Assembly: GCA_045534265.1 (NCBI GenBank)
Contig: JAZSJH010000005.1
Span: 22,234-86,233, forward strand
Direction: 5' to 3'
DNA: 64,000 nt
From: Clostridia bacterium
GTDB taxonomy: Bacteria; Bacillota; Clostridia; Christensenellales; UBA1242
In this document: in pieces, positions 1 through 64,000 of the stretch
How positions within the stretch are numbered: the stretch's first letter is position 1
How the letters are laid out: every line of letters begins with the position of its first letter
Made by a program: the position numbers and the translations under genes
The notes under the pieces: model-generated
What the model was told of the DNA's origin: nothing
Database searches by the model: none
The model's input: only the letters and a program-made list of their open reading frames with translations

Positions 1-111
1 CAAAATATAAATTATGAAATTTCTGGCGATGGCGGACTTGTTGTGTCGCAGTTTCCCATATCGGGGACAAAGGTAGCCAAAGGCGGATATATAGTTATAA
101 ATACAAATTAA
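1..111 (+). CDS. 3' end of the upstream gene, probably a class B penicillin-binding protein (SpoVD/FtsI type); C-terminal PASTA-like segment, partial
   Basis: Frame 1 is open from base 1 to TAA 109-111 (QNINYEISGDGGLVVSQFPISGTKVAKGGYIVINTN*). The G..V..Q.P..G..V..G pattern resembles a PASTA repeat. It lies directly upstream of murE, as in Firmicutes dcw clusters. Confidence 0.4.
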   Translation, partial: QNINYEISGDGGLVVSQFPISGTKVAKGGYIVINTN

Positions 112-210
112 AAAAAATAAGGCAATAAATATTATTTATTGTCTTTTTTTGCTTTTGACATATATTGCAAAAATTATTTTATACAATATATAAAAAAAGG
201 AGAATATTGT

Positions 211-1656
211 ATGGATATAAATACGCTTTTTTGTGGTATAGAATATGAGCAACAAGGAGAGCCAAAAGAGATATTATCTTTGCAAAAAAAGTCTAGTGAT
301 GTAGTAAACTCTGGCTTATTTTTTTGCTATAAAGGGGTTAATTTTGATGGTAAAGACTGCGTTATGGACGCTATCAAAAATGGTTGTGTGGCGGTTGTTG
401 TAGATGAATTTTTGGATATAGATATATGCCAGATAAAGGTAAAAAACGTACGAAAAAATATAGCCAAAGTATGTAGCAACTTTTATAAAAATCCTGATAA
501 AAATCTAAAAATAATCGGCATATCCGGAACTAACGGCAAGACAACTACAAGTTATATAATTAAAAACATTTTGCAAACTAACGGCTCTCGTGTTGGGGTT
601 ATTGGTACTAATGCTGTGTATATTGGCAACATTTGCAAAAGGGCAACTCTTACCACACCCGATCCGCAAGAGCTTTTTGAAATCTTTGACGAAATGGTAC
701 GGGCATCTGTTGAGTATGTTGTAATGGAAGTTTCAGCTCACGCTTTGGTGCTTTATAAGCTGTGGGGTGTGAGATTTGAGGTAGGGCTTTTTACAAATTT
801 TACAAGAGACCACTTAGACTTTTTTGAGACAATGGAAAATTATAAGATGGCAAAGAAAACATTTTTCTGCAGCGATTATTGTAAAAGGTGTGTGTTTAAT
901 TTTGATGATGCTGTGGGAAGAGAATTTTATGAAAATTGCGATTGCCAAAAATACAGCTATGGCATTATAAACCCAAGCAATCTGTTTGCGATAAATATTG
1001 AAATGGATTTTGACAAAAGCAAATTTGTAGTTAACTTTGAAGACGAAATATTAAATGTCGAAGTTCCGCTTGTTGGGAAATTTAATGTATACAACACTAT
1101 GGGTGCAATTGCCGTATGCAGACTACTTAATGTCCCTTGCGATAGTATTATAGCGGGGCTTTACACAATGTCGGCAGTTGATGGTAGATTTAATCTGTAC
1201 AAGCTTGATGGTAAAAATATAGTGGTTGACTTTGCCCATACTCCAGATGGGGTAGAGAATGTTTTGCGCACAGCAAAAAGTTTGAGCCGTGGCAAAATAA
1301 CAACAGTATTTGGTTGTGGTGGAAATCGTGACAGGGGCAAAAGAGCAGAGATGGGGAAAGTTGCCCAAAAGTATAGCGACAAAGTAATACTTACTAGCGA
1401 TAACCCAAGATTTGAAAATCCATTTGCTATTATCGAAGACATAAGGTTTGGGGCAAAAACTGCCGAAGTTATAGAAAATCGAAAAGAGGCAATAATTTTT
1501 GCAATTGATAATTCATCAAAAGGCGATACTATTTTGGTCCTTGGCAAAGGGGCAGAAGATTATCAAGAGATAAAGGGTGTAAAATACCCATATAGCGACA
1601 AAAGTGTAATAGAAGATTATATAAAATTATCAAAATATAATAAAAACAAGGGGTAG
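211..1656 (+). CDS. murE: UDP-N-acetylmuramoyl-L-alanyl-D-glutamate--2,6-diaminopimelate ligase
   Basis: Mur ligase P-loop GISGTNGKTTT and a DNPR motif (LTSDNPRFENP) typical of meso-DAP-adding MurE. AGGAG RBS lies before ATG 211, so the ORF-track start at 139 is probably too early. dcw context. Confidence 0.9.
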   Translation: MDINTLFCGIEYEQQGEPKEILSLQKKSSDVVNSGLFFCYKGVNFDGKDCVMDAIKNGCVAVVVDEFLDIDICQIKVKNVRKNIAKVCSNFYKNPDKNLKIIGISGTNGKTTTSYIIKNILQTNGSRVGVIGTNAVYIGNICKRATLTTPDPQELFEIFDEMVRASVEYVVMEVSAHALVLYKLWGVRFEVGLFTNFTRDHLDFFETMENYKMAKKTFFCSDYCKRCVFNFDDAVGREFYENCDCQKYSYGIINPSNLFAINIEMDFDKSKFVVNFEDEILNVEVPLVGKFNVYNTMGAIAVCRLLNVPCDSIIAGLYTMSAVDGRFNLYKLDGKNIVVDFAHTPDGVENVLRTAKSLSRGKITTVFGCGGNRDRGKRAEMGKVAQKYSDKVILTSDNPRFENPFAIIEDIRFGAKTAEVIENRKEAIIFAIDNSSKGDTILVLGKGAEDYQEIKGVKYPYSDKSVIEDYIKLSKYNKNKG

Positions 1657-1659
1657 AAA

Positions 1660-2643
1660 GTGAAGTATTTACTAGCGGGTTTATTGTCATTTGTTTTTGC
1701 GGTGATTATTTCGCCGCTAGTAATCAAATGGACAAAAAAAGTAAAGTTTGGTCAAAATATTTTAAGCTATGTAGAGTCGCATAAACAAAAACAAGGCACT
1801 CCTACTATGGGTGGAATTATATTTATATTTTCGGCTATTGCGGCAACTTTTTGCCTTGTAGAAAAAGGCTCTTTTATGACATATGTAGCTATGTCTGTAT
1901 TTTTTGCTTTTGGGGTTTTAGGGTTTTTGGACGACTTTATAAAAATCAAGCTCAAAAGGAATCTAGGACTTAGAGCATATCAAAAGGTTATTGGACAACT
2001 TGCTATTAGCTTGATTATTGGGTTATATGTTTATTTTACGGGCTTTGTTGGAAGCAATATTAATATACCATTTTTTGATAAAACTGTTGATTTGGGTGTG
2101 TTTATTATTCCGTTTATTATTTTTGTTTTTATCGCAACAACAAATAGTGTCAACTTAACAGACGGACTTGATGGACTTGCTGGCGGAACGACCATTGCTT
2201 ATCTTGTAGGAATGGGTATTATTATAGCTCTTAATTTAGACAGCCTTGATACAATTACTGCCTTTCAACAAAACAATATGTTAATATTTGTTTTTGCTGT
2301 CGTTGGCGGGGTTTTGGGATTTTTGATTTTTAACAGCCACCCTGCAAGTATTTTTATGGGAGATACTGGCTCTCTTGCTTTAGGAAGTGTGGTTGCAACG
2401 TCAGCTTGCTTTACAGGCAACTCACTTTATATCCCGATATTAGGACTTATGTTTGTGCTGTCAACGATTTCGGTTATTATTCAGGTTTTGCATTTTAAGC
2501 GCACAAAAAAAAGAGTTTTTCTTATGGCACCCCTTCATCATCATTTTGAGAAAAAAGGTATGTATGAAACAAAAATTGTCACCATATACATTATTATAAC
2601 AGCGCTTTTGTCGATTGTTTGTATAGCGCTAAATTTAATGTAG
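1660..2643 (+). CDS. mraY: phospho-N-acetylmuramoyl-pentapeptide transferase
   Basis: Polytopic membrane protein with MraY motifs GTPTMGG, LDDFIKI, NSVNLTDGLDGLA and FMGDTGSLALG. GTG start is preceded by AAGGGG. Follows murE. Confidence 0.93.
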   Translation: MKYLLAGLLSFVFAVIISPLVIKWTKKVKFGQNILSYVESHKQKQGTPTMGGIIFIFSAIAATFCLVEKGSFMTYVAMSVFFAFGVLGFLDDFIKIKLKRNLGLRAYQKVIGQLAISLIIGLYVYFTGFVGSNINIPFFDKTVDLGVFIIPFIIFVFIATTNSVNLTDGLDGLAGGTTIAYLVGMGIIIALNLDSLDTITAFQQNNMLIFVFAVVGGVLGFLIFNSHPASIFMGDTGSLALGSVVATSACFTGNSLYIPILGLMFVLSTISVIIQVLHFKRTKKRVFLMAPLHHHFEKKGMYETKIVTIYIIITALLSIVCIALNLM

Positions 2644-2651
2644 GTGAGTGT

Positions 2652-3941
2652 ATGAATTATCTTGTTGTGGGATACAACATCAGCGGAAAATCCGCAAGTA
2701 AACTATTAAAACAAAAAGGTCATAATGTCTTTGTTTATGATACCAATGAAAACGCAAAAAAAATAGTCAAAGGTGATGGTTTTAGATTTGTAAGCAGTAT
2801 AAACAAAGCCGTTTTGTCAACTATTGATGAATGCGTTATAAGTCCGTCTGTAAGACCGGATAGCGACCTTGTAAAAGTGTTAAAAAACGCAGGAATAAAA
2901 GTAATTGGAGAGCTAGAGCTTGGCTTTCAAAATTATAGCGGAAAAGTGTATGCAATCACCGGAACTAACGGCAAGACCACCGCTACAGCCCTTTTATCGC
3001 ACGTATTTGGCAAGAAAGTCCCTGCAGTTGGAAATATAGGTCTGCCGATAACAAGCGCTACAGCGGCTAAAAAATTAGTTTGCGAAGTAAGTAGTTTTCA
3101 ACTAACCAGCATAGAAAAGTTCCGCCCCAATATTGCTGGCATTACATATATCGGGTGTGACCATATAGATTATCACGGATCTATTGATGAGTATATAAAT
3201 GCAAAATACAATATAGCTCAAAATATGAAAGGAAGAGATAAACTTGTACTCAATGCAAACGACAAAGAGAGTATGAAACTGTCTCTTCTTGCAAAATGCA
3301 GAGTATGGACATTTTCGTCCAAAGGCAAATGCCGTGGAGCATATGTAGAAAATGGAAAAATATATTTTATAAAAAACAAAAAACCACAATACATAATGGA
3401 AACAAAAGATATAAAACTTATCGGCAAGCACAATCTTGAAAATGTTCTTATGGTTGTCGCTATGGCACGCCTTGCGGGAGTAACTGCAAAAAATATTAGA
3501 AATAGAGTTTCTACTTTTTATGGATTAAATCACAGACTAAAAAAAGTTGCCTGCATAGATGGTGTAACATACATTAACGATAGCAAAGCCACAAACATCT
3601 CTGCTACAAAAGTTGCTGTAGAGAGCGTAGGCGAAAATATAATCTTGCTTGTTGGTGGCAGTGACAAAGGCTATGAGTATGATAAGCTTTTGCATAACTT
3701 GAAAGTAAAGAAAATAATTGCCTTTGGTGGGGTGAAAGAAAAACTTGTAGAAGCTTTTGCAAGATGTAATTTTACTAATTACTTGGTTGCAGACACCCTA
3801 AAAGCCGCCGTAACTCTTGCCAAAACCATAGCCAAAGATGGTGATAATGTTTTGCTCTCACCAGCAAGCGCAAGTCATGATGAGTTTGAAAACTATGAGC
3901 AAAGGGGAGAAGTATTTGAAAAATGCGTTTTTGATAAATAA
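2652..3941 (+). CDS. murD: UDP-N-acetylmuramoylalanine--D-glutamate ligase
   Basis: N-terminal Rossmann segment VVGYNISGKSASKLL and Mur ligase P-loop ITGTNGKTT. Order is mraY-murD. The ATG at 2652 is the likely start. Confidence 0.9.
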   Translation: MNYLVVGYNISGKSASKLLKQKGHNVFVYDTNENAKKIVKGDGFRFVSSINKAVLSTIDECVISPSVRPDSDLVKVLKNAGIKVIGELELGFQNYSGKVYAITGTNGKTTATALLSHVFGKKVPAVGNIGLPITSATAAKKLVCEVSSFQLTSIEKFRPNIAGITYIGCDHIDYHGSIDEYINAKYNIAQNMKGRDKLVLNANDKESMKLSLLAKCRVWTFSSKGKCRGAYVENGKIYFIKNKKPQYIMETKDIKLIGKHNLENVLMVVAMARLAGVTAKNIRNRVSTFYGLNHRLKKVACIDGVTYINDSKATNISATKVAVESVGENIILLVGGSDKGYEYDKLLHNLKVKKIIAFGGVKEKLVEAFARCNFTNYLVADTLKAAVTLAKTIAKDGDNVLLSPASASHDEFENYEQRGEVFEKCVFDK

Positions 3942-5043
3942 AACAAAGCGCAGTAAAACAACTTATCTTTTGCTAGGCGCGGTTTTACTATTGGTTGTTT
4001 TGGGGTGCATTTTTGTATATTCGGCAAGCTATTATTCGGCGCAGATATCACATAACAACAAATATCATTTTTTGACAAAACAGATAATTGGTGTTTGTAT
4101 CGGTGTTGTAGCACTATTTTTTATGTGGAATTTTGATTATCGAAAACTTCAAAAGTTTTCTTACATAATTTTGGCTGTTGGATTTTTGTTTTTGATTCTG
4201 GTTTTGATACCCGGAATTGGCGTTGAAAATTATGGTGCAAGGCGTTGGATATCTTTGCCAGGATTTACTATACAAGCAAGCGAAATTTCAAAATTTTGTT
4301 ACATAATATTTGCCGCAAGCTATCTTGCAAAAAACAGAGACAAAATAAAAACATTTAAGGGGATACTTCCTGTTCTTTTGTCGGGCGGGGGTATGTGTCT
4401 TCTTATACTTTTAGAGCCTAATATGTCAATAACAATTTGTACGGGGCTTGTGATGATCACTATGCTGTTTGTCGGCGGTATATCATGGAAACATTTTTTG
4501 ATGTTGTGTATACCGGCTATTTTACTTGTTCCTATACTTATTATTATAGAGCCATATAGACTAAAAAGACTTCTTGCATTTATTGACCCGTGGGCAAACC
4601 CAAAGGGCGAAGGCTATCAACTTGTTCAGTCTCTTTATAGTTTGGGGGCAGGTGGACTCTTTGGGGTAGGGCTTTTTAATTCTAGACAAAAATACCGCTT
4701 TTTGCCTTTTGCCGAAAGTGACTTTATATTTGCAATCATAGCCGAAGAAATTGGTTTTGTCGGGGTTGTTTGCGTTGTATTATTGTTTGGTGTTATTTTG
4801 TTTTGTGGCATAAAAATTGCCAAAAATGCCACTGATTTGTTTGGTTGTTTTTTGGCTGTTGGTATAACAGCACTTATATCAATCCAAACACTTGTTAACA
4901 TTGCAGTAGTTACGGGTTCAATCCCACCAACAGGACTTCCGCTTCCGTTTATAAGTGCGGGCAGCAGCTCAATAATTGTTCTTATGGCAGGGGTGGGGTT
5001 ACTTCTTAGCGTAAATAAAATATCTAAAAAAACTAATCAATAA
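3895..5043 (+). CDS. ftsW: SEDS-family peptidoglycan polymerase FtsW/SpoVE
   Basis: About 10 hydrophobic helices. SEDS motifs RWISLPGFTIQASEISKF and GLPLPFISAGSSS. Follows murD as spoVE/ftsW does in Firmicutes. Start is uncertain (ATG 3895, or TTG 3916 after AAAGGGGAGA). Confidence 0.85.
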   Translation: MSKGEKYLKNAFLINKTKRSKTTYLLLGAVLLLVVLGCIFVYSASYYSAQISHNNKYHFLTKQIIGVCIGVVALFFMWNFDYRKLQKFSYIILAVGFLFLILVLIPGIGVENYGARRWISLPGFTIQASEISKFCYIIFAASYLAKNRDKIKTFKGILPVLLSGGGMCLLILLEPNMSITICTGLVMITMLFVGGISWKHFLMLCIPAILLVPILIIIEPYRLKRLLAFIDPWANPKGEGYQLVQSLYSLGAGGLFGVGLFNSRQKYRFLPFAESDFIFAIIAEEIGFVGVVCVVLLFGVILFCGIKIAKNATDLFGCFLAVGITALISIQTLVNIAVVTGSIPPTGLPLPFISAGSSSIIVLMAGVGLLLSVNKISKKTNQ

Positions 5044-5090
5044 TGTTGGTTAGTTTTTTTTTGTAATAATAATTTTTTATGTCAATTCAT

Positions 5091-5119
5091 TTGACAAAAA
5101 GTGGGGGGGGGGGTAAACT
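5091..5119 (+). promoter_or_regulatory. sigma-A-like promoter (TTGACA-17-TAAACT) whose spacer contains an 11-G homopolymer
   Basis: TTGACA at 5091-5096. The 17-nt spacer is AAAAGT+G11 (G run 5103-5113). TAAACT at 5114-5119. It lies about 30 nt upstream of the GGGGG RBS and ATG 5148. Confidence 0.4.
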
Positions 5120-5147
5120 AAAAAAAATATTATATTTAGGGGGAAAT

Positions 5148-6941
5148 ATGAAAAAAGATAAACAAAAGAAAATACCATTTGCAACGCTTCGCAAAGGTAT
5201 TATTAGTGGCTTGCTTGGTATAACTATGCTTACAGGAGCAGGTGTGCTAACTGGTTGTGGCAAAGACGGTGCTCCTGGTGCTACAGGACCACAAGGTCCC
5301 GCGGGAGTAGACGGTCCAGCATGGCATTACGGAGTAGATTATTCTACCTACAATGGTACAATAAATACTGGGGACTTCTTTATTGATACAAATGATTATA
5401 TCTTATACCAAAAAACAAGTTCTGGTTGGGCGACTGTAATGGAAAATTATGGTAGACCTGGAGACCCAGGACGACCAGGTGATCCAGGAGAAGACGGAGC
5501 TGATGGAGAAGATGGAGCCGATGGAGAAGATGGAGCTTATATTACAGACCATATGAGTGCTTGGGCTGGGAAAACAGCTGTTTTTGTTGGTGATAGTATC
5601 ACTTATGGCTCAAAATGTGACGGAGACAAGTATTGGGAAGTTCTAGAAGATAAGCTAAATCTTAAAAAAGTAACAGGGATGGGTGTTGGTAAATCTTGTG
5701 TAAGTGCAACAAGCACAAATGGTACAAGTTATGAACCACTAATTTCTAGATATCAAGATATTCCTGAAGCTGATTTGATTCAAATATTTATGGGAACAAA
5801 CGACTATGGATTTAATACGCCACTTGGAACAATTGAAGATACTACAGATATTTCTTTCTATGGTGCATTAAATGTAATAATTCCTGCACTACAAGCGAAA
5901 TATCCATCTTCAAGACTTGTATTCGTTACACCATTGCATCGTTACGGACAACATGGCTTGGAATATGACAATGATGAAAATGAGCAAGGCAATACATTGA
6001 GTGATTATGTTAAAGCAATTAGAGAAGTTTGTGAATTTTATTCAGTTCCTGTAATAGATTTATTTAAGGTAAGTGGTTTGAATCCTTCAATAGAAGCTGT
6101 TAGAAATCTATACATACCAGATGGATTACACCCAAATACTGAAGGTCACGAATATATTGCAAATATTATGGCTAACTATTTAGAGCTATATGCCACAACC
6201 GATCTTAATTATGCAGATGCTAATGAAGTGAAATCTCTAGAAGAAATTTCAGTAGAAAGAACTTCTCCATATTATCCTTCAACAACTCCAAATTGCAGAT
6301 TGTCTTCAACCTATAATGTTTATCTAGAAGAAGGCCAAACATTATCTCTAAAAGATGGAACAAATTACAAATATTTCTTATATGTACAGACTGGAGCAAC
6401 ACCAACTCAAGTAAGTGATGAAGATAGAATGTCACTAATGAATAGCTGGGCTACAGGTGATTTTACTGCTGCTGAAACAGGTTGGTATGGAATAACTATG
6501 GCTAAAGCAGACCAAACACAAGAATTTGATGCTGATATTATTGCAACACAAACTTTAGCTGATTATTTTACTATAAAAGCAACTGGAGTTAAAGCATTGA
6601 ATGAAATTTCAGTAGAAAGAACTTCTCCATATTATCCTTCAACAACTCCAAATTGCAGATTGTCTTCAACTTACAATGTTTATCTAGAAGAAGGTCAAAC
6701 ATTATCTCTAAAAGATGGAACAAATTACAAATATTTCTTATATGTACAGACTGGAGCAACACCAACTCAAGTAAGTGATGAAGATAGAATGTCACTAATG
6801 AATAGCTGGGCTACAGGTGATTTTACTGCCGCTGAAACAGGTTGGTATGGAATAACTATGGCTAAAGCAGACCAAACACAAGAATTTGATGCTGATATTA
6901 TTGCAACACAAACTTTAGCTGATTATTTCATCATAGAATAA
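5148..6941 (+). CDS. surface lipoprotein: collagen-like G-X-Y tracts + SGNH/GDSL hydrolase domain + two tandem 120-aa C-terminal repeats
   Basis: Signal peptide with lipobox (LTMLTGAGVLTGC). G-X-Y runs GAPGATGPQGPAGVDGP and GRPGDPGRPGDPGEDGADGEDGADGEDGA. SGNH block I VFVGDSITYG and block V DGLHPN. C-terminal duplicated module. Confidence 0.75.
   Translation: MKKDKQKKIPFATLRKGIISGLLGITMLTGAGVLTGCGKDGAPGATGPQGPAGVDGPAWHYGVDYSTYNGTINTGDFFIDTNDYILYQKTSSGWATVMENYGRPGDPGRPGDPGEDGADGEDGADGEDGAYITDHMSAWAGKTAVFVGDSITYGSKCDGDKYWEVLEDKLNLKKVTGMGVGKSCVSATSTNGTSYEPLISRYQDIPEADLIQIFMGTNDYGFNTPLGTIEDTTDISFYGALNVIIPALQAKYPSSRLVFVTPLHRYGQHGLEYDNDENEQGNTLSDYVKAIREVCEFYSVPVIDLFKVSGLNPSIEAVRNLYIPDGLHPNTEGHEYIANIMANYLELYATTDLNYADANEVKSLEEISVERTSPYYPSTTPNCRLSSTYNVYLEEGQTLSLKDGTNYKYFLYVQTGATPTQVSDEDRMSLMNSWATGDFTAAETGWYGITMAKADQTQEFDADIIATQTLADYFTIKATGVKALNEISVERTSPYYPSTTPNCRLSSTYNVYLEEGQTLSLKDGTNYKYFLYVQTGATPTQVSDEDRMSLMNSWATGDFTAAETGWYGITMAKADQTQEFDADIIATQTLADYFIIE
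6228..6938 (+). repeat. 360-bp tandem duplication (2 copies) inside the lipoprotein gene
   Basis: 6243-6568 aligns with 6603-6928 at a period of 360 bp with only 4 mismatches (6311, 6314, 6335, 6470). All 4 are at third codon positions. The encoded 109 aa are identical. Confidence 0.95.
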
Positions 6942-6957
6942 ACCATATTCTTAATAT

Positions 6958-6989
6958 AAAAAAGAGTGGAAAAATTCCACTCTTTTTTG
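6958..6989. terminator. bidirectional intrinsic terminator between convergent genes
   Basis: Hairpin AGAGTGGA-aaaat-TCCACTCT, flanked by an A-run and a T-run. Confidence 0.8.
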
Positions 6990-7027
6990 TAAGTAAAATA
7001 ACATATTGTGTAATACTAATTTAATAT

Positions 7028-7516
7028 TTACATTGTTGGGGTAGGTCCATTATCTGTTTGTTTAGGAGTCGTTGTTTCTTCTTCATCTTGTAAAGAGTCG
7101 CAGTAAGCTCTAATATCGGCTACGTAGGTTGGGAATTTTTCTGCCATATAGCCTATGTAAGATGTGCAAAGTTTTTCGCTGTCTTCTTCGTCTTGTTTTG
7201 TTATGCAAAATTTTGACATAAAGTAATCCGAAAAATGTATTAAATCAATATTGCTGCCGTAGCCGCTACGCATAGATGCTATGGCTGATAGCGCTGCAAT
7301 ATGTGGGGCTTTTTGTGCAATGTATGCATTTAGTGCCGCTTCTGTTTCGTCAATTTCCATTTTTTGAGCCCTAACAAAAATATCTTCTTCGCCCCTGTCA
7401 ATGGCGTCAATTGGCTCTCCGTTTGGGTCTGTTAGGTCTTTTACTAGTGTATAGCCATTGTCATTAAAAAATTTTTCTATTTCTGTGTCGGTTAATTGGT
7501 TAATATACTTTGCCAT
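7028..7516 (-). CDS. hypothetical acidic protein (162 aa)
   Basis: Clean ORF with an AGGAG RBS. No motif recognised. Confidence 0.6.
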   Translation of the reverse strand: MAKYINQLTDTEIEKFFNDNGYTLVKDLTDPNGEPIDAIDRGEEDIFVRAQKMEIDETEAALNAYIAQKAPHIAALSAIASMRSGYGSNIDLIHFSDYFMSKFCITKQDEEDSEKLCTSYIGYMAEKFPTYVADIRAYCDSLQDEEETTTPKQTDNGPTPTM

Positions 7517-7643
7517 ATTTTGCTCCTAATAGTATAATAAATATATCATAAAGATAATATTTTTGCAATAGTGATAAATTTATATTGCTTTTTGTGTTGT
7601 TGCAAAAATAAAAAATGATTAACAAATTTTTATGGAGAAGAAT

Positions 7644-8090
7644 ATGGATTTAACTAGAAAAAATATCAAACAATACTTAGATGATGGTTTTGCAGCTACA
7701 GAGTATAGCAAAAAAATAAAAGGTGTAAGCAAATTAATAGCTCTAAAAGACATGGCTATTGATGACTTGGATTTTATCAATATTTTAAGAAATTTATTTG
7801 AAAATATAAAGAATAATTACTCAAGCTTTATGTCAAACGCACAATGGAAGCCAAGCGATAGACAAAATCATTTGTTGGAAGTAATAGGCAATATTTGTGA
7901 TGATATTTTGTATGATGATAAAACAAAGACAAGTAAGCCAAATTTATATTTATCTTTTTTTGAAGATTTGTATTGGCAAGTTTATGATTATTTTGATGAC
8001 TACGGCAACAAAAATGACAGTTTATACAAAGAAGAAGTTGATTTGGTTTTGAAAAAGCTTGAAAAGTTTTTTGAGACATATGCTAGTTAA
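7644..8090 (+). CDS. hypothetical protein (~148 aa)
   Basis: ORF divergent from 7516. GGAG lies before ATG 7644 (alternative ATG at 7632). No motif recognised. Confidence 0.5.
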   Translation: MDLTRKNIKQYLDDGFAATEYSKKIKGVSKLIALKDMAIDDLDFINILRNLFENIKNNYSSFMSNAQWKPSDRQNHLLEVIGNICDDILYDDKTKTSKPNLYLSFFEDLYWQVYDYFDDYGNKNDSLYKEEVDLVLKKLEKFFETYAS

Positions 8091-8279
8091 AAATAGTCTT
8101 TGAAAAAAACAATTATTAAATAAATAAAAAAGATTGAATACGCAATAATATTTTTATAAAAGCAAAGACATATATTATTAGAGATAAATTTAGCCAACAT
8201 ATTAAATATAGGTTCTAATTTGTCAAAATTATTTTGAAAAAACATAAAATTATTATATTATCATATTAAGAGGTGAAAT

Positions 8280-9530
8280 ATGAAATTTGAATTAAATTTA
8301 GAAAACTCTCAAATCAGCGAAAAGGAGTTTTTGAAGAAAAAATATTTAGAAAAATTTGAAAAAATAAATACTGGTCTTCACTCAGGAACAGAAGAGTGGA
8401 CTGCTTGGGTAGATTATCCTAGCAAAAACATTAAAGCCCTTGGCGAAATAAAAGATATCGCTAGCAGAATAAAAAAAGACGGAGATGTTTTGATTGTTCT
8501 TGGCATTGGCGGCTCTTATCTTGGGGCTTATGCGGGGCTTTGCGCTATAAAGAGCAAGTCAAACGTAGATGTTGTTTTTGCGGGCATTAACTTTTCTAAT
8601 GAAGAATTAGTTGAAACTTTTGATAGATATAAAGACAAAAATGTATATGTTAATGTTATTTCAAAATCAGGTACAACAACAGAGACAATGATTGCTTTTG
8701 ATTATGCGGTGGCTTTCCTTAAGTCAAAGTATAAATCAAAATACAAAGACCACTTAGTTATCACAACTGACAAAGTCAAAGGATACCTAAGAGAATATGC
8801 GACAAAAAATAAAATCACAGCCCTAGAAGTTCCGGACAATATGGGTGGCAGATATTCAGTACTATCTGCTGTAGGTACGCTTCCACTTATGTGTGCAGGC
8901 GTTGATATTGACAAACTATTCAAAGGCGCATACAATGCAGAAACTGCCTTGAGAGTTTGTGATGCAAACAACCCAGCTTATAGGTATGCCTTAACAAGAT
9001 ATTTACTTAACAAAAAAGGTAAAAAAGTTGAGCTTTTGTCAACATTCTATCCACGTCTATCTAACATTGGCGCTTGGTGGACACAACTTTTTGCCGAAAG
9101 TGAAGGAAAGAATAAAAAAGGTCTTTTTGTAACAAATCTAAACTTTTCAACAGATTTGCACTCAGTTGGACAATTTATTCAACAAGGAACACCAATTATT
9201 TTTGAAACTTTCTTGAGTGTAGGAAGTGTAAAAGGCGATAGAAAACTAAGCAAAATAGAAGATGGTTGTCCTATAAAATATCTTGAAGGAAAAACTGTAG
9301 AAGATGTAAACTTAGCCGCTCAAAAAGGTACTATAGAAGCTCACGTTTCTGCAAAAGTTCCTGTTGTTCAAATTTCAATAGAAAAAGTAGACGAAGAGCA
9401 CATTGGATATTTGTTCTACTTTTTCGAACTTGCTTGTGCAATAAGTGGAAGATTTTTGGAAGTTAATCCTTTTGACCAACCAGGAGTAGAAGATTACAAG
9501 CGCAATATGAAAAAATATTTATCTTACTAA
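8280..9530 (+). CDS. pgi: glucose-6-phosphate isomerase
   Basis: PGI signatures LGIGGSYLG and ISKSGTTTET, C-terminal FDQPGVE, GAGGTG RBS. Confidence 0.9.
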   Translation: MKFELNLENSQISEKEFLKKKYLEKFEKINTGLHSGTEEWTAWVDYPSKNIKALGEIKDIASRIKKDGDVLIVLGIGGSYLGAYAGLCAIKSKSNVDVVFAGINFSNEELVETFDRYKDKNVYVNVISKSGTTTETMIAFDYAVAFLKSKYKSKYKDHLVITTDKVKGYLREYATKNKITALEVPDNMGGRYSVLSAVGTLPLMCAGVDIDKLFKGAYNAETALRVCDANNPAYRYALTRYLLNKKGKKVELLSTFYPRLSNIGAWWTQLFAESEGKNKKGLFVTNLNFSTDLHSVGQFIQQGTPIIFETFLSVGSVKGDRKLSKIEDGCPIKYLEGKTVEDVNLAAQKGTIEAHVSAKVPVVQISIEKVDEEHIGYLFYFFELACAISGRFLEVNPFDQPGVEDYKRNMKKYLSY

Positions 9531-9605
9531 AATAAAAAATGTATGCCAAAAAGCATACATTTTTTTTGCGGTGTGATATACTCATTTTTGATAAAGGAAT
9601 GTAGT

Positions 9606-10022
9606 ATGGAGTTTAGAAAGACAAAAACATTGACTATCGAAATAAAAAAAGAACAACAAGAAAATTTATCTTCTAAAAGCAAAATAGAAAAAATGTTAAA
9701 GCAAGATGATGTTATTGGATTTGATATTTATGACAACAACACTTTTTTGGGGTTTGCTATGCTCAAAGAGTGGGAAAAGGGTAAATTCTTTTTGTGGGAT
9801 TATCTCATTAAATACGAAATGCAAAATAAGGGATATGGAACTAAAGTTTTACTTGAGCTAATTGATTTGCTTAGGGTATACTATGATTGTAAGGTACTAA
9901 CAACAACATATAAATATGGTAATATTCCTGCTGAAAAGTTGTATAAAAAAGTAGGTTTTGTTGAGACTGATGTTGTTTGTGATGGAGATATTCACGAAGT
10001 AAATATGATATTAAACTTATAA
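9606..10022 (+). CDS. GNAT family N-acetyltransferase
   Basis: Acetyl-CoA motif A-like MQNKGYGTKVLLELI and C-terminal YKKVGF. Start taken at ATG 9606. Confidence 0.65.
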   Translation: MEFRKTKTLTIEIKKEQQENLSSKSKIEKMLKQDDVIGFDIYDNNTFLGFAMLKEWEKGKFFLWDYLIKYEMQNKGYGTKVLLELIDLLRVYYDCKVLTTTYKYGNIPAEKLYKKVGFVETDVVCDGDIHEVNMILNL

Positions 10023-10061
10023 TTGAAAACATAATACTGTTATAAAAGGAAAAATTTTTTT

Positions 10062-10607
10062 ATGGATTTTTATGATTTAGTTGTTTGTAGGCATAGCGAA
10101 AGAAAATTTGCTGAGAAGAAGGTAAAAAGAGAAGACATAGACAAAATAATAAATGCAGGACTTGCATCTCCTAGTGGTATGAACAGCCAGCCTTGGCATT
10201 TTACCGTTATTCAAAATAAAGATGTACAAGATAAACTTGTTAACGCATGCAAAACTAGCTTTATAGAAAGTGGCATAGAGTGGAGAAAAAACTGGACAAA
10301 ACTTGATAATTTCAATCCATTTTATAGCCCAGACACAATTATTGTAATAAGCCGAAAAGCTGCCGTGGAAAACTCAAACGAAGATTGTTGTTTTGCTATA
10401 CAAAACATGGTTTTGATGGCGGAGAGTTTAGGGCTATCTTCTTGTATAATAAGGGATATTTGCTGGGCGATAAATAAGCAAAACCAAAATGAATTTGGAA
10501 TCCCACAAGATTATGATTGTTTTATGTGTATATCTATAGGATATGCGTTAAACAAAAATAAAAAGCAAAAGACTTTTGACCTTAGCAAAGTTAACTTTTT
10601 AGAATAA
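10062..10607 (+). CDS. nitroreductase family protein
   Basis: N-terminal CRHSERKF and SPSGMNSQPWHFTVI, typical of the FMN nitroreductase fold. Confidence 0.8.
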   Translation: MDFYDLVVCRHSERKFAEKKVKREDIDKIINAGLASPSGMNSQPWHFTVIQNKDVQDKLVNACKTSFIESGIEWRKNWTKLDNFNPFYSPDTIIVISRKAAVENSNEDCCFAIQNMVLMAESLGLSSCIIRDICWAINKQNQNEFGIPQDYDCFMCISIGYALNKNKKQKTFDLSKVNFLE

Positions 10608-10610
10608 CCA

Positions 10611-10637
10611 AAGAGCCTTAAATTCGGCTCTTTTTTG
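10611..10637 (+). terminator. intrinsic terminator
   Basis: AAGAGCC-ttaaattc-GGCTCTT followed by TTTTT. Confidence 0.75.
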
Positions 10638-10706
10638 CTTATTTAATTGTTATAATATGATTTTTGTGTTAATATGTATTTGAATATCTTGTATAAGGAG
10701 TTTGTT

Positions 10707-11444
10707 ATGAAAGTTTATCAAATTGATTGCTCAAACTGCGGAGCAAGTCTTGACATAGAAGAAGGAAAAACAAGAGGTTTTTGTCAATATTGCGGAACAC
10801 CTTTTGTTGTTAATATGGAAAATCAAAATCCACCAGCTGCAGATAATAAACCTAAAACTCCAGAAGATGAATATCAAGCACTTATCAAAGCGGAAAGGGC
10901 TAGAAATTATCCAGAAGCTATACGCATATATGACGAAATGTTGTCAACATCTCCAGACAGATTTGATTTGCTTATAGGTAGAGCTTTTGCTATGATAGCA
11001 GAGTCAAAAGAAAACCTATTTAATTTAGACAAATTCAAAAATGCATTTACATATGCTTTGACCAAGACAAAAGGTGTAGACCCTATGGTTGTTCACATTG
11101 TTGTTTTGGACAAACTATGGTCTATCAAGCACTTTTTGCTAGAAAACACTCTAAAGATTGGTAGCAATAGCCCAGATTATATTTATAATTTGGTAGCTAT
11201 TAATGATCTTCAAATGTACATTAATAGTTTTGCTGCAACAGAAACATTTGCAAGCCCACATAAAACATATGTAACAAATTATAAAAACCTAAAAGAAGAC
11301 ATTAAGTTTATATCAGAAAGAATTCTTTTGCAAGCAAAGAGATTTAAGGGGGATTTTCCTTCTAAACAATATCTAAAGTATGTAGAAAACAACTTGGCAG
11401 AAGCCGAAAAAGAGCTTTCTGTTTTGAATAGAAAATATTATTAA
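10707..11444 (+). CDS. hypothetical protein with N-terminal zinc ribbon and helical (TPR-like) body
   Basis: CSNCGASLDIEEGKTRGFCQYCG (CxxC-N14-CxxC) right after the Met. AAGGAG RBS before ATG 10707. Confidence 0.6.
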   Translation: MKVYQIDCSNCGASLDIEEGKTRGFCQYCGTPFVVNMENQNPPAADNKPKTPEDEYQALIKAERARNYPEAIRIYDEMLSTSPDRFDLLIGRAFAMIAESKENLFNLDKFKNAFTYALTKTKGVDPMVVHIVVLDKLWSIKHFLLENTLKIGSNSPDYIYNLVAINDLQMYINSFAATETFASPHKTYVTNYKNLKEDIKFISERILLQAKRFKGDFPSKQYLKYVENNLAEAEKELSVLNRKYY

Positions 11445-11458
11445 AAGAGGTAACTAAT

Positions 11459-12517
11459 ATGCCAGTAGGGCCATCTCACCGTAGGGGCGGCGGAAGTAGC
11501 CGTTCTTCATCTAGATCTTCATCATCTAGGTCTAGTTCGTCTAGAAGTTATAGTTCTAGTCGTTCTAGAAGTTATAGTTCATCACGCAGCTATTCTTCTG
11601 GTCGCAGACATTATCACTATTATGATGACGATTATTATAGTGGTGACGGAATCACAATCTCTCCAAGGGGTTGGGCAATATTTGGAATTGTAATTGGCTT
11701 TATGGTGGTGCTTGCGTGTCTTTGTGCAGGTATCGGGATATTAGCAAATAATGTTCCTTACCATATCACAATGCGAAAAGACGCTCCACAGTATCAAGAA
11801 ATAATCGAAAGAGCTCACCGCGGAGAAGAAGGGTATTATGAAAAATACATAACAGACATTAAATGGTCTGGTTCTGGTAGTTCTGGCGGAGAGCCTACTT
11901 ATTATAGATTGTCTAGTGATAATGGAACTCCATATGACCATAATGATAATACCTATATAGAGGCATATTCTGAAGTGGTAAAAGATGGTGTTAACTATTA
12001 TTGGCTTGAGATATCTTTTTGGAGCGAAGAGGTTAATGAGAGAATATCTTGTATTACATATTCGCAATACCCAGAAGCCGCCGTTGCGGGACTTTCTTCA
12101 ATTCGCCTTGCTTATACAAAAGAATATGATAATGATGGTAGCTGGGACGTAATTAATTATAGTTACAACCTATCAAACAATGCAGATTATTGGTATACTG
12201 GCAAACAAATCACAACTGGAGTTATACTACTTGTAGTAGCATTAGGAGTTGGAGCTCTTATGGTTTGGTGTTGCACACTTGTACATAAAGCCGGCAAAAA
12301 GTCTGCCGCAACTACTCAAGCAACATCAACTCAAACAACACAGGAGCCATCTCTATTAACAAAACTTTTTGGCGAACAAACACCAAGCGAACAATCATCA
12401 ATAACTCAATTTAAGGTTTGTTCATACTGCGGAGCTCACGCAAAAATGGATGACGATAGTTGTAACTCTTGCGGTTCTAAAAAGTTTAGAAAAGCAAAAG
12501 ATAGCGACTTAGCTTAA
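11459..12517 (+). CDS. membrane protein with Ser/Arg-rich N-terminus, two TM helices and C-terminal zinc ribbon
   Basis: Residues 9-50 are almost only S/R/Y (SSRSSSRSSSSRSSSSRSYSSSRSRSYSSSRSYSSGRR). Hydrophobic helices WAIFGIVIGFMVVLACLCAGIGIL and VILLVVALGVGALMVWCCTLV. C-terminal CSYCG..N9..CNSCG. Confidence 0.65.
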   Translation: MPVGPSHRRGGGSSRSSSRSSSSRSSSSRSYSSSRSRSYSSSRSYSSGRRHYHYYDDDYYSGDGITISPRGWAIFGIVIGFMVVLACLCAGIGILANNVPYHITMRKDAPQYQEIIERAHRGEEGYYEKYITDIKWSGSGSSGGEPTYYRLSSDNGTPYDHNDNTYIEAYSEVVKDGVNYYWLEISFWSEEVNERISCITYSQYPEAAVAGLSSIRLAYTKEYDNDGSWDVINYSYNLSNNADYWYTGKQITTGVILLVVALGVGALMVWCCTLVHKAGKKSAATTQATSTQTTQEPSLLTKLFGEQTPSEQSSITQFKVCSYCGAHAKMDDDSCNSCGSKKFRKAKDSDLA

Positions 12518-12528
12518 ATATAAAAAGG

Positions 12529-12551
12529 CAGGCTTTAGGGCCTGTTTTTTT
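12529..12551 (+). terminator. intrinsic terminator
   Basis: CAGGC-tttagg-GCCTG followed by a T7 run. Confidence 0.7.
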
Positions 12552-12730
12552 GTTGTCTTGCTAGCATAAAGTTTGTCTTATATAAGCAGAATTGTAAGTT
12601 TTGCTGTTTTAATATATATGTATTTTCACAATTAATGGCGGTTTTCCATAAAATGTATAGTAAAGGCAAAAAGAAACTATAGTTTGTTGTGGTTTAGTTT
12701 TTGTTTCTTTTTGGGCTTTTGAGGAGTGTT

Positions 12731-13981
12731 ATGGAAAAGTTTTTGATAAAAGGCGGGAACAAACTCTCTGGAGAGATTAATGTTCCGTGTGCAAAAAATT
12801 CTTACCTTGCTATACTTGCTGGGTGTATGCTGTCCAGCGGCAAGGTGGTTTTACATAAATGTCCTAAGTTTAGTGATGTTACAAAAATGCTTGAGATTTT
12901 GAAAGTTTTGGGGTGTGATATATCTTTTGTAGGGGATAGTGTTGTAATAGATGCAAAATACGCAAATAATCACGAAGTTCCCAAAGCTTTAGCTCAAGAG
13001 ATTAGGTCGTCTATATTTCTTCTAGGTGCAATTGTTGGTAGGCTTAAAAAAGCTAGAGTTTGCTATCCGGGTGGGTGCGAAATAGGGGCAAGGCCTATTG
13101 ATTTGCATTTGAAAGGGCTTCAAAGCATAGGCGTTAAGATAAAAGAACGTCACGGGTTTATAGATTGTGATGGAAGCGGACTTTGTGGCGGAGTTGTCCA
13201 TCTTGACTATCCTAGTGTTGGGGCGACCGAAAATATTATGATGGCGGGAGTTTTTGCAAAGGGCACAACTATTATATATAACCCAGCCAAAGAGCCGGAA
13301 ATTGTAGATTTACAAGACTTTATTAACAGTATGGGTGGTAAAGTTTATGGCGCGGGCAGTGATGTTATTACAATAATAGGGGTAGAAAAGCTTGGAGATA
13401 CCGAATTTACCCCAATATCCGACAGAATTATTGCCGGTACATATTTGCTTGCGGGGGCAATTTGTGGGGGAGACATCACCTTAAATAATGTAAATATAGA
13501 ACATAATTTGGCACTTATAACAAAACTTAAAAATAGTACTTGCAAAATATACTGCAATGATGCTAAAATAAGATTAGTAAGTGATAGTCTGCCATTGTCT
13601 TTTGGCAATGTTGAAACTATGCCTTACCCTGGCTTTCCTACGGATTTGCAGGCGCAAACAATGGCTCTGCAAACAGTGAGTAAAGGTACTTGTATTTTTA
13701 CCGAAAATCTATTTGAGATGAGATACAAGCACGTACCTGAACTTATCAAGATGGGAGCTAAAATCAAAATTAAAGACAGGGTAGCTATAGTTGACGGAGT
13801 AGATAGACTTTATGGAGCAGAAGTAAATTGCTACGACCTAAGGGGCGGGGCAGCACTTACGTTGGCGGGGCTTGTGGCTGATGGCTACACAACGCTAAAT
13901 GATATAAGACATATAGATAGAGGATACTACAAGTTAGAAGAAGCTCTATCTAGTCTAGGAGCAGACATAAAAAGGTTATAA
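12731..13981 (+). CDS. murA: UDP-N-acetylglucosamine 1-carboxyvinyltransferase
   Basis: MEKFLIKGGNKLSGEI N-terminus and active-site Cys loop PGGCEIGARPIDLHLKGL. GAGGAG RBS before ATG 12731. Confidence 0.92.
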   Translation: MEKFLIKGGNKLSGEINVPCAKNSYLAILAGCMLSSGKVVLHKCPKFSDVTKMLEILKVLGCDISFVGDSVVIDAKYANNHEVPKALAQEIRSSIFLLGAIVGRLKKARVCYPGGCEIGARPIDLHLKGLQSIGVKIKERHGFIDCDGSGLCGGVVHLDYPSVGATENIMMAGVFAKGTTIIYNPAKEPEIVDLQDFINSMGGKVYGAGSDVITIIGVEKLGDTEFTPISDRIIAGTYLLAGAICGGDITLNNVNIEHNLALITKLKNSTCKIYCNDAKIRLVSDSLPLSFGNVETMPYPGFPTDLQAQTMALQTVSKGTCIFTENLFEMRYKHVPELIKMGAKIKIKDRVAIVDGVDRLYGAEVNCYDLRGGAALTLAGLVADGYTTLNDIRHIDRGYYKLEEALSSLGADIKRL

Positions 13982-13994
13982 GGAAATAGCGCTT

Positions 13995-14882
13995 ATGAAG
14001 AAAAAAAGACTATTAAAATTGTTTATAGCCCTAACCGTTGTCGTAATGGTAGTTGTTTTGTCTTCTACTGTGTTTACGCTTAAAAACGTAGAATTATGTT
14101 TTTATGATAGCAGTAACAACCTGATAGAAGACTATGGTCAACTAGATTATTTTGGTGACGAAGATGTTCAGGACATTATCGATAGTGGTGATTTTGGTTT
14201 TGGCAAGAGCATATTCTTCTTGCAAAGACAAGACAATATCGATCGTATCGAAAAGGAACATCCTTTTATCAAGGTAATAGGCATTAGTGCGACATTCCCT
14301 GATGGGTTCAAAATCAAAGCTGTGGAAAGAAAACCTATGTACAGCATTTATCTTTCTACGGGCAGATATGCAATCTGCGACAGCGAGCTAAAGGTTTTGG
14401 AAATAAAAGAAACAATTAACACTTATGATTATATAACACTTATAAATCTTGGCATTGACAACCAAGAGCCAGGCAACTTTATTACTGGTGATAAAGATAT
14501 GGAAAGACTTGCAAAGCTAGGTGGTGAGTTTTCTGCAAACAGATACACAAGACTTAGTTCAATCAAATATTTCCAAAGTATAAGAATGTACGAAAGCTAC
14601 AAAACTAACGATAGAACAAGCAAGTGTACTTGGCTATCTATTCAAACAAGAGCGACAGATAGAGATGGTTCACAATGCGCTGGCGTTAGAATTGATATTG
14701 AAAACATAGCAACTAACTTTGAAGAAAAGGTTAATAAAGCTTTGAGCATATTTAACACATATTTTAATTCAACAGATACATCTGTTCATTCACAAATCCT
14801 TCACGGAACAATCAAGGTATATGACAATTGTACCGGAACTTGGGTTCAAGAAATAGAAAGAATAGATGAAGAATTAGAATAA
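13995..14882 (+). CDS. ftsQ: cell division protein FtsQ/DivIB-like (POTRA)
   Basis: Single N-terminal TM helix. POTRA-like segment IKVIGISATFPDGFKIKAVERKPM. Located immediately upstream of ftsA-ftsZ. Confidence 0.6.
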   Translation: MKKKRLLKLFIALTVVVMVVVLSSTVFTLKNVELCFYDSSNNLIEDYGQLDYFGDEDVQDIIDSGDFGFGKSIFFLQRQDNIDRIEKEHPFIKVIGISATFPDGFKIKAVERKPMYSIYLSTGRYAICDSELKVLEIKETINTYDYITLINLGIDNQEPGNFITGDKDMERLAKLGGEFSANRYTRLSSIKYFQSIRMYESYKTNDRTSKCTWLSIQTRATDRDGSQCAGVRIDIENIATNFEEKVNKALSIFNTYFNSTDTSVHSQILHGTIKVYDNCTGTWVQEIERIDEELE

Positions 14883-14891
14883 AAAATACAA

Positions 14892-14921
14892 ATAGGGCGA
14901 TATTTTAGCCCTATTTTTTTG
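14892..14921 (+). terminator. intrinsic terminator
   Basis: TAGGGC-gatattttA-GCCCTA followed by a T-run. Confidence 0.7.
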
Positions 14922-15015
14922 TTTTTTGTGCCAAAAATATTTTTTAGATAAGATGTCAAAAAGGTTTGACTGAAAATGTTACAAATATTATAATATAAAT
15001 ATATATTATTATTAG

Positions 15016-16200
15016 GTGGTCAAATTGGCAAAAAAAGATGTTGCGATTTTAGATTTTGGCTCTGAAAAAATATCTGTAATTATTGGTTGTTCAGATGTCA
15101 ACAATACTTTTGCTATTAAAGGCGTAGGAGAGTGCGAATACGCAGGTTTTATGGACGGGAGCTTTTTGGAACCAAATAACCTAAAACTTGCTATGGGGCT
15201 TGCAATTAACAATGCAGAGCTAAACTCAAAGACGGATATAAAAGAGCTTTATATCGGTGTGCCTACGGAGTTTTCTTTGTGTGTATGCGCTACCGCAAGT
15301 CAAACTTATCCTAGAGCAAAAACAGTAAATCAAAACGATATTAATGAGCTTTTTGTTATTGGCAATCAAAACTTTGTTAATCAAAAAACTCACAGCGTAA
15401 TAAATCAATCTGCGGTTTATTATGTACTAGATGACAATGGCAAAGTAACTAATCCTTTGGGGCTTGTTACAAATAAAATAACTGCTTGTATGTCGTTTAT
15501 TTTGGCAGAAAAAAGTTTTATAAAATTAATCGATAGTTTCCTTGTTGATTTGGAAATCACAAGAGCAACATATATCTCATCAGCCTTAGCTGAAGCAAAA
15601 TATTTGTTTGACGAAGAAACAAGAGATAGATATGCTTTACTTGTTGACTGCGGATATATCACAACAACAGTTGCTTTGGTTAGGGGAGACGGTATACTTT
15701 CACTTAATAGTTTTTCTATGGGTGGCGGACACATAACAGCTGACCTTATGGAATGTTTGAAAATTACCTTCCAACAAGCCGAATCTTTGAAGAGAAAAGT
15801 AGTTCTTTCTATTGATCCTGAAAAAGATGATGTTTATGAAGTTACAACCGATAATGGTGTACTTCCTATATCAGCAAAAATGGCAGGTGAGATAGTAGAG
15901 TGTAGAATAGAAGAGATTGCAAAGAATATTCTAAAATGCCTGCACGCTTGCAAGTATGAATATCCACATTATATACCGGTATCACTTACGGGCGGTGGAC
16001 TTTGTTATTTGAAAGGTGCAAAAGATTTGCTTGCAAAATACTTGGGCAAAAATGTTGAGATTGTAGTTCCACCTATACCTCAACTAAACAAGCCTCACAA
16101 TTCTTCAAGCATAGGGCTTTTGGACATAGCAATAAAACAAGAAGCATTGAGAAAACCAAAAGGTTTCTTTGCAAAACTTAAAGCATTTATAAACAGATAA
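15016..16200 (+). CDS. ftsA: cell division protein FtsA
   Basis: Actin-fold motifs [28 protein letters not shown] and SLTGGG. Directly upstream of ftsZ. Start is GTG 15016 or TTG 15025, after AGGTGG. Confidence 0.88.
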
Positions 16201-16219
16201 AAATAGGAGACAGAAAATT

Positions 16220-17380
16220 ATGAATAATAACATTGGACAAGTAGTAAAAATTTTGGTTATCGGTATCGGTGGTGGCGGTAACAACGCAGTTAACAGAATG
16301 GTTGCGGCAAACATCACTTCAGCTGAATTTGTTGCAGTAAACACAGACAAACAAGCTCTTCTTATGAGCAAAGCAACTCACAGAGTTCAAATCGGTGAAA
16401 AATTAACAAAAGGTCTTGGCGCTGGTGCAGAGCCAGAAGTTGGTGCAAAAGCTGCCGAAGAGAGTAAACAAGTATTGACAGAAATGCTTAGAGATTGCGA
16501 CCTTGCATTTATCACTGCTGGTATGGGTGGCGGAACTGGTACAGGTGCTGCTCCAGTTGTTGCTCAAATTGCAAAAGAACTTGGCATTTTGACAATTGCG
16601 GTTGTAACAAAACCATTTAACTTTGAAGGCAAAAAGAGAATGGACAATGCCGAAAAGGGTATTGCCGAACTTAGAAAATATGTTGACACACTTGTTATTA
16701 TTCCTAATGACAAACTTCTTCGTATCGTACCAAAAGGTACTCCTATTGTAGAAGCATTTAGATGTGCAGATGATGTATTAAGACAAGGTATCCAAGGTAT
16801 CTCTGACCTTATCGTTGTACCAAGCCTTATCAACCTAGACTTTGCTGACGTAAAATCTATTATGAAAAACAAAGGCCTTGCTCATATGGGTATTGGTCGT
16901 GGCAAAGGCGAAAACAAAACAATCGAAGCTGTAAGACAAGCTGTTCAAAGTCCACTTCTTGAAACAACTATCGAAGGCGCTACTGGTATCCTTCTTAACG
17001 TAAAAGGTGGATTGGATCTTCCTATTGACGAAGTTGACGAAGCTGCAGCTCTTGTTAAAGAAGTTGTTGACCCTAACTGTAATATTATCTTCGGTGCTGG
17101 TATTGACGAAGCACTTTCTAACGAAGTAGAAATCACTGTTATTGCAACAGGCTTTAGTGGTAAAGATGGCGGCAAAGAACCTCAAAGAGACTTGAAAGAT
17201 ATTATGAAGACTCAAGAGCCAAAACAAGAACCTGCTGATGACAAACTAAAAGACTATGAAGCAAGACTAAACTCAACTTCTACTGCAAAACAAGAACCAG
17301 AAGTTGTTTCAAACACTTCTCGTATCAAAGTGGATGATTCTAATATCCCACCATTCCTTAGAAGACTTCAAAACAAATAA
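16220..17380 (+). CDS. ftsZ: cell division GTPase FtsZ
   Basis: [13 protein letters not shown] and the tubulin signature [14 protein letters not shown]-terminal conserved peptide [11 protein letters not shown]. Confidence 0.97.
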
Positions 17381-17404
17381 CACAAAAAAACAAATAAAAC
17401 TCAA

Positions 17405-17440
17405 AAAGGACAAGTTATTTCAAAACTTGTTCTTTTTTAT
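17405..17440 (+). terminator. intrinsic terminator after ftsZ
   Basis: ACAAGTT-atttcaa-AACTTGT followed by a T-run. Confidence 0.7.
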
Positions 17441-17477
17441 TTTTTGAGATTTTTACAAGCCTTATTACAATAAATGT

Positions 17478-18260
17478 ATGACTATATATGTAGAAGATTT
17501 GTTTTTTGAAAATTTCATAATATTTCTTTCTATGGCATTTTTTACAACAAGCTTACTTGGCAAAAAAGAAAAGTTTGTAAAAGCTGTTTTTGCCTCAATT
17601 TTTGCTGCCTGTTTTGAGTGTGCGGGTGTTATGGTGGGGCTGGGAAAATACGGGCATATGATGTTGCTTGCATTTAATGTCGGGCTTGTTATTTTGATGT
17701 CGCAAAAGGGGACAAAAAGTATTTTTGTTTCTATAATTATTAGTTTTGCATATCTTTTTGTTATAGACGGGCTAAGGGGGCTTTTGGCAAAGTACATAAA
17801 TATATCTTGCTGGATTAAAATTTTTGGGCTTGTTTATGTCTTGCTTATGTTCAAGTTAATAAAGCATTTTTATAACATCAAAAAACACAAAAAATTTGAG
17901 TACAAAGTTAATTTCTATAATGGTCAAAATGTTTTTTCGACAATAGCTTATCTTGATAGTGGTAACTTTTTGCAAGATAATATTTCGCAAAAGCCCGTTG
18001 TGATAATAGATTATAATGCGTTTTTGCATATATCAGGGGTTTCTTTTGATGATTTTTTGCATGGAAAATATGATTTGAAAAATTCGCATTATATAGACTA
18101 CTCAACAATAAGCGGAAATAAAAAGATGCTTGTGTTTGAGATAGACTATATAGAAATTGATGGCAAAAGGGTAGATTGCCTTTTGGGGCTTAATTTGAAC
18201 GGCTTTGAAAATGGATATTCTGCACTTTTGGGAGTTCAGGTTTTGGGGGATATGATATGA
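17478..18260 (+). CDS. spoIIGA: sigma-E processing peptidase SpoIIGA
   Basis: N-terminal multi-TM region plus the aspartic protease motif YLDSGN. Its stop overlaps the sigE start (ATGA). Confidence 0.8.
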
Positions 18261-18979
18261 AAATTTTGTCAAAGTTAATTTTATTTTTGAAAGGTATTTT
18301 TGCAAGGGATTTTTTTAGTGCCCGCAAAAAATTAGTTGCATATATCTGTGGGACAGAAGTTTTGCCAGAGCCTATGACAGCTGTCGAAGAAGCTGAGTAT
18401 TTGGTTAAGGCAAGTCAAGGTGATGAAAGTGCAAAAAGCGTACTTATCGAAAGAAACTTGCGGCTTGTTATTTACATAGCAAAAAAATTTGAAAATACAG
18501 GCGTTGAGCTAGAAGACCTTGTGTCAATTGGTTCTATTGGTCTTATCAAAGCGGTTTCGACTTTTAATTACGAAAAAAATATTAAGCTTGCAACTTATGC
18601 TTCAAGATGTATCGAAAATGAGATTTTGATGCATTTGCGAAAAGTAACTAAGCAAAAGCTTGAAGTAAGTTTAGACGAGCCTCTTAACTATGATAAAGAC
18701 GGAAACGAACTTTTGCTTGCGGATATTTTGGTAGCAGATGGAGAGTCTGTTTCAAAAAATATGGAATTGTCAGCCGAAAAGCAACTTCTTCTGCAAGCAA
18801 TATCTAGGCTAAATAGTAGAGAGCAGACTATAATGACTCTAAGATTTGGGCTAAATGGTAAAGATGAACTAACTCAAAAGCAAGTGGCTGACGCTATGGG
18901 GATATCTCAAAGCTATATTTCACGTATAGAAAAAAAGATACTTCTAAGGCTGAAAAAAGAAATAAGTAAAGTTTCATAA
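18257..18979 (+). CDS. sigE: sporulation sigma factor SigE (pro-sigma-E)
   Basis: Pro-sequence followed by [13 protein letters not shown] (compare B. subtilis YYIGGSEALPPPL). Sigma-70 regions 2 and 4 ([20 protein letters not shown]). Follows spoIIGA. Confidence 0.9.
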
Positions 18980-19042
18980 CAAAATGTATATTTTTGTCTT
19001 ATTTTGAGCAACATATTACAAAAATGTGTTTGAGGAAATAAG

Positions 19043-19807
19043 ATGAAAAGAGTTGTTATTTGTGGAGTGAATACTGAAAATTTGCCCAATATCAAAGGTG
19101 ACGAAATGGCACGGCTTATGACTAGATTAAAAAAAGGAGATATGGAAGCAAGGAACCTTTTTATACATGGAAATATGCGGCTTGTGCTTAGTATTGTGGG
19201 GAGATTTTCTACAAACAAAGACAATATTGATGATATATTCCAAGTTGGTTGTGTGGGTCTTATGAAGGCTATGGATAATTTTGATGAAGGTTTTAATGTC
19301 AAATTTTCAACTTATGCTGTGCCAATGATTATTGGGGAGATAAGGAGATATATAAGAGAAGGAACTTGCGTTAGGGTATCTAGAAGTTTGAGAGATATTG
19401 CATACAAGGTTTTGCTTTCAAGACAAAAGTTTGATAAAGAAGGTGTAGACCCTAGCTTAGAAGATATATCAAAAGACCTGGATCTTCCGCTAACAGATGT
19501 TTTATGCGCGCTAGATGCTATAGCGGACCCGGTGAGCTTATATGAACCTGTATATAATGACGGCATAGACACCGTGCTTGTTATGGAACAGCTAAGTAAT
19601 AACAAGGACACTAGTGATGAAATGCTAGAAAATTTTGCATTAAAAGAAGCTATGCAAAAACTAGGCGATAGAGAAAGAGAAATACTGCATTTGAGATACT
19701 TTTTGGGCAAGACACAAACTGAGATTTCGGAAAGCGTAGGCATAAGCCAAGCACAAGTAAGTAGGCTTGAAAAAAACGCCCTGCAAGAACTAAAAAAATC
19801 TTTGTAA
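19043..19807 (+). CDS. sigG: sporulation sigma factor SigG
   Basis: VICGVNTENLPNIKGDEM..GNMRLVLSIVGRF matches the SigG N-terminus. Region 4 is QTEISESVGISQAQVSRLEK. Order is spoIIGA-sigE-sigG. Confidence 0.9.
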   Translation: MKRVVICGVNTENLPNIKGDEMARLMTRLKKGDMEARNLFIHGNMRLVLSIVGRFSTNKDNIDDIFQVGCVGLMKAMDNFDEGFNVKFSTYAVPMIIGEIRRYIREGTCVRVSRSLRDIAYKVLLSRQKFDKEGVDPSLEDISKDLDLPLTDVLCALDAIADPVSLYEPVYNDGIDTVLVMEQLSNNKDTSDEMLENFALKEAMQKLGDREREILHLRYFLGKTQTEISESVGISQAQVSRLEKNALQELKKSL

Positions 19808-19856
19808 TTTTTTTGCTACTTTTGTCATATTATGTAACAAAGGAGCAAACTTTTTT

Positions 19857-20249
19857 ATGGAATCTTCTTTTTTGGAGCTTAGATGCAAAGAAGTAATTAA
19901 TATTGTAGACGGAAAACTCTTGGGGCATATTATTGATATGGTTGTTGACTTAAAAACTAGCTGTGTCAAAGGACTTGTTGTTCCTATGTCAAAGGGTATG
20001 TTTAGTTTTTTTAAGCAACAGCAAGAGATTTTTATCCCGTACAAAAATATTTGCAAAATAGGCGAAGATGTTATTTTAGTTGAGCTTTACAATCTTCCGC
20101 AAGTAAAAAAGAGCAAAAAAGTAAATGCTCTAAAGGTTAATGATACAAAGCAAGAAAGAGAAGAAAACCAACTAGAGCCAATAACTCCTAATGAAGTTGA
20201 AAGCAAAAATCTAAAAAGCAAATTAGACAAACAAAATTTTGATTTATAA
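19857..20249 (+). CDS. YlmC/YmxH family (PRC-barrel) sporulation protein
   Basis: LRCKEVINIVDGKLLGHIIDMVVDLKTSCVKGLVVP is the characteristic YlmC/YmxH N-terminal block. Confidence 0.7.
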   Translation: MESSFLELRCKEVINIVDGKLLGHIIDMVVDLKTSCVKGLVVPMSKGMFSFFKQQQEIFIPYKNICKIGEDVILVELYNLPQVKKSKKVNALKVNDTKQEREENQLEPITPNEVESKNLKSKLDKQNFDL

Positions 20250-20312
20250 CTTAGTCAAAAATAATTTACGGCGACCAAAATAAATGCTATACTTTTTGTA
20301 GGAGAAAAACTT

Positions 20313-20759
20313 ATGAAATGTATTTATTGTGGATTTGGCGATAGTAAAGTTATTGACTCAAGACTTACAGACGAGTCTAACAGCATAAGACGTAGAAGAG
20401 AATGTCTAAAATGTGGCAAACGTTTTACCACCTACGAAACTGTTGAAGAAATACCTATTTTGGTTATAAAAAATGACAATTCTAGACAGGCTTTGGACGT
20501 TCAAAAAATCAAAAGAGGCTTTATCAAATGTTGTGAAAAGCGTCCTGTTACTATGGCTCAAATTGACAGTGCTGTAAATGATATAGTTAAAACACTTCAA
20601 AACTCTTTAGAGCAAGAAGTTAAGTCTAGTTATATTGGCGAGCTTGTAATGGAACAGCTAAAGAAAATGGACGAAATAGCATATATTAGATTTGCTGCCG
20701 TATACAAACAATTCAAAGATGTTGATACCTTTATTAGCTTTTTGAAAAATATGAAATAA
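20313..20759 (+). CDS. nrdR: transcriptional repressor NrdR
   Basis: MKCIYCGFGDSKVIDSR...RRRECLKCGKRFTTYE zinc ribbon plus an ATP-cone. Confidence 0.93.
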   Translation: MKCIYCGFGDSKVIDSRLTDESNSIRRRRECLKCGKRFTTYETVEEIPILVIKNDNSRQALDVQKIKRGFIKCCEKRPVTMAQIDSAVNDIVKTLQNSLEQEVKSSYIGELVMEQLKKMDEIAYIRFAAVYKQFKDVDTFISFLKNMK

Positions 20760-20765
20760 TAATTA

Positions 20766-20796
20766 AAACACCTACGCAAACAGGTGTTTTTTTTGT
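20766..20796 (+). terminator. intrinsic terminator after nrdR
   Basis: ACACCT-acgcaaac-AGGTGT followed by a T8 run. Confidence 0.8.
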
Positions 20797-20858
20797 TGTA
20801 AAAAATGGGCCTATAAAATACCATTTCTAAATAAGTTGTCTTATGAATAAATTGTATT

Positions 20859-21086
20859 ATGATAAATCTAATAAACGCAAAAAAGGGTAAGTGGTATTAT
20901 ATATGTAATATAGACCCTTGCAACAGCAAACTTCGGCTGATGGAAATGGGGTTTTGTAATTGCAAAATAATGCTTATAAAAACAGGTATAGGAAAAAAGG
21001 ATTATTTGTTTTGTTTGCGTGGGTTTAAGATAATATTAAGAAAAGATTTGGTGCAAAATATATGGGTAGAAGAATACTTGCCTTAG
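20859..21086 (+). CDS. feoA: FeoA family iron transport protein
   Basis: 75-aa SH3-like protein (RLMEMGF.., G..I.L) that overlaps the feoB start. Confidence 0.6.
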   Translation: MINLINAKKGKWYYICNIDPCNSKLRLMEMGFCNCKIMLIKTGIGKKDYLFCLRGFKIILRKDLVQNIWVEEYLP

Positions 21087-22969
21087 TTGGTAATCCTAAT
21101 GTTGGCAAAACGGTACTGTTTAATAGCATATGTAATACAAACGAAAGAGTAGGTAACTGGCACGGCGTTACAACTGAGCGAAAATCATATTCTATAAGTT
21201 ATAAAAAAGAGAGCATAGATATTGTTGATTTGCCGGGGTGTTATAATCTGTCGGGGTATAGTCTAGAAGAAAGGGAAACTGCTAGCTTTTTGAAAAGTAC
21301 AAATTGTGAAGTTGTAAATATCTGTGATATAAACAATCTTGAGCGGAATCTCTATCTTACGCTTTTGCTTTTGGAGCAAAATTATAAAGTCTTATTATTT
21401 ATCAATAACTATGCAAAAAATAGTGCAAAAGTTGATGTGTCACGCCTTGGCAGGCTTTTAGGGGTTGAAATTTTGTCTAAAACGGCAGAAAAGGTGAAAA
21501 TTGATGAGTTGGTGGCAAAAAACTTTTGCCAAAATAAGCCTAAATATTGCGACTTAAAATTTAATAATTTGCCTTATGAAGAAAAGATAAAAATAAGATA
21601 TAGATATATTGAAAGTTTGCTTGCTGATTGTATGGTGCAAAAAAGGCAAGCAAAGTTTGATCCAGACAAGTTGTTTCTTGGAAAATTTGACTTAATAGTT
21701 TTTTGCGTTATCTGCTTTGGATTGTTTTATATTTGTTTTGGAAGTGTTGGAAGTTATCTAACAAACTTTTTGCAGCAATTTTTGCAAACACAAATTGTTT
21801 TGCCGGTAAATAATTTTTTAACCAATAATTGTAGCGACCTTTTGACATCATTTGTTTGTGATGGGCTTTTGTCGGCTTGCCTTGGGCTTGTGTGTTTTTT
21901 GCCACAAATAATGCTTGTTAGCTTTTTTATTAATATTTTGCAAGATTGCGGATATTTGTCACGTATTGCATTTTTGTTTGATGGAGTATTATCAAAGATT
22001 GGGCTTTCGGGAAAGTCAATATTTAGTTTGCTTATAAGCTTTGGTTGCAATACCACAGCTCTTCTTACAACGGGCGGGCAAGAGAGCCGAGAAGATAAGA
22101 TAAAGTTATCTTTGTTTTTGCCTTTCATATGCTGTTCTGCAAAACTCCCTGTTTTTGTTATTTTTACTAACGTATTGACTCAAAGTTTTGGATTTTTGCT
22201 AACTATTGCTTTGTATGTTTTTGCATTTGTTATGGGGCTTATTGTTCTAGGGTGTGTTTCAAAATATGTAAAATGTGAAAATAAAGAAACTTTTTTGCTA
22301 GAGCTTGGTGGTTATAAAGTACCAAATATCAAAGCCGCTCTAAAGGAGAGTTTTATCGCCGCAAAAAACTTTTTGCTCAAAATAGGAACAGTTGTTTTTG
22401 TGGCAAATGTAATTGTTTGGGCTTTGCAGACTTTTGATTTTTCGTTTCGGGCAAATAAACAAAATAGTATGTTAAAGAGTATATCTACTTTTTTAGCCCC
22501 GATTTTTGCACCTATTGGGCTTGATAATTATGGCGTTGTGGCAGCACTTATTGTTGGGATTTTGGCAAAGGAACTTGTTATATCAACTCTTGCTATTATC
22601 AATGGGATATCAAGCAGCAGTTTAGGACTTTGTGTTGGTGGCGGACTTGTAACTGATTTTTCGCCGCTTACACTTATTGTCTTTTTGGTTTTTGTGGCAC
22701 TATATAGTCCATGTATTAGCTATCTTTTTGGAATAAGCAAAACCCTTGGCAAAAAATATGCATTTATTTCTTTCTTTGTTATGACAGTGGTGGCTTATAT
22801 TGTATGTATGCTGATATATTTTTTTGGCAGATTATATTTATTTTCACAAGAAGCTTTTATTTGGGCAGGGGTAGCTGCTATTTTTTTGATTGCGCTTGTT
22901 TTTATCTTAAAAAGCAAAGGGAAATGCACGTATTGCAAGAATAAAAATTGCCCAAAAAGTCAAAAATAA
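21062..22969 (+). CDS. feoB: ferrous iron transporter FeoB
   Basis: N-terminal G-domain LVGNPNVGKTVLFN, DLPG and a large polytopic C-terminal domain. Cys-rich tail CTYCKNKNC. Confidence 0.9.
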   Translation: MGRRILALVGNPNVGKTVLFNSICNTNERVGNWHGVTTERKSYSISYKKESIDIVDLPGCYNLSGYSLEERETASFLKSTNCEVVNICDINNLERNLYLTLLLLEQNYKVLLFINNYAKNSAKVDVSRLGRLLGVEILSKTAEKVKIDELVAKNFCQNKPKYCDLKFNNLPYEEKIKIRYRYIESLLADCMVQKRQAKFDPDKLFLGKFDLIVFCVICFGLFYICFGSVGSYLTNFLQQFLQTQIVLPVNNFLTNNCSDLLTSFVCDGLLSACLGLVCFLPQIMLVSFFINILQDCGYLSRIAFLFDGVLSKIGLSGKSIFSLLISFGCNTTALLTTGGQESREDKIKLSLFLPFICCSAKLPVFVIFTNVLTQSFGFLLTIALYVFAFVMGLIVLGCVSKYVKCENKETFLLELGGYKVPNIKAALKESFIAAKNFLLKIGTVVFVANVIVWALQTFDFSFRANKQNSMLKSISTFLAPIFAPIGLDNYGVVAALIVGILAKELVISTLAIINGISSSSLGLCVGGGLVTDFSPLTLIVFLVFVALYSPCISYLFGISKTLGKKYAFISFFVMTVVAYIVCMLIYFFGRLYLFSQEAFIWAGVAAIFLIALVFILKSKGKCTYCKNKNCPKSQK

Positions 22970-23017
22970 TGTTTACTAGTGAATGGCTTTTGTGTTACAA
23001 TACATAAGAGGTAAATT

Positions 23018-24346
23018 ATGAAAAAACCATTAGTTGCTATAGTTGGTAGACCCAATGTTGGCAAAAGTACATTTTTTAATAGAGTTTGTGGCAGAAGACT
23101 AAGTATTGTCGAAGATATGCCTGGTGTTACACGTGACCGTATTTATGCCGACGCAGAATGGTGCGGAAATAACTTTACACTTGTAGACACTGGCGGACTT
23201 GATTTTGCCAATGCCCAAGACGAAATACAAAAGAATATCTTTACCCAAGCCCAAGTAGCAATAGACCTTGCTGATGTTATAATGCTATTTGTTGACGGAA
23301 AAGAAGGTATAACAAATAACGATAGAGAAGTTGCAACTTTTTTGAGAAAGAGCAAAAAGCCTATTGTACTTGTTGTAAACAAACTAGACAATAACGAAGT
23401 AGAAAATACTTATGACTTTTATGAGCTAGGTCTTGGAGAGCCTTTTGCGGTATCTGCTGAGCAAGCTAAAGGTATAGGTGATGTTTTGGACGGAGTAGTT
23501 AAAAACTTCAAAAACAAGGTTTCTGATGAAGACTTAACACCATCTATCAAGATAGCTATTGTAGGCAGACCAAATGCTGGCAAAAGTAGTATTACAAACA
23601 AGATTTTGGGCGAAGATAGAGTTGTTGTAAGTAATGTTGCAGGTACAACTAGAGATGCTATAGATACACCTTTTAAGTATAATGGCAAAGACTATGTAAT
23701 AATAGACACAGCCGGTATGAGAAGAAAAAGTCAAATACCAAAAGAAAGTGTAGAAAGATATAGCATATTAAGATCTCTTGATGCAATAGAAAGAGCAGAT
23801 ATTGTTTTGATTGCAGTAGATAGCGTAGACAAGCTAACAGAGCAAGACGTAAGAATTGCAGGCTATGTTCACGAAAAAGGCAAGCCAAGCATTATCGTTA
23901 TGAACAAATGGGATTTGATTGAAAAAGATGATAAGACCATTAATAAATTTAATGACAAACTAAAAGAAGACCTTAAGTTTATGGATTACTTTACAGCTGT
24001 ATATGTATCCGCCCTAACTGGTCAAAGACTTAACAAAATAATGCCTATGGTAGAAACAGTACTAGAAAATGCAGGCAAGAGAATATCAACAGGCGTTTTG
24101 AACGAAATTTTGCAAGAGGCAATCACAGTCAAAGAGCCTCCTACAAAAAACGGCAGAAGACTAAAGATTATGTTTGCAACCCAAGCAAACACCAATCCAC
24201 CAACTTTTGTTATATTTGTTAACGACAGCAAACTTATGCATTTTTCGTACGAAAGATATCTTGAAAATTGCCTAAGACGCCAAGTTGACTTTTCGGGAAC
24301 ACCAATAAAAATCGTTATAAAAACTCGTGGAGAAAAGGAAGAATAA
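23018..24346 (+). CDS. der: ribosome biogenesis GTPase Der (EngA)
   Basis: Two tandem GTPase domains (GRPNVGKST and GRPNAGKSS, DTGG/DTAG, NKLD/NKWD) plus a KH-like C-terminus. Confidence 0.95.
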   Translation: MKKPLVAIVGRPNVGKSTFFNRVCGRRLSIVEDMPGVTRDRIYADAEWCGNNFTLVDTGGLDFANAQDEIQKNIFTQAQVAIDLADVIMLFVDGKEGITNNDREVATFLRKSKKPIVLVVNKLDNNEVENTYDFYELGLGEPFAVSAEQAKGIGDVLDGVVKNFKNKVSDEDLTPSIKIAIVGRPNAGKSSITNKILGEDRVVVSNVAGTTRDAIDTPFKYNGKDYVIIDTAGMRRKSQIPKESVERYSILRSLDAIERADIVLIAVDSVDKLTEQDVRIAGYVHEKGKPSIIVMNKWDLIEKDDKTINKFNDKLKEDLKFMDYFTAVYVSALTGQRLNKIMPMVETVLENAGKRISTGVLNEILQEAITVKEPPTKNGRRLKIMFATQANTNPPTFVIFVNDSKLMHFSYERYLENCLRRQVDFSGTPIKIVIKTRGEKEE

Positions 24347-25050
24347 TGTTAGTTACTATTATCAAATATGTTTGTTTAGTAATAGGCGGCTATCTTATAG
24401 GTAATATTTATTTTGCTCGTATTATTGGCAAAATAAAAAAGTTTGATATTACCAAAGATGGTAGCGGAAATCCAGGCACTATGAATATGCTCCGTAACAA
24501 GGGTTTTGGTTATGGCATAATAACCTTGCTACTTGATATGTGCAAAGGCGTAGTTGGGGCTTTAGCTGGGTTTTTGCTTTTTGGCGCAGATTGGAACTCT
24601 GCCCAAAGTATAATTGGCTTATATGTAGGCGGCTTGTCAGTATTAGTTGGCAATATATATCCTGTGTTTTACAAGTTCAAAGGCGGTAAAGGCGCTGCCG
24701 TTGTATATGGTATGTTCTTCTTTGCCAACTGGTGGCTAGGACTTATCGTATTTGTAGTTGGTTTTGTATACCTTCTTATATTTGACTATGCAGTACTTGT
24801 ATCATTTTTGATGATTACAATGTTTACAATAGTTCAAGGCCTTATGTATGTAAAATTCCAAAGCGTAGCAATATCTGTGCTTTTGTTTACCATATTTTTC
24901 CTAATGTGGTTTGCTCACAGAAAGAATATTTATAGATTGCTTCTTGGTAAAGAAAACAGAGTAAACTTCAAAGCAAGCTTGATTAAGTTCAAAGACAAAA
25001 TCGTAGCAAAAAAGAACAAGAAAAAATACAATCCAAAAGAAGTTGGCTAA
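24346..25050 (+). CDS. plsY: glycerol-3-phosphate acyltransferase PlsY
   Basis: GSGNPGTMN motif and FKGGKG. Multi-TM. 1-nt overlap with the der stop. Confidence 0.9.
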   Translation: MLVTIIKYVCLVIGGYLIGNIYFARIIGKIKKFDITKDGSGNPGTMNMLRNKGFGYGIITLLLDMCKGVVGALAGFLLFGADWNSAQSIIGLYVGGLSVLVGNIYPVFYKFKGGKGAAVVYGMFFFANWWLGLIVFVVGFVYLLIFDYAVLVSFLMITMFTIVQGLMYVKFQSVAISVLLFTIFFLMWFAHRKNIYRLLLGKENRVNFKASLIKFKDKIVAKKNKKKYNPKEVG

Positions 25051-25178
25051 TTGCTAGCTTCTTTTTTTATTGATTGTATTGTTTGCTGTAAGTGTATATT
25101 TTTTGTAAATTATCAAAATATTATAATCAAAATCTAAATTTTAGATTGTTGAAAACAAAATAATTTTTTTTATTTTTG

Positions 25179-25207
25179 GCATATAAAAAAACCTAAATTC
25201 ATATATT
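25179..25207 (+). promoter_or_regulatory. putative sigma-E-type sporulation promoter for spoIVA
   Basis: GCATATA-N14-CATATATT, compared with the sigma-E consensus as I recall it (ZHATAxx-N14-CATACAHT). It lies 30 nt upstream of the spoIVA ATG. spoIVA is sigma-E dependent in B. subtilis. Confidence 0.4.
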
Positions 25208-25236
25208 TTACTATTACCTTATAAGGAGCAAAATAT

Positions 25237-26712
25237 ATGAACGCATATAGTATTTATGATGATATCGCAACCCGAACCAATGGCGACATCTATTTGGGTG
25301 TAGTAGGTCCTGTAAGATGCGGCAAATCAACTTTTATATCAAAGTTTATCGACACTTTAGTCTTGCCAAATATAGAAAACGAATTTGACAAAAACCGTAC
25401 AATTGATGAACTTCCACAAAGTGCCGATGGTAAAACCGTTATGACCACCCAACCCAAGTTTATCCCAAACAAAGCCGTAAAAATAAGTGTAAACGGTAGA
25501 GCCAGCCTTAATGTAAGACTTGTAGATTGTGTAGGTTATATGATAAAATCTGCAAACAGCGGAGAAGAAAACAAACAACGCCTTGTCAAAACTCCTTGGA
25601 GTGACGAAGCTATGCCTTTTGACAAAGCCGCCGAAATTGGTACAAAAAAAGTAGTTTCAGAGCATTCTACAATTGCTGTTGCTATGACAACAGACGGAAG
25701 TTTTTCGGGGATTAATCGCAGCGAATATATTGACGCCGAAGAAAAAGTTGTAAATGAGCTAAAAGCATCAAATAAACCTTTTGTAATGATTTTGAATACA
25801 ACAAATCCAAAAGACGACCTAACTCAAGAGCTTGCAAAATCCCTTTCTAAAAAGTATGATACCTGCGTTATGCCGCTAGATGTATCTAATATGACAAAAG
25901 AAGATATTGATGAGATATTTGCAAAAATTTTGGCTGACTTTCCGCTTGTATCGTTGAAGGTAAAAATCCCAAAATGGCTAGAAGCTATGCCATACGAAGA
26001 CGAAATGATACAAGAAATAATAAGAGAAACAAAAGCCCTTGTAGATAACGCCAGCAAAGTAGGTCAGGTAGATAGTACAAAAGTGGCTTTTTCTGGTAGC
26101 GAATGTTTTGAAGAAATAACTCTTACCGAAGTTAAAATGGGTGAAGGTGTTGCTTTTGCTGAAGTAATGCCCAAAGAAAATTTATTTTATAGAGTACTTA
26201 GCAAACAATGCGGCTGTGAAATCAGTAGTGATTACCATTTGATTAGTTATATCAAAAGCTTAACTACCGCAAAAGCAGAGTATGACAAACTAAAAGACGC
26301 TTTGACCCAAGTCGAAGAAACAGGCTATGGTGTAGTTATGCCAAAGATAGACGAACTAACCCTAGAAGAGCCAGAGATTGTAAAACAAGGCTCAAGATAC
26401 GGGGTGAAACTCAAAGCATCAGCTCCTAGTCTTCATTTGATGCGTGTTGATGTCCAAACCGAAATTAGCCCGATTGTTGGTACAGAGCAACAAAGTAGCG
26501 ACCTTGTAAAATATATTCTAGATGAGTTTGAAAGCAACCCACAAGGCATCTGGGAAACAAATATGTTTGGAAAATCCCTTCATTCACTTGTTAATGAAGG
26601 TCTAAATAACAAACTTGTTCAAATGCCCCTAGAAGCCCAAACAAAAATGCGTAAAACTCTAGGCAGAATTGTCAACGAAGGCAAAGGCGGAATAATCTGC
26701 ATTTTGTTATAA
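25237..26712 (+). CDS. spoIVA: stage IV sporulation protein A (spore coat morphogenetic ATPase)
   Basis: N-terminus DIATRTNGDIYLGVVGPVRCGKSTFI (Walker A) and conserved C-terminus NEGKGGIICILL. 491 aa. Confidence 0.93.
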   Translation: MNAYSIYDDIATRTNGDIYLGVVGPVRCGKSTFISKFIDTLVLPNIENEFDKNRTIDELPQSADGKTVMTTQPKFIPNKAVKISVNGRASLNVRLVDCVGYMIKSANSGEENKQRLVKTPWSDEAMPFDKAAEIGTKKVVSEHSTIAVAMTTDGSFSGINRSEYIDAEEKVVNELKASNKPFVMILNTTNPKDDLTQELAKSLSKKYDTCVMPLDVSNMTKEDIDEIFAKILADFPLVSLKVKIPKWLEAMPYEDEMIQEIIRETKALVDNASKVGQVDSTKVAFSGSECFEEITLTEVKMGEGVAFAEVMPKENLFYRVLSKQCGCEISSDYHLISYIKSLTTAKAEYDKLKDALTQVEETGYGVVMPKIDELTLEEPEIVKQGSRYGVKLKASAPSLHLMRVDVQTEISPIVGTEQQSSDLVKYILDEFESNPQGIWETNMFGKSLHSLVNEGLNNKLVQMPLEAQTKMRKTLGRIVNEGKGGIICILL

Positions 26713-26727
26713 AAATATTGCGGCAAC

Positions 26728-26760
26728 AAAAAACTAGCGAATAATATCGCTAGTTTTTTT
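26728..26760. terminator. bidirectional terminator hairpin (copy A of a duplicated hairpin)
   Basis: A6-CTAGCGA-ataata-TCGCTAG-T7, between convergent spoIVA and xre. Confidence 0.8.
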
Positions 26761-26767
26761 GTGGGTG

Positions 26768-26980
26768 TTATTTTTCTAAACCTACTAAAAAATCAATAGA
26801 AACATTAAAAAAAATAGATAAAGATATTAATGAAGACATATTTGGTTCTCTTAGTCCATTTTCCCATAAACTAATGATTCCCTTACTTACTCCCAATTTG
26901 TTTGCAAGTTCAACTTGTCCAATATTTTTTTCTTGTCTCAGAAATTTTAGATTGTCTTTGAAATAGTTTTTATCTTCCAT
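26768..26980 (-). CDS. XRE family helix-turn-helix transcriptional regulator (70 aa)
   Basis: LKFLRQEKNIGQVELANKLGVSKGIISLWENG is a canonical Cro/C1-type HTH. Confidence 0.8.
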   Translation of the reverse strand: MEDKNYFKDNLKFLRQEKNIGQVELANKLGVSKGIISLWENGLREPNMSSLISLSIFFNVSIDFLVGLEK

Positions 26981-26998
26981 AATACTAGTATCTCACTA

Positions 26999-27041
26999 TT
27001 GTAAGAAAAATACTTGACTTCTTACAATTGTAAGATATAAT
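26999..27041 (+). promoter_or_regulatory. divergent promoter/operator: TTGACT-16-TATAAT whose entire spacer is a perfect 16-bp palindrome, plus an upstream half-site
   Basis: TTGACT at 27014-27019. Spacer TCTTACAATTGTAAGA at 27020-27035 is a perfect palindrome. TATAAT at 27036-27041. An extra TTGTAAGAA half-site is at 26999-27007. Confidence 0.55.
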
Positions 27042-27069
27042 ATATATAAATAATAGGAGAAAAAAGTAT

Positions 27070-27348
27070 ATGTACTTTATTTTATCATTAATTTTAACAG
27101 GTTTATTTGGATATTTTTTACCGCAATGGATGTATGAAATGAGTTGGAATGATTTAATTGCAATTAAAAATGGTGAAACAGTTTCTTCTCAAGTAAGCCA
27201 AATTATTAAAAATCTTGGTTGGTCATCTCAAAGTGCAGCGGAGCTTGCTTATGAAAAAATGCAAGTTTGCATGTGGATAACGATTGCTGTTTTTATTGTT
27301 TTAATGATAATAACAAATATAATAAAAAAGGCAATAAGTAAAAAATAA
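27070..27348 (+). CDS. small membrane protein (92 aa, 2 TM)
   Basis: AGGAG RBS. Hydrophobic N- and C-terminal helices. Divergent from the xre gene. Confidence 0.5.
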   Translation: MYFILSLILTGLFGYFLPQWMYEMSWNDLIAIKNGETVSSQVSQIIKNLGWSSQSAAELAYEKMQVCMWITIAVFIVLMIITNIIKKAISKK

Positions 27349-27350
27349 TA

Positions 27351-27385
27351 AAAAAACTAGCGACAATATATCGCTAGTTTTTTTT
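27351..27385. terminator. bidirectional terminator hairpin (copy B of the duplicated hairpin)
   Basis: A6-CTAGCGA-caatata-TCGCTAG-T8. Same stem and flanks as 26728-26760. Confidence 0.8.
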
Positions 27386-27387
27386 GT

Positions 27388-27870
27388 TTAGATAAATTTT
27401 TCTTTATCAAAGTTAAATCCTATTGGCGAGCAAGAAGGGACTGCAAGCATTGGTATATTCCCAGATGGTTTAATACCAAAGTTTAGACAAATAAATGCAG
27501 ATAGGTTAACTCCAGATGTTACAACTATAACTGTGTCGTTGTTGTCGTAATTTTTGATTATATCTTTTAGGCAATCGGTCACTCTGTTTAGTAGGTCAGT
27601 CCAAGTTTCGCCTTTTACACTCTCAAACTCATCTAGTCTTGTATCCACAATGATAGGAAGAGAAAGGTGTTTGTTTATATTTTCGGCGGTTTTTGTACAT
27701 CTAAAAAATTGTGATGTATAAATTGCCTTTGGATTTGATTTTCCTTTTAGGTCTTTCAAAAGCTCAGCTACAAGCTCAGTGTCTTTTTGTCCTATTTCGG
27801 TCAAACCTTCGTCTTGAGACCTAGGGTAGCCTTTTGCTCTGTGTCCATGATGAACATAAATTATTTGCAT
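27388..27870 (-). CDS. histidine-phosphatase-superfamily-like protein with degenerate catalytic motifs
   Basis: KAIYTSQFFRCTKTAENI parallels the SPxxRAxQTA block of the paralog at 38691. RHG is replaced by HHG, and the later catalytic His by Ser (VVTSGV). Confidence 0.4.
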   Translation of the reverse strand: MQIIYVHHGHRAKGYPRSQDEGLTEIGQKDTELVAELLKDLKGKSNPKAIYTSQFFRCTKTAENINKHLSLPIIVDTRLDEFESVKGETWTDLLNRVTDCLKDIIKNYDNNDTVIVVTSGVNLSAFICLNFGIKPSGNIPMLAVPSCSPIGFNFDKEKFI

Positions 27871-27887
27871 ATAAACTCCAATATTTA

Positions 27888-28484
27888 TTAGTTTTGAACA
27901 AATTTTGTTTTAGTTTTCTTTTTTGAGTTGTCTTTTACTACTTTTTCGATTTGCTTTGCCATTTCATAGCCATTATTTAGGGCTGCTGTCCAGATGGTTA
28001 GTCTGCTGTGACCTACTGGCAAAAGTTCGATATCTACAATAAGTCCACATGACTTTTCGTTGCGTCTATCAAAGGCAGATTGATTGCAAGAGATTGAGAT
28101 ATTGCCAGAAACATTTTCGATAGAGTATTGTTTGAAACTGTTAGAAAATGCACCATATCTTATCAAAACCCTTTTATTTGTTAAGCAAACAAAGTAGTTA
28201 TTTTCACCGAATTTTGCTATTACAAAAATAATAAGTGTAACAAGTAAAAATACCCCCGGAACAATTATTGCGACAATCCAAGGAAAGCCTCTCATTTCTG
28301 GTCCCCAATAAGTATCAACTTGTCTCCAAGGCAACGCTAAAGATAGGGTGGTAAATAATACCGCAAAGAATAGTGTTAACATAAGTGTAACAAAACATCT
28401 TTTGAAAGCGTATGTATTTGTTGCGTTTGTAACAGCAACAACTTGTTCGTCTTCGGTCAAAATATTGCTGAACTTATTTTCCAT
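27888..28484 (-). CDS. membrane protein with bacterial PH-like (YdbS/YdbT-type) segment
   Basis: Two TM helices followed by VCLTNKRVLIRYG. GGAGG RBS before ATG 28484 (the track start at 28499 is TTG). Confidence 0.45.
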   Translation of the reverse strand: MENKFSNILTEDEQVVAVTNATNTYAFKRCFVTLMLTLFFAVLFTTLSLALPWRQVDTYWGPEMRGFPWIVAIIVPGVFLLVTLIIFVIAKFGENNYFVCLTNKRVLIRYGAFSNSFKQYSIENVSGNISISCNQSAFDRRNEKSCGLIVDIELLPVGHSRLTIWTAALNNGYEMAKQIEKVVKDNSKKKTKTKFVQN

Positions 28485-28655
28485 TATTAAATCCTCCAAG
28501 GTCAGTATAGCATAAAATTTTTTTTTGCAAAATAAAAAACAAATAACTTATTAAAAAATAATGTTTAACCTAAAAGTACAATTAAATATTTTACAAAAAC
28601 CACCTTTTAATGTTATTATATTCGTAGCAATAGGGACACTGTCTCATGTGGGGTA

Positions 28656-29471
28656 TTGAATATGAATTTTTTTGAGAAATTTATTTACTTTTTGAAAGCC
28701 GAAATGCCAGTTCCGGGAATGCTGGACTTATGGCATATTATAAGTTTGGTAGCTGTTGCTGCGGTAACTTTTTTGGCTGCATTTTTGATGAGAAAAGCCG
28801 GAAACAAAGGTCTTAGGATTTTTCTTGTTATTACCAGTATTTGTCTTATGATTTTTGAGGCTCTTAAGCTTTGCGTATTCTCTATGGGAGTTAATGATGG
28901 GGTTGCGCATTGGGATTTTGCTTGGTATGTATTTCCATTTCAATTTTGTTCTATGCCAATGTATATTGGCTTGCTTGCGGGTATATTAAAGCCTGGCAAA
29001 GTTCAAGATTGTTTGTTGTCATTTTTGTCAACATTTGCAATTCTTGCGGGACTTATTGTAATGTTTGTACCAAGTCAGGTATATTGCGGTTGGATATTTA
29101 TTAACATTCAAACAATGGTATATCACGGCGCTATGATAATGGTAGGGGCTGTGGTATTAGCAGGTAAACATACAAGAATAGAGTTTAAGACTATTTTGAA
29201 AGGTGCTCTTATATTTGCTATATGTTTAGTTTTAGCTTTGGGTATGGATATTATGGCGGTTAAAGTGTTTAATATTCAAGAGACATTTAATATGTTTCAT
29301 ATTTCTCCATATTTTGATTGTCCAATGCCTGTGTTTAGCATTATTTATCAAAAAGTGCCTTATGTTGTTTTCTTATTGTTATATTTGATTGGTTTTGTTG
29401 GTGGAACTTGCCTGATTATGTATATTATTAAATTTTTTGCTTGGCTTGTTTCTAAGATGAAAAGAGCATAA
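28656..29471 (+). CDS. polytopic integral membrane protein (possibly YwaF/TIGR02206-like)
   Basis: About 7 hydrophobic helices. Family assignment is from overall pattern only. Confidence 0.5.
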   Translation: MNMNFFEKFIYFLKAEMPVPGMLDLWHIISLVAVAAVTFLAAFLMRKAGNKGLRIFLVITSICLMIFEALKLCVFSMGVNDGVAHWDFAWYVFPFQFCSMPMYIGLLAGILKPGKVQDCLLSFLSTFAILAGLIVMFVPSQVYCGWIFINIQTMVYHGAMIMVGAVVLAGKHTRIEFKTILKGALIFAICLVLALGMDIMAVKVFNIQETFNMFHISPYFDCPMPVFSIIYQKVPYVVFLLLYLIGFVGGTCLIMYIIKFFAWLVSKMKRA

Positions 29472-29542
29472 ATAATATTATTCAATTAACTTTGACAAGC
29501 AATCATATTTTTTATGGTTGTTTGTTCTTTTGGAGGTAAATT

Positions 29543-30427
29543 ATGGCGCCACATCGTTATGGTTGGGAACATATATTATATATAGTGATATTTTTAGCAG
29601 TATCTATTACTGGTCTTATATTTGCAAAAAAATATGCAAAATCAGAAAAAGCTCAATTTTGGGTTGTAAAAGGAGTAGGAATTGCTCTACTTGTAGCAAT
29701 TATTGCAAATCGAACTTCTATAGTATTCAAAACACCCGTTCCAGAATATAAATGGTTTTGGACAGATAGCTTTTGTGGATTTAGTAGTTTAGTATTGTCT
29801 TTGGCTACGGTATTTGGTAAAAAAGACAATGATATATTACAATTTATATGGCTTGTAGCTTTAGCGGGTGGAACTATTACTACATTTTATCCAGACTTTT
29901 TGGGTCAAAACCCATCATTTATGTATATACCAACAATAACAGGGCTTTTGCATCATAGCATATCAGCTCTTACTGTTATTACATTATTCCTTTTTGGTTG
30001 GATCAAACTTACATACAAAAGATGGCGTTGTGTTGTATTTGGATTTACAGCAATGATTACTTTTGGTTGCTTTTTGATGCATGTAATGGGCTTCCATGAT
30101 GCTTTTTCTATTGTAAATCCTGTTCTTGAAAACTCTCCATTTACTGTATGGGTTATTGCCCCAATGTTTATAGTTTTATATTCAGCTATCATGGTTGCTG
30201 TAGAACTTATAAGAAAATATCGCAATAAAAATAGCGGAGAAGTGGTAGCTAGTGTACCTGCAGGAAATGTTGTAGAAACACAATCTCAAGTAGAGGAAGT
30301 AAAAGAAACAGCAAAGCCAGTAGAAACAAAGAAAACAACAACTAAAGCAAAGCCTGCAACTTCTACAAAAACTCAGGCTACAAAACAAACTTCAAAAAAA
30401 CATCTAGTAAAAAAAACAACAAAATAA
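29543..30427 (+). CDS. polytopic integral membrane protein, paralog-like neighbour of 28656, with Lys/Thr-rich C-terminal tail
   Basis: GGAGG RBS. About 7 helices. The tail is ETKKTTTKAKPATSTKTQATKQTSKKHLVKKTTK. Confidence 0.55.
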   Translation: MAPHRYGWEHILYIVIFLAVSITGLIFAKKYAKSEKAQFWVVKGVGIALLVAIIANRTSIVFKTPVPEYKWFWTDSFCGFSSLVLSLATVFGKKDNDILQFIWLVALAGGTITTFYPDFLGQNPSFMYIPTITGLLHHSISALTVITLFLFGWIKLTYKRWRCVVFGFTAMITFGCFLMHVMGFHDAFSIVNPVLENSPFTVWVIAPMFIVLYSAIMVAVELIRKYRNKNSGEVVASVPAGNVVETQSQVEEVKETAKPVETKKTTTKAKPATSTKTQATKQTSKKHLVKKTTK

Positions 30428-30573
30428 TTGAAATAAATAATAAAACCGCCTTTAGATAATTAAATCTAAGGGCGGTCCTTTGTTTTTTAATAGTATAAAA
30501 TAGTTGTGTGATAATGGTGGCACAGATGTTACTGTTGTAGGGGAGAGGTCCTTATAATAATGACCAGATAAAT

Positions 30574-30607
30574 AAAAAAAGAGAAGCCATAAGACTTCTC
30601 AATTTTT
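30574..30607 (-). terminator. terminator of the minus-strand tRNA operon
   Basis: On the - strand, GAGAAG-tcttatgg-CTTCTC followed by a U-run, directly after tRNA-Leu. Confidence 0.7.
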
Positions 30608-30690
30608 TGGTGCGGATGAGAGGAATCGAACCCCCACTCTCTCGAACTAGATCCTAAGTCTAGCGCGTCTGCCAGTTCCGCCACATCCGC
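30608..30690 (-). tRNA. tRNA-Leu (anticodon TAG)
   Basis: Reverse complement is GCGGATG..CTAGA-CTTAGGA-TCTAG..GGGGGTTCGATTCCTCT-CATCCGC-A-CCA. Long variable region, encoded CCA. Confidence 0.85.
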
Positions 30691-30693
30691 ATG

Positions 30694-30769
30694 TGGTGAT
30701 CCATCCGCGGTTCGAACGCGGGACCCCTTGATTAAAAGTCAAGTGCTCTACCAGCTGAGCTAATGGATC
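30694..30769 (-). tRNA. tRNA-Lys (anticodon TTT)
   Basis: Reverse complement is GATCCAT TAGCTCAGCTGGTAGAGC..CTTGA-CTTTTAA-TCAAG..GCGTTCGAACCGC-ATGGATC-A-CCA. Confidence 0.92.
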
Positions 30770-30782
30770 ATATTAAATTAAA

Positions 30783-30857
30783 TGGCTGGGGTGGCAAGAT
30801 TCGAACTTACGCGTGTCAGAGTCAAAGTCTGATGCCTTACCGCTTGGCTACACCCCA
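30783..30857 (-). tRNA. tRNA-Gln (anticodon TTG)
   Basis: Reverse complement is TGGGGTG TAGCCAAGCGGTAAGGC..TCAGA-CTTTGAC-TCTGA..TTCGAATC..CACCCCA-G-CCA. Confidence 0.9.
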
Positions 30858-30881
30858 TTATTAAATTGCGGTAATCTTTTT

Positions 30882-30956
30882 TGGCTGGGGTGGTAGGATT
30901 TGAACCCACGAATGCGGGAGTCAGAGACCCGTGCCTTACCGCTTGGCTACACCCCA
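30882..30956 (-). tRNA. tRNA-Gln (anticodon CTG)
   Basis: Same acceptor and D arm as the neighbouring Gln gene. The anticodon loop is CTCTGAC. There is a T-T opposition at 31-39. Confidence 0.85.
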
Positions 30957-30974
30957 CTAAAGTAGTGTGTTTAT

Positions 30975-31052
30975 TGGGGTGAAAGATGGGGCTCGAACCC
31001 ACGACCTCCAGAGCCACAATCTGGCGCTCTAGCCAACTGAGCTACAATCACC
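30975..31052 (-). tRNA. tRNA-His (anticodon GTG) with G-1; acceptor stem carries two U-U mismatches
   Basis: Reverse complement is G-GTGATTG TAGCTCAGTTGGCTAGAGC..CCAGA-TTGTGGC-TCTGG..GTGGGTTCGAGCCCCAT-CTTTCAC-C-CCA. Positions 5-68 and 6-67 are T opposite T. Confidence 0.8.
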
Positions 31053-31056
31053 ATAA

Positions 31057-31133
31057 TGGTGTACCAGAAGGGATTCGAACCCCTGACACCCGCCTTAGAA
31101 GGGCGGTGCTCTATCCAGCTGAGCTACTGGTAC
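31057..31133 (-). tRNA. tRNA-Arg (anticodon TCT)
   Basis: Reverse complement is GTACCAG TAGCTCAGCTGGATAGAGC..CCGCC-CTTCTAA-GGCGG..GGGGTTCGAATCCCT-CTGGTAC-A-CCA. Confidence 0.92.
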
Positions 31134-31160
31134 GTAAACACAACCTTTCTAGGTTGCCAA

Positions 31161-31234
31161 TGGAGCGGGTGATGGGAATCGGACCCACGCAGCCAGCTTG
31201 GAAGGCTGGAACTCTACCATTGAGCTACACCCGC
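31161..31234 (-). tRNA. tRNA-Gly (anticodon TCC)
   Basis: Reverse complement is GCGGGTG TAGCTCAATGGTAGAGT..CCAGC-CTTCCAA-GCTGG..TGGGTCCGATTCCCA-CACCCGC-T-CCA. Confidence 0.92.
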
Positions 31235-31266
31235 AAGGTAGTCATTCGTTCTTTGTGAACGTGATA

Positions 31267-31295
31267 ATAATACCACACTATTTACATGTTGTCAA
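31267..31295 (-). promoter_or_regulatory. promoter of the tRNA operon (TTGACA-17-TATTAT with TG extension)
   Basis: The - strand reads TTGACA acatgtaaatagtgTGg TATTAT, ending about 30 nt upstream of tRNA-Gly. Confidence 0.55.
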
Positions 31296-31391
31296 CAAAA
31301 AAAACAAAAAAAATAATATTTTTTAATTTTTTTATTTTTTTGTTATAATTATCAGTTTTATTCATAAAATATAGTTAAGGGGGAGCAAAAT

Positions 31392-31595
31392 ATGAGAATT
31401 ATTAATATTATTGCCTATATTTTGGTAATTATCGGCGGGATTAACTGGTTTATTATCGGTGTATCTGGTTTTGACCTAGTGGCAGGAATCTTTGGAACAC
31501 TTAGTGTAGTATCTCGTATTATCTACATTTTGGTTGGTCTTTCTGCTATGTGGCTTATTATTTCGCCTATTATTAATAGAAAATTAGAATTATAA
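31392..31595 (+). CDS. DUF378 family small membrane protein
   Basis: 67 aa. IGGINWFIIGVSGFDLVAGIFG is the characteristic DUF378 block. GGGGGAG RBS. Confidence 0.7.
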   Translation: MRIINIIAYILVIIGGINWFIIGVSGFDLVAGIFGTLSVVSRIIYILVGLSAMWLIISPIINRKLEL

Positions 31596-31742
31596 AAAAG
31601 GCTTTTTTGCCTATATAAAATAGCTAAGGTGTATATCTTGGCTTTTTTTATTAGTTTTATAAAGCAAAACCTATGCCAAAACTTTATATATGCAAAAAAA
31701 TATGTTATAATATATTATATAAAGATTAATTTGGAGGCCACT

Positions 31743-32387
31743 ATGAATATCCAAATGGCAGGCATAAGAAATGTAAAAGACGCCCTAATGTGCACTGATT
31801 GCGGGGTGAATATTATTGGACTTTTGGTAGGACAAACACATAATAGTGATGACTTTATAACCAAAGAACTTGCAAAAGAAATCAAACAAGCTCTTCCAAA
31901 CACGGTTAAAACAACGCTAATAACCCACCTAGAAGACGCAAAAGAAATAATTAATATTGCAAAATTTATAGGTGTTGATTATATTCAGCTTCACTCACAT
32001 TTGAAAGAGAGCGAAGTAGAAAAGGTAAGAAAAGCCCTTCCTGACAAAAAACTTTTAAGACTTATACATATAAATAGTGATGGTACACTCCTTACCGACA
32101 TTAGCAAAATCAAAATCGCCGACTTTTATTTTACCGATAGCATTAATAAAAAGACCAATCAAGTAGGCGGAACAGGACTTACTCACAACCTAGACACAGA
32201 CAAAATGCTAGTTGAAACTTTAGATAAACCAGTATTTATAGCTGGTGGACTAAATCCAGATAATGTTGGTGCTGCAGTAAAATACTGTAATCCTTATGGG
32301 GTAGATGTAAATAGTGGCTGTAGAGCAAAAGACGGCAGCAGGGATAAGGCAAAAGTTATAGCCTTTGTCAAAAACGCAAATATATAA
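31743..32387 (+). CDS. phosphoribosylanthranilate isomerase (TrpF)-like TIM-barrel protein
   Basis: N-terminus IQMAGIRNVKDA, GVDYIQLH, NQVGGTGLTHNLD (compare GGTGxxFDW) and FIAGGLNPDNV. GGAGG RBS before ATG 31743. No other trp genes are in the window. Confidence 0.65.
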   Translation: MNIQMAGIRNVKDALMCTDCGVNIIGLLVGQTHNSDDFITKELAKEIKQALPNTVKTTLITHLEDAKEIINIAKFIGVDYIQLHSHLKESEVEKVRKALPDKKLLRLIHINSDGTLLTDISKIKIADFYFTDSINKKTNQVGGTGLTHNLDTDKMLVETLDKPVFIAGGLNPDNVGAAVKYCNPYGVDVNSGCRAKDGSRDKAKVIAFVKNANI

Positions 32388-32396
32388 AAATAATTA

Positions 32397-32427
32397 AAAC
32401 ACCTAATCAAAACGGGTGTTTTTTTAT
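32397..32427 (+). terminator. intrinsic terminator
   Basis: ACACC-taatcaaaacg-GGTGT followed by a T7 run. Confidence 0.7.
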
Positions 32428-32500
32428 TAAAAATGTTTTTGTGGGGTATTTTTGGTACATAAACTTTGCTAAACTAAAAGTGTAAAAGGGAGGTAAGTCT

Positions 32501-32647
32501 ATGCCTAAATTTATGGAAAACAAAAAGTGGTTTATTTGGGACAAGCGAAGATGGAGATATAAACTAACAAAGCTTGGTAAGCAAAATATAGAAGTGGTGC
32601 AAAGCTACGAAGAATTTTATAAAAATATTAGGATTGAATATGTATGA
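32501..32647 (+). CDS. micro-ORF, 48 aa, basic and Trp-rich (MPKFMENKKWFIWDKRRWRYKLTKLGKQNIEVVQSYEEFYKNIRIEYV)
   Basis: Not in the ORF track (under 60 aa). Strong RBS AAGGGAGGT 7 nt before the ATG. Confidence 0.4.
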   Translation: MPKFMENKKWFIWDKRRWRYKLTKLGKQNIEVVQSYEEFYKNIRIEYV

Positions 32648-32739
32648 TAGTTTTTGTTTTTATTTATTTTTTGTATAGATTTTATTACAACATTTCGCGT
32701 TGGTAAAAAACTTTTAATAAAAAGTGAGGTAAAAAAAAT

Positions 32740-32805
32740 ATGTTTAGTCTACTTTTTACAACAATGTGTAGCCTAGGACTTATTTGCGTTAGTTTGAAAA
32801 AATAA
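32740..32805 (+). CDS. micro-ORF, 21 aa hydrophobic peptide (MFSLLFTTMCSLGLICVSLKK)
   Basis: RBS GTGAGGT about 9 nt upstream. A single TM-length hydrophobic stretch ends in KK. Confidence 0.3.
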   Translation: MFSLLFTTMCSLGLICVSLKK

Positions 32806-32887
32806 TTGTTTTAGTTAATTTGCGGCGGGGTATTTTGCTGTTGCAAGGTGGGTGATTTTGTGCTATAATAAAATCATAGGAGATATT

Positions 32888-33046
32888 ATGGACAAGTTAA
32901 AACTACTTATGCTGGCTGAAAGTCAAGATGTAGAGGCTTTTGAAGATTATGAACTTGAAGAAGAAAATCAAACAAAAAAGCAAAAATACAAAGACTTTTA
33001 TGATGACGTAAAACAACCTAGTGATTATATCAAAGAAGATTGGTAA
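32888..33046 (+). CDS. small acidic protein (52 aa)
   Basis: AGGAG RBS before ATG 32888. MDKLKLLMLAESQDVEAFEDYELEEENQ... Confidence 0.4.
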   Translation: MDKLKLLMLAESQDVEAFEDYELEEENQTKKQKYKDFYDDVKQPSDYIKEDW

Positions 33047-33171
33047 GATTATTTTGAAAAAGTAGTTTTATCAATTTTTTTATTTGTAAAAACCTGTTAG
33101 TTTATCTCAAAATCATTGACATTTTTGGTGTATAAAATATACAATATTTATGTAAAAAAGGAGTTTAGATT

Positions 33172-33969
33172 ATGGTAAAAAAAGCAATTATTTTATGCGG
33201 TGGCAATGGTACTAGATTTTTGCCTATAACAAAAGTTTTTCCTAAAGAAATGCTACCTATTATTAATAAGCCAGCTTTGGAGTTTCATTTGAAAGAATGT
33301 AAAGAAGCGGGTATAAAAGATGTTCTTATCATTATCAATAAAAGAAAAGAAATGATGAAAAAGTATTTTGAAAAGGACGAATACTTTGACAAGCTTATCG
33401 GAAGTACCGGACTTGAAGATATGAATATATCTTTTGAATACCAAGGCGAAAAGAAGGGTACTGGCGGAGCTTTGATGGTGGCAAAAGATTTTGCTGCGGG
33501 TGATGATGTGGCGGTTCTTTTTGGTGATGACCATTTTATTGGCAGTGCAACAAAAGAGCTTGTTGAAGTTTTTGACAAATATAAAACTGACATTGTTGGC
33601 GTAAAGAGATGTTTGACTGATGATATTACAAGCTATGGCGTTATGATAGGTCAAGAAGTAGAAGATGGTATTATGAAATGCACGGGCGTTAAAGAAAAAC
33701 CACCAATTACAGATATCCCATCTAGATACTATGCCGTAGGTAGATATATTTGCAAAGGCGATATTTTTGAAAGACTTGAGAGCGTAAAACAAAATCCAAA
33801 TGGCGAATATTATCTAGCTGATGCCTTTGATGGTTTTGTTTCTGCATATATTAATTGCGAGCGTTATGACCTTGGTTCTAAACCGGGATATGTTAAAGCT
33901 ATGATTTACCACGGACTAAACAGCGAGTGGAGCGAAGAAATAAGAGAATTTATAAAAGAAATGTTGTAA
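33172..33969 (+). CDS. galU: UTP--glucose-1-phosphate uridylyltransferase (GalU-like nucleotidyltransferase)
   Basis: KAIILCGGNGTRFLPITKVFPKEMLPIINKP matches the GalU N-terminal signature (GxGTRxLPxTKxxPKEMLP). Confidence 0.8.
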   Translation: MVKKAIILCGGNGTRFLPITKVFPKEMLPIINKPALEFHLKECKEAGIKDVLIIINKRKEMMKKYFEKDEYFDKLIGSTGLEDMNISFEYQGEKKGTGGALMVAKDFAAGDDVAVLFGDDHFIGSATKELVEVFDKYKTDIVGVKRCLTDDITSYGVMIGQEVEDGIMKCTGVKEKPPITDIPSRYYAVGRYICKGDIFERLESVKQNPNGEYYLADAFDGFVSAYINCERYDLGSKPGYVKAMIYHGLNSEWSEEIREFIKEML

Positions 33970-33970
33970 T

Positions 33971-36091
33971 ATGAAAAATTTAGAAATTTTAGCGCCGGCG
34001 GGGAACATTGATTCTCTAAAAGTTGCTATAAATAGCGGCGCAAATGCCGTTTACCTTGGACTTCAAAATTTTAACGCAAGAAACAAGGCAGACAATTTTA
34101 CAGAAGAAAATATAAAGCAAGTTGTTGAGTATTGCCATTTAAGGGATGTTAAGGTTTATCTTACAGTTAATACCTTGGTAAAGACCGAAGAAACAGTGCA
34201 ATTACTTAATATGATAAGGGCGTGTGTAGATGCAAAAGTTGATGCTTATATAGTTCAAGACTATGGTGTAGCATATCTTTTGAAAAACACTTTCAAAAAT
34301 ATCAATCTTCACGCTAGTACCCAAATGGGCATTCACAACCTAATGGGCGCAAAAGTTGCTCAAAAATTTGGCTTTAGCAGAGTTGTCTTGTCTAGAGAGA
34401 CAACCCTAGAAGATATATTGCAAATATCCCAAGAAACAAACCTTGAGATTGAATATTTTGTTCAAGGGGCTTTGTGTGTTGCTTTTTCGGGCAATTGCTA
34501 CCTTAGCAGCCTTTGCCATAGCGAAAGTGGTAACCGTGGAAGATGTTTGCAACTATGTAGGCTAAAATACAAAGCAATCCTTGACGGCAAACAAATAAAT
34601 AACGGGTATTTATTATCTCCAACGGACTTGTCCTTGGTGGATAAGTTGCAACTTTTGAAAGATGCAGGTGTTACTAGCCTTAAAATAGAAGGTAGAAACA
34701 GGCGTCCAGGGTATGTTGGAGCTGTGGTAAAAGAATATTTTAACGCAATAAATGGTGGACTTTGTGATAAGACAAGTTTTGAAAAGACTTTTTATCGTGG
34801 TAAATATAATGATGGCTTGTACCTTCAAACCAAAAACCCAAATGTTATAAACAAAGAATACCAAAACCACAGGGGTGTGGAGATTGGGTATGTCAAATCA
34901 ATCAGGCCTTTCAAAAACCTAAATGAGATAGTCGTTTACTCAACACACAATCTTGTTCAAAATGACGGGGTGAAGTTTGTTGGAAAAAATGAAATCAGTC
35001 TTGGTGTTGGTTCGGTAAAAAGTTTGGGCAATAACATATATAGCCTGATAACCACCGCAAAACCTGAAGTAAAAGACAAAATGTATTTGACCGTTGACAA
35101 AGAATGGGAAGATTCTATTTGTAATATAAACGACAAACTACCGATAAAAGCTCGCTTTGTAGGAAAGGTAGAACAAAGGGCAGTTCTTGTTATGTCATAC
35201 AAAGATAGTGAGATAGCAGTTGAGAGCGAATCGGTTTTGGATAAGGCAAAGAATGCTCCACTAACCAAAGAAAATATACAGTCAGCTATATCAAAGCTAG
35301 GAGATAGTGACTTTATACTTGTTAGCTTTGAATGTGATATAGACGATATATTTATGCCAAAGTCTACTATAAATGATTTGAGAAGAAAGGCGGCGGATAA
35401 ATTATTTGCAGAGATTATAGAAAACTATAACCTAAACAATATAAAAGACATAACTGGAGTGGCTTTTGATCAAAAAAATATTATAAGCAAAAAAATATCT
35501 TGCATTGTTATAAATGAGCAGTCAGTATTTGACGAAACAAGGGATATTATTATATCTCCACAAGACTATAACGATATATCTGCTATAAAAGCTATAAGAC
35601 ATAAGGCAAAAGGTAAGGTATATCTAAATTTGCCTATAGTTGCAAATAGTCAAGATTTGCAAGTACTACTTAACCTTACAAATGCAGTAGACTTTGATGG
35701 TGTTATTGCAAATAATATATATGGGCTAGGATATCCAGCAAAGAAAGTTATAGGCGGACTTGGTCTTAATATTGTAAACAATTATGCTGTAAACTTTATT
35801 AACGAATTAGGCATAGATACTTATACAAAATCTATAGAAGATTATTTGAGTAAAGGCCTTGGCGGCGGTAATGAATATTGTGGTAAATTGCCACTTATGA
35901 CACTTTGTCATTGTCCATATAAAGTAAACTTTGGTGGGGATTGCTCAAAATGCCACTATAAGCTAGGGCTTACATATAGACAAGAAAGCGGCAAAGAGTT
36001 TGAAATAAGAAGATATAGATTGCATAATTGCTACTTTGAGCTTCTTGGCAAAACAAAAAACGAAAGCGGCGATATAGAAGATATAAGATAA
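33971..36091 (+). CDS. peptidase U32 family protein (long form, 706 aa)
   Basis: LEILAPAGNIDSLKVAINSGANAVYLG and E.FVQGALCVAFSGNCYLSS are U32 signatures. Confidence 0.85.
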   Translation: MKNLEILAPAGNIDSLKVAINSGANAVYLGLQNFNARNKADNFTEENIKQVVEYCHLRDVKVYLTVNTLVKTEETVQLLNMIRACVDAKVDAYIVQDYGVAYLLKNTFKNINLHASTQMGIHNLMGAKVAQKFGFSRVVLSRETTLEDILQISQETNLEIEYFVQGALCVAFSGNCYLSSLCHSESGNRGRCLQLCRLKYKAILDGKQINNGYLLSPTDLSLVDKLQLLKDAGVTSLKIEGRNRRPGYVGAVVKEYFNAINGGLCDKTSFEKTFYRGKYNDGLYLQTKNPNVINKEYQNHRGVEIGYVKSIRPFKNLNEIVVYSTHNLVQNDGVKFVGKNEISLGVGSVKSLGNNIYSLITTAKPEVKDKMYLTVDKEWEDSICNINDKLPIKARFVGKVEQRAVLVMSYKDSEIAVESESVLDKAKNAPLTKENIQSAISKLGDSDFILVSFECDIDDIFMPKSTINDLRRKAADKLFAEIIENYNLNNIKDITGVAFDQKNIISKKISCIVINEQSVFDETRDIIISPQDYNDISAIKAIRHKAKGKVYLNLPIVANSQDLQVLLNLTNAVDFDGVIANNIYGLGYPAKKVIGGLGLNIVNNYAVNFINELGIDTYTKSIEDYLSKGLGGGNEYCGKLPLMTLCHCPYKVNFGGDCSKCHYKLGLTYRQESGKEFEIRRYRLHNCYFELLGKTKNESGDIEDIR

Positions 36092-36166
36092 AAGTTTTGT
36101 TGATATATTAATAGTAAAATAGTTTTTATTGTGGTAAAATGATTTTATACAAAAGAGAGGAATTAT

Positions 36167-37084
36167 ATGAGTAAACAAAATTCATATCAACGCCAAAGAG
36201 TTAGTGGCTATATACTAAAGGTTCTTCAATCTTTAGGTGGTAATGCTTCAAAACAGCAAATAAAAGATGGAATAGTTGAAGATGAGAAGATAAATATCTC
36301 TTATGAAGATGTTTATACCCCTATTAAAGCTGAGAAAACTGGTAACTTATATATTCCATTTAATTGGGATTTTAATTTTGGGCTTCAAGACCTACTTGCT
36401 TTAGGATATATTGAAAAATACAATAGGACTACGAATATCGTTCTAACAGAAATGGGAAGAAAGGCAGATTGTATTAATTTTCCAAATAATGATGAAGAGA
36501 TAAAATTAAGTGTATTCTGGAAACAAAAGAGTCATAAAAAACAAAAAAACAAGAATAATGATGTTGAGGCTGAAACAAATATAGAAGAAATAAAAGATGA
36601 CTTATTGGATATAGATACTTTACGCAGTAACCTTTTAGATAAGATTAAGGCTTTTAGCCCTAAAAAGTTTGAAAGTTTTTCTAGATTACTTTTATCAAAA
36701 ATGGGTATAGTTTTTGACAAAACAAAAGGTGTAAAAATGTCTAATGACCATGGTATTGATGGGGAAGGTATTTTCGAGTCTGATGAGTTTAGAACAAGTA
36801 AAGTTGTTATTCAGTGTAAAAGATATACCGATGGACATATCGGAGAACCCGCAATTGATGCCTTTAGGGGTGTAATTTCCAAGCATTTTGCCGATTATGG
36901 TGTATTTATTACAACAACTTACTTCTCGGAAAATGCAAAGAAAGCTGCTTGTCAATCACATCCAACAATAACATTAATAGATGGACAAAGGCTTATAGAT
37001 TTAATAGTAAAATATGGAGTGGGGGTAAAAGAAGTGCTTATTCCAAGTTATAGTATTGATGAATATTATAATGAAAAAGATTAA
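36167..37084 (+). CDS. mrr: Mrr-family (type IV, modification-dependent) restriction endonuclease
   Basis: N-terminal winged-helix (Mrr_N-like). C-terminal catalytic block NDHGIDGEG...VVIQCKRY...GVFITTTYFSENAKKAA (D-GIDG / Q-x-K-R-Y). Confidence 0.78.
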   Translation: MSKQNSYQRQRVSGYILKVLQSLGGNASKQQIKDGIVEDEKINISYEDVYTPIKAEKTGNLYIPFNWDFNFGLQDLLALGYIEKYNRTTNIVLTEMGRKADCINFPNNDEEIKLSVFWKQKSHKKQKNKNNDVEAETNIEEIKDDLLDIDTLRSNLLDKIKAFSPKKFESFSRLLLSKMGIVFDKTKGVKMSNDHGIDGEGIFESDEFRTSKVVIQCKRYTDGHIGEPAIDAFRGVISKHFADYGVFITTTYFSENAKKAACQSHPTITLIDGQRLIDLIVKYGVGVKEVLIPSYSIDEYYNEKD

Positions 37085-37178
37085 TATATAATTGAGATTT
37101 AGCTTTAAGGCTAAATCTTTTTTTTAGAAACTAATTAAAAACGATACTATTATTATATTTTTATGATATAATCGTGAT

Positions 37179-37865
37179 ATGGAAAGATTATCAAGAACAA
37201 GCCTTTTGCTTGGAGAAGAAAAAGTAAATAGATTAAAGTCATCAGCCGTTGCTGTTTTTGGGGTTGGTGGTGTAGGCGGTTTTGTAGTCGAAGCCCTAGC
37301 TCGCAGCGGCGTTGGAACACTTATATTGATAGATGGTGATGTTGTGGCCGAAAGCAACATCAATAGACAAATAATCGCCTTAACTTCTACCGTTGGCAAG
37401 CCAAAAGTCGAAGTGATGAAAGAGCGTATACTAGATATAAACCCAGATGCAAAAGTTGTGGTTTATAATCAATTTTTTGAAAAAGAAAATGCAGACAAGA
37501 TAGATATATCTAAGGCAGATTATGTTGTTGACTGTATAGACAGAGTTACAAACAAAGTTGACCTTATTAAGTGGGCAAAAAAGCAAAATAAAAAAGTAAT
37601 TAGCGCAATGGGGGCAGGCAATAAACTAGACCCAACCAAGTTTGAAGTTGCAGATATTTACAAAACATCAGTTTGTCCGCTAGCAAAAATTATGCGCAAA
37701 TTACTAAAAGAAAGAAATATACAAGACCTAAAGGTCGTTTATAGTAAAGAACTTCCTATAAAAAATGACGAAAAGTACGAAGGCAAAGCTGTTTGTGGCA
37801 GTGTTGCTTTTGTTCCGTCTTGTATGGGACTTATAATGGCAGGGCAGGTAATAAAAGATTTATAA
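37179..37865 (+). CDS. tcdA: tRNA threonylcarbamoyladenosine dehydratase (ThiF/E1-like)
   Basis: VAVFGVGGVGGFVVEALARSGVGTLILIDGD Rossmann motif, and VCPLAKIMRK. Confidence 0.78.
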   Translation: MERLSRTSLLLGEEKVNRLKSSAVAVFGVGGVGGFVVEALARSGVGTLILIDGDVVAESNINRQIIALTSTVGKPKVEVMKERILDINPDAKVVVYNQFFEKENADKIDISKADYVVDCIDRVTNKVDLIKWAKKQNKKVISAMGAGNKLDPTKFEVADIYKTSVCPLAKIMRKLLKERNIQDLKVVYSKELPIKNDEKYEGKAVCGSVAFVPSCMGLIMAGQVIKDL

Positions 37866-38689
37866 TGGAAAAGTTTGAAGAAGTAGAAAGAAGTTTAATA
37901 AAAAAATTCCGCAGTACTATCTGGCGCAAGTTTGTGCGTGGTGTTAGCGAATATGATATGATACAACAAGGCGACAAAATCGCTGTTTGTATATCTGGCG
38001 GCAAAGATTCTATGTTACTTGCTAAATGCATACAAGAACTTCAAAAGCATTGGCTTGTAAAGTTTGATGCGGAGTTTATTGTTATGGACCCAGGATATGC
38101 AAAACAAAACAGAGCACTTATCGAAAGCAACGCAAAACTTTTGAATATCCCTATCAAAATTTTTGAGAGCGACATCTTTGAATCTGTCGAAAAAATCACC
38201 GATTCTCCATGCTATCTATGTGCTCGTATGCGTAGAGGCTGCTTGTACGAATACGCCAAAAGCCTTGGCTGTAACAAAATAGCTTTAGGTCACCACTTTG
38301 ATGATGCTATAGAAACAATACTTATTAGTATGTTTTATGGTGCAGAGTACAAAACTATGATGCCAAAGCTAAAAAGCACAAGCCATATAGGTATGGAACT
38401 AATACGACCTATGTATCTTATCAAAGAAGAAGATATAATCCACTGGAGAGATTATCACGAGCTAGAGTTTTTGAGATGCGCGTGCAAACTTACTGAAAAA
38501 ACCGAAACAGGTGAGATGGAGTCAAAGCGCAAAGAAGTAAAAGAACTTATAGCAAAACTAAAACAAAACTATGAAAACATAGATATTAATATCTTTAGAA
38601 GTATACACAATGTAAATTTGGATACAGTAATCGGCTATAAACTAGAGGGAAAAGAAATTAGCTTTTTGGATAAATATAAGGACAAATAA
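37865..38689 (+). CDS. PP-loop ATPase, tRNA 2-thiocytidine biosynthesis TtcA-like
   Basis: PP-loop CISGGKDS plus SPCYLCARMRRG. The ATG at 37865 overlaps the tcdA stop. The track start at 37793 runs inside tcdA. Confidence 0.72.
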   Translation: MEKFEEVERSLIKKFRSTIWRKFVRGVSEYDMIQQGDKIAVCISGGKDSMLLAKCIQELQKHWLVKFDAEFIVMDPGYAKQNRALIESNAKLLNIPIKIFESDIFESVEKITDSPCYLCARMRRGCLYEYAKSLGCNKIALGHHFDDAIETILISMFYGAEYKTMMPKLKSTSHIGMELIRPMYLIKEEDIIHWRDYHELEFLRCACKLTEKTETGEMESKRKEVKELIAKLKQNYENIDINIFRSIHNVNLDTVIGYKLEGKEISFLDKYKDK

Positions 38690-38690
38690 T

Positions 38691-39221
38691 ATGAGAATAT
38701 GTTTTATAAGACACGCTAGCGATATTAAACCTAAGTTTTTGGGTGAAGACACTTCGATATCAATGGCAGGAAAAATGCAAATAAAAAACGCAATAAGATA
38801 TTATGACAAAGAAAATATCAAGGCGATATATACATCTCCTTGCAAAAGGGCAGTTCAAACTGCAGAAATTATTGCCAAAAGATATAATGTACCGATAGTT
38901 GTTATGCCAGAGCTTACAGAGCGAATTAAGTTTGATTACAAAAAAGGCAGCGAGCAAGAAAAGCTCTTTATGGAAAACTATCTAAATTATGATTTTGATA
39001 CAGATGAGTTTGAAAGCTGTAAAAAATATATCGACCGAAACTTCAAAGCCTTTGATATGATTATAAATAATCATTACGAAAAAGGCGAGAACGTAATTGT
39101 AGTTGGACACAGCGCAACGTTATATGCATTAAATACATACTTTACAGGAATCCCAAAAGATAAGCAAATAGTATGGCTTCAATGTGGTAACTGCAGTATG
39201 ATAAAATTTGAGAAAAGATAA
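38691..39221 (+). CDS. histidine phosphatase family protein
   Basis: FIRHAS (RHG-type motif), IYTSPCKRAVQTAEII and VVGHSATL. Confidence 0.65.
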   Translation: MRICFIRHASDIKPKFLGEDTSISMAGKMQIKNAIRYYDKENIKAIYTSPCKRAVQTAEIIAKRYNVPIVVMPELTERIKFDYKKGSEQEKLFMENYLNYDFDTDEFESCKKYIDRNFKAFDMIINNHYEKGENVIVVGHSATLYALNTYFTGIPKDKQIVWLQCGNCSMIKFEKR

Positions 39222-39283
39222 AAAGACTAGCTATAGTCTTTTTTTATTTTACTAACATACGAAATTTGTGGTATATTTAAGTG

Positions 39284-40609
39284 ATGAAAGTTTTAGAGAT
39301 TATTGATTACGGAAATAACGGAGAAGGCGTTGCCAAAGATAATGGCAAGGTTTATTTTGTGCCAAAAACTATTGTTGGCGAAAAAGTCGAAGTTGAAGTT
39401 ATAAAAGAAAAAAGCAGCTTTTGTGATTGTAAATTATCAAAAGTAATAAAGGCAAGCAAAAATAGAATTGAGCCCGCTTGCAAATATTTTGATATATGCG
39501 GTGGCTGTCAGCTTCAGCATATCGATTATAAAGATCAACTACCTATCAAAAAACAAACAACTCAAAACACAATAAACAAAATATCAAAACTAAATCTTGA
39601 ACTAAAAGATATATTGCCAAGTAATCAAGATTACTATTATCGCAACAAAATGGTCTTTGCAATAAACAGTGCTGGAAGACTTTGTATGCATAGCGAAAAA
39701 GGGCAATTGTTTGAAGTTGATTTTTGCCATTTGGCAACTATTGGGATAAATAGAGTTTTGTCTATTGTAAATACTTTTTTGCAAACAACCAAGCTTAAAG
39801 GCTATAACCAAAAGACAGGGCAAGGGCTTTTGAGATACCTTGTTATAAGGGAACTAAATGAAGAGTTTTTGATAACGCTTGTTGCAACAAAAAAAGAAAT
39901 TCCTAACATAAAAATTTTGCAAAAACTCCTTGATGATGAAAATATCAAGTATGGACTTTTTGTTAATATCAACGTGTCAAAAAGCTCACTTATTTTGACT
40001 GAAAAATTTGTGCATATTTGCGGCAAAAAAACTCTAACCGGAAGATATGTTTGCTCCAATGGTAAGGTGATAAAATATCCTATTTCGCCACTATCATTTA
40101 TGCAAGTAAATGACTATGTAAAAGAAAGAATTTATAAGCTAGCCGAAGACAATTTGAAAGGCGAAAAGTTAATTATTGATGCATATAGCGGAGCGGGACT
40201 TTTGACCGCGATATTGTCTCAAAATGCAGACCGTGTGGTCGGGATTGAGATAGTTGGGCAGGCTACACAAGATGCAGATAAGCTAATGCGAGATAATAGT
40301 ATAACCAATATGATTAATATAAATGCCGATTGTATGGTCGGGATTGATAAAGCCCTAAACAAAGGCGAAAGCAAGGATTTTGCAATTGTGCTAGATCCAC
40401 CAAGAAAAGGAGCCGACCAAACGGTCTTAAAAAAGGTTTTGACGGCATCTCCAAACAAGATAATTTATATTTCTTGTAACCCTGCAACATTGGCTAGAGA
40501 TATGAAGATTTTGAGTGATGGTTATGAGATTTCTAAAATTTTGCCTTGCGATATGTTTCCCAACACTGCAGAAATAGAAAACTTTGTTGTTATGACAAAG
40601 AAAAAATAG
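39284..40609 (+). CDS. 23S rRNA (uracil-5-)-methyltransferase, RlmD/RumA family
   Basis: N-terminal TRAM domain, Fe-S cluster Cys motif CKYFDICGGCQLQH, SAM-binding DAYSGAG, and catalytic YISCNPATLARD. Confidence 0.85.
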   Translation: MKVLEIIDYGNNGEGVAKDNGKVYFVPKTIVGEKVEVEVIKEKSSFCDCKLSKVIKASKNRIEPACKYFDICGGCQLQHIDYKDQLPIKKQTTQNTINKISKLNLELKDILPSNQDYYYRNKMVFAINSAGRLCMHSEKGQLFEVDFCHLATIGINRVLSIVNTFLQTTKLKGYNQKTGQGLLRYLVIRELNEEFLITLVATKKEIPNIKILQKLLDDENIKYGLFVNINVSKSSLILTEKFVHICGKKTLTGRYVCSNGKVIKYPISPLSFMQVNDYVKERIYKLAEDNLKGEKLIIDAYSGAGLLTAILSQNADRVVGIEIVGQATQDADKLMRDNSITNMININADCMVGIDKALNKGESKDFAIVLDPPRKGADQTVLKKVLTASPNKIIYISCNPATLARDMKILSDGYEISKILPCDMFPNTAEIENFVVMTKKK

Positions 40610-40643
40610 TTATAAATTTTATACTAAAAATAGGACAAAAAAT

Positions 40644-41081
40644 ATGATAAAAAAAGCAACAAAAAATGACGTAAAAATTTTGGCATCACTTGCTGTTAAA
40701 TTGTGGCCAAAGCATACCTTAGAAGAACTGATTTTGGACTTTGAAAATTTGTCAAAAGACAAAAAGTCAAAGTGTTTTATAAAGTACCACAATGGTCTTG
40801 CGGTTGGCTTTGCTCACTGCAGCTTAAGAAGTGATTATGTAGAAGGTACTAGCTCATCACCCGTTGGATATTTGGAAGGGATTTTTGTAGAAAGTACTTG
40901 CAGAAATTTGGGTTTTGCAAAAGAATTGATTTTGGCTTGTGAAGACTGGGCGAAAGAAAAAGGGTGTGTAGAGTTTGCAAGCGACTGCGAATTATCTAAT
41001 GTGGCAAGTTTGAATTTCCACCTTGCTGTTGGGTTTGAAAAAGCAAACGAAATTATTTGTTTTAGAAAGACAATTAAATAG
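40644..41081 (+). CDS. GNAT family N-acetyltransferase (AAC(6')-like size and N-terminus)
   Basis: 145 aa. LAVKLWP.. N-terminal block. Motif A region RNLGFAKELILACEDWAKEKG. The aminoglycoside specificity is only a resemblance. Confidence 0.6.
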   Translation: MIKKATKNDVKILASLAVKLWPKHTLEELILDFENLSKDKKSKCFIKYHNGLAVGFAHCSLRSDYVEGTSSSPVGYLEGIFVESTCRNLGFAKELILACEDWAKEKGCVEFASDCELSNVASLNFHLAVGFEKANEIICFRKTIK

Positions 41082-41138
41082 CTAATCGTTTTACCTTTTG
41101 CGATATTTTTGATAAACTATATTTTGTAGGAGATGTAT

Positions 41139-41813
41139 ATGAAGATAAGAAAAGTTATATCTGCAATATTTGTTTGTATGCTATCATTATTTTTGGTTGC
41201 GTGCAGCGGCAAAGATAACACAAGAGTTGCAACTGTAAATGCAGATGATGATATTATTATGACAATATACGCATATGATGGTGCGGGCGAAAGTAGATTT
41301 GGGCTTTTGAATCTAGGGCATAGTTTTTTGTCTTTTGAAAATAAAACAACAGAAACTATCAAAATAGGAAAATATGATTTGCCGGCGGGTGATATTGTTA
41401 CTATTAGTACTTGGTCTATTAGTGAGCATTTTGGTATATGGTATAACACAGAGAGCAACTATATAAAATATTATGACAAGTACAACGGCAGATTTTCTGT
41501 TTCGGTTGGACTAGAAGTTGATTGCCTAGATAAGATGAACAAGTTTATAGAAAACAATGACAAATGGCTACCTACAAAAAACTGTACTAACTTTTCTGTA
41601 GGACTATGGAACACATTGTGCGAAAAAGAAGAGAGAGTAAGTACGCCACTTATTTATACTCCAAGCAAATTAACTCAAGATATAAAATCTTTCACAAGCT
41701 ATGAGAAAAACAAAGAAATAACAGTTAGTGATAGATTTGGGTATTTTGACAAATGCGGAAACTTTGTACAATACGCTTTTGATAAAGCTGTAGCGGAGGT
41801 GGAAAATGCTTAA
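41139..41813 (+). CDS. lipoprotein of unknown function
   Basis: Signal peptide with lipobox LFLVACSG. AGGAG RBS before ATG 41139. Conserved-looking GHSFLSF and KNCTNFSVGLWN segments. Confidence 0.6.
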   Translation: MKIRKVISAIFVCMLSLFLVACSGKDNTRVATVNADDDIIMTIYAYDGAGESRFGLLNLGHSFLSFENKTTETIKIGKYDLPAGDIVTISTWSISEHFGIWYNTESNYIKYYDKYNGRFSVSVGLEVDCLDKMNKFIENNDKWLPTKNCTNFSVGLWNTLCEKEERVSTPLIYTPSKLTQDIKSFTSYEKNKEITVSDRFGYFDKCGNFVQYAFDKAVAEVENA

Positions 41814-42051
41814 GAAGATTTTGATTATATCACTTTCTGTAGTTGACCTTTTGCTTTTGTACTATGGCATATGCCATATAGCGGGCGGACTTGATGCTCC
41901 GGTGCTTGTTGGGGCAAACGGTAATGCATATTTTATGGGGCTACATATTATGGGTTTTGTATTTATGGCGTTGTTTGCTGTTTTATTGATTGTAATAATT
42001 ATGATTGCTTTGTATATGAAACCAAAAGGAAAACAAAATGAAAAAAGTTAG
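41806..42051 (+). CDS. small membrane protein (81 aa, 2 TM)
   Basis: GGAGGTG RBS. The start overlaps the upstream stop by 8 nt. Confidence 0.5.
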   Translation: MLKKILIISLSVVDLLLLYYGICHIAGGLDAPVLVGANGNAYFMGLHIMGFVFMALFAVLLIVIIMIALYMKPKGKQNEKS

Positions 42052-42535
42052 CATTGATGTTTATAACGAATATCTATCTACAAAAGCTGATTTGGATTTT
42101 TATTTTACTATTATGTTTGAAAATCTAGATTACTTTACCGTAGCTGATGATTTTATCGTTATCAAAAAAGGTGAAAATGTAGAAGTTATTATTGATAAGT
42201 TTTCTTCTGTCGAATTTCAAACTTATGTTTACAAACCATTTTTTGAAAGTTTGAAAGACAAAAAACTTATTGAAGGCGAAACTTTGGATACAATGTTTGA
42301 ATATACTTTTAGCCGTACTATAAGGGCGGCAAAAGACAATATTTACATTATGCTTCACGCGGGGTCAAAAGAATTGTTTGAAGGAAAGTTTGAAGACGAA
42401 ATAATAGAGCGTATTAACAAAAAAGCCTATGCTTTATTTGAAGGTATTGACAACAGCGTTGACAGAGAAATATATTTTGCTGTAGAAAAAGAAGTTTTAC
42501 AATTTATAAAGGATTATGGCTTTGATGGAGAATAA
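42038..42535 (+). CDS. hypothetical cytoplasmic protein (165 aa)
   Basis: 14-nt overlap with the upstream gene. No motif recognised. Confidence 0.5.
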   Translation: MKKVSIDVYNEYLSTKADLDFYFTIMFENLDYFTVADDFIVIKKGENVEVIIDKFSSVEFQTYVYKPFFESLKDKKLIEGETLDTMFEYTFSRTIRAAKDNIYIMLHAGSKELFEGKFEDEIIERINKKAYALFEGIDNSVDREIYFAVEKEVLQFIKDYGFDGE

Positions 42536-43046
42536 TACCCCAAAGACGCAAGAAACCCAAACCGAAGACTTAGAGCAAAAAAGAGAAAAGCCTTGGTATA
42601 TAGTCAGCATTATATCTGCTGTTTTGTATTCGGCTTTTATCTTTATAGGGCTTGATTATACCGGCTCAAAAACTTTGGCTGGGATTTTGATTGCTTGCGA
42701 AGTTGTATATGTTATATCGCTTGTTTTGATAATAGTTTTGTCAAAAGACAAATCAAAACTATCTCTTAGAATAAAAAATTACAAAAGCGCCGTAAAGATA
42801 CTTAAGGCTTTTTCGTCTATTATATGTCTTATTCTTGCTATATCTGTTGTTATTAGCAGCGCAAGCGGATTTGATATGAACAACTTCTTTGATATATGCT
42901 ACAAGATATTTATGATAGCTTTTTCGGCTTTATCGGCTATATTTTCTATCTCAACAATTATTTTTAGAAAGAAAATAGAAAATACTAAAGCCCTTTTGAA
43001 AGAAAAATTAAAAGAAAATTGGGAAGATTCAAAAATAAAACGCTAA
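42516..43046 (+). CDS. membrane protein (176 aa, ~4 TM)
   Basis: 20-nt overlap with the upstream gene. Hydrophobic helices. Confidence 0.5.
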   Translation: MALMENNTPKTQETQTEDLEQKREKPWYIVSIISAVLYSAFIFIGLDYTGSKTLAGILIACEVVYVISLVLIIVLSKDKSKLSLRIKNYKSAVKILKAFSSIICLILAISVVISSASGFDMNNFFDICYKIFMIAFSALSAIFSISTIIFRKKIENTKALLKEKLKENWEDSKIKR

Positions 43047-43096
43047 ATTAATAGGGTTTTATTTTTTTATTTGCTATAATAACTATAGGTGAAAGT

Positions 43097-44086
43097 ATGA
43101 AAGAAAAATTAAAAGAAAACTTAAACGTAATTATTTTTTCAATAGTTAACTTTTTTGTGGGCTTAACTTGCCTACTTATTATCAAAAACCCAGTGCCTAT
43201 TTCTATCGCCAAAAGATTTATTGTAGGCGAACTTGGTAATAAGTGGATACTATTGTTATTTCTATTTTTAGGGCTACTTCTTGGTGGCGTGGGACTAATC
43301 GGCAAGCAAACCAGTGCAGAGCACGTTTTATTTGCAAGAAAAAGACAAATAGGCATCAATGTTTTGATTACTCTTTGGACAGTGATTGTTTACTTTTTCT
43401 TGTGTCTATTTACCAGTATGGATATTATAGGCAGTAGAGTAATGCTGAATATTGCTTCTATGACTGTATGTGTTGTAGCTTGCGTGCTAGCTCTATTTGC
43501 CAAAAACATATTCGGCAAAAAACAAGAAGATACATATCTAAATTATAGATTATCACTAACTATTTTTGTTAGCGAGATATGCGGATATGTTTTGCTAGTT
43601 GTTGCCGCTGTTAACATATTTGTTGACCACTTGCTTTTCATTTTGCCATTTGTAGTAGTTTGCGGACTCGTTATTTACCTTGTTCCTATGCTATGTACAA
43701 AAAACCTTAAGAAAAAACAACAAGAAATGCAAAAACAAGAAACCGAAGAAATAATGGCATCTGACGAAAAAATTCTAAACGCTGTAAATTTTGCTTCAGA
43801 TATGATTAGCGAAAAGGCAACTTCTAAAAAATCAAAATCAAAAGCAGAACCTGAAAAGCCAGAAGAAAAACCTGTAGAGCTTGCAGAAGAAGTGGTAAGA
43901 AGTAAAAAACAAACTAAAAAACTAGAACGCCGCACTCAAACCAAAAAATCTCAAAACTCAGGCGGCAATAAATCTTTTGCTAAATCATCAACTTCAAAAC
44001 CGAAATCTAAACAAAGTGTAAAGAAGCAAACAAAATCAAGTAGCAACTATAAAGGTACTTCAAAAACAAAAAATATTAAAAAATAA
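43097..44086 (+). CDS. membrane protein (329 aa, ~6 TM) with long Lys/Ser-rich C-terminal tail
   Basis: AGGTGA RBS. The last ~120 aa are low-complexity K/S/T/E (..SKKSKSKAEPEKPEEKP..KKQTKSSSNYKGTSKTKNIKK). Confidence 0.55.
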   Translation: MKEKLKENLNVIIFSIVNFFVGLTCLLIIKNPVPISIAKRFIVGELGNKWILLLFLFLGLLLGGVGLIGKQTSAEHVLFARKRQIGINVLITLWTVIVYFFLCLFTSMDIIGSRVMLNIASMTVCVVACVLALFAKNIFGKKQEDTYLNYRLSLTIFVSEICGYVLLVVAAVNIFVDHLLFILPFVVVCGLVIYLVPMLCTKNLKKKQQEMQKQETEEIMASDEKILNAVNFASDMISEKATSKKSKSKAEPEKPEEKPVELAEEVVRSKKQTKKLERRTQTKKSQNSGGNKSFAKSSTSKPKSKQSVKKQTKSSSNYKGTSKTKNIKK

Positions 44087-44088
44087 AA

Positions 44089-44117
44089 TTGACAACAAAT
44101 AATAGTTTTGTTAATAT
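44089..44117 (+). promoter_or_regulatory. promoter of the metK leader (TTGACA-17-TAATAT)
   Basis: TTGACA at 44089-44094 and TAATAT at 44112-44117. Confidence 0.55.
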
Positions 44118-44124
44118 ATTTACA

Positions 44125-44262
44125 TAACCTATAAAGAGTGTGCGAGGGACAAGCCTTACGACCACACAGCAACCTACCTGCAAAGGCAAGGTGCTAATGC
44201 TTGTATGATGGGAAAAACAAAAGATAAAAAAGGTCCTATCATAAGATAGGGCCTTTTTATTT
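44125..44262 (+). promoter_or_regulatory. SAM-I (S-box) riboswitch with terminator, upstream of metK
   Basis: Conserved blocks AAGAG..GCGAGGGAC.AGCC...GCAACC......GGTGCTAA. Then the terminator AGGTCCTATC-ataa-GATAGGGCCT followed by a T-run. Confidence 0.8.
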
Positions 44263-44305
44263 TCTCTTTTTAGGTTATAAAAAATAAAAGGGAGAAAAAT
44301 ATATT

Positions 44306-45397
44306 ATGGAAGAAATAATAACAAGTGAAAGTGTTGGCAGGGGACACCCAGACAAAACCTGCGATATTATTGCGGATAGTTTTTTGGACGAAGCAATAAG
44401 ACAAGATAAAGACAGCCAAATGGCAGTAGAATGTGCTATAAAAGATGACCTTTTGATGATTTATGGTGAGCAAACCACAAAAGCAGTGATTGATTACGAA
44501 ACTATTGCAAGGAATATTCTCAAAGATATTGGCTACAAAAATGATTTTAGAATAATAAAGCAAATATCTATCCAATCTCCAGAAATAAACAACGCAGTAA
44601 CAAAATCTAAACTTTGCGCCAATGACCAAGGCATTGTTTTTGGGTATGCTACAAATGAAAGCAGTGATTATATGCCACTTCCTATCAGTATCGCTCATAG
44701 CCTTATGAAAGAGTACGAAAACTACCGCAAAACAAACCCACTATTTTTTGCCGATAGCAAAAGCCAAGTTTCTATAAAATATGTGGACGGAAAACCAATG
44801 TCTGTTGATACAATACTTCTTTCTGTATCACATAGCGAAGTTTTGAGTTGGGGAGAAATAAAAGCCCTTATAAAAACAAATGTTGTGGATAAAGTACTTA
44901 AAAATGTGTTTATAGACAAATCAAACTATAACCTAATAATAAATCCAAGCGGTAAGTTTACTATTTGGGGTAGTTTTGGTGATAGCGGTTGCGTGGGAAG
45001 AAAAATTGTTGTTGATACTTATGGTGGTGTTGGCAAAGTAGGTGGCGGTTGTTTTAGCTCCAAAAACGCAACCAAGGTGGATAGGTCAGGGGCATATTTT
45101 GCAAGATTTATTGCAAAAAATATAGTTGCTCACAACCTAGCTGACAAATGCGAAATCGGTCTGAGTTACGGCATTGGTCTTGAATATCCTATCAGTATAT
45201 CTGTCGAAACATTTGGTACAGAAAAGGTGGCAAAAGACAAGATTTATAAGTTCATAACAGATAACTTTGATTTGTCAGTGGATAGTATGATAAAAGAACT
45301 TGACCTTCAAAAGCCTATCTTTGCAAAAACTGCTTGTTATGGGCATTTTGGGAATCCAGACTTTAGTTGGGAAAAAATCAAGAAATGCAAAATATAA
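44306..45397 (+). CDS. metK: S-adenosylmethionine synthetase
   Basis: TSESVGRGHPDKTCD, GDQGIVFGYA-like NDQGIVFGYA, and GGGCFSSKNATKVDRSGAY. Confidence 0.93.
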   Translation: MEEIITSESVGRGHPDKTCDIIADSFLDEAIRQDKDSQMAVECAIKDDLLMIYGEQTTKAVIDYETIARNILKDIGYKNDFRIIKQISIQSPEINNAVTKSKLCANDQGIVFGYATNESSDYMPLPISIAHSLMKEYENYRKTNPLFFADSKSQVSIKYVDGKPMSVDTILLSVSHSEVLSWGEIKALIKTNVVDKVLKNVFIDKSNYNLIINPSGKFTIWGSFGDSGCVGRKIVVDTYGGVGKVGGGCFSSKNATKVDRSGAYFARFIAKNIVAHNLADKCEIGLSYGIGLEYPISISVETFGTEKVAKDKIYKFITDNFDLSVDSMIKELDLQKPIFAKTACYGHFGNPDFSWEKIKKCKI

Positions 45398-45515
45398 CAA
45401 AAAATAAATGCTAATAAAAAAAGTTGTTTTACTGTATAAAGAACAAACCATATAAAAAGTAACATTGGCACTTTCAAAAAATGTTAGAAAATCACACAAA
45501 AAATAACAAAAAACA

Positions 45516-45544
45516 TTGACTTTTGTTTTTATAAGTTATATAAT
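45516..45544 (+). promoter_or_regulatory. promoter of tRNA-Lys(CTT) (TTGACT-17-TATAAT)
   Basis: TTGACT at 45516-45521 and TATAAT at 45539-45544. It is embedded in an 11-bp perfect inverted repeat (45516-45526 / 45545-45555). Confidence 0.55.
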
Positions 45545-45562
45545 ACAAAAGTCAATCGATAT

Positions 45563-45638
45563 GGACGACTAGCTCAGTTGGTAGAGCAACTGACTCTTAA
45601 TCAGTGGGTCCAGGGTTCGAGTCCCTGGTCGTCCACCA
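45563..45638 (+). tRNA. tRNA-Lys (anticodon CTT)
   Basis: GGACGAC TAGCTCAGTTGGTAGAGC..ACTGA-CTCTTAA-TCAGT..CAGGGTTCGAGTCCCTG-GTCGTCC-A-CCA. Confidence 0.93.
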
Positions 45639-45672
45639 ACTAAATGCCGAGTTTATCGGCATTTTTTTATTA
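45632..45672 (+). repeat. 41-bp direct repeat, left copy (tRNA-Lys 3' end + terminator hairpin)
   Basis: TCCACCAACTAAATGCCGAGTTTATCGGCATTTTTTTATTA, identical to 47525-47565. It contains the terminator ATGCCGA-gttta-TCGGCAT-T7. Confidence 0.95.
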
Positions 45673-45729
45673 AATGATTTTTTATATTTAAAGGTTATAT
45701 GAAAAAATACGCGATATAATTTTGTAATC

Positions 45730-45758
45730 TTTACAATTTATTGCGAAGGTGGTACAAT
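45730..45758 (+). promoter_or_regulatory. islet-internal promoter (TTTACA-17-TACAAT, TG-extended)
   Basis: TTTACA at 45730-45735, spacer ending ..GGTGG, TACAAT at 45753-45758. It lies 24 nt upstream of ATG 45782. Confidence 0.5.
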
Positions 45759-45781
45759 GTATTTGTTATATAGGAGAGAAA

Positions 45782-46879
45782 ATGAACGTTTTATATTTAA
45801 TTGGTAATGGGTTTGATGTTAATGCAGGGATGAAAACTAGATATTCAGATTTTTATGATTATTACCTGAATTCTAACAATGATGAAAATCCACTGATTTC
45901 TGAAGTCAAAAAATCAATTAACCAATATTTGAATAATAAAGAATTTTCAAAAATCAATTGGTCAGATTTAGAAATTGCTTTTGGAAAATATTGTGAAAAT
46001 TTTAACTCAAAAGAGGATTTTGACACAGTCTATAAAGATTTAGTTTTAAGTTTATCGAAATATTTGCAAACTCAAGAAAAAGCATATTTAATTCCTGAAA
46101 AATGTAAAACAATATTTATAAATGATTTGTGTTCTCCTTTTAAATATATTTCTGAAGTTGATAGGGAATATTTTAATACATATCTTAATTCTTTTACCTC
46201 ATTTTTAAAGGTAAACATTATTACATATAATTATACGAATTCGATAGAGAATATTTTGCAATGGAAAGGTTCTTCTTTATATGTTGGAACTAAGCTAAAT
46301 CATGGACAAGTACAGATTGATAATATACAACACATTCATGGGTATACTAATAAAAGAATGGTCTTAGGCGTAAATGATGAAAGTCAGGTAAACAATTCAG
46401 AATTGTTGAAAAATCAATACTTCAAGAATGCAATCATTAAAAAGGATTGTAATAATGCACAAAAAACACTTCATGTTAAAATATGTAAAAATCTGATTTT
46501 GGAAGCAAATATTATTTGTATGTTTGGTTTATCTTTAGGAGAAACAGATAAAGATTGGTGGAGTTTTATTATAGAAAATATAGAAAAAAAGAATATTAAA
46601 TTGATTATTTTTGCACATTCTGAGCAAGAAGTTAATGGAATATTTAGTTATGAACAAGCAGAAATTTCAGACAAGATTATATATAGATTTTTATCAATGT
46701 CAAATTTGAATAATGATGCTAAAGAAAGGGTTAGAAAAAACATATATGTAGCTATAAATGCAAATATATTTAATTTTAAATTTGATAAAATTAGAAAACT
46801 TGATAATTTAAAAAATGAATTTCGCAAATTAGCAAAAGATCAAACAATAACAAAAAATGAAGTTAAGTTTGCTAGATAG
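45782..46879 (+). CDS. AbiH-like abortive-infection family protein (365 aa)
   Basis: The N-terminus MNVLYLIGNGFDVNAGMKTRYSDFYDYY matches the IGNGFD..G..T.Y.DF hallmark I associate with Pfam AbiH. Later blocks are HIHGYTNKRMVLGVND and ICMFGLSLGETDKDWW. AGGAG RBS. Confidence 0.6.
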   Translation: MNVLYLIGNGFDVNAGMKTRYSDFYDYYLNSNNDENPLISEVKKSINQYLNNKEFSKINWSDLEIAFGKYCENFNSKEDFDTVYKDLVLSLSKYLQTQEKAYLIPEKCKTIFINDLCSPFKYISEVDREYFNTYLNSFTSFLKVNIITYNYTNSIENILQWKGSSLYVGTKLNHGQVQIDNIQHIHGYTNKRMVLGVNDESQVNNSELLKNQYFKNAIIKKDCNNAQKTLHVKICKNLILEANIICMFGLSLGETDKDWWSFIIENIEKKNIKLIIFAHSEQEVNGIFSYEQAEISDKIIYRFLSMSNLNNDAKERVRKNIYVAINANIFNFKFDKIRKLDNLKNEFRKLAKDQTITKNEVKFAR

Positions 46880-46897
46880 TGAAATATTAGAGGTTTT

Positions 46898-47500
46898 ATG
46901 AATTTAGAAGAATATAATAAAGTTAAAAATTTTACATACCTTGAATATTGTGATTATTTGCAACAAAAATATGGTATAGGCGTTTGTGATTATATGACAA
47001 AAGCATATAATAAAAGGCCAAAGATTTCTAGAAGTAAAGAAGGTTTATTTGTTCACCACAAATTTGAAGACCATGCAATATTACTTTCAAATAAAAAATT
47101 TGCAATGGTAAACCCTTTTGAATGGCAATTTGCTGAAAATATGGTTTATTGTGATTATTTAGAACATTTATTATTACATGTTTTAATTTGTGAAAAACCA
47201 GCAAAAGATAAAAATAAATTTGAAGCTGTTGGAATAGGTGGCTTTTTTATAATTATTTCAACTCTAAATGATTTTTATAGTGGTTGGAATACGGAAAAAT
47301 TAACTTGGCTACAAACTTGTTTAGAAAAAGTATCAAAAGATAAAAATGTTTACCTTGAAATTATTAAACGATTTAAACATAATTGCAACAAACATCCTCA
47401 TTACACAGAAGACTGTCTTTATAGGAGTTATAATTCTCAATTAGGAAATTGGTCTATTGAAAATAATAAACAACTTTTTAAGGAAATAAAACAGCTTTAA
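46898..47500 (+). CDS. uncharacterised 200-aa protein with HNH/His-Me-finger-like motif, co-operonic with the AbiH-like gene
   Basis: AGAGG RBS, 18 nt after the upstream stop. EGLFVHHKFEDH...ENMVYCDYLEHLLLH resembles the HH..N..H...H spacing of HNH nucleases, but lacks the zinc Cys pairs. Otherwise unrecognised. Confidence 0.55.
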   Translation: MNLEEYNKVKNFTYLEYCDYLQQKYGIGVCDYMTKAYNKRPKISRSKEGLFVHHKFEDHAILLSNKKFAMVNPFEWQFAENMVYCDYLEHLLLHVLICEKPAKDKNKFEAVGIGGFFIIISTLNDFYSGWNTEKLTWLQTCLEKVSKDKNVYLEIIKRFKHNCNKHPHYTEDCLYRSYNSQLGNWSIENNKQLFKEIKQL

Positions 47501-47524
47501 AAATTAGAGTTAAGTTTCTTATGC

Positions 47525-47565
47525 TCCACCAACTAAATGCCGAGTTTATCGGCATTTTTTTATTA
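47525..47565 (+). repeat. 41-bp direct repeat, right copy
   Basis: Identical to 45632-45672. It provides the terminator for the islet operon. Confidence 0.95.
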
Positions 47566-47884
47566 TAAAAAATAAAAATGGAGTTTCGAAATTAAGTTTT
47601 ACCCTTAATTTTACCCTTAAAATATATAACGAAAAATACAAGTGTTCGCTTGTATTTTTTTGCATATCCTATTTGAATAATTAGCAAACGTGCTGATACT
47701 GGTCTTGTGCAACCTGTAAGTGGTGTTATAGTAAGGGCAGTGGCATTGCCTGCTGTAAAAAAATGTCAATTGTTGGGCAAGTTGAATTTATACAAAAAAT
47801 ATTTTGATATATAAGGTACTTTTTCAAAATATTAGTTGTAAAAAGTGGGTTTTAATTGTACAATATTTTTGGAGGGCGAAAGTT

Positions 47885-49252
47885 ATGAATTATGATGTAA
47901 TTATAATCGGGGCAGGTCCGGGGGGCATTTTTTCAGCCTACGAACTTGCAAAAAATAACAAAGACATAAAAATTGCTGTTTTTGAGGCAGGTAGCGCCCT
48001 AAAAGATAGAAAATGTCCTATAGATGGCAAAAAAATTACTTCTTGTATTGGCTGTAAAAGTTGCAGTATTATGAGTGGTTTTGGCGGAGCGGGAGCCTTT
48101 TCGGATGGAAAGTATAATATAACTAATGACTTTGGTGGTACGCTTTACGAATATGTTGGCAAAGAAAATGCCATAAGCCTTATGGAATATGTTGACAAAA
48201 TCAATGTAGAAAATGGTGGAGAGTGTACAAAACTATACTCAACAGGTGGTAGCGGGCTAAAAAGAGAATGTATCAAACACGACTTGCATTTGTTAGATGC
48301 AAAAGTTAGACATTTGGGTACAGATATTAACTATGTTGTATTAGAAAATATTTATAATAAATTAAAAGACGTTGTTGATTTTTATTTCAACACAACAGTA
48401 GATAGTGTAAGCAAAATACAAGACGGCTACGAAGTAAAATGCAAAGACAAGACATATTCTTGTTCAAATTGTATTGTGTCAGTTGGTCGCAGCGGTAGCA
48501 AATGGATGGAAAAAGTTTGCAGCGACCTAAACATTAAGACTAAGTCAAATAGAGTAGATATTGGCGTTAGAGTTGAACTTCCGGCTAATGTTTTTGCTCA
48601 TATAACAGATGAACTATATGAAAGCAAGATTGTTTATTGTACCGAAAAGTATGGTGATAAGGTAAGAACTTTTTGTATGAACCCAAGAGGCGTGGTTGTT
48701 AACGAAAACACAAATGGCATAATTACTGTTAATGGTCATAGCTATCACGGAGAAGAGTCAAAAACAGATAATACTAACTTTGCACTACTTGTATCAAAAC
48801 AATTTTCAGAGCCTTTCAAAGACTCTAATGGTTATGGTGAGTCAATAGCAAGACTTAGCAATATGTTAGGTGGCGGGGTTTTGGTTCAAAGATTTGGCGA
48901 CCTTATTCGTGGCAGAAGATCTACTGTTTCGCGTATGAGAGATGCGTTTATCACACCAACTCTAAAGGCAACTCCGGGTGACCTTAGTTTGGTTCTTCCA
49001 AAAAGAATACTAGACGGTATTATTGAGATGATATATGCTTTGGACAAAATAGCTCCGGGAACTGCAAATGATGATACATTGCTATATGGGGTAGAAGTTA
49101 AGTTTTATAATATGGAAGTTGAGGTAAACGAAAGCTTAGAAACTTGCCACAAAGGTTTGTATATCATAGGTGATGGTAGCGGTATAACTCACTCACTATC
49201 TCATGCATCAGCTAGCGGCGTACATGTTGCAAGAGCAATTCTTAATAAATAA
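47885..49252 (+). CDS. FAD-dependent oxidoreductase (COG2509-like uncharacterised dehydrogenase)
   Basis: YDVIIIGAGPGGIFSAYELA dinucleotide-binding motif, C-terminal GLYIIGDGSG, and a central Cys cluster CPIDGKKITSCIGCKSC. GGAGGG RBS before ATG 47885. Confidence 0.72.
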   Translation: MNYDVIIIGAGPGGIFSAYELAKNNKDIKIAVFEAGSALKDRKCPIDGKKITSCIGCKSCSIMSGFGGAGAFSDGKYNITNDFGGTLYEYVGKENAISLMEYVDKINVENGGECTKLYSTGGSGLKRECIKHDLHLLDAKVRHLGTDINYVVLENIYNKLKDVVDFYFNTTVDSVSKIQDGYEVKCKDKTYSCSNCIVSVGRSGSKWMEKVCSDLNIKTKSNRVDIGVRVELPANVFAHITDELYESKIVYCTEKYGDKVRTFCMNPRGVVVNENTNGIITVNGHSYHGEESKTDNTNFALLVSKQFSEPFKDSNGYGESIARLSNMLGGGVLVQRFGDLIRGRRSTVSRMRDAFITPTLKATPGDLSLVLPKRILDGIIEMIYALDKIAPGTANDDTLLYGVEVKFYNMEVEVNESLETCHKGLYIIGDGSGITHSLSHASASGVHVARAILNK

Positions 49253-49371
49253 TAAGTAAAAATGTAGGATAATTCCTGCATTTTTGTTTTTATATTTTCG
49301 CAATTGCTTTTTGTTTTGCCAAAGTTGTGTTATACTAACAAAAGTAATATTAATACATTAAGGAAAAATAT

Positions 49372-49692
49372 ATGGTAGGAAAATACAAAGTAATTACCTT
49401 GTGTGGTAGTACAAAGTTCAAAGACGATTTTATACGTGAGCAAAAGAGACTTTCGCTAGAGGGTAATATTATTATTTCTGTTGGTATGTTTGGTCATAGC
49501 GGCGATAATGAGGTGTGGACAGAGGATATAAAGGCTATGCTGGATGATATGCACAAAAGAAAGATTGATATGTCGGACGAAATATTTGTTATCAACAAAG
49601 GCGGGTATATAGGACAAAGTACTAGGTCAGAAATTGAATATGCCACAAAGACTGGTAAAAAAGTAAATTATATGGAGCCGATTAAAGAATAA
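49372..49692 (+). CDS. small Rossmann-like protein (nucleoside 2-deoxyribosyltransferase-like), function unknown
   Basis: 106 aa. ITLCGSTKFKDDF ... VINKGGYIGQSTRSEIEYATKTGKKV is a pattern I recognise from a family of small, often phage-associated proteins, but I cannot name the family. Confidence 0.5.
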   Translation: MVGKYKVITLCGSTKFKDDFIREQKRLSLEGNIIISVGMFGHSGDNEVWTEDIKAMLDDMHKRKIDMSDEIFVINKGGYIGQSTRSEIEYATKTGKKVNYMEPIKE

Positions 49693-49746
49693 CAAAAATC
49701 ATATATTTTTAATTAAAAAATATTAAAGACAAAAGGAAGATTATTT

Positions 49747-50715
49747 ATGAATTATACAATTCTTGGTTGCGGTAGATGGGGCAGTTTTATTGCTTGGTAT
49801 CTAGACAAAAATGGACACAAAGTAACAACTTGGGGTATAGAGAGTGACCCATATGTTGTTGACTTTTTCAAAACAAGAAAAAACTCTTATGTAGAGTTTC
49901 CAGAAAGCATTGAGCTAACTAACGACCTAAAATATGCTTTGAGCAAAAACGATAATGTTATTATCTCAATCAGTTCTCAAGCTCTTCGTGGACTTATGAA
50001 ATCTGTTGCAGAAGTAGAAGGCTACAAAGATAAAAATTATATCATTTGTATGAAAGGTATAGAAGAAACAACAGGTAGTAGATTGTCTGAAGTTATAGCA
50101 GGTGCGGGCGTTGATAAAAATCATATTGCAACTTGGGTAGGACCTGGGCATATACAAGAGTTTACAAGAGGCGTGCCGGGAGTTATGATAGTCGACTCTT
50201 ATAACAAAGACTTGTCAAAACTTTTGGTTGATGACCTAAAGAGCGATTTGATTAGATATTATCAAGGCAACGACATGATTGGTACAGAAATCGGCGCTGC
50301 AGCAAAAAATGTTATGGGTATAGCTGCAGGTATGCTAGATGGGGCAGATATATCATCTCTTAAAGGTGCACTTATGGCTCGTGGTACAAGAGAGATAGCA
50401 AGACTTATCAAAGCTGTTGGTGGTAATGAATTATCTGCTTATGGATTGTGTCATTTGGGCGATTATGAAGCAACTCTATTTAGTCTTCATTCACACAACA
50501 GAAAATTTGGTGAATTGTTTGTAAAAGGCGAAAGGTTTGATAAACTAGCCGAAGGCGTAGCAACTGTAAAAGCTCTACTAAAACTTGCCGAAAACTATGA
50601 CGTTGACCTTCCTATAACAAAAATTGTTAGCGAAATAATAGATGGAAATAAAGATACAAAGGTGGCTTTGATGGACCTTTTTGCAAGACCTAACAAAGAA
50701 GAGTTTTATTATTAA
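49747..50715 (+). CDS. gpsA: NAD(P)H-dependent glycerol-3-phosphate dehydrogenase
   Basis: ILGCGRWGSFIAWYL Rossmann motif, GPGHIQE, and AAKNVMGIAAGMLDG. Confidence 0.82.
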   Translation: MNYTILGCGRWGSFIAWYLDKNGHKVTTWGIESDPYVVDFFKTRKNSYVEFPESIELTNDLKYALSKNDNVIISISSQALRGLMKSVAEVEGYKDKNYIICMKGIEETTGSRLSEVIAGAGVDKNHIATWVGPGHIQEFTRGVPGVMIVDSYNKDLSKLLVDDLKSDLIRYYQGNDMIGTEIGAAAKNVMGIAAGMLDGADISSLKGALMARGTREIARLIKAVGGNELSAYGLCHLGDYEATLFSLHSHNRKFGELFVKGERFDKLAEGVATVKALLKLAENYDVDLPITKIVSEIIDGNKDTKVALMDLFARPNKEEFYY

Positions 50716-50731
50716 AATATATATAACAAAC

Positions 50732-50766
50732 AAAAAAACAAGCATTAACTTTTGCTTGTTTTTTTG
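50732..50766. terminator. bidirectional terminator between gpsA and the NUDIX gene
   Basis: A-run, ACAAGCA-ttaacttt-TGCTTGT, T-run. Confidence 0.8.
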
Positions 50767-50789
50767 TTAGGTTTTTTATTAAAAAATAA

Positions 50790-51308
50790 TTAGTCTAAGA
50801 TAACTCCGTATTGGTTTTTTAGATCAAATAAACTTAGAATAAAAGATTCTACATAAGGCAAAAATTCGCCGTTGTCAAAAAGCTCTTTTATATCTTCTTT
50901 TGATGCCCATTTTATAGCCTGAACTTCGTCTTCTTGCAAAGTTAAGCTGTCAAGGTTTGGATTTATAGTCAAAAAGTAATAATCATCAAAACCATTTTCA
51001 AAGTTTATTGTAAAGTGTGGACGAATATTTGAAAAATCAATATCAATGCCAAGTTCTTCGTATAACTCACGACTAGCACTTTCGCTACTACTTTCGCCAG
51101 TGGTTACGTTTCCGCCAGCAGTTATATCCCACATATCTGGCCATAACTTTTTGCAACTGGCTCTTTGTTGAATTAACATTTCGCCGTTTTGGTTAAAAAT
51201 GCAAATATGTATAACTGTTCTGTGTTCGCCATCTTTTAGTTTTGTTCCCCTTGGGTAAGAATAACCAAGTAGTTTTCTGTTTTTGTCATAAACATCAAAT
51301 CTTTCCAT
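50790..51308 (-). CDS. NUDIX hydrolase
   Basis: Nudix box GGNVTTGESSSESASRELYEELGI (Gx5Ex7REUxEExGU). Confidence 0.85.
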   Translation of the reverse strand: MERFDVYDKNRKLLGYSYPRGTKLKDGEHRTVIHICIFNQNGEMLIQQRASCKKLWPDMWDITAGGNVTTGESSSESASRELYEELGIDIDFSNIRPHFTINFENGFDDYYFLTINPNLDSLTLQEDEVQAIKWASKEDIKELFDNGEFLPYVESFILSLFDLKNQYGVILD

Positions 51309-51364
51309 AAAAACTCCTTATTTATGGAATAATAATAGCATATATTAGGTTTTTTATCTATTAT

Positions 51365-51508
51365 TTAGTTTATTTTATTTTGGTTTTTAGGTAAAAAGTG
51401 AATAAAACTTCCGGTTTTATTGCCTTTGATAGTTGGTTTATATCCTGCTTTTATAAGTGTTTCATCTAGTTTTTTTATCCAAATATCTGCTTTTGTTAGT
51501 TTTTGCAT
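51365..51508 (-). CDS. micro-ORF, 47 aa (MQKLTKADIWIKKLDETLIKAGYKPTIKGNKTGSFIHFLPKNQNKIN)
   Basis: Not in the ORF track. AAAGGTG RBS 6 nt before the ATG. It starts 18 nt after the stop of the wHTH gene. Confidence 0.35.
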   Translation of the reverse strand: MQKLTKADIWIKKLDETLIKAGYKPTIKGNKTGSFIHFLPKNQNKIN

Positions 51509-51526
51509 ATATCACACCTTTACAAT

Positions 51527-51778
51527 TTAGAAAAACATTTGATAAGATTTTTCTTTATCCATATACATTCCGCCACCTTTTAACTTGACGATAGGGTAGC
51601 CAAACTCTATAAGATAATCTACATTTCTGCCGATTGTCTTGCGGTCACAAGGAATATCCATAGAGTTTAGGACTTTTGCCATATTGGTACAGGTTATTGG
51701 TTTTTCTTTTGATGAGCCAAGATTTAGCATTTTTAGTACATATAGAATAATTGTCTTTTTTGCGATTGGTTTTTTCAT
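51527..51778 (-). CDS. stand-alone winged-helix DNA-binding protein (83 aa) resembling the N-terminal wHTH of WYL/BrxR/CapW-type regulators
   Basis: KKTIILYVLKMLNLGSSKEKPITCTNMAKVLNSMDIPCDRKTIGRNVDYLIEFGYPIV follows the LLYLLKIL..T...HPLT..EI...L...GI...RK.I..DI..L...G pattern. No WYL domain follows it. Confidence 0.5.
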   Translation of the reverse strand: MKKPIAKKTIILYVLKMLNLGSSKEKPITCTNMAKVLNSMDIPCDRKTIGRNVDYLIEFGYPIVKLKGGGMYMDKEKSYQMFF

Positions 51779-51851
51779 TGTGACTACCTTTTTTAGATTT
51801 GATGTTTTTGTTCTGATAATTAACTATTAGACGGGTTTTGGTTATTTCCTT

Positions 51852-52265
51852 TTACTTTTTGATATTTTTTAGACCTTCTGGGTATTTAATGCTATTATGT
51901 GTAACTCTATACAAAAAGTCCATTTGGCTTTCGCCTTCTTTAGGATAAAAAGAAAAGTAGATGACAAATAGTTCTGCATATGGTTGTCCATTTTTTGTAT
52001 AGGCATATGCCAGTTCATATTCGTCTATTAATCCTAGACGTCCTTTTGCATCTAAACTTCCTGTTCTTACGCCTTCTATAAGGTGGGCGTTAGTTATACC
52101 TTCATAGTCGGGCAATGCACTTCTGATAAACTCAATTTGTTCGTATGGAGAAGGGACTTCTATAGGGTTTTCTTTTTCGTATCCGTAGCCCTTTCTTTCG
52201 GGCATAAGTACCTTTATAAATGCTGATTGCTGTAATTCTGTTAAATTTTCTTTTGGTGTTGACAT
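51852..52265 (-). CDS. hypothetical protein (137 aa)
   Basis: AAGGGGA RBS. The start is 3 nt after the upstream stop. No motif recognised. Confidence 0.5.
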   Translation of the reverse strand: MSTPKENLTELQQSAFIKVLMPERKGYGYEKENPIEVPSPYEQIEFIRSALPDYEGITNAHLIEGVRTGSLDAKGRLGLIDEYELAYAYTKNGQPYAELFVIYFSFYPKEGESQMDFLYRVTHNSIKYPEGLKNIKK

Positions 52266-52268
52266 ATT

Positions 52269-52586
52269 TTAATTCCCCTTATTTTCTTCGTTTTTATTGT
52301 TTTCTGTTATTTGTGGCGGGTTGTTTGCATTTTGTTTTGCTGGCTTTTCTGCCATTATTGCTTTTCCGATAAAGTAATAAAGTACAGCTGGGGCAAATCC
52401 TGCAGTTCCAATGGCGTCAGAACCTGTAGCTACTCTTATGATGATAAAGATAATAGCACAAACAATGCAGTTTATTAGAGAATATTTTTTTGCATCTTTT
52501 TCTGGGATTTTACCTTCACTTAGATAGTAAAAAAATGGAAAGGCAAGATATACAACAACCGTAATTAGTAGCGATAAAAAAATCAT
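52269..52586 (-). CDS. small membrane protein (105 aa, ~3 TM)
   Basis: Strong GGAGG RBS. Hydrophobic helices and a polar N/K/E tail. Confidence 0.5.
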   Translation of the reverse strand: MIFLSLLITVVVYLAFPFFYYLSEGKIPEKDAKKYSLINCIVCAIIFIIIRVATGSDAIGTAGFAPAVLYYFIGKAIMAEKPAKQNANNPPQITENNKNEENKGN

Positions 52587-52716
52587 ATTAACCTCCTTCT
52601 ATTATAATTATAACATTTTGGCTATACCAAAACTCGACCAAGGGTGATTTTTTCAAAATTTTAGGCAATGGTGGACTAATTTTTATTTCTTTGGTATAAT
52701 AAAAATAGGAGTAAAA

Positions 52717-53388
52717 ATGAAAGCTGTTATTTTTGATTTTGACGGTACTATAGCAAAAAGCAAAGAAAATATATGGAAAAATATTTTTATGCTTTTGGGA
52801 TATGATGCGTCTGGTGAAAATTGTGAATATAAAACTCAATATAGAAATTTTTTGTCTGGCAAAATCAATTATCAGCAGTGGTGTGACCAGACTAGAGATT
52901 GTTATAAGGTAAAAGGATTTTCAAAAGATATGTTTTATACTCTTGCAGAAGATATAAAGGTTTTGCCGGGGGTAGAAAATGTTTTTAAGACTTTGCATAA
53001 TAAAGGTATAAAAATTTGTATTGTTAGCGGAAATTTTGTTGAGATTATACAACAAGTTTTAGCGGACTTGAAAAAATATGTTTATATCATCAGTGCAAAT
53101 ACGATTGAATTTGATGATAATAACATAATATCTAAAATCAGTGGTACAAAATATGATTTTTATGGTAAGGCTAAATTTATAGAAGATTTTTGCAACGCTA
53201 ATAAAATCAATGCCAAAGATATTTTGTTTGTTGGAAATAGCGATAATGACGAATGGGCATATATGTCGGGCTGTATAACATTGTGTGTAAATCCAGATAA
53301 AACAGATTGCAAAGATAACAAAAAATGGCATTATTATATAGAAAATATGAAATCTTTAGAAGAGATTTTGCCATATGTAAAAAAATAA
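52717..53388 (+). CDS. HAD superfamily hydrolase (phosphoserine-phosphatase-like subfamily IB)
   Basis: Motif I AVIFDFDGTIA, motif II IVSGN, and motif III/IV K...VGNSDNDE. Confidence 0.8.
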   Translation: MKAVIFDFDGTIAKSKENIWKNIFMLLGYDASGENCEYKTQYRNFLSGKINYQQWCDQTRDCYKVKGFSKDMFYTLAEDIKVLPGVENVFKTLHNKGIKICIVSGNFVEIIQQVLADLKKYVYIISANTIEFDDNNIISKISGTKYDFYGKAKFIEDFCNANKINAKDILFVGNSDNDEWAYMSGCITLCVNPDKTDCKDNKKWHYYIENMKSLEEILPYVKK

Positions 53389-53403
53389 AGGAGAATAAAA
53401 AAA

Positions 53404-54147
53404 ATGATAGTATATTTAACAAGTTGTTTAGATTTATATGAAAAAGACGAAGAAGGCAATAGAATCCCGCACCACTTCGGCAACGAAAACCATATTTTGG
53501 ATAACCTAAAAAGACACATAAAAAAGTATGATAACTTTTTGTTTGTAGCCAGTGACGAACACAACCACGAAGCTACAGATATGTATGCCGAAAAAACTTT
53601 TGAATCTTTTGAATTAACGCTTCCTTTTGGTCGTTATGATATCTTGGACGGAAGAACAAAAGATAGGGCAGATGAACTTTTGCAAAATGCTGATTTTATA
53701 TTTGTTTGCGGCGGTCACGTACCTACTCAAAATGACTTTTTCAAAAATATCAACTTGAGAGAAAAAATAAAGCAGACAAAGGCAGTTATCTTAGGTGGCT
53801 CAGCTGGTAGTATGAACTCTGCAGATGTTGTATATTGTCCGCCAGAACTAGAAGGCGAAAGTTTAGCCCCTGATTTCAAAAGATATTTCCCTGGGCTTGG
53901 TCTTTCAAACATAAATATTTATCCACATTGGAACAAACTAAAAGATGAAATGTTAGACGGCAAAAGAATGACCGAAGATATCGTACTTCCGGATAGCTAT
54001 GACATTGATATCTTGGTGCTAGATGATGGAAGTTACGTTTTGCACGAAAACGACAAAACAACGGTTTATGGCTCTGCTTACCTTATGAAAAATGGCACAA
54101 TCACCCAAATTTGCGAAAAAGAGCAAACTATCCCTTACTCAAACTAA
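53404..54147 (+). CDS. peptidase S51 (dipeptidase E-like) family protein
   Basis: FVCGGHVPTQNDFF...AVILGGSAGSMN matches the GGN...G.SAG nucleophile elbow of S51. Confidence 0.65.
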   Translation: MIVYLTSCLDLYEKDEEGNRIPHHFGNENHILDNLKRHIKKYDNFLFVASDEHNHEATDMYAEKTFESFELTLPFGRYDILDGRTKDRADELLQNADFIFVCGGHVPTQNDFFKNINLREKIKQTKAVILGGSAGSMNSADVVYCPPELEGESLAPDFKRYFPGLGLSNINIYPHWNKLKDEMLDGKRMTEDIVLPDSYDIDILVLDDGSYVLHENDKTTVYGSAYLMKNGTITQICEKEQTIPYSN

Positions 54148-54247
54148 AAACCAGCAGAACTTAGTATGTAATTATTTGTATATAAGAAAGTGTAATATTG
54201 CACTTTCTTTTTTTGTCAAAATGTGTTTTTGTTTCATATATCATATT

Positions 54248-55255
54248 ATGAACAAACTGATAATTAACACAAAAAATCTAATACATAATGTAAAGTCTAT
54301 TAAGACAAAACTTGGTAACAAACTTTTTTGTGCCGTTGTCAAAGCTGATGCTTATGGGCACGGGGTAGAAAACATTGTTCCTTTTATAGATGAGTATGTA
54401 GACTATTATGCTGTTGCAAGCGTAAAAGAAGGCGTTAGTTTGCGGGCACTTACTAATAAAAACATTTTGGTTTTGGGTGCTTTTGAAATGTGCGAAATTG
54501 AGCCCGCATATGCTTGTGATTTATCTTTGAGTATTTATAGTGATTTGAGCTTAAAAAGGCTTATAAAGGCAAATAAAGCCGTCAAAACGCATATAAAAGT
54601 CAATACGGGAATGAATAGACTAGGTTTTTCGATAGATTCGCTTGAGGATGTAAAAAGAAAAATTGATAGTAGCAGTAACATTATTTTGCAAGGTATATAT
54701 TCGCATATATACGATAACGAAAGCAATGATGATTTAGAAAAACAAAAACAGGTTTTTGTAAAGGCTGTAGATATTTTTGGCGAAAACATTATTTCACACC
54801 TGTCATCAAGTGGTGGCGTGGATAAAATAAAGGATTTTGATATGGTAAGGGTGGGGCTTTCTTTGTATGGTTACCCGAGTGGTAAGCCAGTTATGAGTAT
54901 AGAAAGCTCAGTTGCTATGATAACAAAACTTTCTTGCGGTGATAAAGTAGGGTATGGCGGAACATATACAGCAAAGGGTGACGAATATATAGCTACAATT
55001 CCGCTAGGGTATTATGACGGCTTGCCACTGGCACTTTCAAACAAGGGTTATGTGTATATAAAAGGTCAAAAATATCCTATTGTCGGGCGGGTATGTATGG
55101 ATATGTTTATGTGTAGAGTTTCAAAAGAAATATGTACGGGCGATAATGTTTTGGTTTTTTGGTCAGCTAGCAAATGGTCCGCAATAAAAAACACCCACGA
55201 ATGGGAAATTTTGACATCAATTAAGAAAAATCGGCTAAAAGTTGTTTTTAGATGA
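54248..55255 (+). CDS. alr: alanine racemase
   Basis: PLP-binding motif CAVVKADAYGHG, plus GYYDG and GRVCMDM. The track start at 54092 overlaps the previous gene. ATG 54248 gives the canonical N-terminus. Confidence 0.9.
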   Translation: MNKLIINTKNLIHNVKSIKTKLGNKLFCAVVKADAYGHGVENIVPFIDEYVDYYAVASVKEGVSLRALTNKNILVLGAFEMCEIEPAYACDLSLSIYSDLSLKRLIKANKAVKTHIKVNTGMNRLGFSIDSLEDVKRKIDSSSNIILQGIYSHIYDNESNDDLEKQKQVFVKAVDIFGENIISHLSSSGGVDKIKDFDMVRVGLSLYGYPSGKPVMSIESSVAMITKLSCGDKVGYGGTYTAKGDEYIATIPLGYYDGLPLALSNKGYVYIKGQKYPIVGRVCMDMFMCRVSKEICTGDNVLVFWSASKWSAIKNTHEWEILTSIKKNRLKVVFR

Positions 55256-55276
55256 TATTTGTGTTATAATATAGTT

Positions 55277-55825
55277 ATGAGAATAATTACAGGAAGTTTG
55301 AGAGGAAGAAAGGTCCCATCACCCGATCATGATGGAGTAAGACCTACTTCTGATAGAGTAAAAGAAAGTTTATTTAATATTATTTGGGAAAAGGTTGATG
55401 GCGGAGTATTTCTTGACCTTTTTTCTGGAACGGGCAATATAGGCTTTGAGGCTATTAGCCGTGGTGCGGACAAAGTGTATATGGTAGATAACAACAGACT
55501 ATCATATAACAGCATCAAAGACACCGCCAAAAAGTTTGGCGTAAATCCATATATTATTTTGTCAGACTACAATATGGCTTTGAAAAACTGCGCAAACCAA
55601 GGTGTTAAGTTTGATTGTATATTTATTGACCCACCATATGAGTCTATGCTTGCCGAATACGCAATTAAGCAAATCGAAAAGTTAGATCTTCTAAAAGAAG
55701 GCGGAATACTTGTTTGGGAGAGCAGTTTGCCACTCAAAAAACTAGATAACTTTGAGTGCAAATACAAAATGTACGACCTTAGAAAGTACGGCGAAATAGG
55801 ACTTGCGTTTTTTGTAAATGAGTAG
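55277..55825 (+). CDS. rsmD: 16S rRNA (guanine966-N2)-methyltransferase RsmD
   Basis: MRIITGSLRGRKV, RPTSDRVKESLFNI, DLFSGTGNIGFEAISRGA and FIDPPY. Confidence 0.85.
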   Translation: MRIITGSLRGRKVPSPDHDGVRPTSDRVKESLFNIIWEKVDGGVFLDLFSGTGNIGFEAISRGADKVYMVDNNRLSYNSIKDTAKKFGVNPYIILSDYNMALKNCANQGVKFDCIFIDPPYESMLAEYAIKQIEKLDLLKEGGILVWESSLPLKKLDNFECKYKMYDLRKYGEIGLAFFVNE

Positions 55826-55854
55826 TTGACAAACGCAAAATAAAGGTCTATAAT
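55826..55854 (+). promoter_or_regulatory. consensus sigma-A promoter (TTGACA-17-TATAAT) for the glyQS leader
   Basis: TTGACA at 55826-55831, exact 17-nt spacer, TATAAT at 55849-55854. Confidence 0.7.
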
Positions 55855-55861
55855 AGGGTTA

Positions 55862-56028
55862 TTAAAAACAGTGATGAGTTTGGCGAACTCGGAGTTGGTG
55901 ATAAAATGTCACTCGCTTGTCGGCGTAAAGATATTAATGAAGGTGGCTACTATAGTCACAAAATAGGGTGGAACCGCGGATTATTATTCGTCCCTAGCAA
56001 CTATTAGTTGTTGGGGATTTTTTTATTG
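55862..56028 (+). promoter_or_regulatory. T-box riboswitch leader (glycine type, short form)
   Basis: GTGATGAG K-turn element, TGGTGATAA distal-loop-like element, GGC codons in Stem I (e.g. 55922-55924), T-box sequence AAATAGGGTGGAACCGCGG (55961-55979), then a hairpin and T7 run before glyQS. Confidence 0.8.
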
Positions 56029-56056
56029 TCCCCAGATAAAAAAGGAGTTTATAAAA

Positions 56057-57442
56057 ATGAAAGAAACAAATGTAACAATGGACAAAGTCGTAAATTTGTG
56101 CAAGAGCAGAGGTCTTATCTTCCAAGGTAGCGAAATTTATGGCGGAATGGGAAACACTTGGGATTATGGTCCTGTAGGTGTAGAACTAAAAAACAACATC
56201 AAAAAAGCTTGGTGGCAAAAAGTCGTTCAAGAAAGAGACAATGTATATGGTGTTGACGCAGCTATACTTATGAACCCTAGAGTTTGGGACGCAAGTGGTC
56301 ACACAGCATCTTTTGCTGACCCTAAGATGGATTGCAAATCTTGCAAAACAAGACATAGAGCAGACAACCTAATCGAAGATTATAACGCAAAACACAATAT
56401 TACTATGGCTGTAGATGCTATGAGCAATGAAGAAATGCAAAACTACATCACAGAAAACAAAATCAAATGCCCAAAATGTGGTAACAGCGATTTTACAGAA
56501 ATCAAACAATTCAAGCTTATGTTTGAAACACACAGAGGTGTTGTAGAAGGTGACACAGATGTTGTATACCTAAGACCAGAAACAGCTCAAGGTGAATATG
56601 TAAACTTTTTGAATATCCAAAGATCAATGAGAGCAAAAGTTCCTTTTGGTATTGCAAATATCGGTAAAGCTTTCCGTAACGAAATCACACCTGGTAACTT
56701 TATCTTTAGAACAATTGAGTTCGAACAAATGGAACACCAACTTTTCTGTCACGAAAAAGACGCTATGATGCACTACGAAAATTACAAAAACTTCGCTATG
56801 GACTTTTTCAAACTTATCGGTATCACACCAGAAAAATTGAGATTCAAAGACCACGACAAACTAGCGCATTATGCATCTGCTGCTTGTGACGTACAATACT
56901 TGTTCCCATTTGGCTGGCAAGAACTTAACGGAACTCACCTAAGAGGTACTTGGGACCTTTCTCGTCACCAAGAATACAGCGGAAAGAGTATGGTATACCA
57001 AGACCCATTTACTAACGAAAAATTTATTCCAACAGTTGTTGAGCATACTATCGGTTGTGATAGACTAGCACTTGTTGTTTTGTGTGACGCTTATGACGAA
57101 GAAACTCTAGAAAACGGCGAAACAAGAGTAGTTATGCACTTCCATCCAGCTCTAGCTCCATACAAAATCGCAGTTTTACCACTTCAAAAGAACCTTAGCG
57201 AAAAGGCAAGAGAAGTATACAACAAACTTGCAAAACACTATATGTGTTCTTATGACGAAGCTGGTAGTATCGGTAAAAGATACAGAAGACAAGACGAAAT
57301 CGGTACTCCATACTGCGTAACTATTGACTTTGACACTCTAGAAAAAGGCCTAGTTACTGTAAGAGATAGAGATAGTATGAAACAAGATGTCGTTGCAGTC
57401 GAAGACCTAGAAAAATACTTCTACGGCAAATTTAGTTTGTAA
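56057..57442 (+). CDS. glyQS: glycine--tRNA ligase (dimeric class II GlyQS)
   Basis: 461 aa. GLIFQGSEIYGG, YLRPETAQG, GKAFRNEITP and a C-terminal anticodon-binding domain. Preceded by a T-box. Confidence 0.95.
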   Translation: MKETNVTMDKVVNLCKSRGLIFQGSEIYGGMGNTWDYGPVGVELKNNIKKAWWQKVVQERDNVYGVDAAILMNPRVWDASGHTASFADPKMDCKSCKTRHRADNLIEDYNAKHNITMAVDAMSNEEMQNYITENKIKCPKCGNSDFTEIKQFKLMFETHRGVVEGDTDVVYLRPETAQGEYVNFLNIQRSMRAKVPFGIANIGKAFRNEITPGNFIFRTIEFEQMEHQLFCHEKDAMMHYENYKNFAMDFFKLIGITPEKLRFKDHDKLAHYASAACDVQYLFPFGWQELNGTHLRGTWDLSRHQEYSGKSMVYQDPFTNEKFIPTVVEHTIGCDRLALVVLCDAYDEETLENGETRVVMHFHPALAPYKIAVLPLQKNLSEKAREVYNKLAKHYMCSYDEAGSIGKRYRRQDEIGTPYCVTIDFDTLEKGLVTVRDRDSMKQDVVAVEDLEKYFYGKFSL

Positions 57443-57495
57443 TAAAAATACCTAAATATTTTGGTTAAAATTCAAACGCTCAAAATAGCTAAAAC

Positions 57496-57531
57496 AAAAA
57501 AAAGACTTGATTATTATCAAGTCTTTTTTTT
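57496..57531. terminator. bidirectional terminator
   Basis: A-run, AGACTTGA-ttatta-TCAAGTCT, T-run, between convergent genes. Confidence 0.8.
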
Positions 57532-57549
57532 ATCGTAATATATTTGCAA

Positions 57550-58764
57550 TTATTCTTGAGTTGTCACTGTTATAGCTCCACTACCATTTATCTTAACTGT
57601 TGCATAGGTAAATGCTGTTGAAGAATACTCACTTGCACCATAAGAAGCAAATACTTGTCTTAAAGTTAAAAGCCCAGTTACATCACCATAATTTGTAGTA
57701 ATTACATTATCACCACTTGCTAAACTAATGTCACTAAAAAAGCCACTTCTACTTTCTGAAAGCCTAATAGCATCTTTACCATAATTAGAGTGATATCCAG
57801 TAATTAAAACATCTACATTGTAGTTATAATCTGCATTTGCATAATTATCAATATTTTTGTTAGTAGCATCACCAGTTAATAGCACTACTTTGTTTTGATA
57901 AGTTATTACAACAAATATACTTGCATCAAACTCAGTTTCGCAATTAGTTGGAGCAACCGGTGTCATAAAATCTATAGTGTAACTATATTCTTGTTGGTTA
58001 TAACTAAAAGCTCTTGTTACATCATAGCTATTTTCATTGGTTGGGTTAAGTTTAATAACATTACAAGTGCTAATGGTGTTAGCATAAGATACTGCATTTC
58101 TAAATCCATCTGAAATGTCATAAGTAGCCCCGGTAGTGTCTGGGATATAAAAATTCTTTACATTGTTAGCAAGTATAGGCTCCGCACCACCTGTTCTATT
58201 AGCAAAAGTATTAGTTAAAACCATATAATCAATTGTAGTAAAGCCATTATCAGTTGCAAATCTCCTAAATGTGCGTATATCTACAGCCTGTGTTCCACCT
58301 GCATCAATAAGCATATTTTTACCGTCTGGCAACTTAACTAATGTAAATACACCATTGCCATCTGTTTGGTAAGTGATAATTTCTAAATCACGAATAGATG
58401 TCACAACTTCTAAACTATTATAACCACAAACTGAACATATATTGCCACTATGGTTTTCTTTGGTTGTAGGTTCTCCGCAAATGCTGCATTGTTGCCAGTG
58501 ACCTGCATCATCACTTAGATAGTCAGAGCCATAACTGCAAGTATGACTTTTATCAAATCCACAAACAGAACAAATATCTCCATCATGAGTGTTTTTATCT
58601 TTCACTTCATTACAGCCATCACAAGTAAGCCAGTGATTGTTATAATCGCTAGAATATTCAGTCGACCAATTGTGAGTGTGTGGTGGATCACCGCCACAAG
58701 CTGTTAGTATCAATGCACAAGGCAATACCAAAAGCGCAAGCATAAATGTTAATAACTTTTTCAT
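57550..58764 (-). CDS. lipoprotein with N-terminal Cys/His repeats and a ComEC-type metallo-beta-lactamase-fold domain lacking the HxHxDH motif
   Basis: Lipobox LILTACGG. Two H.W..C..C......H.G.ICSVCG repeats. MBL-like FTLVKLPDGKNMLIDAGG, IDYMVLTNTFANRTGG (in place of TH.H.DH.GG) and VVLLTGD. Confidence 0.6.
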   Translation of the reverse strand: MKKLLTFMLALLVLPCALILTACGGDPPHTHNWSTEYSSDYNNHWLTCDGCNEVKDKNTHDGDICSVCGFDKSHTCSYGSDYLSDDAGHWQQCSICGEPTTKENHSGNICSVCGYNSLEVVTSIRDLEIITYQTDGNGVFTLVKLPDGKNMLIDAGGTQAVDIRTFRRFATDNGFTTIDYMVLTNTFANRTGGAEPILANNVKNFYIPDTTGATYDISDGFRNAVSYANTISTCNVIKLNPTNENSYDVTRAFSYNQQEYSYTIDFMTPVAPTNCETEFDASIFVVITYQNKVVLLTGDATNKNIDNYANADYNYNVDVLITGYHSNYGKDAIRLSESRSGFFSDISLASGDNVITTNYGDVTGLLTLRQVFASYGASEYSSTAFTYATVKINGSGAITVTTQE

Positions 58765-58830
58765 ACATTTATCTCCTATACCTAGAGTATAGCATACAAT
58801 ATATTTTTTTGTATCAATTATATCTAAATT

Positions 58831-58869
58831 AAAAAAAAGAATTAGAAAAAATTTCTAATTCTTTTTTTT
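58831..58869. terminator. bidirectional terminator
   Basis: AGAATTAGAAA-aa-TTTCTAATTCT with flanking A- and T-runs. Confidence 0.75.
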
Positions 58870-58895
58870 GTCTGTTTTATTTAACTATATCTTTA

Positions 58896-60068
58896 TTAAG
58901 GATTTAGTTCTGGAGCATCATATGATCCGCCAGATAGGTCGTTGTTGTAGCTACCTACATCTTCAAATCCTTGATCATAAGTTCCTGTGTTTGGAAGTCC
59001 TGAATTTTGGTTTTTAGTTTCTTCTTCTTGCTTAGTTTCAGAAGTTCCTGTTCCACTCATAGAACCTTTACCTTCTTCGCGTTCTGCAGCAGTAAAGTCA
59101 TCTGTAGCTGAAGTTAGGTCTTTCTTGTCATCTAGCTCTGGAGCATCATATGTTCCTGTGTTTGGTTTTTCTCCATCTAGGTCTGGATTGTTAGGAATAT
59201 AGATTTCGTAATCTTCTTCGCCATCTTGTCCAGGTACGATAATTGTAGTTCCGCCGTGGTTGTCTTTTACTTTTTCGTCATCATATCCTGCTGGTGGAGT
59301 TCCTACATCAGATGTTGGTGGAGTAGTAGGTGTTGTTTGATTTTTATGTTCGATATGTTCTGCAATAGAGTGTACACCAAGAGCAACGCCAGCTGATACG
59401 CCAACCACTAGGAAGAATAGTCCAACTTTCTTAGCAACTGTTTTAATCTTTGATGGTTTTTTAGTTGGTTGTGGCTGTGGTTGAGGTTGTGGACGAGGTT
59501 GTGGTTGAGGTTGTGGTCTAGGACCTGGTTGTGGCTGTGGTTGAGGTTGTGGTTGAGGTTGTGGTTGTGGAGTAACCTTCTTTTTAGTCTTTGGTCTATA
59601 AGGTACTGGTTTTACAGGAGTTCCATTACATTTAATTGTAAGTTCCTTTTTGCCATTAACGGCTGTGTTGCCAGTATTAATTGTCATAGAGTAAGGTAGT
59701 TCTTGAATTGGTTTTGTTGGGTCAGCAGAAGGTGTTCTTGTAATGATAGAGAAAGTTTTTTGTTTTTTCTTTGTATCTTCTGTCATTTGAAATTCAAGTT
59801 CGCAACCGCGTTGTTTAGTTACTATGTGAGCTGGAGAACCACCAACGTGTGTTCTTGTTCCGCCATTTTGTATATCAAGTCCAACACCGCAATTATCTTT
59901 TGCTCTACCAGTTTGAGCTGATACTATGTCTTCTGTTAATACAAAATCATAAACAAGAGCTGTCAAAACATCTTCAGATGGGTTTACATTAGTAGTTACA
60001 TAAGTATCATTAAGATATTTTTGAAATTTACCAATAGTATTTCTTACAGTTTGGATATTTGTTATCAT
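58896..60068 (-). CDS. single-pass membrane protein with long Pro-Gln repeat linker
   Basis: AAAGGAG RBS before ATG (60068). About 190-aa N-terminal domain, (PQ)n/PRPQ tract, TM helix VGLFFLVVGVSAGVALGV, and an acidic C-terminal region with repeated PNTGTYD and YDAPEL motifs. Confidence 0.6.
   Translation of the reverse strand: MITNIQTVRNTIGKFQKYLNDTYVTTNVNPSEDVLTALVYDFVLTEDIVSAQTGRAKDNCGVGLDIQNGGTRTHVGGSPAHIVTKQRGCELEFQMTEDTKKKQKTFSIITRTPSADPTKPIQELPYSMTINTGNTAVNGKKELTIKCNGTPVKPVPYRPKTKKKVTPQPQPQPQPQPQPQPGPRPQPQPQPRPQPQPQPQPTKKPSKIKTVAKKVGLFFLVVGVSAGVALGVHSIAEHIEHKNQTTPTTPPTSDVGTPPAGYDDEKVKDNHGGTTIIVPGQDGEEDYEIYIPNNPDLDGEKPNTGTYDAPELDDKKDLTSATDDFTAAEREEGKGSMSGTGTSETKQEEETKNQNSGLPNTGTYDQGFEDVGSYNNDLSGGSYDAPELNP
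59467..59572 (-). repeat. coding hexanucleotide-type repeat (CCxCAA)n encoding the PQ/PRPQ tract
   Basis: The plus strand reads GGTTGTGGCTGTGGTTGAGGTTGTGG... for about 105 nt. Confidence 0.85.
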
Positions 60069-60311
60069 TTTTAAATCTCCTTTGACAAAGAAAGTATATT
60101 TCTTTGTTGAGATTATTTTAGCATATTTATATAAATATTGCAATACTCAAATTTATAAAAATTATGTTTTTTGCCAAAATTTGTGCGGTTTTACAAAAAT
60201 ATTCGATTAACTTGCTTTATGAGACTATTTTGGTACATAGAAAGCTGTGTTTAAGTTGATAAATTTGCCTTTATATGGTATTATTGAGACATAAATATAA
60301 GGAGAGAGAAT

Positions 60312-60845
60312 ATGACAGAGCAAGAAAAAAATGAAATTGTAGAAGCTGTTTTGCAAAGACTAAACGGCAAAGTTGAGATGAAAGTAGAAATAATGGACGG
60401 AGCAACAGCGCCATTTTATGCGCATCCAGGGGACGCTGGTATGGACCTTAGAGCAAATGCAGATATAGACATTGCACCTATGCAAACTGTAATTATCCCA
60501 ACAGGTTTTAAGGCGGCTATTCCAGAAGGATATGAAATTGCAATAAGACCAAGAAGCGGGCTAAATGCAAAAACCCCACTAAGAGTAGCATATGGAACAA
60601 TTGATTGCGGATATAGAGGAGAGTTTGGCGTTGTTATGACAAACTATTCTCCAGAAAACTACAAAGATGTTGATTGTACTGTGGAAGACAAGCATAAATT
60701 TGGTACATACCATATCAAAAAAGGCGACAGAATAGCCCAAATTGTTATGAGTAGATATGCAGAGATGGAACTTGTACAAGTAGAAGATATAACAACTATC
60801 GAAGGAAACCGTGGTGGCGGTTTTGGTAGCTCTGGTACAAAATAA
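60312..60845 (+). CDS. dut: dUTP diphosphatase (trimeric dUTPase)
   Basis: Motifs AHPGDAGMDL, IRPRSGL, GTIDCGYRGE and C-terminal RGGGFGSSG. Confidence 0.9.
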   Translation: MTEQEKNEIVEAVLQRLNGKVEMKVEIMDGATAPFYAHPGDAGMDLRANADIDIAPMQTVIIPTGFKAAIPEGYEIAIRPRSGLNAKTPLRVAYGTIDCGYRGEFGVVMTNYSPENYKDVDCTVEDKHKFGTYHIKKGDRIAQIVMSRYAEMELVQVEDITTIEGNRGGGFGSSGTK

Positions 60846-60862
60846 TATACAAAGGACAATAA

Positions 60863-61612
60863 ATGATGGAATTTGATATCGAAAAAATTCTAAAGGAACT
60901 TGCAAAGGAGCGTCCAGTTTTTCATAACGAAAGTGACTTTCAATTTTGTTTGGCTCTAAAAATAAAAGAAATTTATCCAAGTTATGAAATAAGACTAGAG
61001 AAATTTTTTGGTACAGAAAGAGAAATTGTAAATGGCAGAAATCAAACTATAAGAAAATATATTGATATAATAGTTGCTGATGAACCTAGTGAAAAATACA
61101 TAGCAATTGAGCTAAAATATAAAACAAAAGGTGTTCAGTTTAACTCTTTTAGAGAAGAATATGACCTTCAAGATCATGGGGCACAAGACTATGGCAGTTA
61201 TGCAGTACTTGCTGATGTTGAAAGAATAGAAACTTTGAGACGAATTGACAAATTTTATCGTGGTTTTCACTTTGAAAAAGGTTATTCAATTATTATTTCT
61301 AATGATAGATATTATGAAAAGGATAATGAGAATAATTTGTTTTCTAGTTATTGGCTTACCGATGGAAAAATTATTAATAAAGGTAAGTTGGATTTTGTTA
61401 TACCACAAGGAAAAACTCAAAACCAAACTTGTGCAAAAGGATTCAAGTCTATTTGTTTAGAAGATGATTATAAAATAGAGTGGAAACAATACTCTAATAT
61501 TATGTATGATGAGACTGATTTGCCAACACACTCTAGCAGCCAAAAAGCATTTAAGGAACGCAGAAGCTTTAGATGTGCAATACTTACAATACAAAACAAA
61601 AAAGACCTATAA
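60863..61612 (+). CDS. hypothetical protein with PD-(D/E)xK nuclease-like motif
   Basis: ESDFQ (helix E), YIDIIVAD (D) and, 14 aa later, IAIELKYK (E-x-K). No other domain recognised. Confidence 0.45.
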   Translation: MMEFDIEKILKELAKERPVFHNESDFQFCLALKIKEIYPSYEIRLEKFFGTEREIVNGRNQTIRKYIDIIVADEPSEKYIAIELKYKTKGVQFNSFREEYDLQDHGAQDYGSYAVLADVERIETLRRIDKFYRGFHFEKGYSIIISNDRYYEKDNENNLFSSYWLTDGKIINKGKLDFVIPQGKTQNQTCAKGFKSICLEDDYKIEWKQYSNIMYDETDLPTHSSSQKAFKERRSFRCAILTIQNKKDL

Positions 61613-61630
61613 AAATTAGGTCTTTTTTTA
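61603..61630 (+). terminator. intrinsic terminator
   Basis: AGACCTA-taaaaat-TAGGTCT followed by a T-run. It overlaps the stop codon. Confidence 0.75.
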
Positions 61631-61736
61631 TGTTGAAAATTTTCTGCTGGCAGTTTTTTAACGCACCGTTCTCGTCCCAATATCTTTCAGCTTTCAAATA
61701 AATAAGATAAAAAAAACAAGGTATTAACCTTGTAAT

Positions 61737-61812
61737 TGGTGACACATATGGGACTCGAACCCATGTTACCGGCGTGAGAGGCCAGCGTACTAGACCGCTA
61801 TACGAATGTGCC
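61737..61812 (-). tRNA. tRNA-Glu (anticodon CTC)
   Basis: Reverse complement is GGCACAT TCGTATAGCGGTCTAGTAC..CTGGC-CTCTCAC-GCCGG..ATGGGTTCGAGTCCCAT-ATGTGTC-A-CCA. Confidence 0.88.
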
Positions 61813-61924
61813 ATATTTTTGAAACAATAGTATATTATCATTTTTTTTATTCTTTGGCAATACTTTTTGAGTAATTTTTTTATTTTGTTTGTAGTTAAAT
61901 GGCTATTGCTATATAATAATAGTG

Positions 61925-63967
61925 ATGAATAGCGAAAAATGTAGAATTATAAATTTTAGAACTTTTGCTCTGGGTGGCGTTGTTATGCTAGCCACTATAT
62001 TTTTTGCGTTTATGTGTTTTGAGAGCCTTTGGTATATTTTACCATTAAGCCTGATGTTTACTATAGGAATTGTTTATTTTTGTGCCAAAAAGGCTTTTGC
62101 TAAACTTATATATTTTTGCTCGGTAATGGTGATAGCGGTCGGGGTTTTGCTGCTTTCGGTTTTTACCTACAATGACTTTTCGGTAAATAACCAAAAAGTA
62201 AAGTTTGATTGTAGAGTAGATAGCATTTATTCAAGCTATGACAGCAGCATATCTGTTATTGCAAGCAATGTAAAAATTAACGATAAAAAAGTTTCTGGGA
62301 AAGTCTTTGTTACCATATACAGTTTGGACGAAATAAGTATTGGTGACAAGTTAACATTTGATGGAGTAGCTAAAAGTTATGATGTTTTTTACCTTGTAAA
62401 AAATAACTTTAGCTTTTATAAAAATAACATAAAATATAGAGTTTCGACCAATGTAGATAAACTTACAATAACGTCTGGAAAAATGACTTTTGTAGAAAGT
62501 TACAAAGAGACTACAAAAGCAAATCTTATAAACATAATGGGTAAAGATGTAGGCGGGGTGTCGTATGCACTTTTGTTTGGGGACAAGACATTAATTGACG
62601 GGGATATTTACAACCTATTTAGAGCTAGCGGCACATCACATTTACTTGCAATATCTGGACTTCATATTTCAATAATAATTGGTCTTGTGTATTTTCTTAT
62701 AAGAAAACTAAGGATTAAAAATCTGTATAAATTTTTGATTATGCTTGCGTTTTTGGGTGTATATTGTTATTTGTGTGGTTTTGCAGTTTCTGTATGCAGA
62801 GCTTCGATTATGGGGCTTGTTATGATAGGCTCAAAGCTTATTGGCAAAAGATATGATAGTCTAAATGCACTTGGTTTTGCTGGTATGATTATATTATTAT
62901 TTAGTCCGCTTAGTATATTTAGTGCAGGTTTTTTGCTAAGTTTTGGGGCGGTACTTGCAATCATTCTTTTCTCAAAAGCTCTAGACAAAGTAAAATTTCC
63001 GCATAATATTGTAAGAAAAATTGTAACGACAATGTTTATAACTTTTGTTGTGACGATATTTACGTATCCTATAACTGCAAGCTTTTTTAGAGAGATTGCT
63101 CTTTATTCTGTGTTTGCAAATTTGATTATAATACCTTTGTTTAGTGTCGGGTTTGTTTGTGTATTTGCATTTCACTTGCTAGCTTATATTGGTCTTGGGT
63201 TTTTGCTTTATGTGCCGAAAATTATATTCCAAATAATCTTTGCAATCAACAACTTTTTTGTAAGCTTGCCATTTGCGGTTATAAAAGCCTCTGGTGTTTC
63301 GCTATTAGTTGCGGTACTTATATATTTACTTTTGTTTGTAATAAGCAGATTTGTTATGCTAAAAACAAAAATAAAAGTAATTAGTTGCTTTGTAATTTTT
63401 TTAATTTGTGCTACTATTATGTTAGCAAATGGTATTGGGCAATATAATACCAGTTATGCTTATTTTGGGGAGTTTGGTAATAGTGCTGTTTTTGTAAATC
63501 AAAACAAAAACTATCTTGTAAGCCCAAAGTTATCTAGTACATATGCTTATAACACAAAAAGGGAATTAAGACAAAAAGATATTCTTAATATTGATGGAAT
63601 TATCTTTACAAAAGATGATAACTTTGAAGTAAAACTTTTACAAAATTTTATGAAAGACTTTGGCAGTCCAATGATTTACGTTCCAAAAGGTCACCCAGCT
63701 ATAGCTAATCTTAAGTCTACGCAAATAGATTTTGTAGAATATGATGACGGAGTGATTTTGGACGGGAATATCTATATTTGTATAGATAATGTTTTTGGAG
63801 ATAGCTTAACAAGCATAGTTATTTGTGATACTTGTTTTGCCTTTGCGGGAAAAGATTTTGATATTACAAATGATAGCAATGCTTATGATTATCTTGTATA
63901 CAATGGACAAATGCAAAGTGATAATGATAAAATAATAACAGACACACGATATATCAAATTAGGGTAA
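61925..63967 (+). CDS. comEC: DNA internalisation-related competence protein ComEC/Rec2 (C-terminal MBL domain degenerate)
   Basis: Competence domain LLFGDKTLIDGDIYNLFRASGTSHLLAISGLHISII and many TM helices. The C-terminal ~180 aa keeps the MBL-like outline (GNSAVFVNQNKNYLV, IDGIIFTKDDNFE) without HxHxDH. Confidence 0.85.
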   Translation: MNSEKCRIINFRTFALGGVVMLATIFFAFMCFESLWYILPLSLMFTIGIVYFCAKKAFAKLIYFCSVMVIAVGVLLLSVFTYNDFSVNNQKVKFDCRVDSIYSSYDSSISVIASNVKINDKKVSGKVFVTIYSLDEISIGDKLTFDGVAKSYDVFYLVKNNFSFYKNNIKYRVSTNVDKLTITSGKMTFVESYKETTKANLINIMGKDVGGVSYALLFGDKTLIDGDIYNLFRASGTSHLLAISGLHISIIIGLVYFLIRKLRIKNLYKFLIMLAFLGVYCYLCGFAVSVCRASIMGLVMIGSKLIGKRYDSLNALGFAGMIILLFSPLSIFSAGFLLSFGAVLAIILFSKALDKVKFPHNIVRKIVTTMFITFVVTIFTYPITASFFREIALYSVFANLIIIPLFSVGFVCVFAFHLLAYIGLGFLLYVPKIIFQIIFAINNFFVSLPFAVIKASGVSLLVAVLIYLLLFVISRFVMLKTKIKVISCFVIFLICATIMLANGIGQYNTSYAYFGEFGNSAVFVNQNKNYLVSPKLSSTYAYNTKRELRQKDILNIDGIIFTKDDNFEVKLLQNFMKDFGSPMIYVPKGHPAIANLKSTQIDFVEYDDGVILDGNIYICIDNVFGDSLTSIVICDTCFAFAGKDFDITNDSNAYDYLVYNGQMQSDNDKIITDTRYIKLG

Positions 63968-63970
63968 AAT

Positions 63971-64000
63971 ATGAAGTTTGAAGAATTAAAAAAGAGTTTA
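63971..64000 (+). CDS. 5' end of the next gene (possibly holA, by synteny only), partial
   Basis: The ATG lies 4 nt after the comEC stop (MKFEELKKSL...). In Firmicutes, holA commonly follows comEC. Confidence 0.25.
   Translation, partial: MKFEELKKSL

Follow-up and report, generated by a model that had tools for sequence, protein, structure and literature searches.

The window, a stretch of 64,000 nt from an apparently uncultured gut Clostridia bacterium, carries a small islet directly behind the gene for tRNA-Lys(CTT). All features from the tRNA promoter to nucleotide 47636 are given on the plus strand. The intact tRNA-Lys(CTT) (45563–45638; detected by ARAGORN and scoring 72.3 bits against the Rfam tRNA model) is preceded by a promoter-like site, TTGACT-17-TATAAT (45516–45544), which agrees with the consensus at 11 of 12 positions in a consensus scan. 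The region 45498–45639 is about 98% identical to two relatives (L098 and L099), and the tRNA sequence itself is identical in L099, L100 and L182. A 41-mer, TCCACCAACTAAATGCCGAGTTTATCGGCATTTTTTTATTA, starts 7 nt before the end of the tRNA and is composed of the last 7 nt of the tRNA followed by the terminator. A scan of the window located exactly two copies, at 45632–45672 (copy 1, the attL side) and 47525–47565 (copy 2, the attR side), with no mismatches between them. Their identity ends at 41 bp on both sides and there is no third copy in the window at up to three mismatches, with a chance expectation of 0. The attL junction reads GGTCG, 41-mer, AATGATT and the attR junction reads TTATGC, 41-mer, TAAAAAAT. 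Each copy forms a hairpin with a 9 bp stem (45642–45664 and 47535–47557) followed by a T-run, with copy 1 closing on ATTA. No other terminator-like site occurs in 45350–47950, and 34 of the 41 repeat bases belong to this lineage-specific terminator, not to the tRNA.

The 1852 bp between the repeats contains a promoter-like site and two co-oriented open reading frames. It is fully accounted for by 109 nt ahead of the first gene, two intact genes, an 18 nt spacer and a 24 nt trailer, with no pseudogene fragments or spare sequence. The promoter-like site (TTTACA-17-TACAAT, 45730–45758), a pattern match, has an extended −10 TG. Gene 1 (abiH, 45782–46879) encodes 365 residues and is read here as cargo; gene 2 (46898–47500) encodes 200 residues and is assigned to the SAV1803 family. 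The trailer, or right arm (47501–47524), reaches from the stop codon of gene 2 to repeat copy 2 and is homologous to the trailer of L182. Thus, the original prediction of perfect 41 bp direct repeats at the 3′ end of tRNA-Lys(CTT), mostly terminator in content and enclosing a promoter and two genes, is borne out in each of these respects.

The islet DNA is compositionally foreign. Its G+C content of 24.3% compares with 33.6% for the window (z = −3.85) and is lower than that of every 1852 nt interval free of islet overlap. The GC3 values of the two islet genes are 17% and 13%, against 27 ± 3% in 18 other genes, and the codon-usage distance of the islet slightly exceeds the background maximum. 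The lower G+C content relative to the surroundings, noted previously by eye, is therefore confirmed by windowed G+C and codon-usage statistics.

The empty site that the original prediction called for, a single 41-mer joined directly to sequence homologous to 47566 onward, is present in a syntenic relative (L100; MetK 87% identical), which represents a related species rather than the same strain, with flanking genes at ∼78–82% nucleotide identity. In L100, metK, tRNA-Lys and one copy of the 41-mer (40 of 41 bases) are followed by the homologue of 47566–47636, and blastn aligns 47525–47636 of the window with 11269–11379 of L100 at 90% identity. Beyond this chromosomal sequence lies a second, adjacent variable segment (47637–47825), outside the islet and at the same hot spot, which measures 189 bp in the window versus 889 bp in L100, where it includes an open reading frame for a 129-residue membrane protein. 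In a third relative (L099), different DNA is found directly after CCACCA, which marks the tRNA end as a recombination hot spot. An oxidoreductase-based scan of genome contigs returned 80 loci, none of them syntenic with metK, owing to the ∼80% conservation of this protein across Clostridia; by exact look-up, neither the MetK nor the AbiH of the window is on record.

Logan contigs of nine metagenome runs were placed on the locus; they are short and of low depth, and the tRNA draws contigs of many species. Islet words occur in runs X1, X2 and X9 alone, and the right flank is held by X3, X4, X6, X8, X12 and X5. In X4 and X12, contigs from conspecific strains match the window down to ∼47792–47795 and no longer to the left of this point. 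The islet is absent from the conspecific metagenome strains that hold the right flank. The possibility that the islet is an artefact, created by the mis-joining of strain variants during metagenome assembly or by a common terminator repeat occurring twice by chance, draws on the strain mixtures in such samples and on the coverage by independent contigs, which leaves the left junction (45673–45751) uncovered. However, the contigs of independent samples follow most of the islet with 0–2 differences, and those of run X2 span both the transition from gene 2 to repeat 2 and that from repeat 2 to 47566 onward. In addition, gene 2 is found independently behind this tRNA in L182. A 35-mer taken from the repeat has no exact match in the genome and metagenome contig collections (the same scan found no empty site there), and the one near copy of the 41-mer among 186 loci is located at the orthologous site. 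The search for further copies thus revealed none that are dispersed, so that a dispersed terminator or REP-like repeat is rejected, and an artefact or coincidence of either kind appears very improbable. We conclude that the islet is real and represents DNA acquired horizontally and inserted at the 3′ flank of tRNA-Lys(CTT). The empty site, the unique 41-mer, the foreign composition and the absence from other strains all support the earlier reading of the duplicated tRNA 3′ end as a scar of integration.

Gene 1 matches Pfam family PF14253 over profile positions 1–259 of 260 (E = 6e-43, 148.2 bits, cut-off 30.9) and, on the strength of this match, is classified as an AbiH-family abortive-infection gene. 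As in the AbiH of Lactococcus lactis, a single-gene system of PF14253, the family match extends over the whole length and the nearest relatives are solitary; the two differ in that gene 1 is close to the family by profile but has low similarity to the PADLOC AbiH model (E = 3.5e-5). The nearest relatives of gene 1 are 56–57% identical, and those with contigs that were read (P0392 and P0394) stand alone, without gene 2. Conversely, AbiH is found beside gene 2 in none of ∼100 gene 2 loci. A conserved two-gene system of AbiH and gene 2 is rejected on both counts.

Gene 2 is, by its sequence, a member of the SAV1803 family (NCBIfam NF053682; E = 1.1e-37, 128.7 bits, cut-off 40, residues 5–128), which is widespread in Firmicutes, unstudied and comprises 797 clusters at 50% identity. 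The family has conserved His, Glu and Asn residues: His53, Glu57 and His94 are invariant and His54, Glu89 and His90 are nearly so. In the predicted structure (pLDDT 87.5), strands 51–54 and 82–85 followed by a helix (87–99) make up a β–β–α element. Long relatives are fused to SF2 helicase, NUMOD and Eco57I domains. A weak, sub-threshold match to the Pfam AHH family (E = 0.0035) was obtained for one of 46 family members, and a library of viral structures returned sub-threshold matches with HNH or homing-endonuclease names at E values of 0.1–1.3. Neither the PDB nor BFVD returned a significant hit in fold searches with the model, and profile searches against PDB sequences with gene 2 gave nothing. 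Taken as weak evidence, with sub-threshold matches and no PDB fold match, these features suggest that gene 2 probably encodes a nuclease of the HNH/AHH type. Small upstream open reading frames, considered as antitoxin partners, are spurious frames across a GC-rich structured element.

Domain searches detected no integrase, transposase or excisionase domain in the two islet genes or in the syntenic genes that flank the islet to a distance of ∼10 kb on each side (from the Pfam labels for L100), and none of the 25 families listed, of 75 found, in the window-wide scan is an integrase. The claim that a recombinase is missing from the islet and its surroundings therefore holds for canonical enzymes in the genes and ∼10 kb flanks searched. 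A transposon or insertion sequence is rejected, with no transposase, no inverted ends and a repeat length that varies from 8 to 131 bp among related cassettes. An integron gene cassette is likewise rejected, with no integrase nearby and a repeat that corresponds to a host tRNA end plus terminator and not to attC. The islet shares with classical tyrosine-integrase tRNA islands, prophages and satellites the insertion at a tRNA 3′ end that leaves a complete tRNA, the direct repeat, the empty site and the deviant composition. In the islet, the tRNA is intact and its 3′ end forms part of the repeat. Membership of that class is rejected for the islet, which has no integrase gene next to an att site and no excisionase and is smaller by one to two orders of magnitude.

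The relatives of gene 2 provide a further view of the locus. The closest (L182, 92% identical) lies 57 nt downstream of an identical tRNA-Lys gene, lacks AbiH and has a homologous trailer, and a relative of 79% identity is located 46 nt behind a tRNA-Tyr. A co-oriented tRNA gene within 700 nt upstream was found at 10 of 60 family loci, compared with 6 of 328 for the other open reading frames of these loci (odds ratio 10.7, p = 1.5e-5); most gene 2 loci lack both flanking repeats and a tRNA gene close by. In at least four other cassettes, the boundaries consist of repeats of the 3′ end of the upstream gene, with gene 2 at the right edge as the last gene before repeat 2 (L152, 131 bp; L178, 123 bp; L143, 41 bp; L103, 67 bp), although the loci were gathered by searching with gene 2 and its standing as the common factor is therefore partly built in. 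As a control, 225 random segments were examined, and in none of them did a second repeat copy begin within 110 nt of the end of the segment. The distance from the gene 2 stop codon to repeat 2 ranges from an overlap with the gene end (L152) to ∼250 nt (L103), with the others at 105 nt or less. Cassettes that are 93–96% identical are present at three different loci, and the homology between L134 and L139 stops exactly after the last 8 nt of tRNA-Ser.

The trailer motif ATTNGANTTANGTTNCTNANG is common to the window and to the right arms of L134 and L139, which abut the 3′ end of tRNA-Ser. In L182, an inverted copy of ATTNGANTTANGTTNCTNANG directly follows the tRNA; a left inverted arm of this kind is absent from the window, and among the gene 2 loci inspected inverted arms were seen in L182 alone. 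Terminal inverted repeats around gene 2 (7 of 71) are not above the control level (4 of 59). The family recurs immediately downstream of tRNA genes and at the right-hand end of cassettes bounded by repeats, which makes gene 2 a candidate for a targeting function, so that it may not be a passive passenger. The previous view of both genes as plain cargo agrees with gene 1, the AbiH gene, and may not hold for gene 2.

The junctions themselves are compatible with more than one route of insertion, and the three originally suggested, a decayed element, a satellite mobilised in trans and a cassette captured at a terminator, are all still candidates. In L152, 5 nt of microhomology at the junction resembles illegitimate recombination more than the work of a dedicated site-specific enzyme. 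In L178, repeat copy 2 shows 88% identity over 123 bp and has a perfect 32 bp block at its right end, as would result from a crossover within a stretch of diverged homology. A circle or looped DNA carrying one copy of the tRNA end and terminator could accordingly have entered by a Campbell-type single crossover within the 41 bp of identity, using host functions. The perfect identity of the 41 bp, the host-specific sequence and variable length of the repeats in other cassettes, the hypervariability of the locus in relatives and a ComEC-type competence protein encoded in the window are all in keeping with such a homology-driven insertion. On the other hand, RecA-dependent exchange has a lower length limit close to 41 bp. 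The route also presupposes a circle that already carries the host segment, which explains spread and not origin, and it leaves the enrichment of gene 2 behind tRNA genes and its constant orientation without an explanation. We consider it quite unlikely as an account of the islet.

A somewhat better, although still doubtful, alternative is that the islet is a CIME-type element, either decayed or non-autonomous. A larger element specific for tRNA-Lys (an ICE, IME, prophage or satellite) would have integrated through its tyrosine integrase and then lost all but two selected genes and its att sites, or the mini-element would be moved in trans by an integrase encoded elsewhere, in either case with gene 2 as cargo. 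CIMEs are elements that have lost their integration and transfer genes and retained attL and attR, and work on Firmicutes has documented the 3′ end of tRNA-Lys(CTT) as a hot spot at which ICEs, IMEs and decayed elements are found (PMC5704250). The islet and the CIMEs and decayed IMEs or ICEs of streptococci (PMC5704250) have in common att-type repeats that include the tRNA 3′ end, the same tRNA target, adaptive cargo and the lack of integration and transfer genes. The exact 41 bp flanking repeats, the single-copy empty site in a relative and the content of only AbiH and a SAV1803-family gene agree with this class, and a repeat of a tRNA 3′ end in combination with an empty site is classically left by an integrase. 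Further points in its favor are the junctions located 7–8 nt from the tRNA 3′ end in the window, L134, L118 and L111, the inverted arms beside the core of L182, which resemble core-type recombinase binding sites, and the integrases that adjoin some homologues of gene 2 and AbiH. In contrast to the streptococcal elements, the islet is only 1.85 kb long, with two genes, no ICE or IME remnant and a repeat that is mostly terminator, and it resides in an uncultured Clostridia host without a known partner ICE. There is no space in it for the remnants that ICE or IME descent would leave, and neither gene has its closest relatives in an ICE or IME context. The large share of lineage-specific terminator in the repeat also speaks against this alternative, as does the lack of an integrase in the regions and families searched, even though one could be encoded elsewhere in the genome. 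Finally, decay of a larger element leaves unexplained why the closest relatives of gene 2 are single-gene units behind tRNA genes.

As a joint explanation, we favor a miniature att-flanked cassette of two modules, AbiH cargo and a SAV1803 module, and give this reading an even chance of being correct. The first module would consist of AbiH with its own promoter and would confer an anti-phage function on the host; the second would consist of the SAV1803-family gene and the 24 nt trailer that abuts the right repeat. The 41 bp repeats would represent attL/attR-type junctions. Incoming DNA with one copy of the segment (the terminator and the 7 nt of tRNA before it) would have recombined with the chromosomal copy and duplicated it, with the result that the tRNA would retain its 3′ end and terminator and the cassette would close with a terminator of its own. 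The SAV1803-family module may direct such cassettes to 3′ ends, those of tRNA genes and of others, perhaps as a free-standing homing-type nuclease or as an unrecognized recombination protein. AbiH would be a later passenger on this module, as suggested by nearest relatives that are only 56% identical and, where contigs were read, solitary, and by its absence beside gene 2 in all of the ∼100 gene 2 loci.

Free-standing homing endonuclease genes are known from the tRNA clusters of phages, such as SegB of T4 and the F-Tfl HNH enzymes of T5, and homing normally leaves no direct repeats. The islet is similar in having a small gene of predicted nuclease type beside a tRNA gene, with presence/absence polymorphism among relatives at tRNA-Lys, and the NUMOD modules typical of homing genes occur in relatives of gene 2. 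It differs in its direct repeats, which are not expected for homing, and in its location on a bacterial chromosome instead of in a phage.

Many tRNA-adjacent defence and virulence islands lack an integrase and their arrival is often unexplained. The islet is an unusually clean case, with two genes, exact junctions and a matching empty site. Should the SAV1803 family supply targeting or cutting, it would represent a new route of island formation with a simple test system; should it not, the islet would still be a well-documented minimal att-flanked AbiH defence cassette. A broader proposal, which we regard as rather unlikely, is that SAV1803 genes generally provide an unrecognized mobility or homing function directed to tRNA 3′ ends, in which an HNH/AHH-like protein of 200 residues would carry small cassettes to the ends of tRNA genes and of other well-expressed genes. 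Cargo such as AbiH would then gather between the tRNA terminator and the gene, and the process could seed integrase-less defence and virulence islands, possibly including vSa-beta of S. aureus. The family includes the gene that marks one end of vSa-beta, an island of ∼30 kb with virulence genes for which the describing paper reports no flanking repeat. The two loci share the NF053682 domain, the position of the gene at the boundary of a variable island, tRNA genes at the other side and defence genes inside, these being hsdS/hsdM in vSa-beta and AbiH in the islet. The S. aureus gene is regarded as a fixed flank, whereas gene 2 of the islet is enclosed by the repeats and missing from the empty site.

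The 41-mer TCCACCAACTAAATGCCGAGTTTATCGGCATTTTTTTATTA occurs as two exact copies in the window, at 45632–45672 and 47525–47565, and a search of the window allowing up to three mismatches found no third copy (none is expected by chance). The bases flanking the two copies differ, and the repeat is therefore exactly 41 bp long. An intact tRNA-Lys(CTT) gene, identified by ARAGORN and Rfam, occupies 45563–45638, so that copy 1 starts 7 nt inside the tRNA end. Both copies contain a hairpin with a 9-bp stem followed by a T-run, and no other terminator-like site occurs in 45350–47950. Between the copies lie a promoter-like site (45730–45758, by pattern match) and two co-oriented open reading frames (45782–46879 and 46898–47500) separated by an 18-nt spacer, in agreement with the original prediction of perfect repeats at the tRNA 3' end enclosing a promoter and two genes. 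The low G+C content of this islet, previously judged by eye, is confirmed by windowed calculation: 24.3% compared with 33.6% for the window (z = −3.85), which is below every non-overlapping 1852-nt stretch of the window. The proposed codon-usage check points the same way, with GC3 values of 17% and 13% for the islet genes versus 27 ± 3% for 18 other window genes, and a codon-usage distance that slightly exceeds the background maximum.

Exact-pattern scans with a 35-mer of the repeat gave no match in genome or metagenome collections; syntenic relatives were found by a MetK search. Locus L100 (MetK 87% identical) contains, in order, metK, an identical tRNA-Lys(CTT), one 41-mer with a single mismatch in the loop and, directly joined to it, the homologue of window 47566–47636. 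Window 47525–47636 and L100 11269–11379 are 90% identical in alignment, and synteny picks up again at the oxidoreductase promoter. This is the empty site that had been predicted, a single 41-mer joined to sequence homologous to 47566 onward. The islet is foreign DNA that entered at the 3' flank of tRNA-Lys, and its insertion duplicated the 41-bp tRNA-end/terminator segment. Dispersal of the 41-mer at many loci had been named as an outcome that would speak against this reading; in 1.9 Mb of sequence from 186 fetched loci, L100 has the sole near copy, at the orthologous position. Among metagenome runs with conspecific strains, words of the islet occur in X1, X2 and X9 only, and the right flank is present in X3, X4, X6, X8, X12 and X5. 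Independent support comes from the contigs of X1, X2 and X9, which agree with most of the islet to within 0–2 differences, the left junction lying outside their coverage; those of X2 extend across repeat 2 at both of its edges.

In locus L099 (MetK 91% identical), a different terminator and gene begin directly behind the CCACCA of the same tRNA-Lys. This third occupant of the site, a hot spot, in the closest MetK relative, is a Cys-rich gene without a family match (L099 4482–5168). A second indel adjoins the right flank of the islet: window 47637–47825 (189 bp, with a terminator-like hairpin) corresponds to 889 bp in L100 (11380–12268) with an ORF for a 129-residue membrane protein, and conspecific contigs from runs X4 and X12 cease to match the window left of about 47792–47795.

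The first islet gene encodes an AbiH defence protein, which is the cargo of the islet. It matches the whole Pfam AbiH model (PF14253; E = 6e-43, 148 bits against a cut-off of 30.9) and, weakly, the PADLOC AbiH model. Its closest relatives among 5.8 billion proteins are at most 56–57% identical, and the two whose contigs were read (P0392 and P0394) are single genes in unrelated contexts. Neither islet gene contains an integrase, transposase or excisionase domain, and the syntenic genes of L100, over ∼10 kb on each side of the site, carry housekeeping or unknown labels only, which upholds, for canonical enzymes, the earlier observation that no recombinase lies in or beside the islet. Of 75 families found by a window-wide Pfam scan, the 25 listed are cell-division, sporulation and housekeeping families; an integrase may lie farther away in the window or elsewhere in the genome.

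The second gene has no match in Pfam, PHROG or PADLOC profiles and matches NCBIfam NF053682, 'SAV1803-related protein' (E = 1.1e-37). SAV1803 is a conserved hypothetical gene marking one end of the Staphylococcus aureus island vSa-beta, the opposite end of which is a tRNA cluster (PMC6805111). The family comprises 797 clusters at 50% identity, with a very uniform length of 200 residues; His53, Glu57 and His94 are invariant and His54, Glu89 and His90 nearly so. The AlphaFold model (pLDDT 87.5, confident) displays two short strands followed by a helix bearing the second His pair, and searches of the PDB and a viral structure library gave no significant structural match to it. In long relatives (P0148, P0209, P0212, P0233, P0246, P0232 and P0262; 630–1560 residues) the domain is fused, N- or C-terminally, to ResIII/Helicase_C, SNF2, NUMOD, Myb or Eco57I-methylase modules. 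These are restriction-like architectures, in which the domain sits where restriction-type proteins normally have their nuclease. A sub-threshold match to AHH, a branch of the HNH superfamily, was obtained with one family member, and at the conserved His pair the consensus of the family is 'AHH'. Based on the His pairs, the model, the fusions and the AHH match, the gene 2 product is probably an HNH/AHH-type nuclease. Relatives of ∼32% identity, without exception annotated as hypothetical, occur on 33 Firmicutes plasmids and in two Staphylococcus phages.

The surroundings of gene 2 suggest that it may be no ordinary passenger. Its closest relative (92%, L182) follows the same tRNA-Lys(CTT) at a distance of 57 nt, with a different terminator between them and no AbiH gene; its 24-nt trailer is homologous to window 47501–47524, and the contig stops precisely where repeat 2 starts in the window. 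The next relative (79%) is found at the end of a tRNA array, 46 nt after tRNA-Tyr. Among 60 deduplicated loci, collected through gene 2 itself, a co-oriented tRNA ends within 700 nt upstream of gene 2 in 10, compared with 6 of 328 for the other ORFs of these loci (odds ratio 10.7, p = 1.5e-5); most family loci have neither a tRNA nor repeats. Cassettes 93–96% identical occupy three separate loci (L133, L134 and L139), and the homology between L134 and L139 breaks off precisely behind ...ATTCGATTTACGTTACTAACG|CTCCGCCA, the last 8 nt of tRNA-Ser. The pattern ATTNGANTTANGTTNCTNANG is common to the L134/L139 right arm and the window trailer (15 of 21 bases identical), and an inverted copy (about 17/21) immediately follows the tRNA in L182. 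A left inverted arm is absent from the window, and there is no family-wide inverted-repeat signal around gene 2.

Direct repeats derived from the preceding gene's 3' end, in some cases including its terminator, enclose at least four other cassettes, and gene 2 is the final gene ahead of repeat 2 in each of L152 (131 bp, 3' end of dnaJ), L178 (123 bp, 88% identity, with a perfect 32-bp block at the right end), L143 (41 bp, one mismatch) and L103 (67 bp, copy 1 at the contig start). In none of 225 random control segments did a second copy of the repeat begin within 110 nt of where the segment ends. Cassette repeats range from 8 to 131 bp, and the spacing from the gene 2 stop to repeat 2 also varies widely. 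The cargo between repeat 1 and gene 2 is a toxin–antitoxin-like pair in L152 and proteins of unknown function in L178 and L143; family neighbours are often defence genes (HsdR, GmrSD, toxin–antitoxin) or integrases and are otherwise heterogeneous. The L152 insertion (115–1611) looks like illegitimate joining: its junction has a 5-nt microhomology (AGCTG), and gene 2, its stop codon lost, runs in frame into 37 duplicated dnaJ codons.

Taken with these loci, the SAV1803-family module would most likely be the part that directs the cassette to gene 3' ends, especially those of tRNA genes. AbiH is beside gene 2 in none of 80 further metagenome family loci; its own promoter, its different phylogenetic neighbourhood and its absence from L182 suggest that it most likely joined the cassette after this module. 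Strand exchange may be performed by the gene 2 protein itself, acting either as a nuclease of the homing type or as a novel recombination protein; other candidates are a tyrosine integrase acting in trans, as for CIMEs (PMC5704250), and host homologous recombination over the 41-bp identity. The islet works like a CIME (cis-mobilizable element) or a decayed tRNA-Lys island, but it shows no sign of the ICE or IME origin expected of a CIME and carries no integrase. Its interpretation as a transposon, integron cassette or REP-type repeat was rejected. The position of SAV1803 at the vSa-beta boundary hints that genes of this family seed integrase-less islands at tRNA 3' ends, a reading that we consider unlikely. 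After insertion the tRNA retains its 3' end and terminator while the cassette acquires a terminator of its own; the insertion is thus insulated and, from this arrangement, probably harmless to the host.

Other features were observed around gene 2. A GC-rich structured element of ∼130 nt without an Rfam match (L111 5700–5842, L103 1–67 and 1076–1142, L127 5790–5925) sits between tRNA-Gly(GCC) and gene 2, and in L103 on both sides of gene 2; the last 20 nt of the element copy the tRNA-Gly T-arm/acceptor up to a point 8 nt short of the tRNA 3' end. In L119 (2110–2135) an intact tRNA-Ala(GGC) precedes a gene 2 region that is also present in L118. There (5540–5570), only the last 8 nt of this tRNA (CTCCACCA) remain, fused to unrelated sequence that lies behind tRNA-Ala(TGC)/tRNA-Ile; here too the junction falls 8 nt from the 3' end of a tRNA. 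Two gene 2 subfamilies have conserved partners, located just downstream in L160, L168, L170, L175 and L180 and 16–24 nt downstream in L122–L125 and L154. One partner is a small Cys-rich (zinc-ribbon-like) ORF and the other a ∼530-residue protein without a Pfam or PADLOC match; these are possibly multi-gene systems. An identical gene 2 protein (P0046; L090–L097) occurs in at least two downstream contexts, an 80-residue ORF with an IS200/IS605 TnpA or tRNA-Ser with a pyrophosphatase gene, and its gene always lies within about 100–420 nt of the contig start, which suggests an assembly-breaking repeat upstream.

The remainder of the window is core chromosome, encoding Mur ligases, FtsW, FtsZ, sporulation sigma factors, SpoIVA, Der, PlsY and GpsA, as well as a ComEC-type competence protein. 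It also contains a seven-gene tRNA cluster (30608–31234, minus strand) and a tRNA-Glu (61737–61812, minus strand). Upstream of metK is a SAM riboswitch (S-box; 44126–44214, plus strand; 51.6 bits, gathering score 44.4), an ordinary regulatory arrangement.

Follow-up and report, generated by a model that had tools for sequence, protein, structure and literature searches.

Organization of the tRNA-Lys(CTT) islet

The two genes under study are located in a 1.9-kb islet of low GC content (23-26%, compared to 31-38% in the flanking DNA) that lies 3' of a tRNA-Lys(CTT) gene, between the two copies of a perfect 41-nt direct repeat. Throughout the text, the window refers to the whole stretch of 64,000 nucleotides that was analysed. 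The features of the islet, in the order in which they are encountered, are as follows:

45563..45638, + strand: tRNA-Lys(CTT), the insertion target (ARAGORN; Rfam tRNA, 72 bits)
45632..45672, + strand: left copy of the 41-nt repeat, made of the tRNA 3' end (TCCACCA) and a terminator hairpin at 45642-45664 (repeat search, terminator scan)
45730..45758, + strand: promoter-like sequence TTTACA-17-TACAAT with TG upstream, 23 nt 5' of gene A (consensus scan)
45782..46879, + strand: gene A, AbiH family protein of 365 aa with a predicted SIR2-like fold (Pfam, AF2, Foldseek)
46880..46897, + strand: spacer of 18 nt with an AGAGG ribosome-binding site (sequence)
46898..47500, + strand: gene B, SAV1803 family protein of 200 aa, putative nuclease (NCBIfam, AF2, homologues)
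47501..47524, + strand: conserved cassette tail, from the gene B stop codon to the duplicated tRNA end (alignment)
47525..47565, + strand: right copy of the 41-nt repeat, made of a partial tRNA 3' end and a terminator hairpin at 47535-47557 (repeat search, terminator scan)

Both open reading frames were found where the preliminary description of this DNA had placed them, 18 nt apart with AGAGG between them and with the motifs quoted there, namely LYLIGNGFDVNAGMKTRYSDFYDYY, HIHGY..VLGVND and FGLSLGETDKDWW in gene A and FVHHKFEDH, ENMVYCDYLEHLLLH and GIGGFFIIISTL in gene B. The left direct repeat opens with the final 7 nt of the tRNA-Lys(CTT) gene, and the right copy, which is 100% identical to it at a spacing of 1893 nt, forms the right-hand edge of the islet. 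Gene A and gene B are all that the two copies enclose, in agreement with the earlier view of a tRNA-flanking islet with these genes as its only cargo.

The two genes had also been proposed to share one promoter and one terminator. A TG-extended promoter-like site is indeed present at 45730-45758, but little weight can be given to it, because such matches are no more common in this AT-rich stretch (18 seen) than in shuffled sequences (19.6 expected). The other half of the proposal stood better. Only two terminator-like hairpins were detected between 45350 and 47900 (0.5 expected), at 45642-45664 and 47535-47557, and co-transcription of gene A and gene B is therefore plausible, as no such hairpin separates them.

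Similarity to the stand-alone gene B cassettes of other loci starts inside the spacer (ATTA-RBS-ATG in the alignment), and the blastn matches of these loci begin at about 46893-46897. At the other end of gene B, the cassette tail has a consensus of about TTCGAGTTAAGTTTCTTNTG, is common to gene B cassettes of other species (loci L015, L083, L093, L046, L048, L051 and L060) and is matched once in the window compared to 0.04 expected occurrences. The junction between the AbiH gene and gene B was also found on an independent metagenome contig of 1,032 nt (L086), 99.7% identical, and is thus no assembly artefact; in the C-terminal 27 residues of gene A, inspected as a check for a junction artefact, the alignment ends were scattered. 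An Rfam search of the tRNA-gene B leaders and of the window returned tRNAs and one SAM riboswitch, and no other RNA family.

Gene A encodes an AbiH family protein with a predicted SIR2-like fold

Gene A had been recognised as an abortive infection gene of the AbiH family from its motifs, and profile searches confirmed this assignment. The protein matches Pfam PF14253 (AbiH) with an E-value of 6e-43 and a score of 148.2 bits, compared to a cutoff of 30.9, and the match extends over residues 4-277, corresponding to profile positions 1-259 of 260. Residues G8, N9, G10, D12, H184, H186, G196 and N198 are invariant among 40 homologues. When the AF2 model of the protein (pLDDT 91) was compared to the PDB with Foldseek, all of the top 21 matches were defence SIR2 proteins, the best being SIR2-HerA (E=5e-6), ThsA (1e-4) and SPARSA (2e-4), each with a probability of 1.0 and with TM-scores of only about 0.4. 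Judging from sequence and model, gene A is a clear member of the AbiH family with a predicted fold of the defence SIR2 type.

Gene A shares with AbiH of Lactococcus lactis the N-terminal GNGFD motif, the nearly complete PF14253 match, the sirtuin-like fold and a location in mobile DNA. It differs from it in its weak, though full-length, match to the PADLOC model of the lactococcal type (PDLC02345, E=3.5e-5, 21.5 bits). The nearest database relatives of gene A are at most 56% identical, and close relatives adjoin MmeI-type restriction genes, ResIII and Eco57I restriction genes, or argS. Small accessory ORFs were seen near AbiH relatives, as near some gene B cassettes, and gave no Pfam match.

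AbiH is described in a review as a single-gene, sirtuin-like system of unknown mechanism (PMC13064643). Although the defence SIR2 NADases (SIR2-HerA/Nezha, ThsA of Thoeris and SPARSA) are the best structural matches of gene A, no HerA, SLOG or Argonaute partner accompanies it. Because its predicted fold resembles that of SIR2-HerA, ThsA and SPARSA, and in view of the published picture of AbiH, gene A most likely acts alone as an abortive infection effector that would deplete NAD+ after sensing infection.

Gene B belongs to the SAV1803 family and carries a candidate nuclease motif

The preliminary description could not place gene B in any family. The protein nevertheless matches the NCBIfam model NF053682, 'SAV1803-related protein', with an E-value of 1e-37 and 128.7 bits (cutoff 40), residues 5-128 being aligned to profile positions 1-132 of 132. 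No match was obtained with Pfam, PHROGs or PADLOC models. Two homologue searches returned 699 and 797 clusters, giving a family of about 800 clusters at 50% identity. Among 35 close homologues, the mean column identity is 71% and residues H53, H54, N81, H90 and H94 are invariant; among 69 diverse homologues, H53 and H94 are still invariant, H54 and H90 are conserved in at least 90% and N81 in fewer than 90%.

These histidines and the asparagine had been noted as reminiscent of HNH/His-Me finger nucleases, and part of the evidence agrees with this suggestion. In the AF2 model of gene B (pLDDT 86, pTM 0.86), a strand (51-54), a second strand (82-85) and a helix (87-99) are predicted to form a beta-beta-alpha unit at the HH...N-x8-H-x3-H residues. 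The model has the layout predicted for an HNH motif, with a putative catalytic histidine ending the first strand, a putative structural asparagine before the second strand and putative metal-binding histidines in the helix. The N-x8-H-x3-H spacing is the same as that of the colicin E9 DNase (sequence verified against 1bxi_B). Further, the gene B-type domain is fused N-terminally to ResIII/Helicase_C helicases with NUMOD, I-HmuI-like or I-TevI DNA-binding modules, and C-terminally to a ResIII and Eco57I methylase protein and to a SNF2 helicase.

By contrast, the searches for a recognised nuclease family gave no significant match. Gene B matched none of the HNH families of Pfam, and only one of 69 family members matched AHH (E=0.0035). 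Sequence searches of the PDB with two gene B profiles gave nothing meaningful, the alignment of the family profile to colicin E9 with hhalign was not significant (probability 0.1), and Foldseek searches of the PDB with the gene B model found no match with E<0.1, only spurious helical bundles. Against BFVD, HNH, homing and MobE endonucleases appeared among the top 8 matches, with weak E-values of 0.03-0.3, the best match being an unnamed protein (E=0.008). It should be noted that an HNH unit is a small motif within a helical protein of 200 aa, and that global fold searches find such motifs poorly. Gene B also differs from HNH/His-Me nucleases in its lack of Cys pairs and in the 26-residue helical insert that separates the two core strands of the model. 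The assignment of gene B as a His-Me/HNH-like nuclease is plausible but unproven, and we regard the protein as a putative DNA nuclease of sequence or structure specificity. A membrane helix at GIGGFFIIISTL was also considered and is unlikely, since this segment is part of a buried helix in the model (residues 113-127) with invariant glycines.

Conservation of gene A and gene B as a pair is not supported

In the preliminary description, gene A and gene B were proposed to form a sensor/effector anti-phage module, a proposal to be given up should gene B homologues show no enrichment beside AbiH-like genes or in defence islands. The flanks of gene B homologues were searched with phmmer and an AbiH profile HMM. 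No AbiH ORF was found in 62 species-representative loci, with flanks of up to 6 kb on each side, nor beside the gene B homologues of additional contigs (about 10 distinct metagenome contexts and 7 IMG/VR loci). Reciprocally, gene B was absent from the neighbourhood of all 38 AbiH loci examined, of which 3 were close and 35 distant. All-against-all clustering of the flanking ORFs revealed no neighbour that is conserved beside gene B. The genes closest to it are for the most part housekeeping genes, joined by a few defence genes (HamA, GmrSD, HerA and a Type I MTase), a composition that does not bear out the expected enrichment in defence islands, and their 25 most frequent Pfam families include no integrase family. 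The closest relative of gene B (L093, 92% identity) is found 57 nt after a tRNA-Lys gene identical in sequence to that of the window, without AbiH. From these genomic comparisons, a conserved pair of gene A and gene B is not supported.

Gene B recurs as a solitary gene 3' of tRNA genes

A tRNA or tmRNA gene is present within 1 kb of gene B in 24 of 67 loci, the other 43 having none at this distance. The density of tRNA genes near gene B is 0.20/kb compared to 0.012/kb further out in the flanks of these loci, a 17-fold difference (Poisson P ~2e-22). Sixteen of the 17 upstream tRNA genes are co-directional with gene B and all 8 downstream ones are convergent, which puts gene B on the 3' side of the tRNA gene in 24 of the 25 cases. 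Direct repeats made of a tRNA end or terminator surround gene B in the window (41 nt), in L046 (42 nt) and in L048, L015, L014, L031, L043 and L034. When exact repeats of 12 nt or more were considered, 12 of 54 loci had them on both sides of gene B, compared to 1 of 54 in a control. In the Lys-type cassettes (L093, L015 and L083), which are devoid of AbiH, tRNA-Lys(CTT) is followed after 47-57 nt by gene B, which has no evident promoter of its own.

The family is distributed patchily, with some copies on plasmids. Gene B stands alone in dozens of Bacillota species, directly past tRNA genes or following terminators, in cassettes of about 0.7-1.9 kb. One MAG carries two copies, 90% identical, at tRNA-Ala and tRNA-Val, one identical gene B protein was found in several different contexts, and nonsense mutations interrupt some copies (L023, L057). 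Gene B thus resembles homing genes in being solitary and sporadic, in occupying many contexts and in having degenerate copies. The islet has two properties of cis-mobilizable elements (CIMEs), repeats with the tRNA 3' end and no recombinase inside. Hardly any members of the family are found in phages; two phage records matching gene B were examined and are unlikely to be phage DNA, and one of the two, in which the Staphylococcus aureus genes splA-C adjoin the match, would for this reason be chromosomal vSa-beta DNA.

When metagenomes were scanned with the exact 33-mer of the tRNA 3' end, no close relative with an empty tRNA-Lys site was recovered. Of the two matches, one was an incomplete copy of the tRNA and the other (L097) the same tRNA with a serine-recombinase element behind it. 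The same tRNA-Lys site is seen with gene B alone, with AbiH and gene B, or with an unrelated element. Taking these comparative data together, gene B appears to behave as an independent single-gene cassette.

The namesake of the family, S. aureus SAV1803, is a conserved hypothetical gene that delimits the genomic island vSa-beta on its 5' side. Like gene B, it marks an edge of acquired DNA close to tRNA genes. Unlike gene B, it is fixed, the tRNA cluster being located at the opposite end, and the staphylococcal copies are only about 32% identical to gene B.

Origin of the islet

We consider that the islet is probably an accidental operon of two single-gene units acquired independently at the 3' end of tRNA-Lys(CTT). 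The putative nuclease encoded by gene B would cut unoccupied tRNA-3'/terminator sites, and such cutting would promote the copying or retention of the gene B cassette, as with a free-standing homing endonuclease, with the flanking repeats serving as short homology arms. The cassette itself may be selfish or mobilised in trans. In the islet, an AbiH gene with its own promoter would have come to sit past the tRNA terminator and ahead of the ribosome-binding site of gene B. Because the AbiH gene and its promoter intervene before this site, gene B would now be read from the AbiH promoter.

Homing-type mobility is compatible with the likeness of gene B to the MobE and I-HmuI-type phage homing endonucleases, which are also solitary and patchy with some degenerate copies, and with the NUMOD/I-HmuI-like modules found in relatives of gene B. 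Against it stand the repeats, the 43 of 67 loci devoid of a nearby tRNA, the failure to recover an empty site, the near-absence from phages and the fixation of the S. aureus namesake at the edge of vSa-beta. Free-standing homing endonucleases are best known from phages and, to our knowledge, classical homing creates no target duplications, whereas gene B is chromosomal and target duplications flank its insertions.

A tRNA 3' end within the repeats is a signature of tyrosine-integrase recombination, which makes mobilisation by an integrase in trans a serious alternative. The islet would then be a decayed CIME at a tRNA-Lys(CTT) hotspot, which kept attL and attR, lost its integrase and retained two separate defence cargo genes. 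Gene B would be a stand-alone nuclease of the restriction type, such as a Type IV-like HNH enzyme that depends on DNA modification, and its cassettes would be moved by tyrosine integrases acting in trans. Several observations fit this explanation, which we rate as somewhat unlikely. The direct repeats hold the tRNA 3' end as att sites should, the conserved tail beside the right-hand copy might act as an arm site for an integrase, and CIMEs, their tandem accretion and a tRNA-Lys(CTT) hotspot have been documented in Firmicutes (PMC5704250). The L097 contig has a large serine-recombinase element at the same tRNA-Lys, the gene B domain is a presumptive nuclease module in fusion proteins resembling restriction-modification enzymes, and defence genes occur in a few cases among the neighbours of gene B. 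However, CIMEs are decay products with arbitrary cargo, and random decay would not leave one and the same gene, with a conserved tail and in cassettes down to 0.7 kb, at many tRNAs and terminators across species. The lack of an integrase among the 25 commonest neighbour families, the mostly housekeeping neighbourhood and the lack of a PADLOC match for gene B also speak against a decayed CIME.

A genuine, lineage-restricted two-gene anti-phage system, in which AbiH would be the sensor/NADase and gene B the His-Me nuclease effector, is very unlikely. A single transcript would fit the short distance of 18 nt, the lack of a terminator between the genes and the one promoter-like site upstream, one repeat-bounded islet encloses both genes, and their junction is seen again in a second assembly (L086). 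SIR2 effectors elsewhere act with partner proteins, judging from the PDB matches, and a functional interaction specific to this lineage would be compatible with the comparative data. Nevertheless, the two genes did not co-occur in any of the species loci, metagenome contexts, IMG/VR loci or AbiH loci searched, the nearest relatives of each are solitary or have other neighbours (restriction genes or argS for AbiH, tRNAs for gene B), and the literature describes AbiH as a system of one gene (PMC13064643).

The view of gene B as a conserved gene of the cell, with a housekeeping function linked to tRNA or to something else and kept near tRNAs through co-expression, would agree with its strong purifying conservation (mean column identity 71%), with the Lys-type cassettes that follow the tRNA by 47-57 nt without an evident promoter and with the retention of the homologue in nearly all S. 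aureus strains examined, but is hardly tenable in view of the lack of synteny between species, the target sequences duplicated on both sides, the patchy distribution and plasmid copies, the pseudogenised copies (L023, L057), the second copy at another tRNA in one genome and the atypically low GC content.

Significance

The new two-gene defence system that had been proposed is not supported by the comparative data, and cloning work directed at such a partnership can be spared. In its place, context is gained for a large family without a Pfam model, in the form of a candidate active site, domain fusions and a strong and oriented association with tRNA 3' ends. As far as the compared genomes indicate, the gene B family recurs alone just past tRNA genes in many gut bacteria.

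More speculatively, the SAV1803-like family might represent an undescribed class of minimal mobile elements of 0.7-1.9 kb, with a divergent His-Me finger nuclease as the sole constant gene, which would insert at tRNA 3' ends and terminators, duplicate their target, lack a recombinase and carry passengers; this proposition is tentative and we hold it to be unlikely as it stands. The passengers of such cassettes could be a complete AbiH defence gene, as here, or small ORFs of unknown function, as elsewhere. If true, a nuclease-only cassette colonising tRNA flanks and terminators would be a novel type of minimal mobile element, and the use of a selfish nuclease as a vehicle would constitute a new route by which defence genes spread among genomes.

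Layout of the islet

The two genes under study, AbiH-like gene A and SAV1803-related gene B, occupy a low-GC islet (23-26% GC vs 31-38% in the flanks) between metK and a gene for an FAD-dependent oxidoreductase, its right neighbour. The features are as follows.

44126-44214: SAM riboswitch upstream of metK, ordinary (51.6 bits, above the gathering score)
44306-45397: metK, left neighbour of the islet
45563-45638: tRNA-Lys(CTT), directly upstream of genes A and B
45632-45672 and 47525-47565: perfect 41-nt direct repeat, from a repeat search
45730-45758: TG-extended promoter-like site, from a scan
45782-46879, + strand: gene A, ORF of 365 aa
46898-47500, + strand: gene B, ORF of 200 aa

Both ORFs are found in the sequence as the preliminary description had placed them, 18 nt apart and with AGAGG preceding the gene B ATG. 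The arrangement is real, since the AbiH/gene B junction recurs at 99.7% identity in an independent metagenome contig (L086). Each repeat copy consists of the 3'-terminal 7 nt of the tRNA (TCCACCA) and the tRNA terminator hairpin, and the copies enclose genes A and B and nothing else. Both terminator-like sites detected in 45350-47900 (0.5 expected) lie within the repeat copies. The proposal that the genes share one promoter and one terminator fits the terminators, present only at the islet ends; the promoter-like site is weak evidence, as such hits show no enrichment in DNA so rich in AT.

The tRNA-Lys(CTT) flank is a general integration hotspot. On contig L097 (JAEIGA010365177.1), an identical tRNA-Lys(CTT) is followed by an element with a large serine recombinase gene at its end, and a partial copy of 46 nt from the 3' half of the tRNA occurs elsewhere (L096).

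Gene A belongs to the AbiH family

Gene A matched the full length of the Pfam AbiH model (E=6e-43), which bears out its earlier assignment, and weakly the PADLOC AbiH model; it is a new member of this known family. Residues G8, N9, G10 and D12 together with H184 and H186 are invariant across forty homologues. The best PDB matches of its confident AlphaFold model (pLDDT 91) are all defence SIR2 proteins, namely SIR2-HerA/Nezha (E=5e-6), ThsA (1e-4) and SPARSA (2e-4), and its activity is most likely NAD+ depletion. A 2026 review (PMC13064643) treats lactococcal AbiH as a system of one gene whose mechanism is not known; a sirtuin fold is predicted, NAD depletion is named as a possible activity, and integrative elements often carry the gene.

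Of the closest relatives of gene A, one (56% identity) is solitary and adjoins argS, one (48%; L088, 1-5047) follows a ResIII+Eco57I restriction gene plus a 176-aa ORF, and one (46%; L090, 1219-5044) starts 2 nt downstream of an MmeI-type enzyme. Gene B is absent near all three. In the last two loci, AbiH relatives thus stand directly 3' of large single-chain restriction-modification genes, which suggests a recurrent linkage of AbiH with Type IIG-ISP enzymes.

AbiH and gene B do not co-occur in the loci compared

Gene B loci were collected from 62 species-representative genomes (up to 6 kb per side) and from contigs of several individual homologues. No AbiH ORF turned up in them, whether gene A served as phmmer query or an AbiH profile HMM was run (E<=10), and clustering of all flanking ORFs revealed no conserved neighbour of gene B. 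Most genes next to it have housekeeping roles (DNA polymerase I, CTP synthase, enolase, tRNA synthetases), with only a few defence-type matches. In IMG/VR, no co-occurrence was found, either in 35 loci with AbiH or in 7 with gene B. The closest gene B relative (P0002, 92% identity) lies 57 nt past a tRNA-Lys(CTT) identical to that of the window and has no AbiH; the same arrangement, also devoid of AbiH, is found in L015 and L083, and a homologue at 79% identity lies 47 nt past tRNA-Tyr. In DNA alignments, the similarity of all these loci to the window starts at the gene B ribosome-binding site, which indicates that AbiH is a lineage-specific addition that separates gene B from the tRNA terminator. 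The two-gene anti-phage module put forward in the preliminary description thus lacks co-occurrence from the side of either gene and, as far as such comparisons can tell, a system formed by AbiH and gene B is not supported.

Gene B is a putative His-Me-like nuclease

Gene B had been thought to fit no family; it is not an orphan, as it matched NCBIfam NF053682 'SAV1803-related protein' with 128.7 bits. Homologues numbered 699 by word-index search, and an exhaustive search yielded 797 clusters at 50% identity. H53, H54, N81, H90 and H94 are invariant in 35 close homologues; among 69 diverse ones H53 and H94 are still invariant, and H54 and H90 are conserved in at least 90%. The N-x8-H-x3-H spacing is that of the HNH motif of colicin E9, whose sequence was verified in PDB 1bxi_B. 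In the AlphaFold model (pLDDT 86, pTM 0.86), FVHH forms strand 51-54, MVYC forms strand 82-85 directly after N81, and YLEHLLLH lies in helix 87-99, a predicted beta-beta-alpha order as in the His-Me finger with a helical insert separating the two strands. In longer relatives, the gene B domain is joined to SF2 helicases that also bear NUMOD1, I-HmuI-like, I-TevI-type and Myb DNA-binding modules, and it is C-terminal in a 1,563-aa ResIII+Eco57I-methylase protein and in a SNF2 helicase. Nuclease modules usually occupy such positions.

No statistical method confirmed HNH membership: the Pfam search gave no match, profile searches of the PDB and Foldseek against it were empty, and hhalign of the family against colicin E9 was not significant. 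The AHH model touched only 1 of the 69 family members (E=0.0035), and BFVD gave weak matches only, with 'HNH endonuclease', 'homing endonuclease' and 'MobE' within the top eight. The His-Me/HNH reading remains plausible by conserved residues, model and fusions. We consider that gene B probably works like a His-Me nuclease; formally it is a candidate member.

In a 'Clostridia' MAG (L021, ~6226), a TGA falls exactly at the invariant Trp76 (FE-TGA-Q); this copy is either a pseudogene or belongs to an organism decoding TGA as Trp.

Gene B often lies 3' of tRNA genes

A tRNA or tmRNA lies within 1 kb of gene B in 24 of 67 non-redundant loci. Near gene B, tRNA clusters number 0.20 per kb; the distal flanks of these loci have 0.012 per kb, a 17-fold difference (Poisson P ~2e-22). 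Upstream tRNAs are co-directional in 16/17 cases and downstream tRNAs convergent in 8/8, which places gene B 3' of the tRNA in 24/25. A duplicated tRNA 3' end and/or terminator often brackets the gene.

Repeats bracketing gene B in the window and in comparison loci (locus: length; tRNA)
Window: 41 nt; tRNA-Lys
L046: 42 nt, 1 mismatch; tRNA-Ala
L048: ~49 nt, imperfect; tRNA-Val
L043: 25 nt; tRNA-Leu, convergent
L014: 17 nt; tRNA-Leu
L015: 13 nt; tRNA-Lys
L031: 13 nt; tRNA-Gly, convergent
L034: 13 nt; tRNA-Ser

A tRNA-independent search found exact direct repeats (12 nt or longer) around gene B in 12/54 loci vs 1/54 in a reversed-sequence control; among them are duplicated terminators at loci devoid of a tRNA (L044 and others). 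The repeat-bounded units measure 0.7-1.9 kb; besides gene B, they hold no more than a single small ORF without assigned function. In one MAG, two copies with 90% identity stand at tRNA-Ala and at tRNA-Val; one identical gene B protein is found in different contexts, and some copies bear nonsense mutations. Relatives are present on 36 Firmicute plasmids (~32% identity) and nearly absent from phage genomes, with two phage-database hits. One of these, in the record of Staphylococcus phage UPMK_1 (L098, MG543995.1, 49416-55847), adjoins splA, splB and splC, which belong to the vSa-beta island of S. aureus, so that this part of the record looks like host chromosomal DNA. No description of this tRNA-flank behaviour was found in the literature searched.

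In four loci (L007, L008, L011, L012), an IS200-type Y1 transposase gene lies ~570 nt downstream of gene B, after a small membrane ORF; L009 and L010 encode the same identical gene B protein but have no such transposase. Elsewhere in the window, a lone ORF of 249 aa that matches no Pfam model (60863-61612, + strand) converges on the 3' end of tRNA-Glu(CTC) (61737-61812, - strand), a geometry seen with many cassettes of gene B. Inspected by eye, it shows a D...E.K pattern (IDIIVADE...IAIELKYK) reminiscent of PD-(D/E)xK nucleases, and its position may mark a second tRNA-flank islet.

Non-coding elements of the cassette

A conserved tail of ~24-28 nt separates the gene B stop codon from the duplicated ...CTCCACCA and recurs in cassettes next to tRNA-Lys, tRNA-Ala, tRNA-Val and tRNA-Ser. 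Right after the right repeat of the window, 47566-47610 (AAAATGGAGTTTCGAAATTAAGTTTTACCC) weakly resembles the gene B RBS joined to a second tail copy; an older cassette, since deleted, may have left it behind, and this would imply repeated invasion of the tRNA-Lys site. The AbiH 3' end (46839-46870) and the gene B 3' end with its tail (47486-47517) are 72% identical over 32 nt and have AGTTAAGTTT in common. AbiH may have arrived as its own tail-bearing cassette, or the likeness may be due to chance in AT-rich DNA.

Upstream of gene B by ~60-200 nt, one cassette subgroup (L046, 5780-5960; L048, 5770-5950; L060, 5800-5950) shares a conserved GC-rich non-coding block with the near-identical core GCGCACTTGTTATATATCAAGCACCCGCCAnAGTGCCA and no Rfam family; the block may act as a structured RNA, or serve the cassette in regulation or recognition. 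A second subgroup (L007, L009, L018, L019, L022, L026, L027, L032) has a common leader ~90 nt upstream of the gene, and a terminator-like hairpin (GCGTGTTTCTTAATGGAACACGCTTTTTT) closes this leader right in front of the RBS. These leaders and the Lys-type cassettes suggest that gene B is generally expressed by terminator read-through. Past the tRNA terminator, L046 (5650-5700) and L048 (5637-5720) repeat the 3' end of the tRNA in inverted orientation (e.g. ATTGCCCACCA ... TGGTGGGCAAT), so that a long extended hairpin can form with the tRNA acceptor end; both repeat copies of L048 keep the hairpin through different stem sequences.

Two probably independent units and their possible mobility

The best-supported reading of the islet is that of two independent units, in which AbiH would be a stand-alone SIR2-type abortive-infection gene and gene B a selfish or semi-selfish nuclease cassette colonising tRNA 3' flanks and terminators. 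In the mechanism that we prefer, the gene B protein would cut unoccupied sites and the cassette would be copied in by repair from the repeat-flanked donor, in a manner likened to that of free-standing homing endonucleases; AbiH, or any other passenger enclosed by the repeats, would be carried over with it. The chief alternative takes the repeats as att sites and has cassettes and islet moved by a tyrosine integrase in trans, as in the CIME model (PMC5704250), with gene B as solitary restriction-type cargo. The inclusion of the tRNA 3' end in the target duplications speaks for such an integrase; a single gene recurring in the smallest units, and no integrase among the 25 most frequent Pfam families of its nearest neighbours, speak for the selfish cassette.

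That gene B is a nuclease-only minimal mobile element able to ferry defence genes is a tentative idea, and we regard it as rather unlikely. The unexpected outcome is the behaviour of the gene B family itself.
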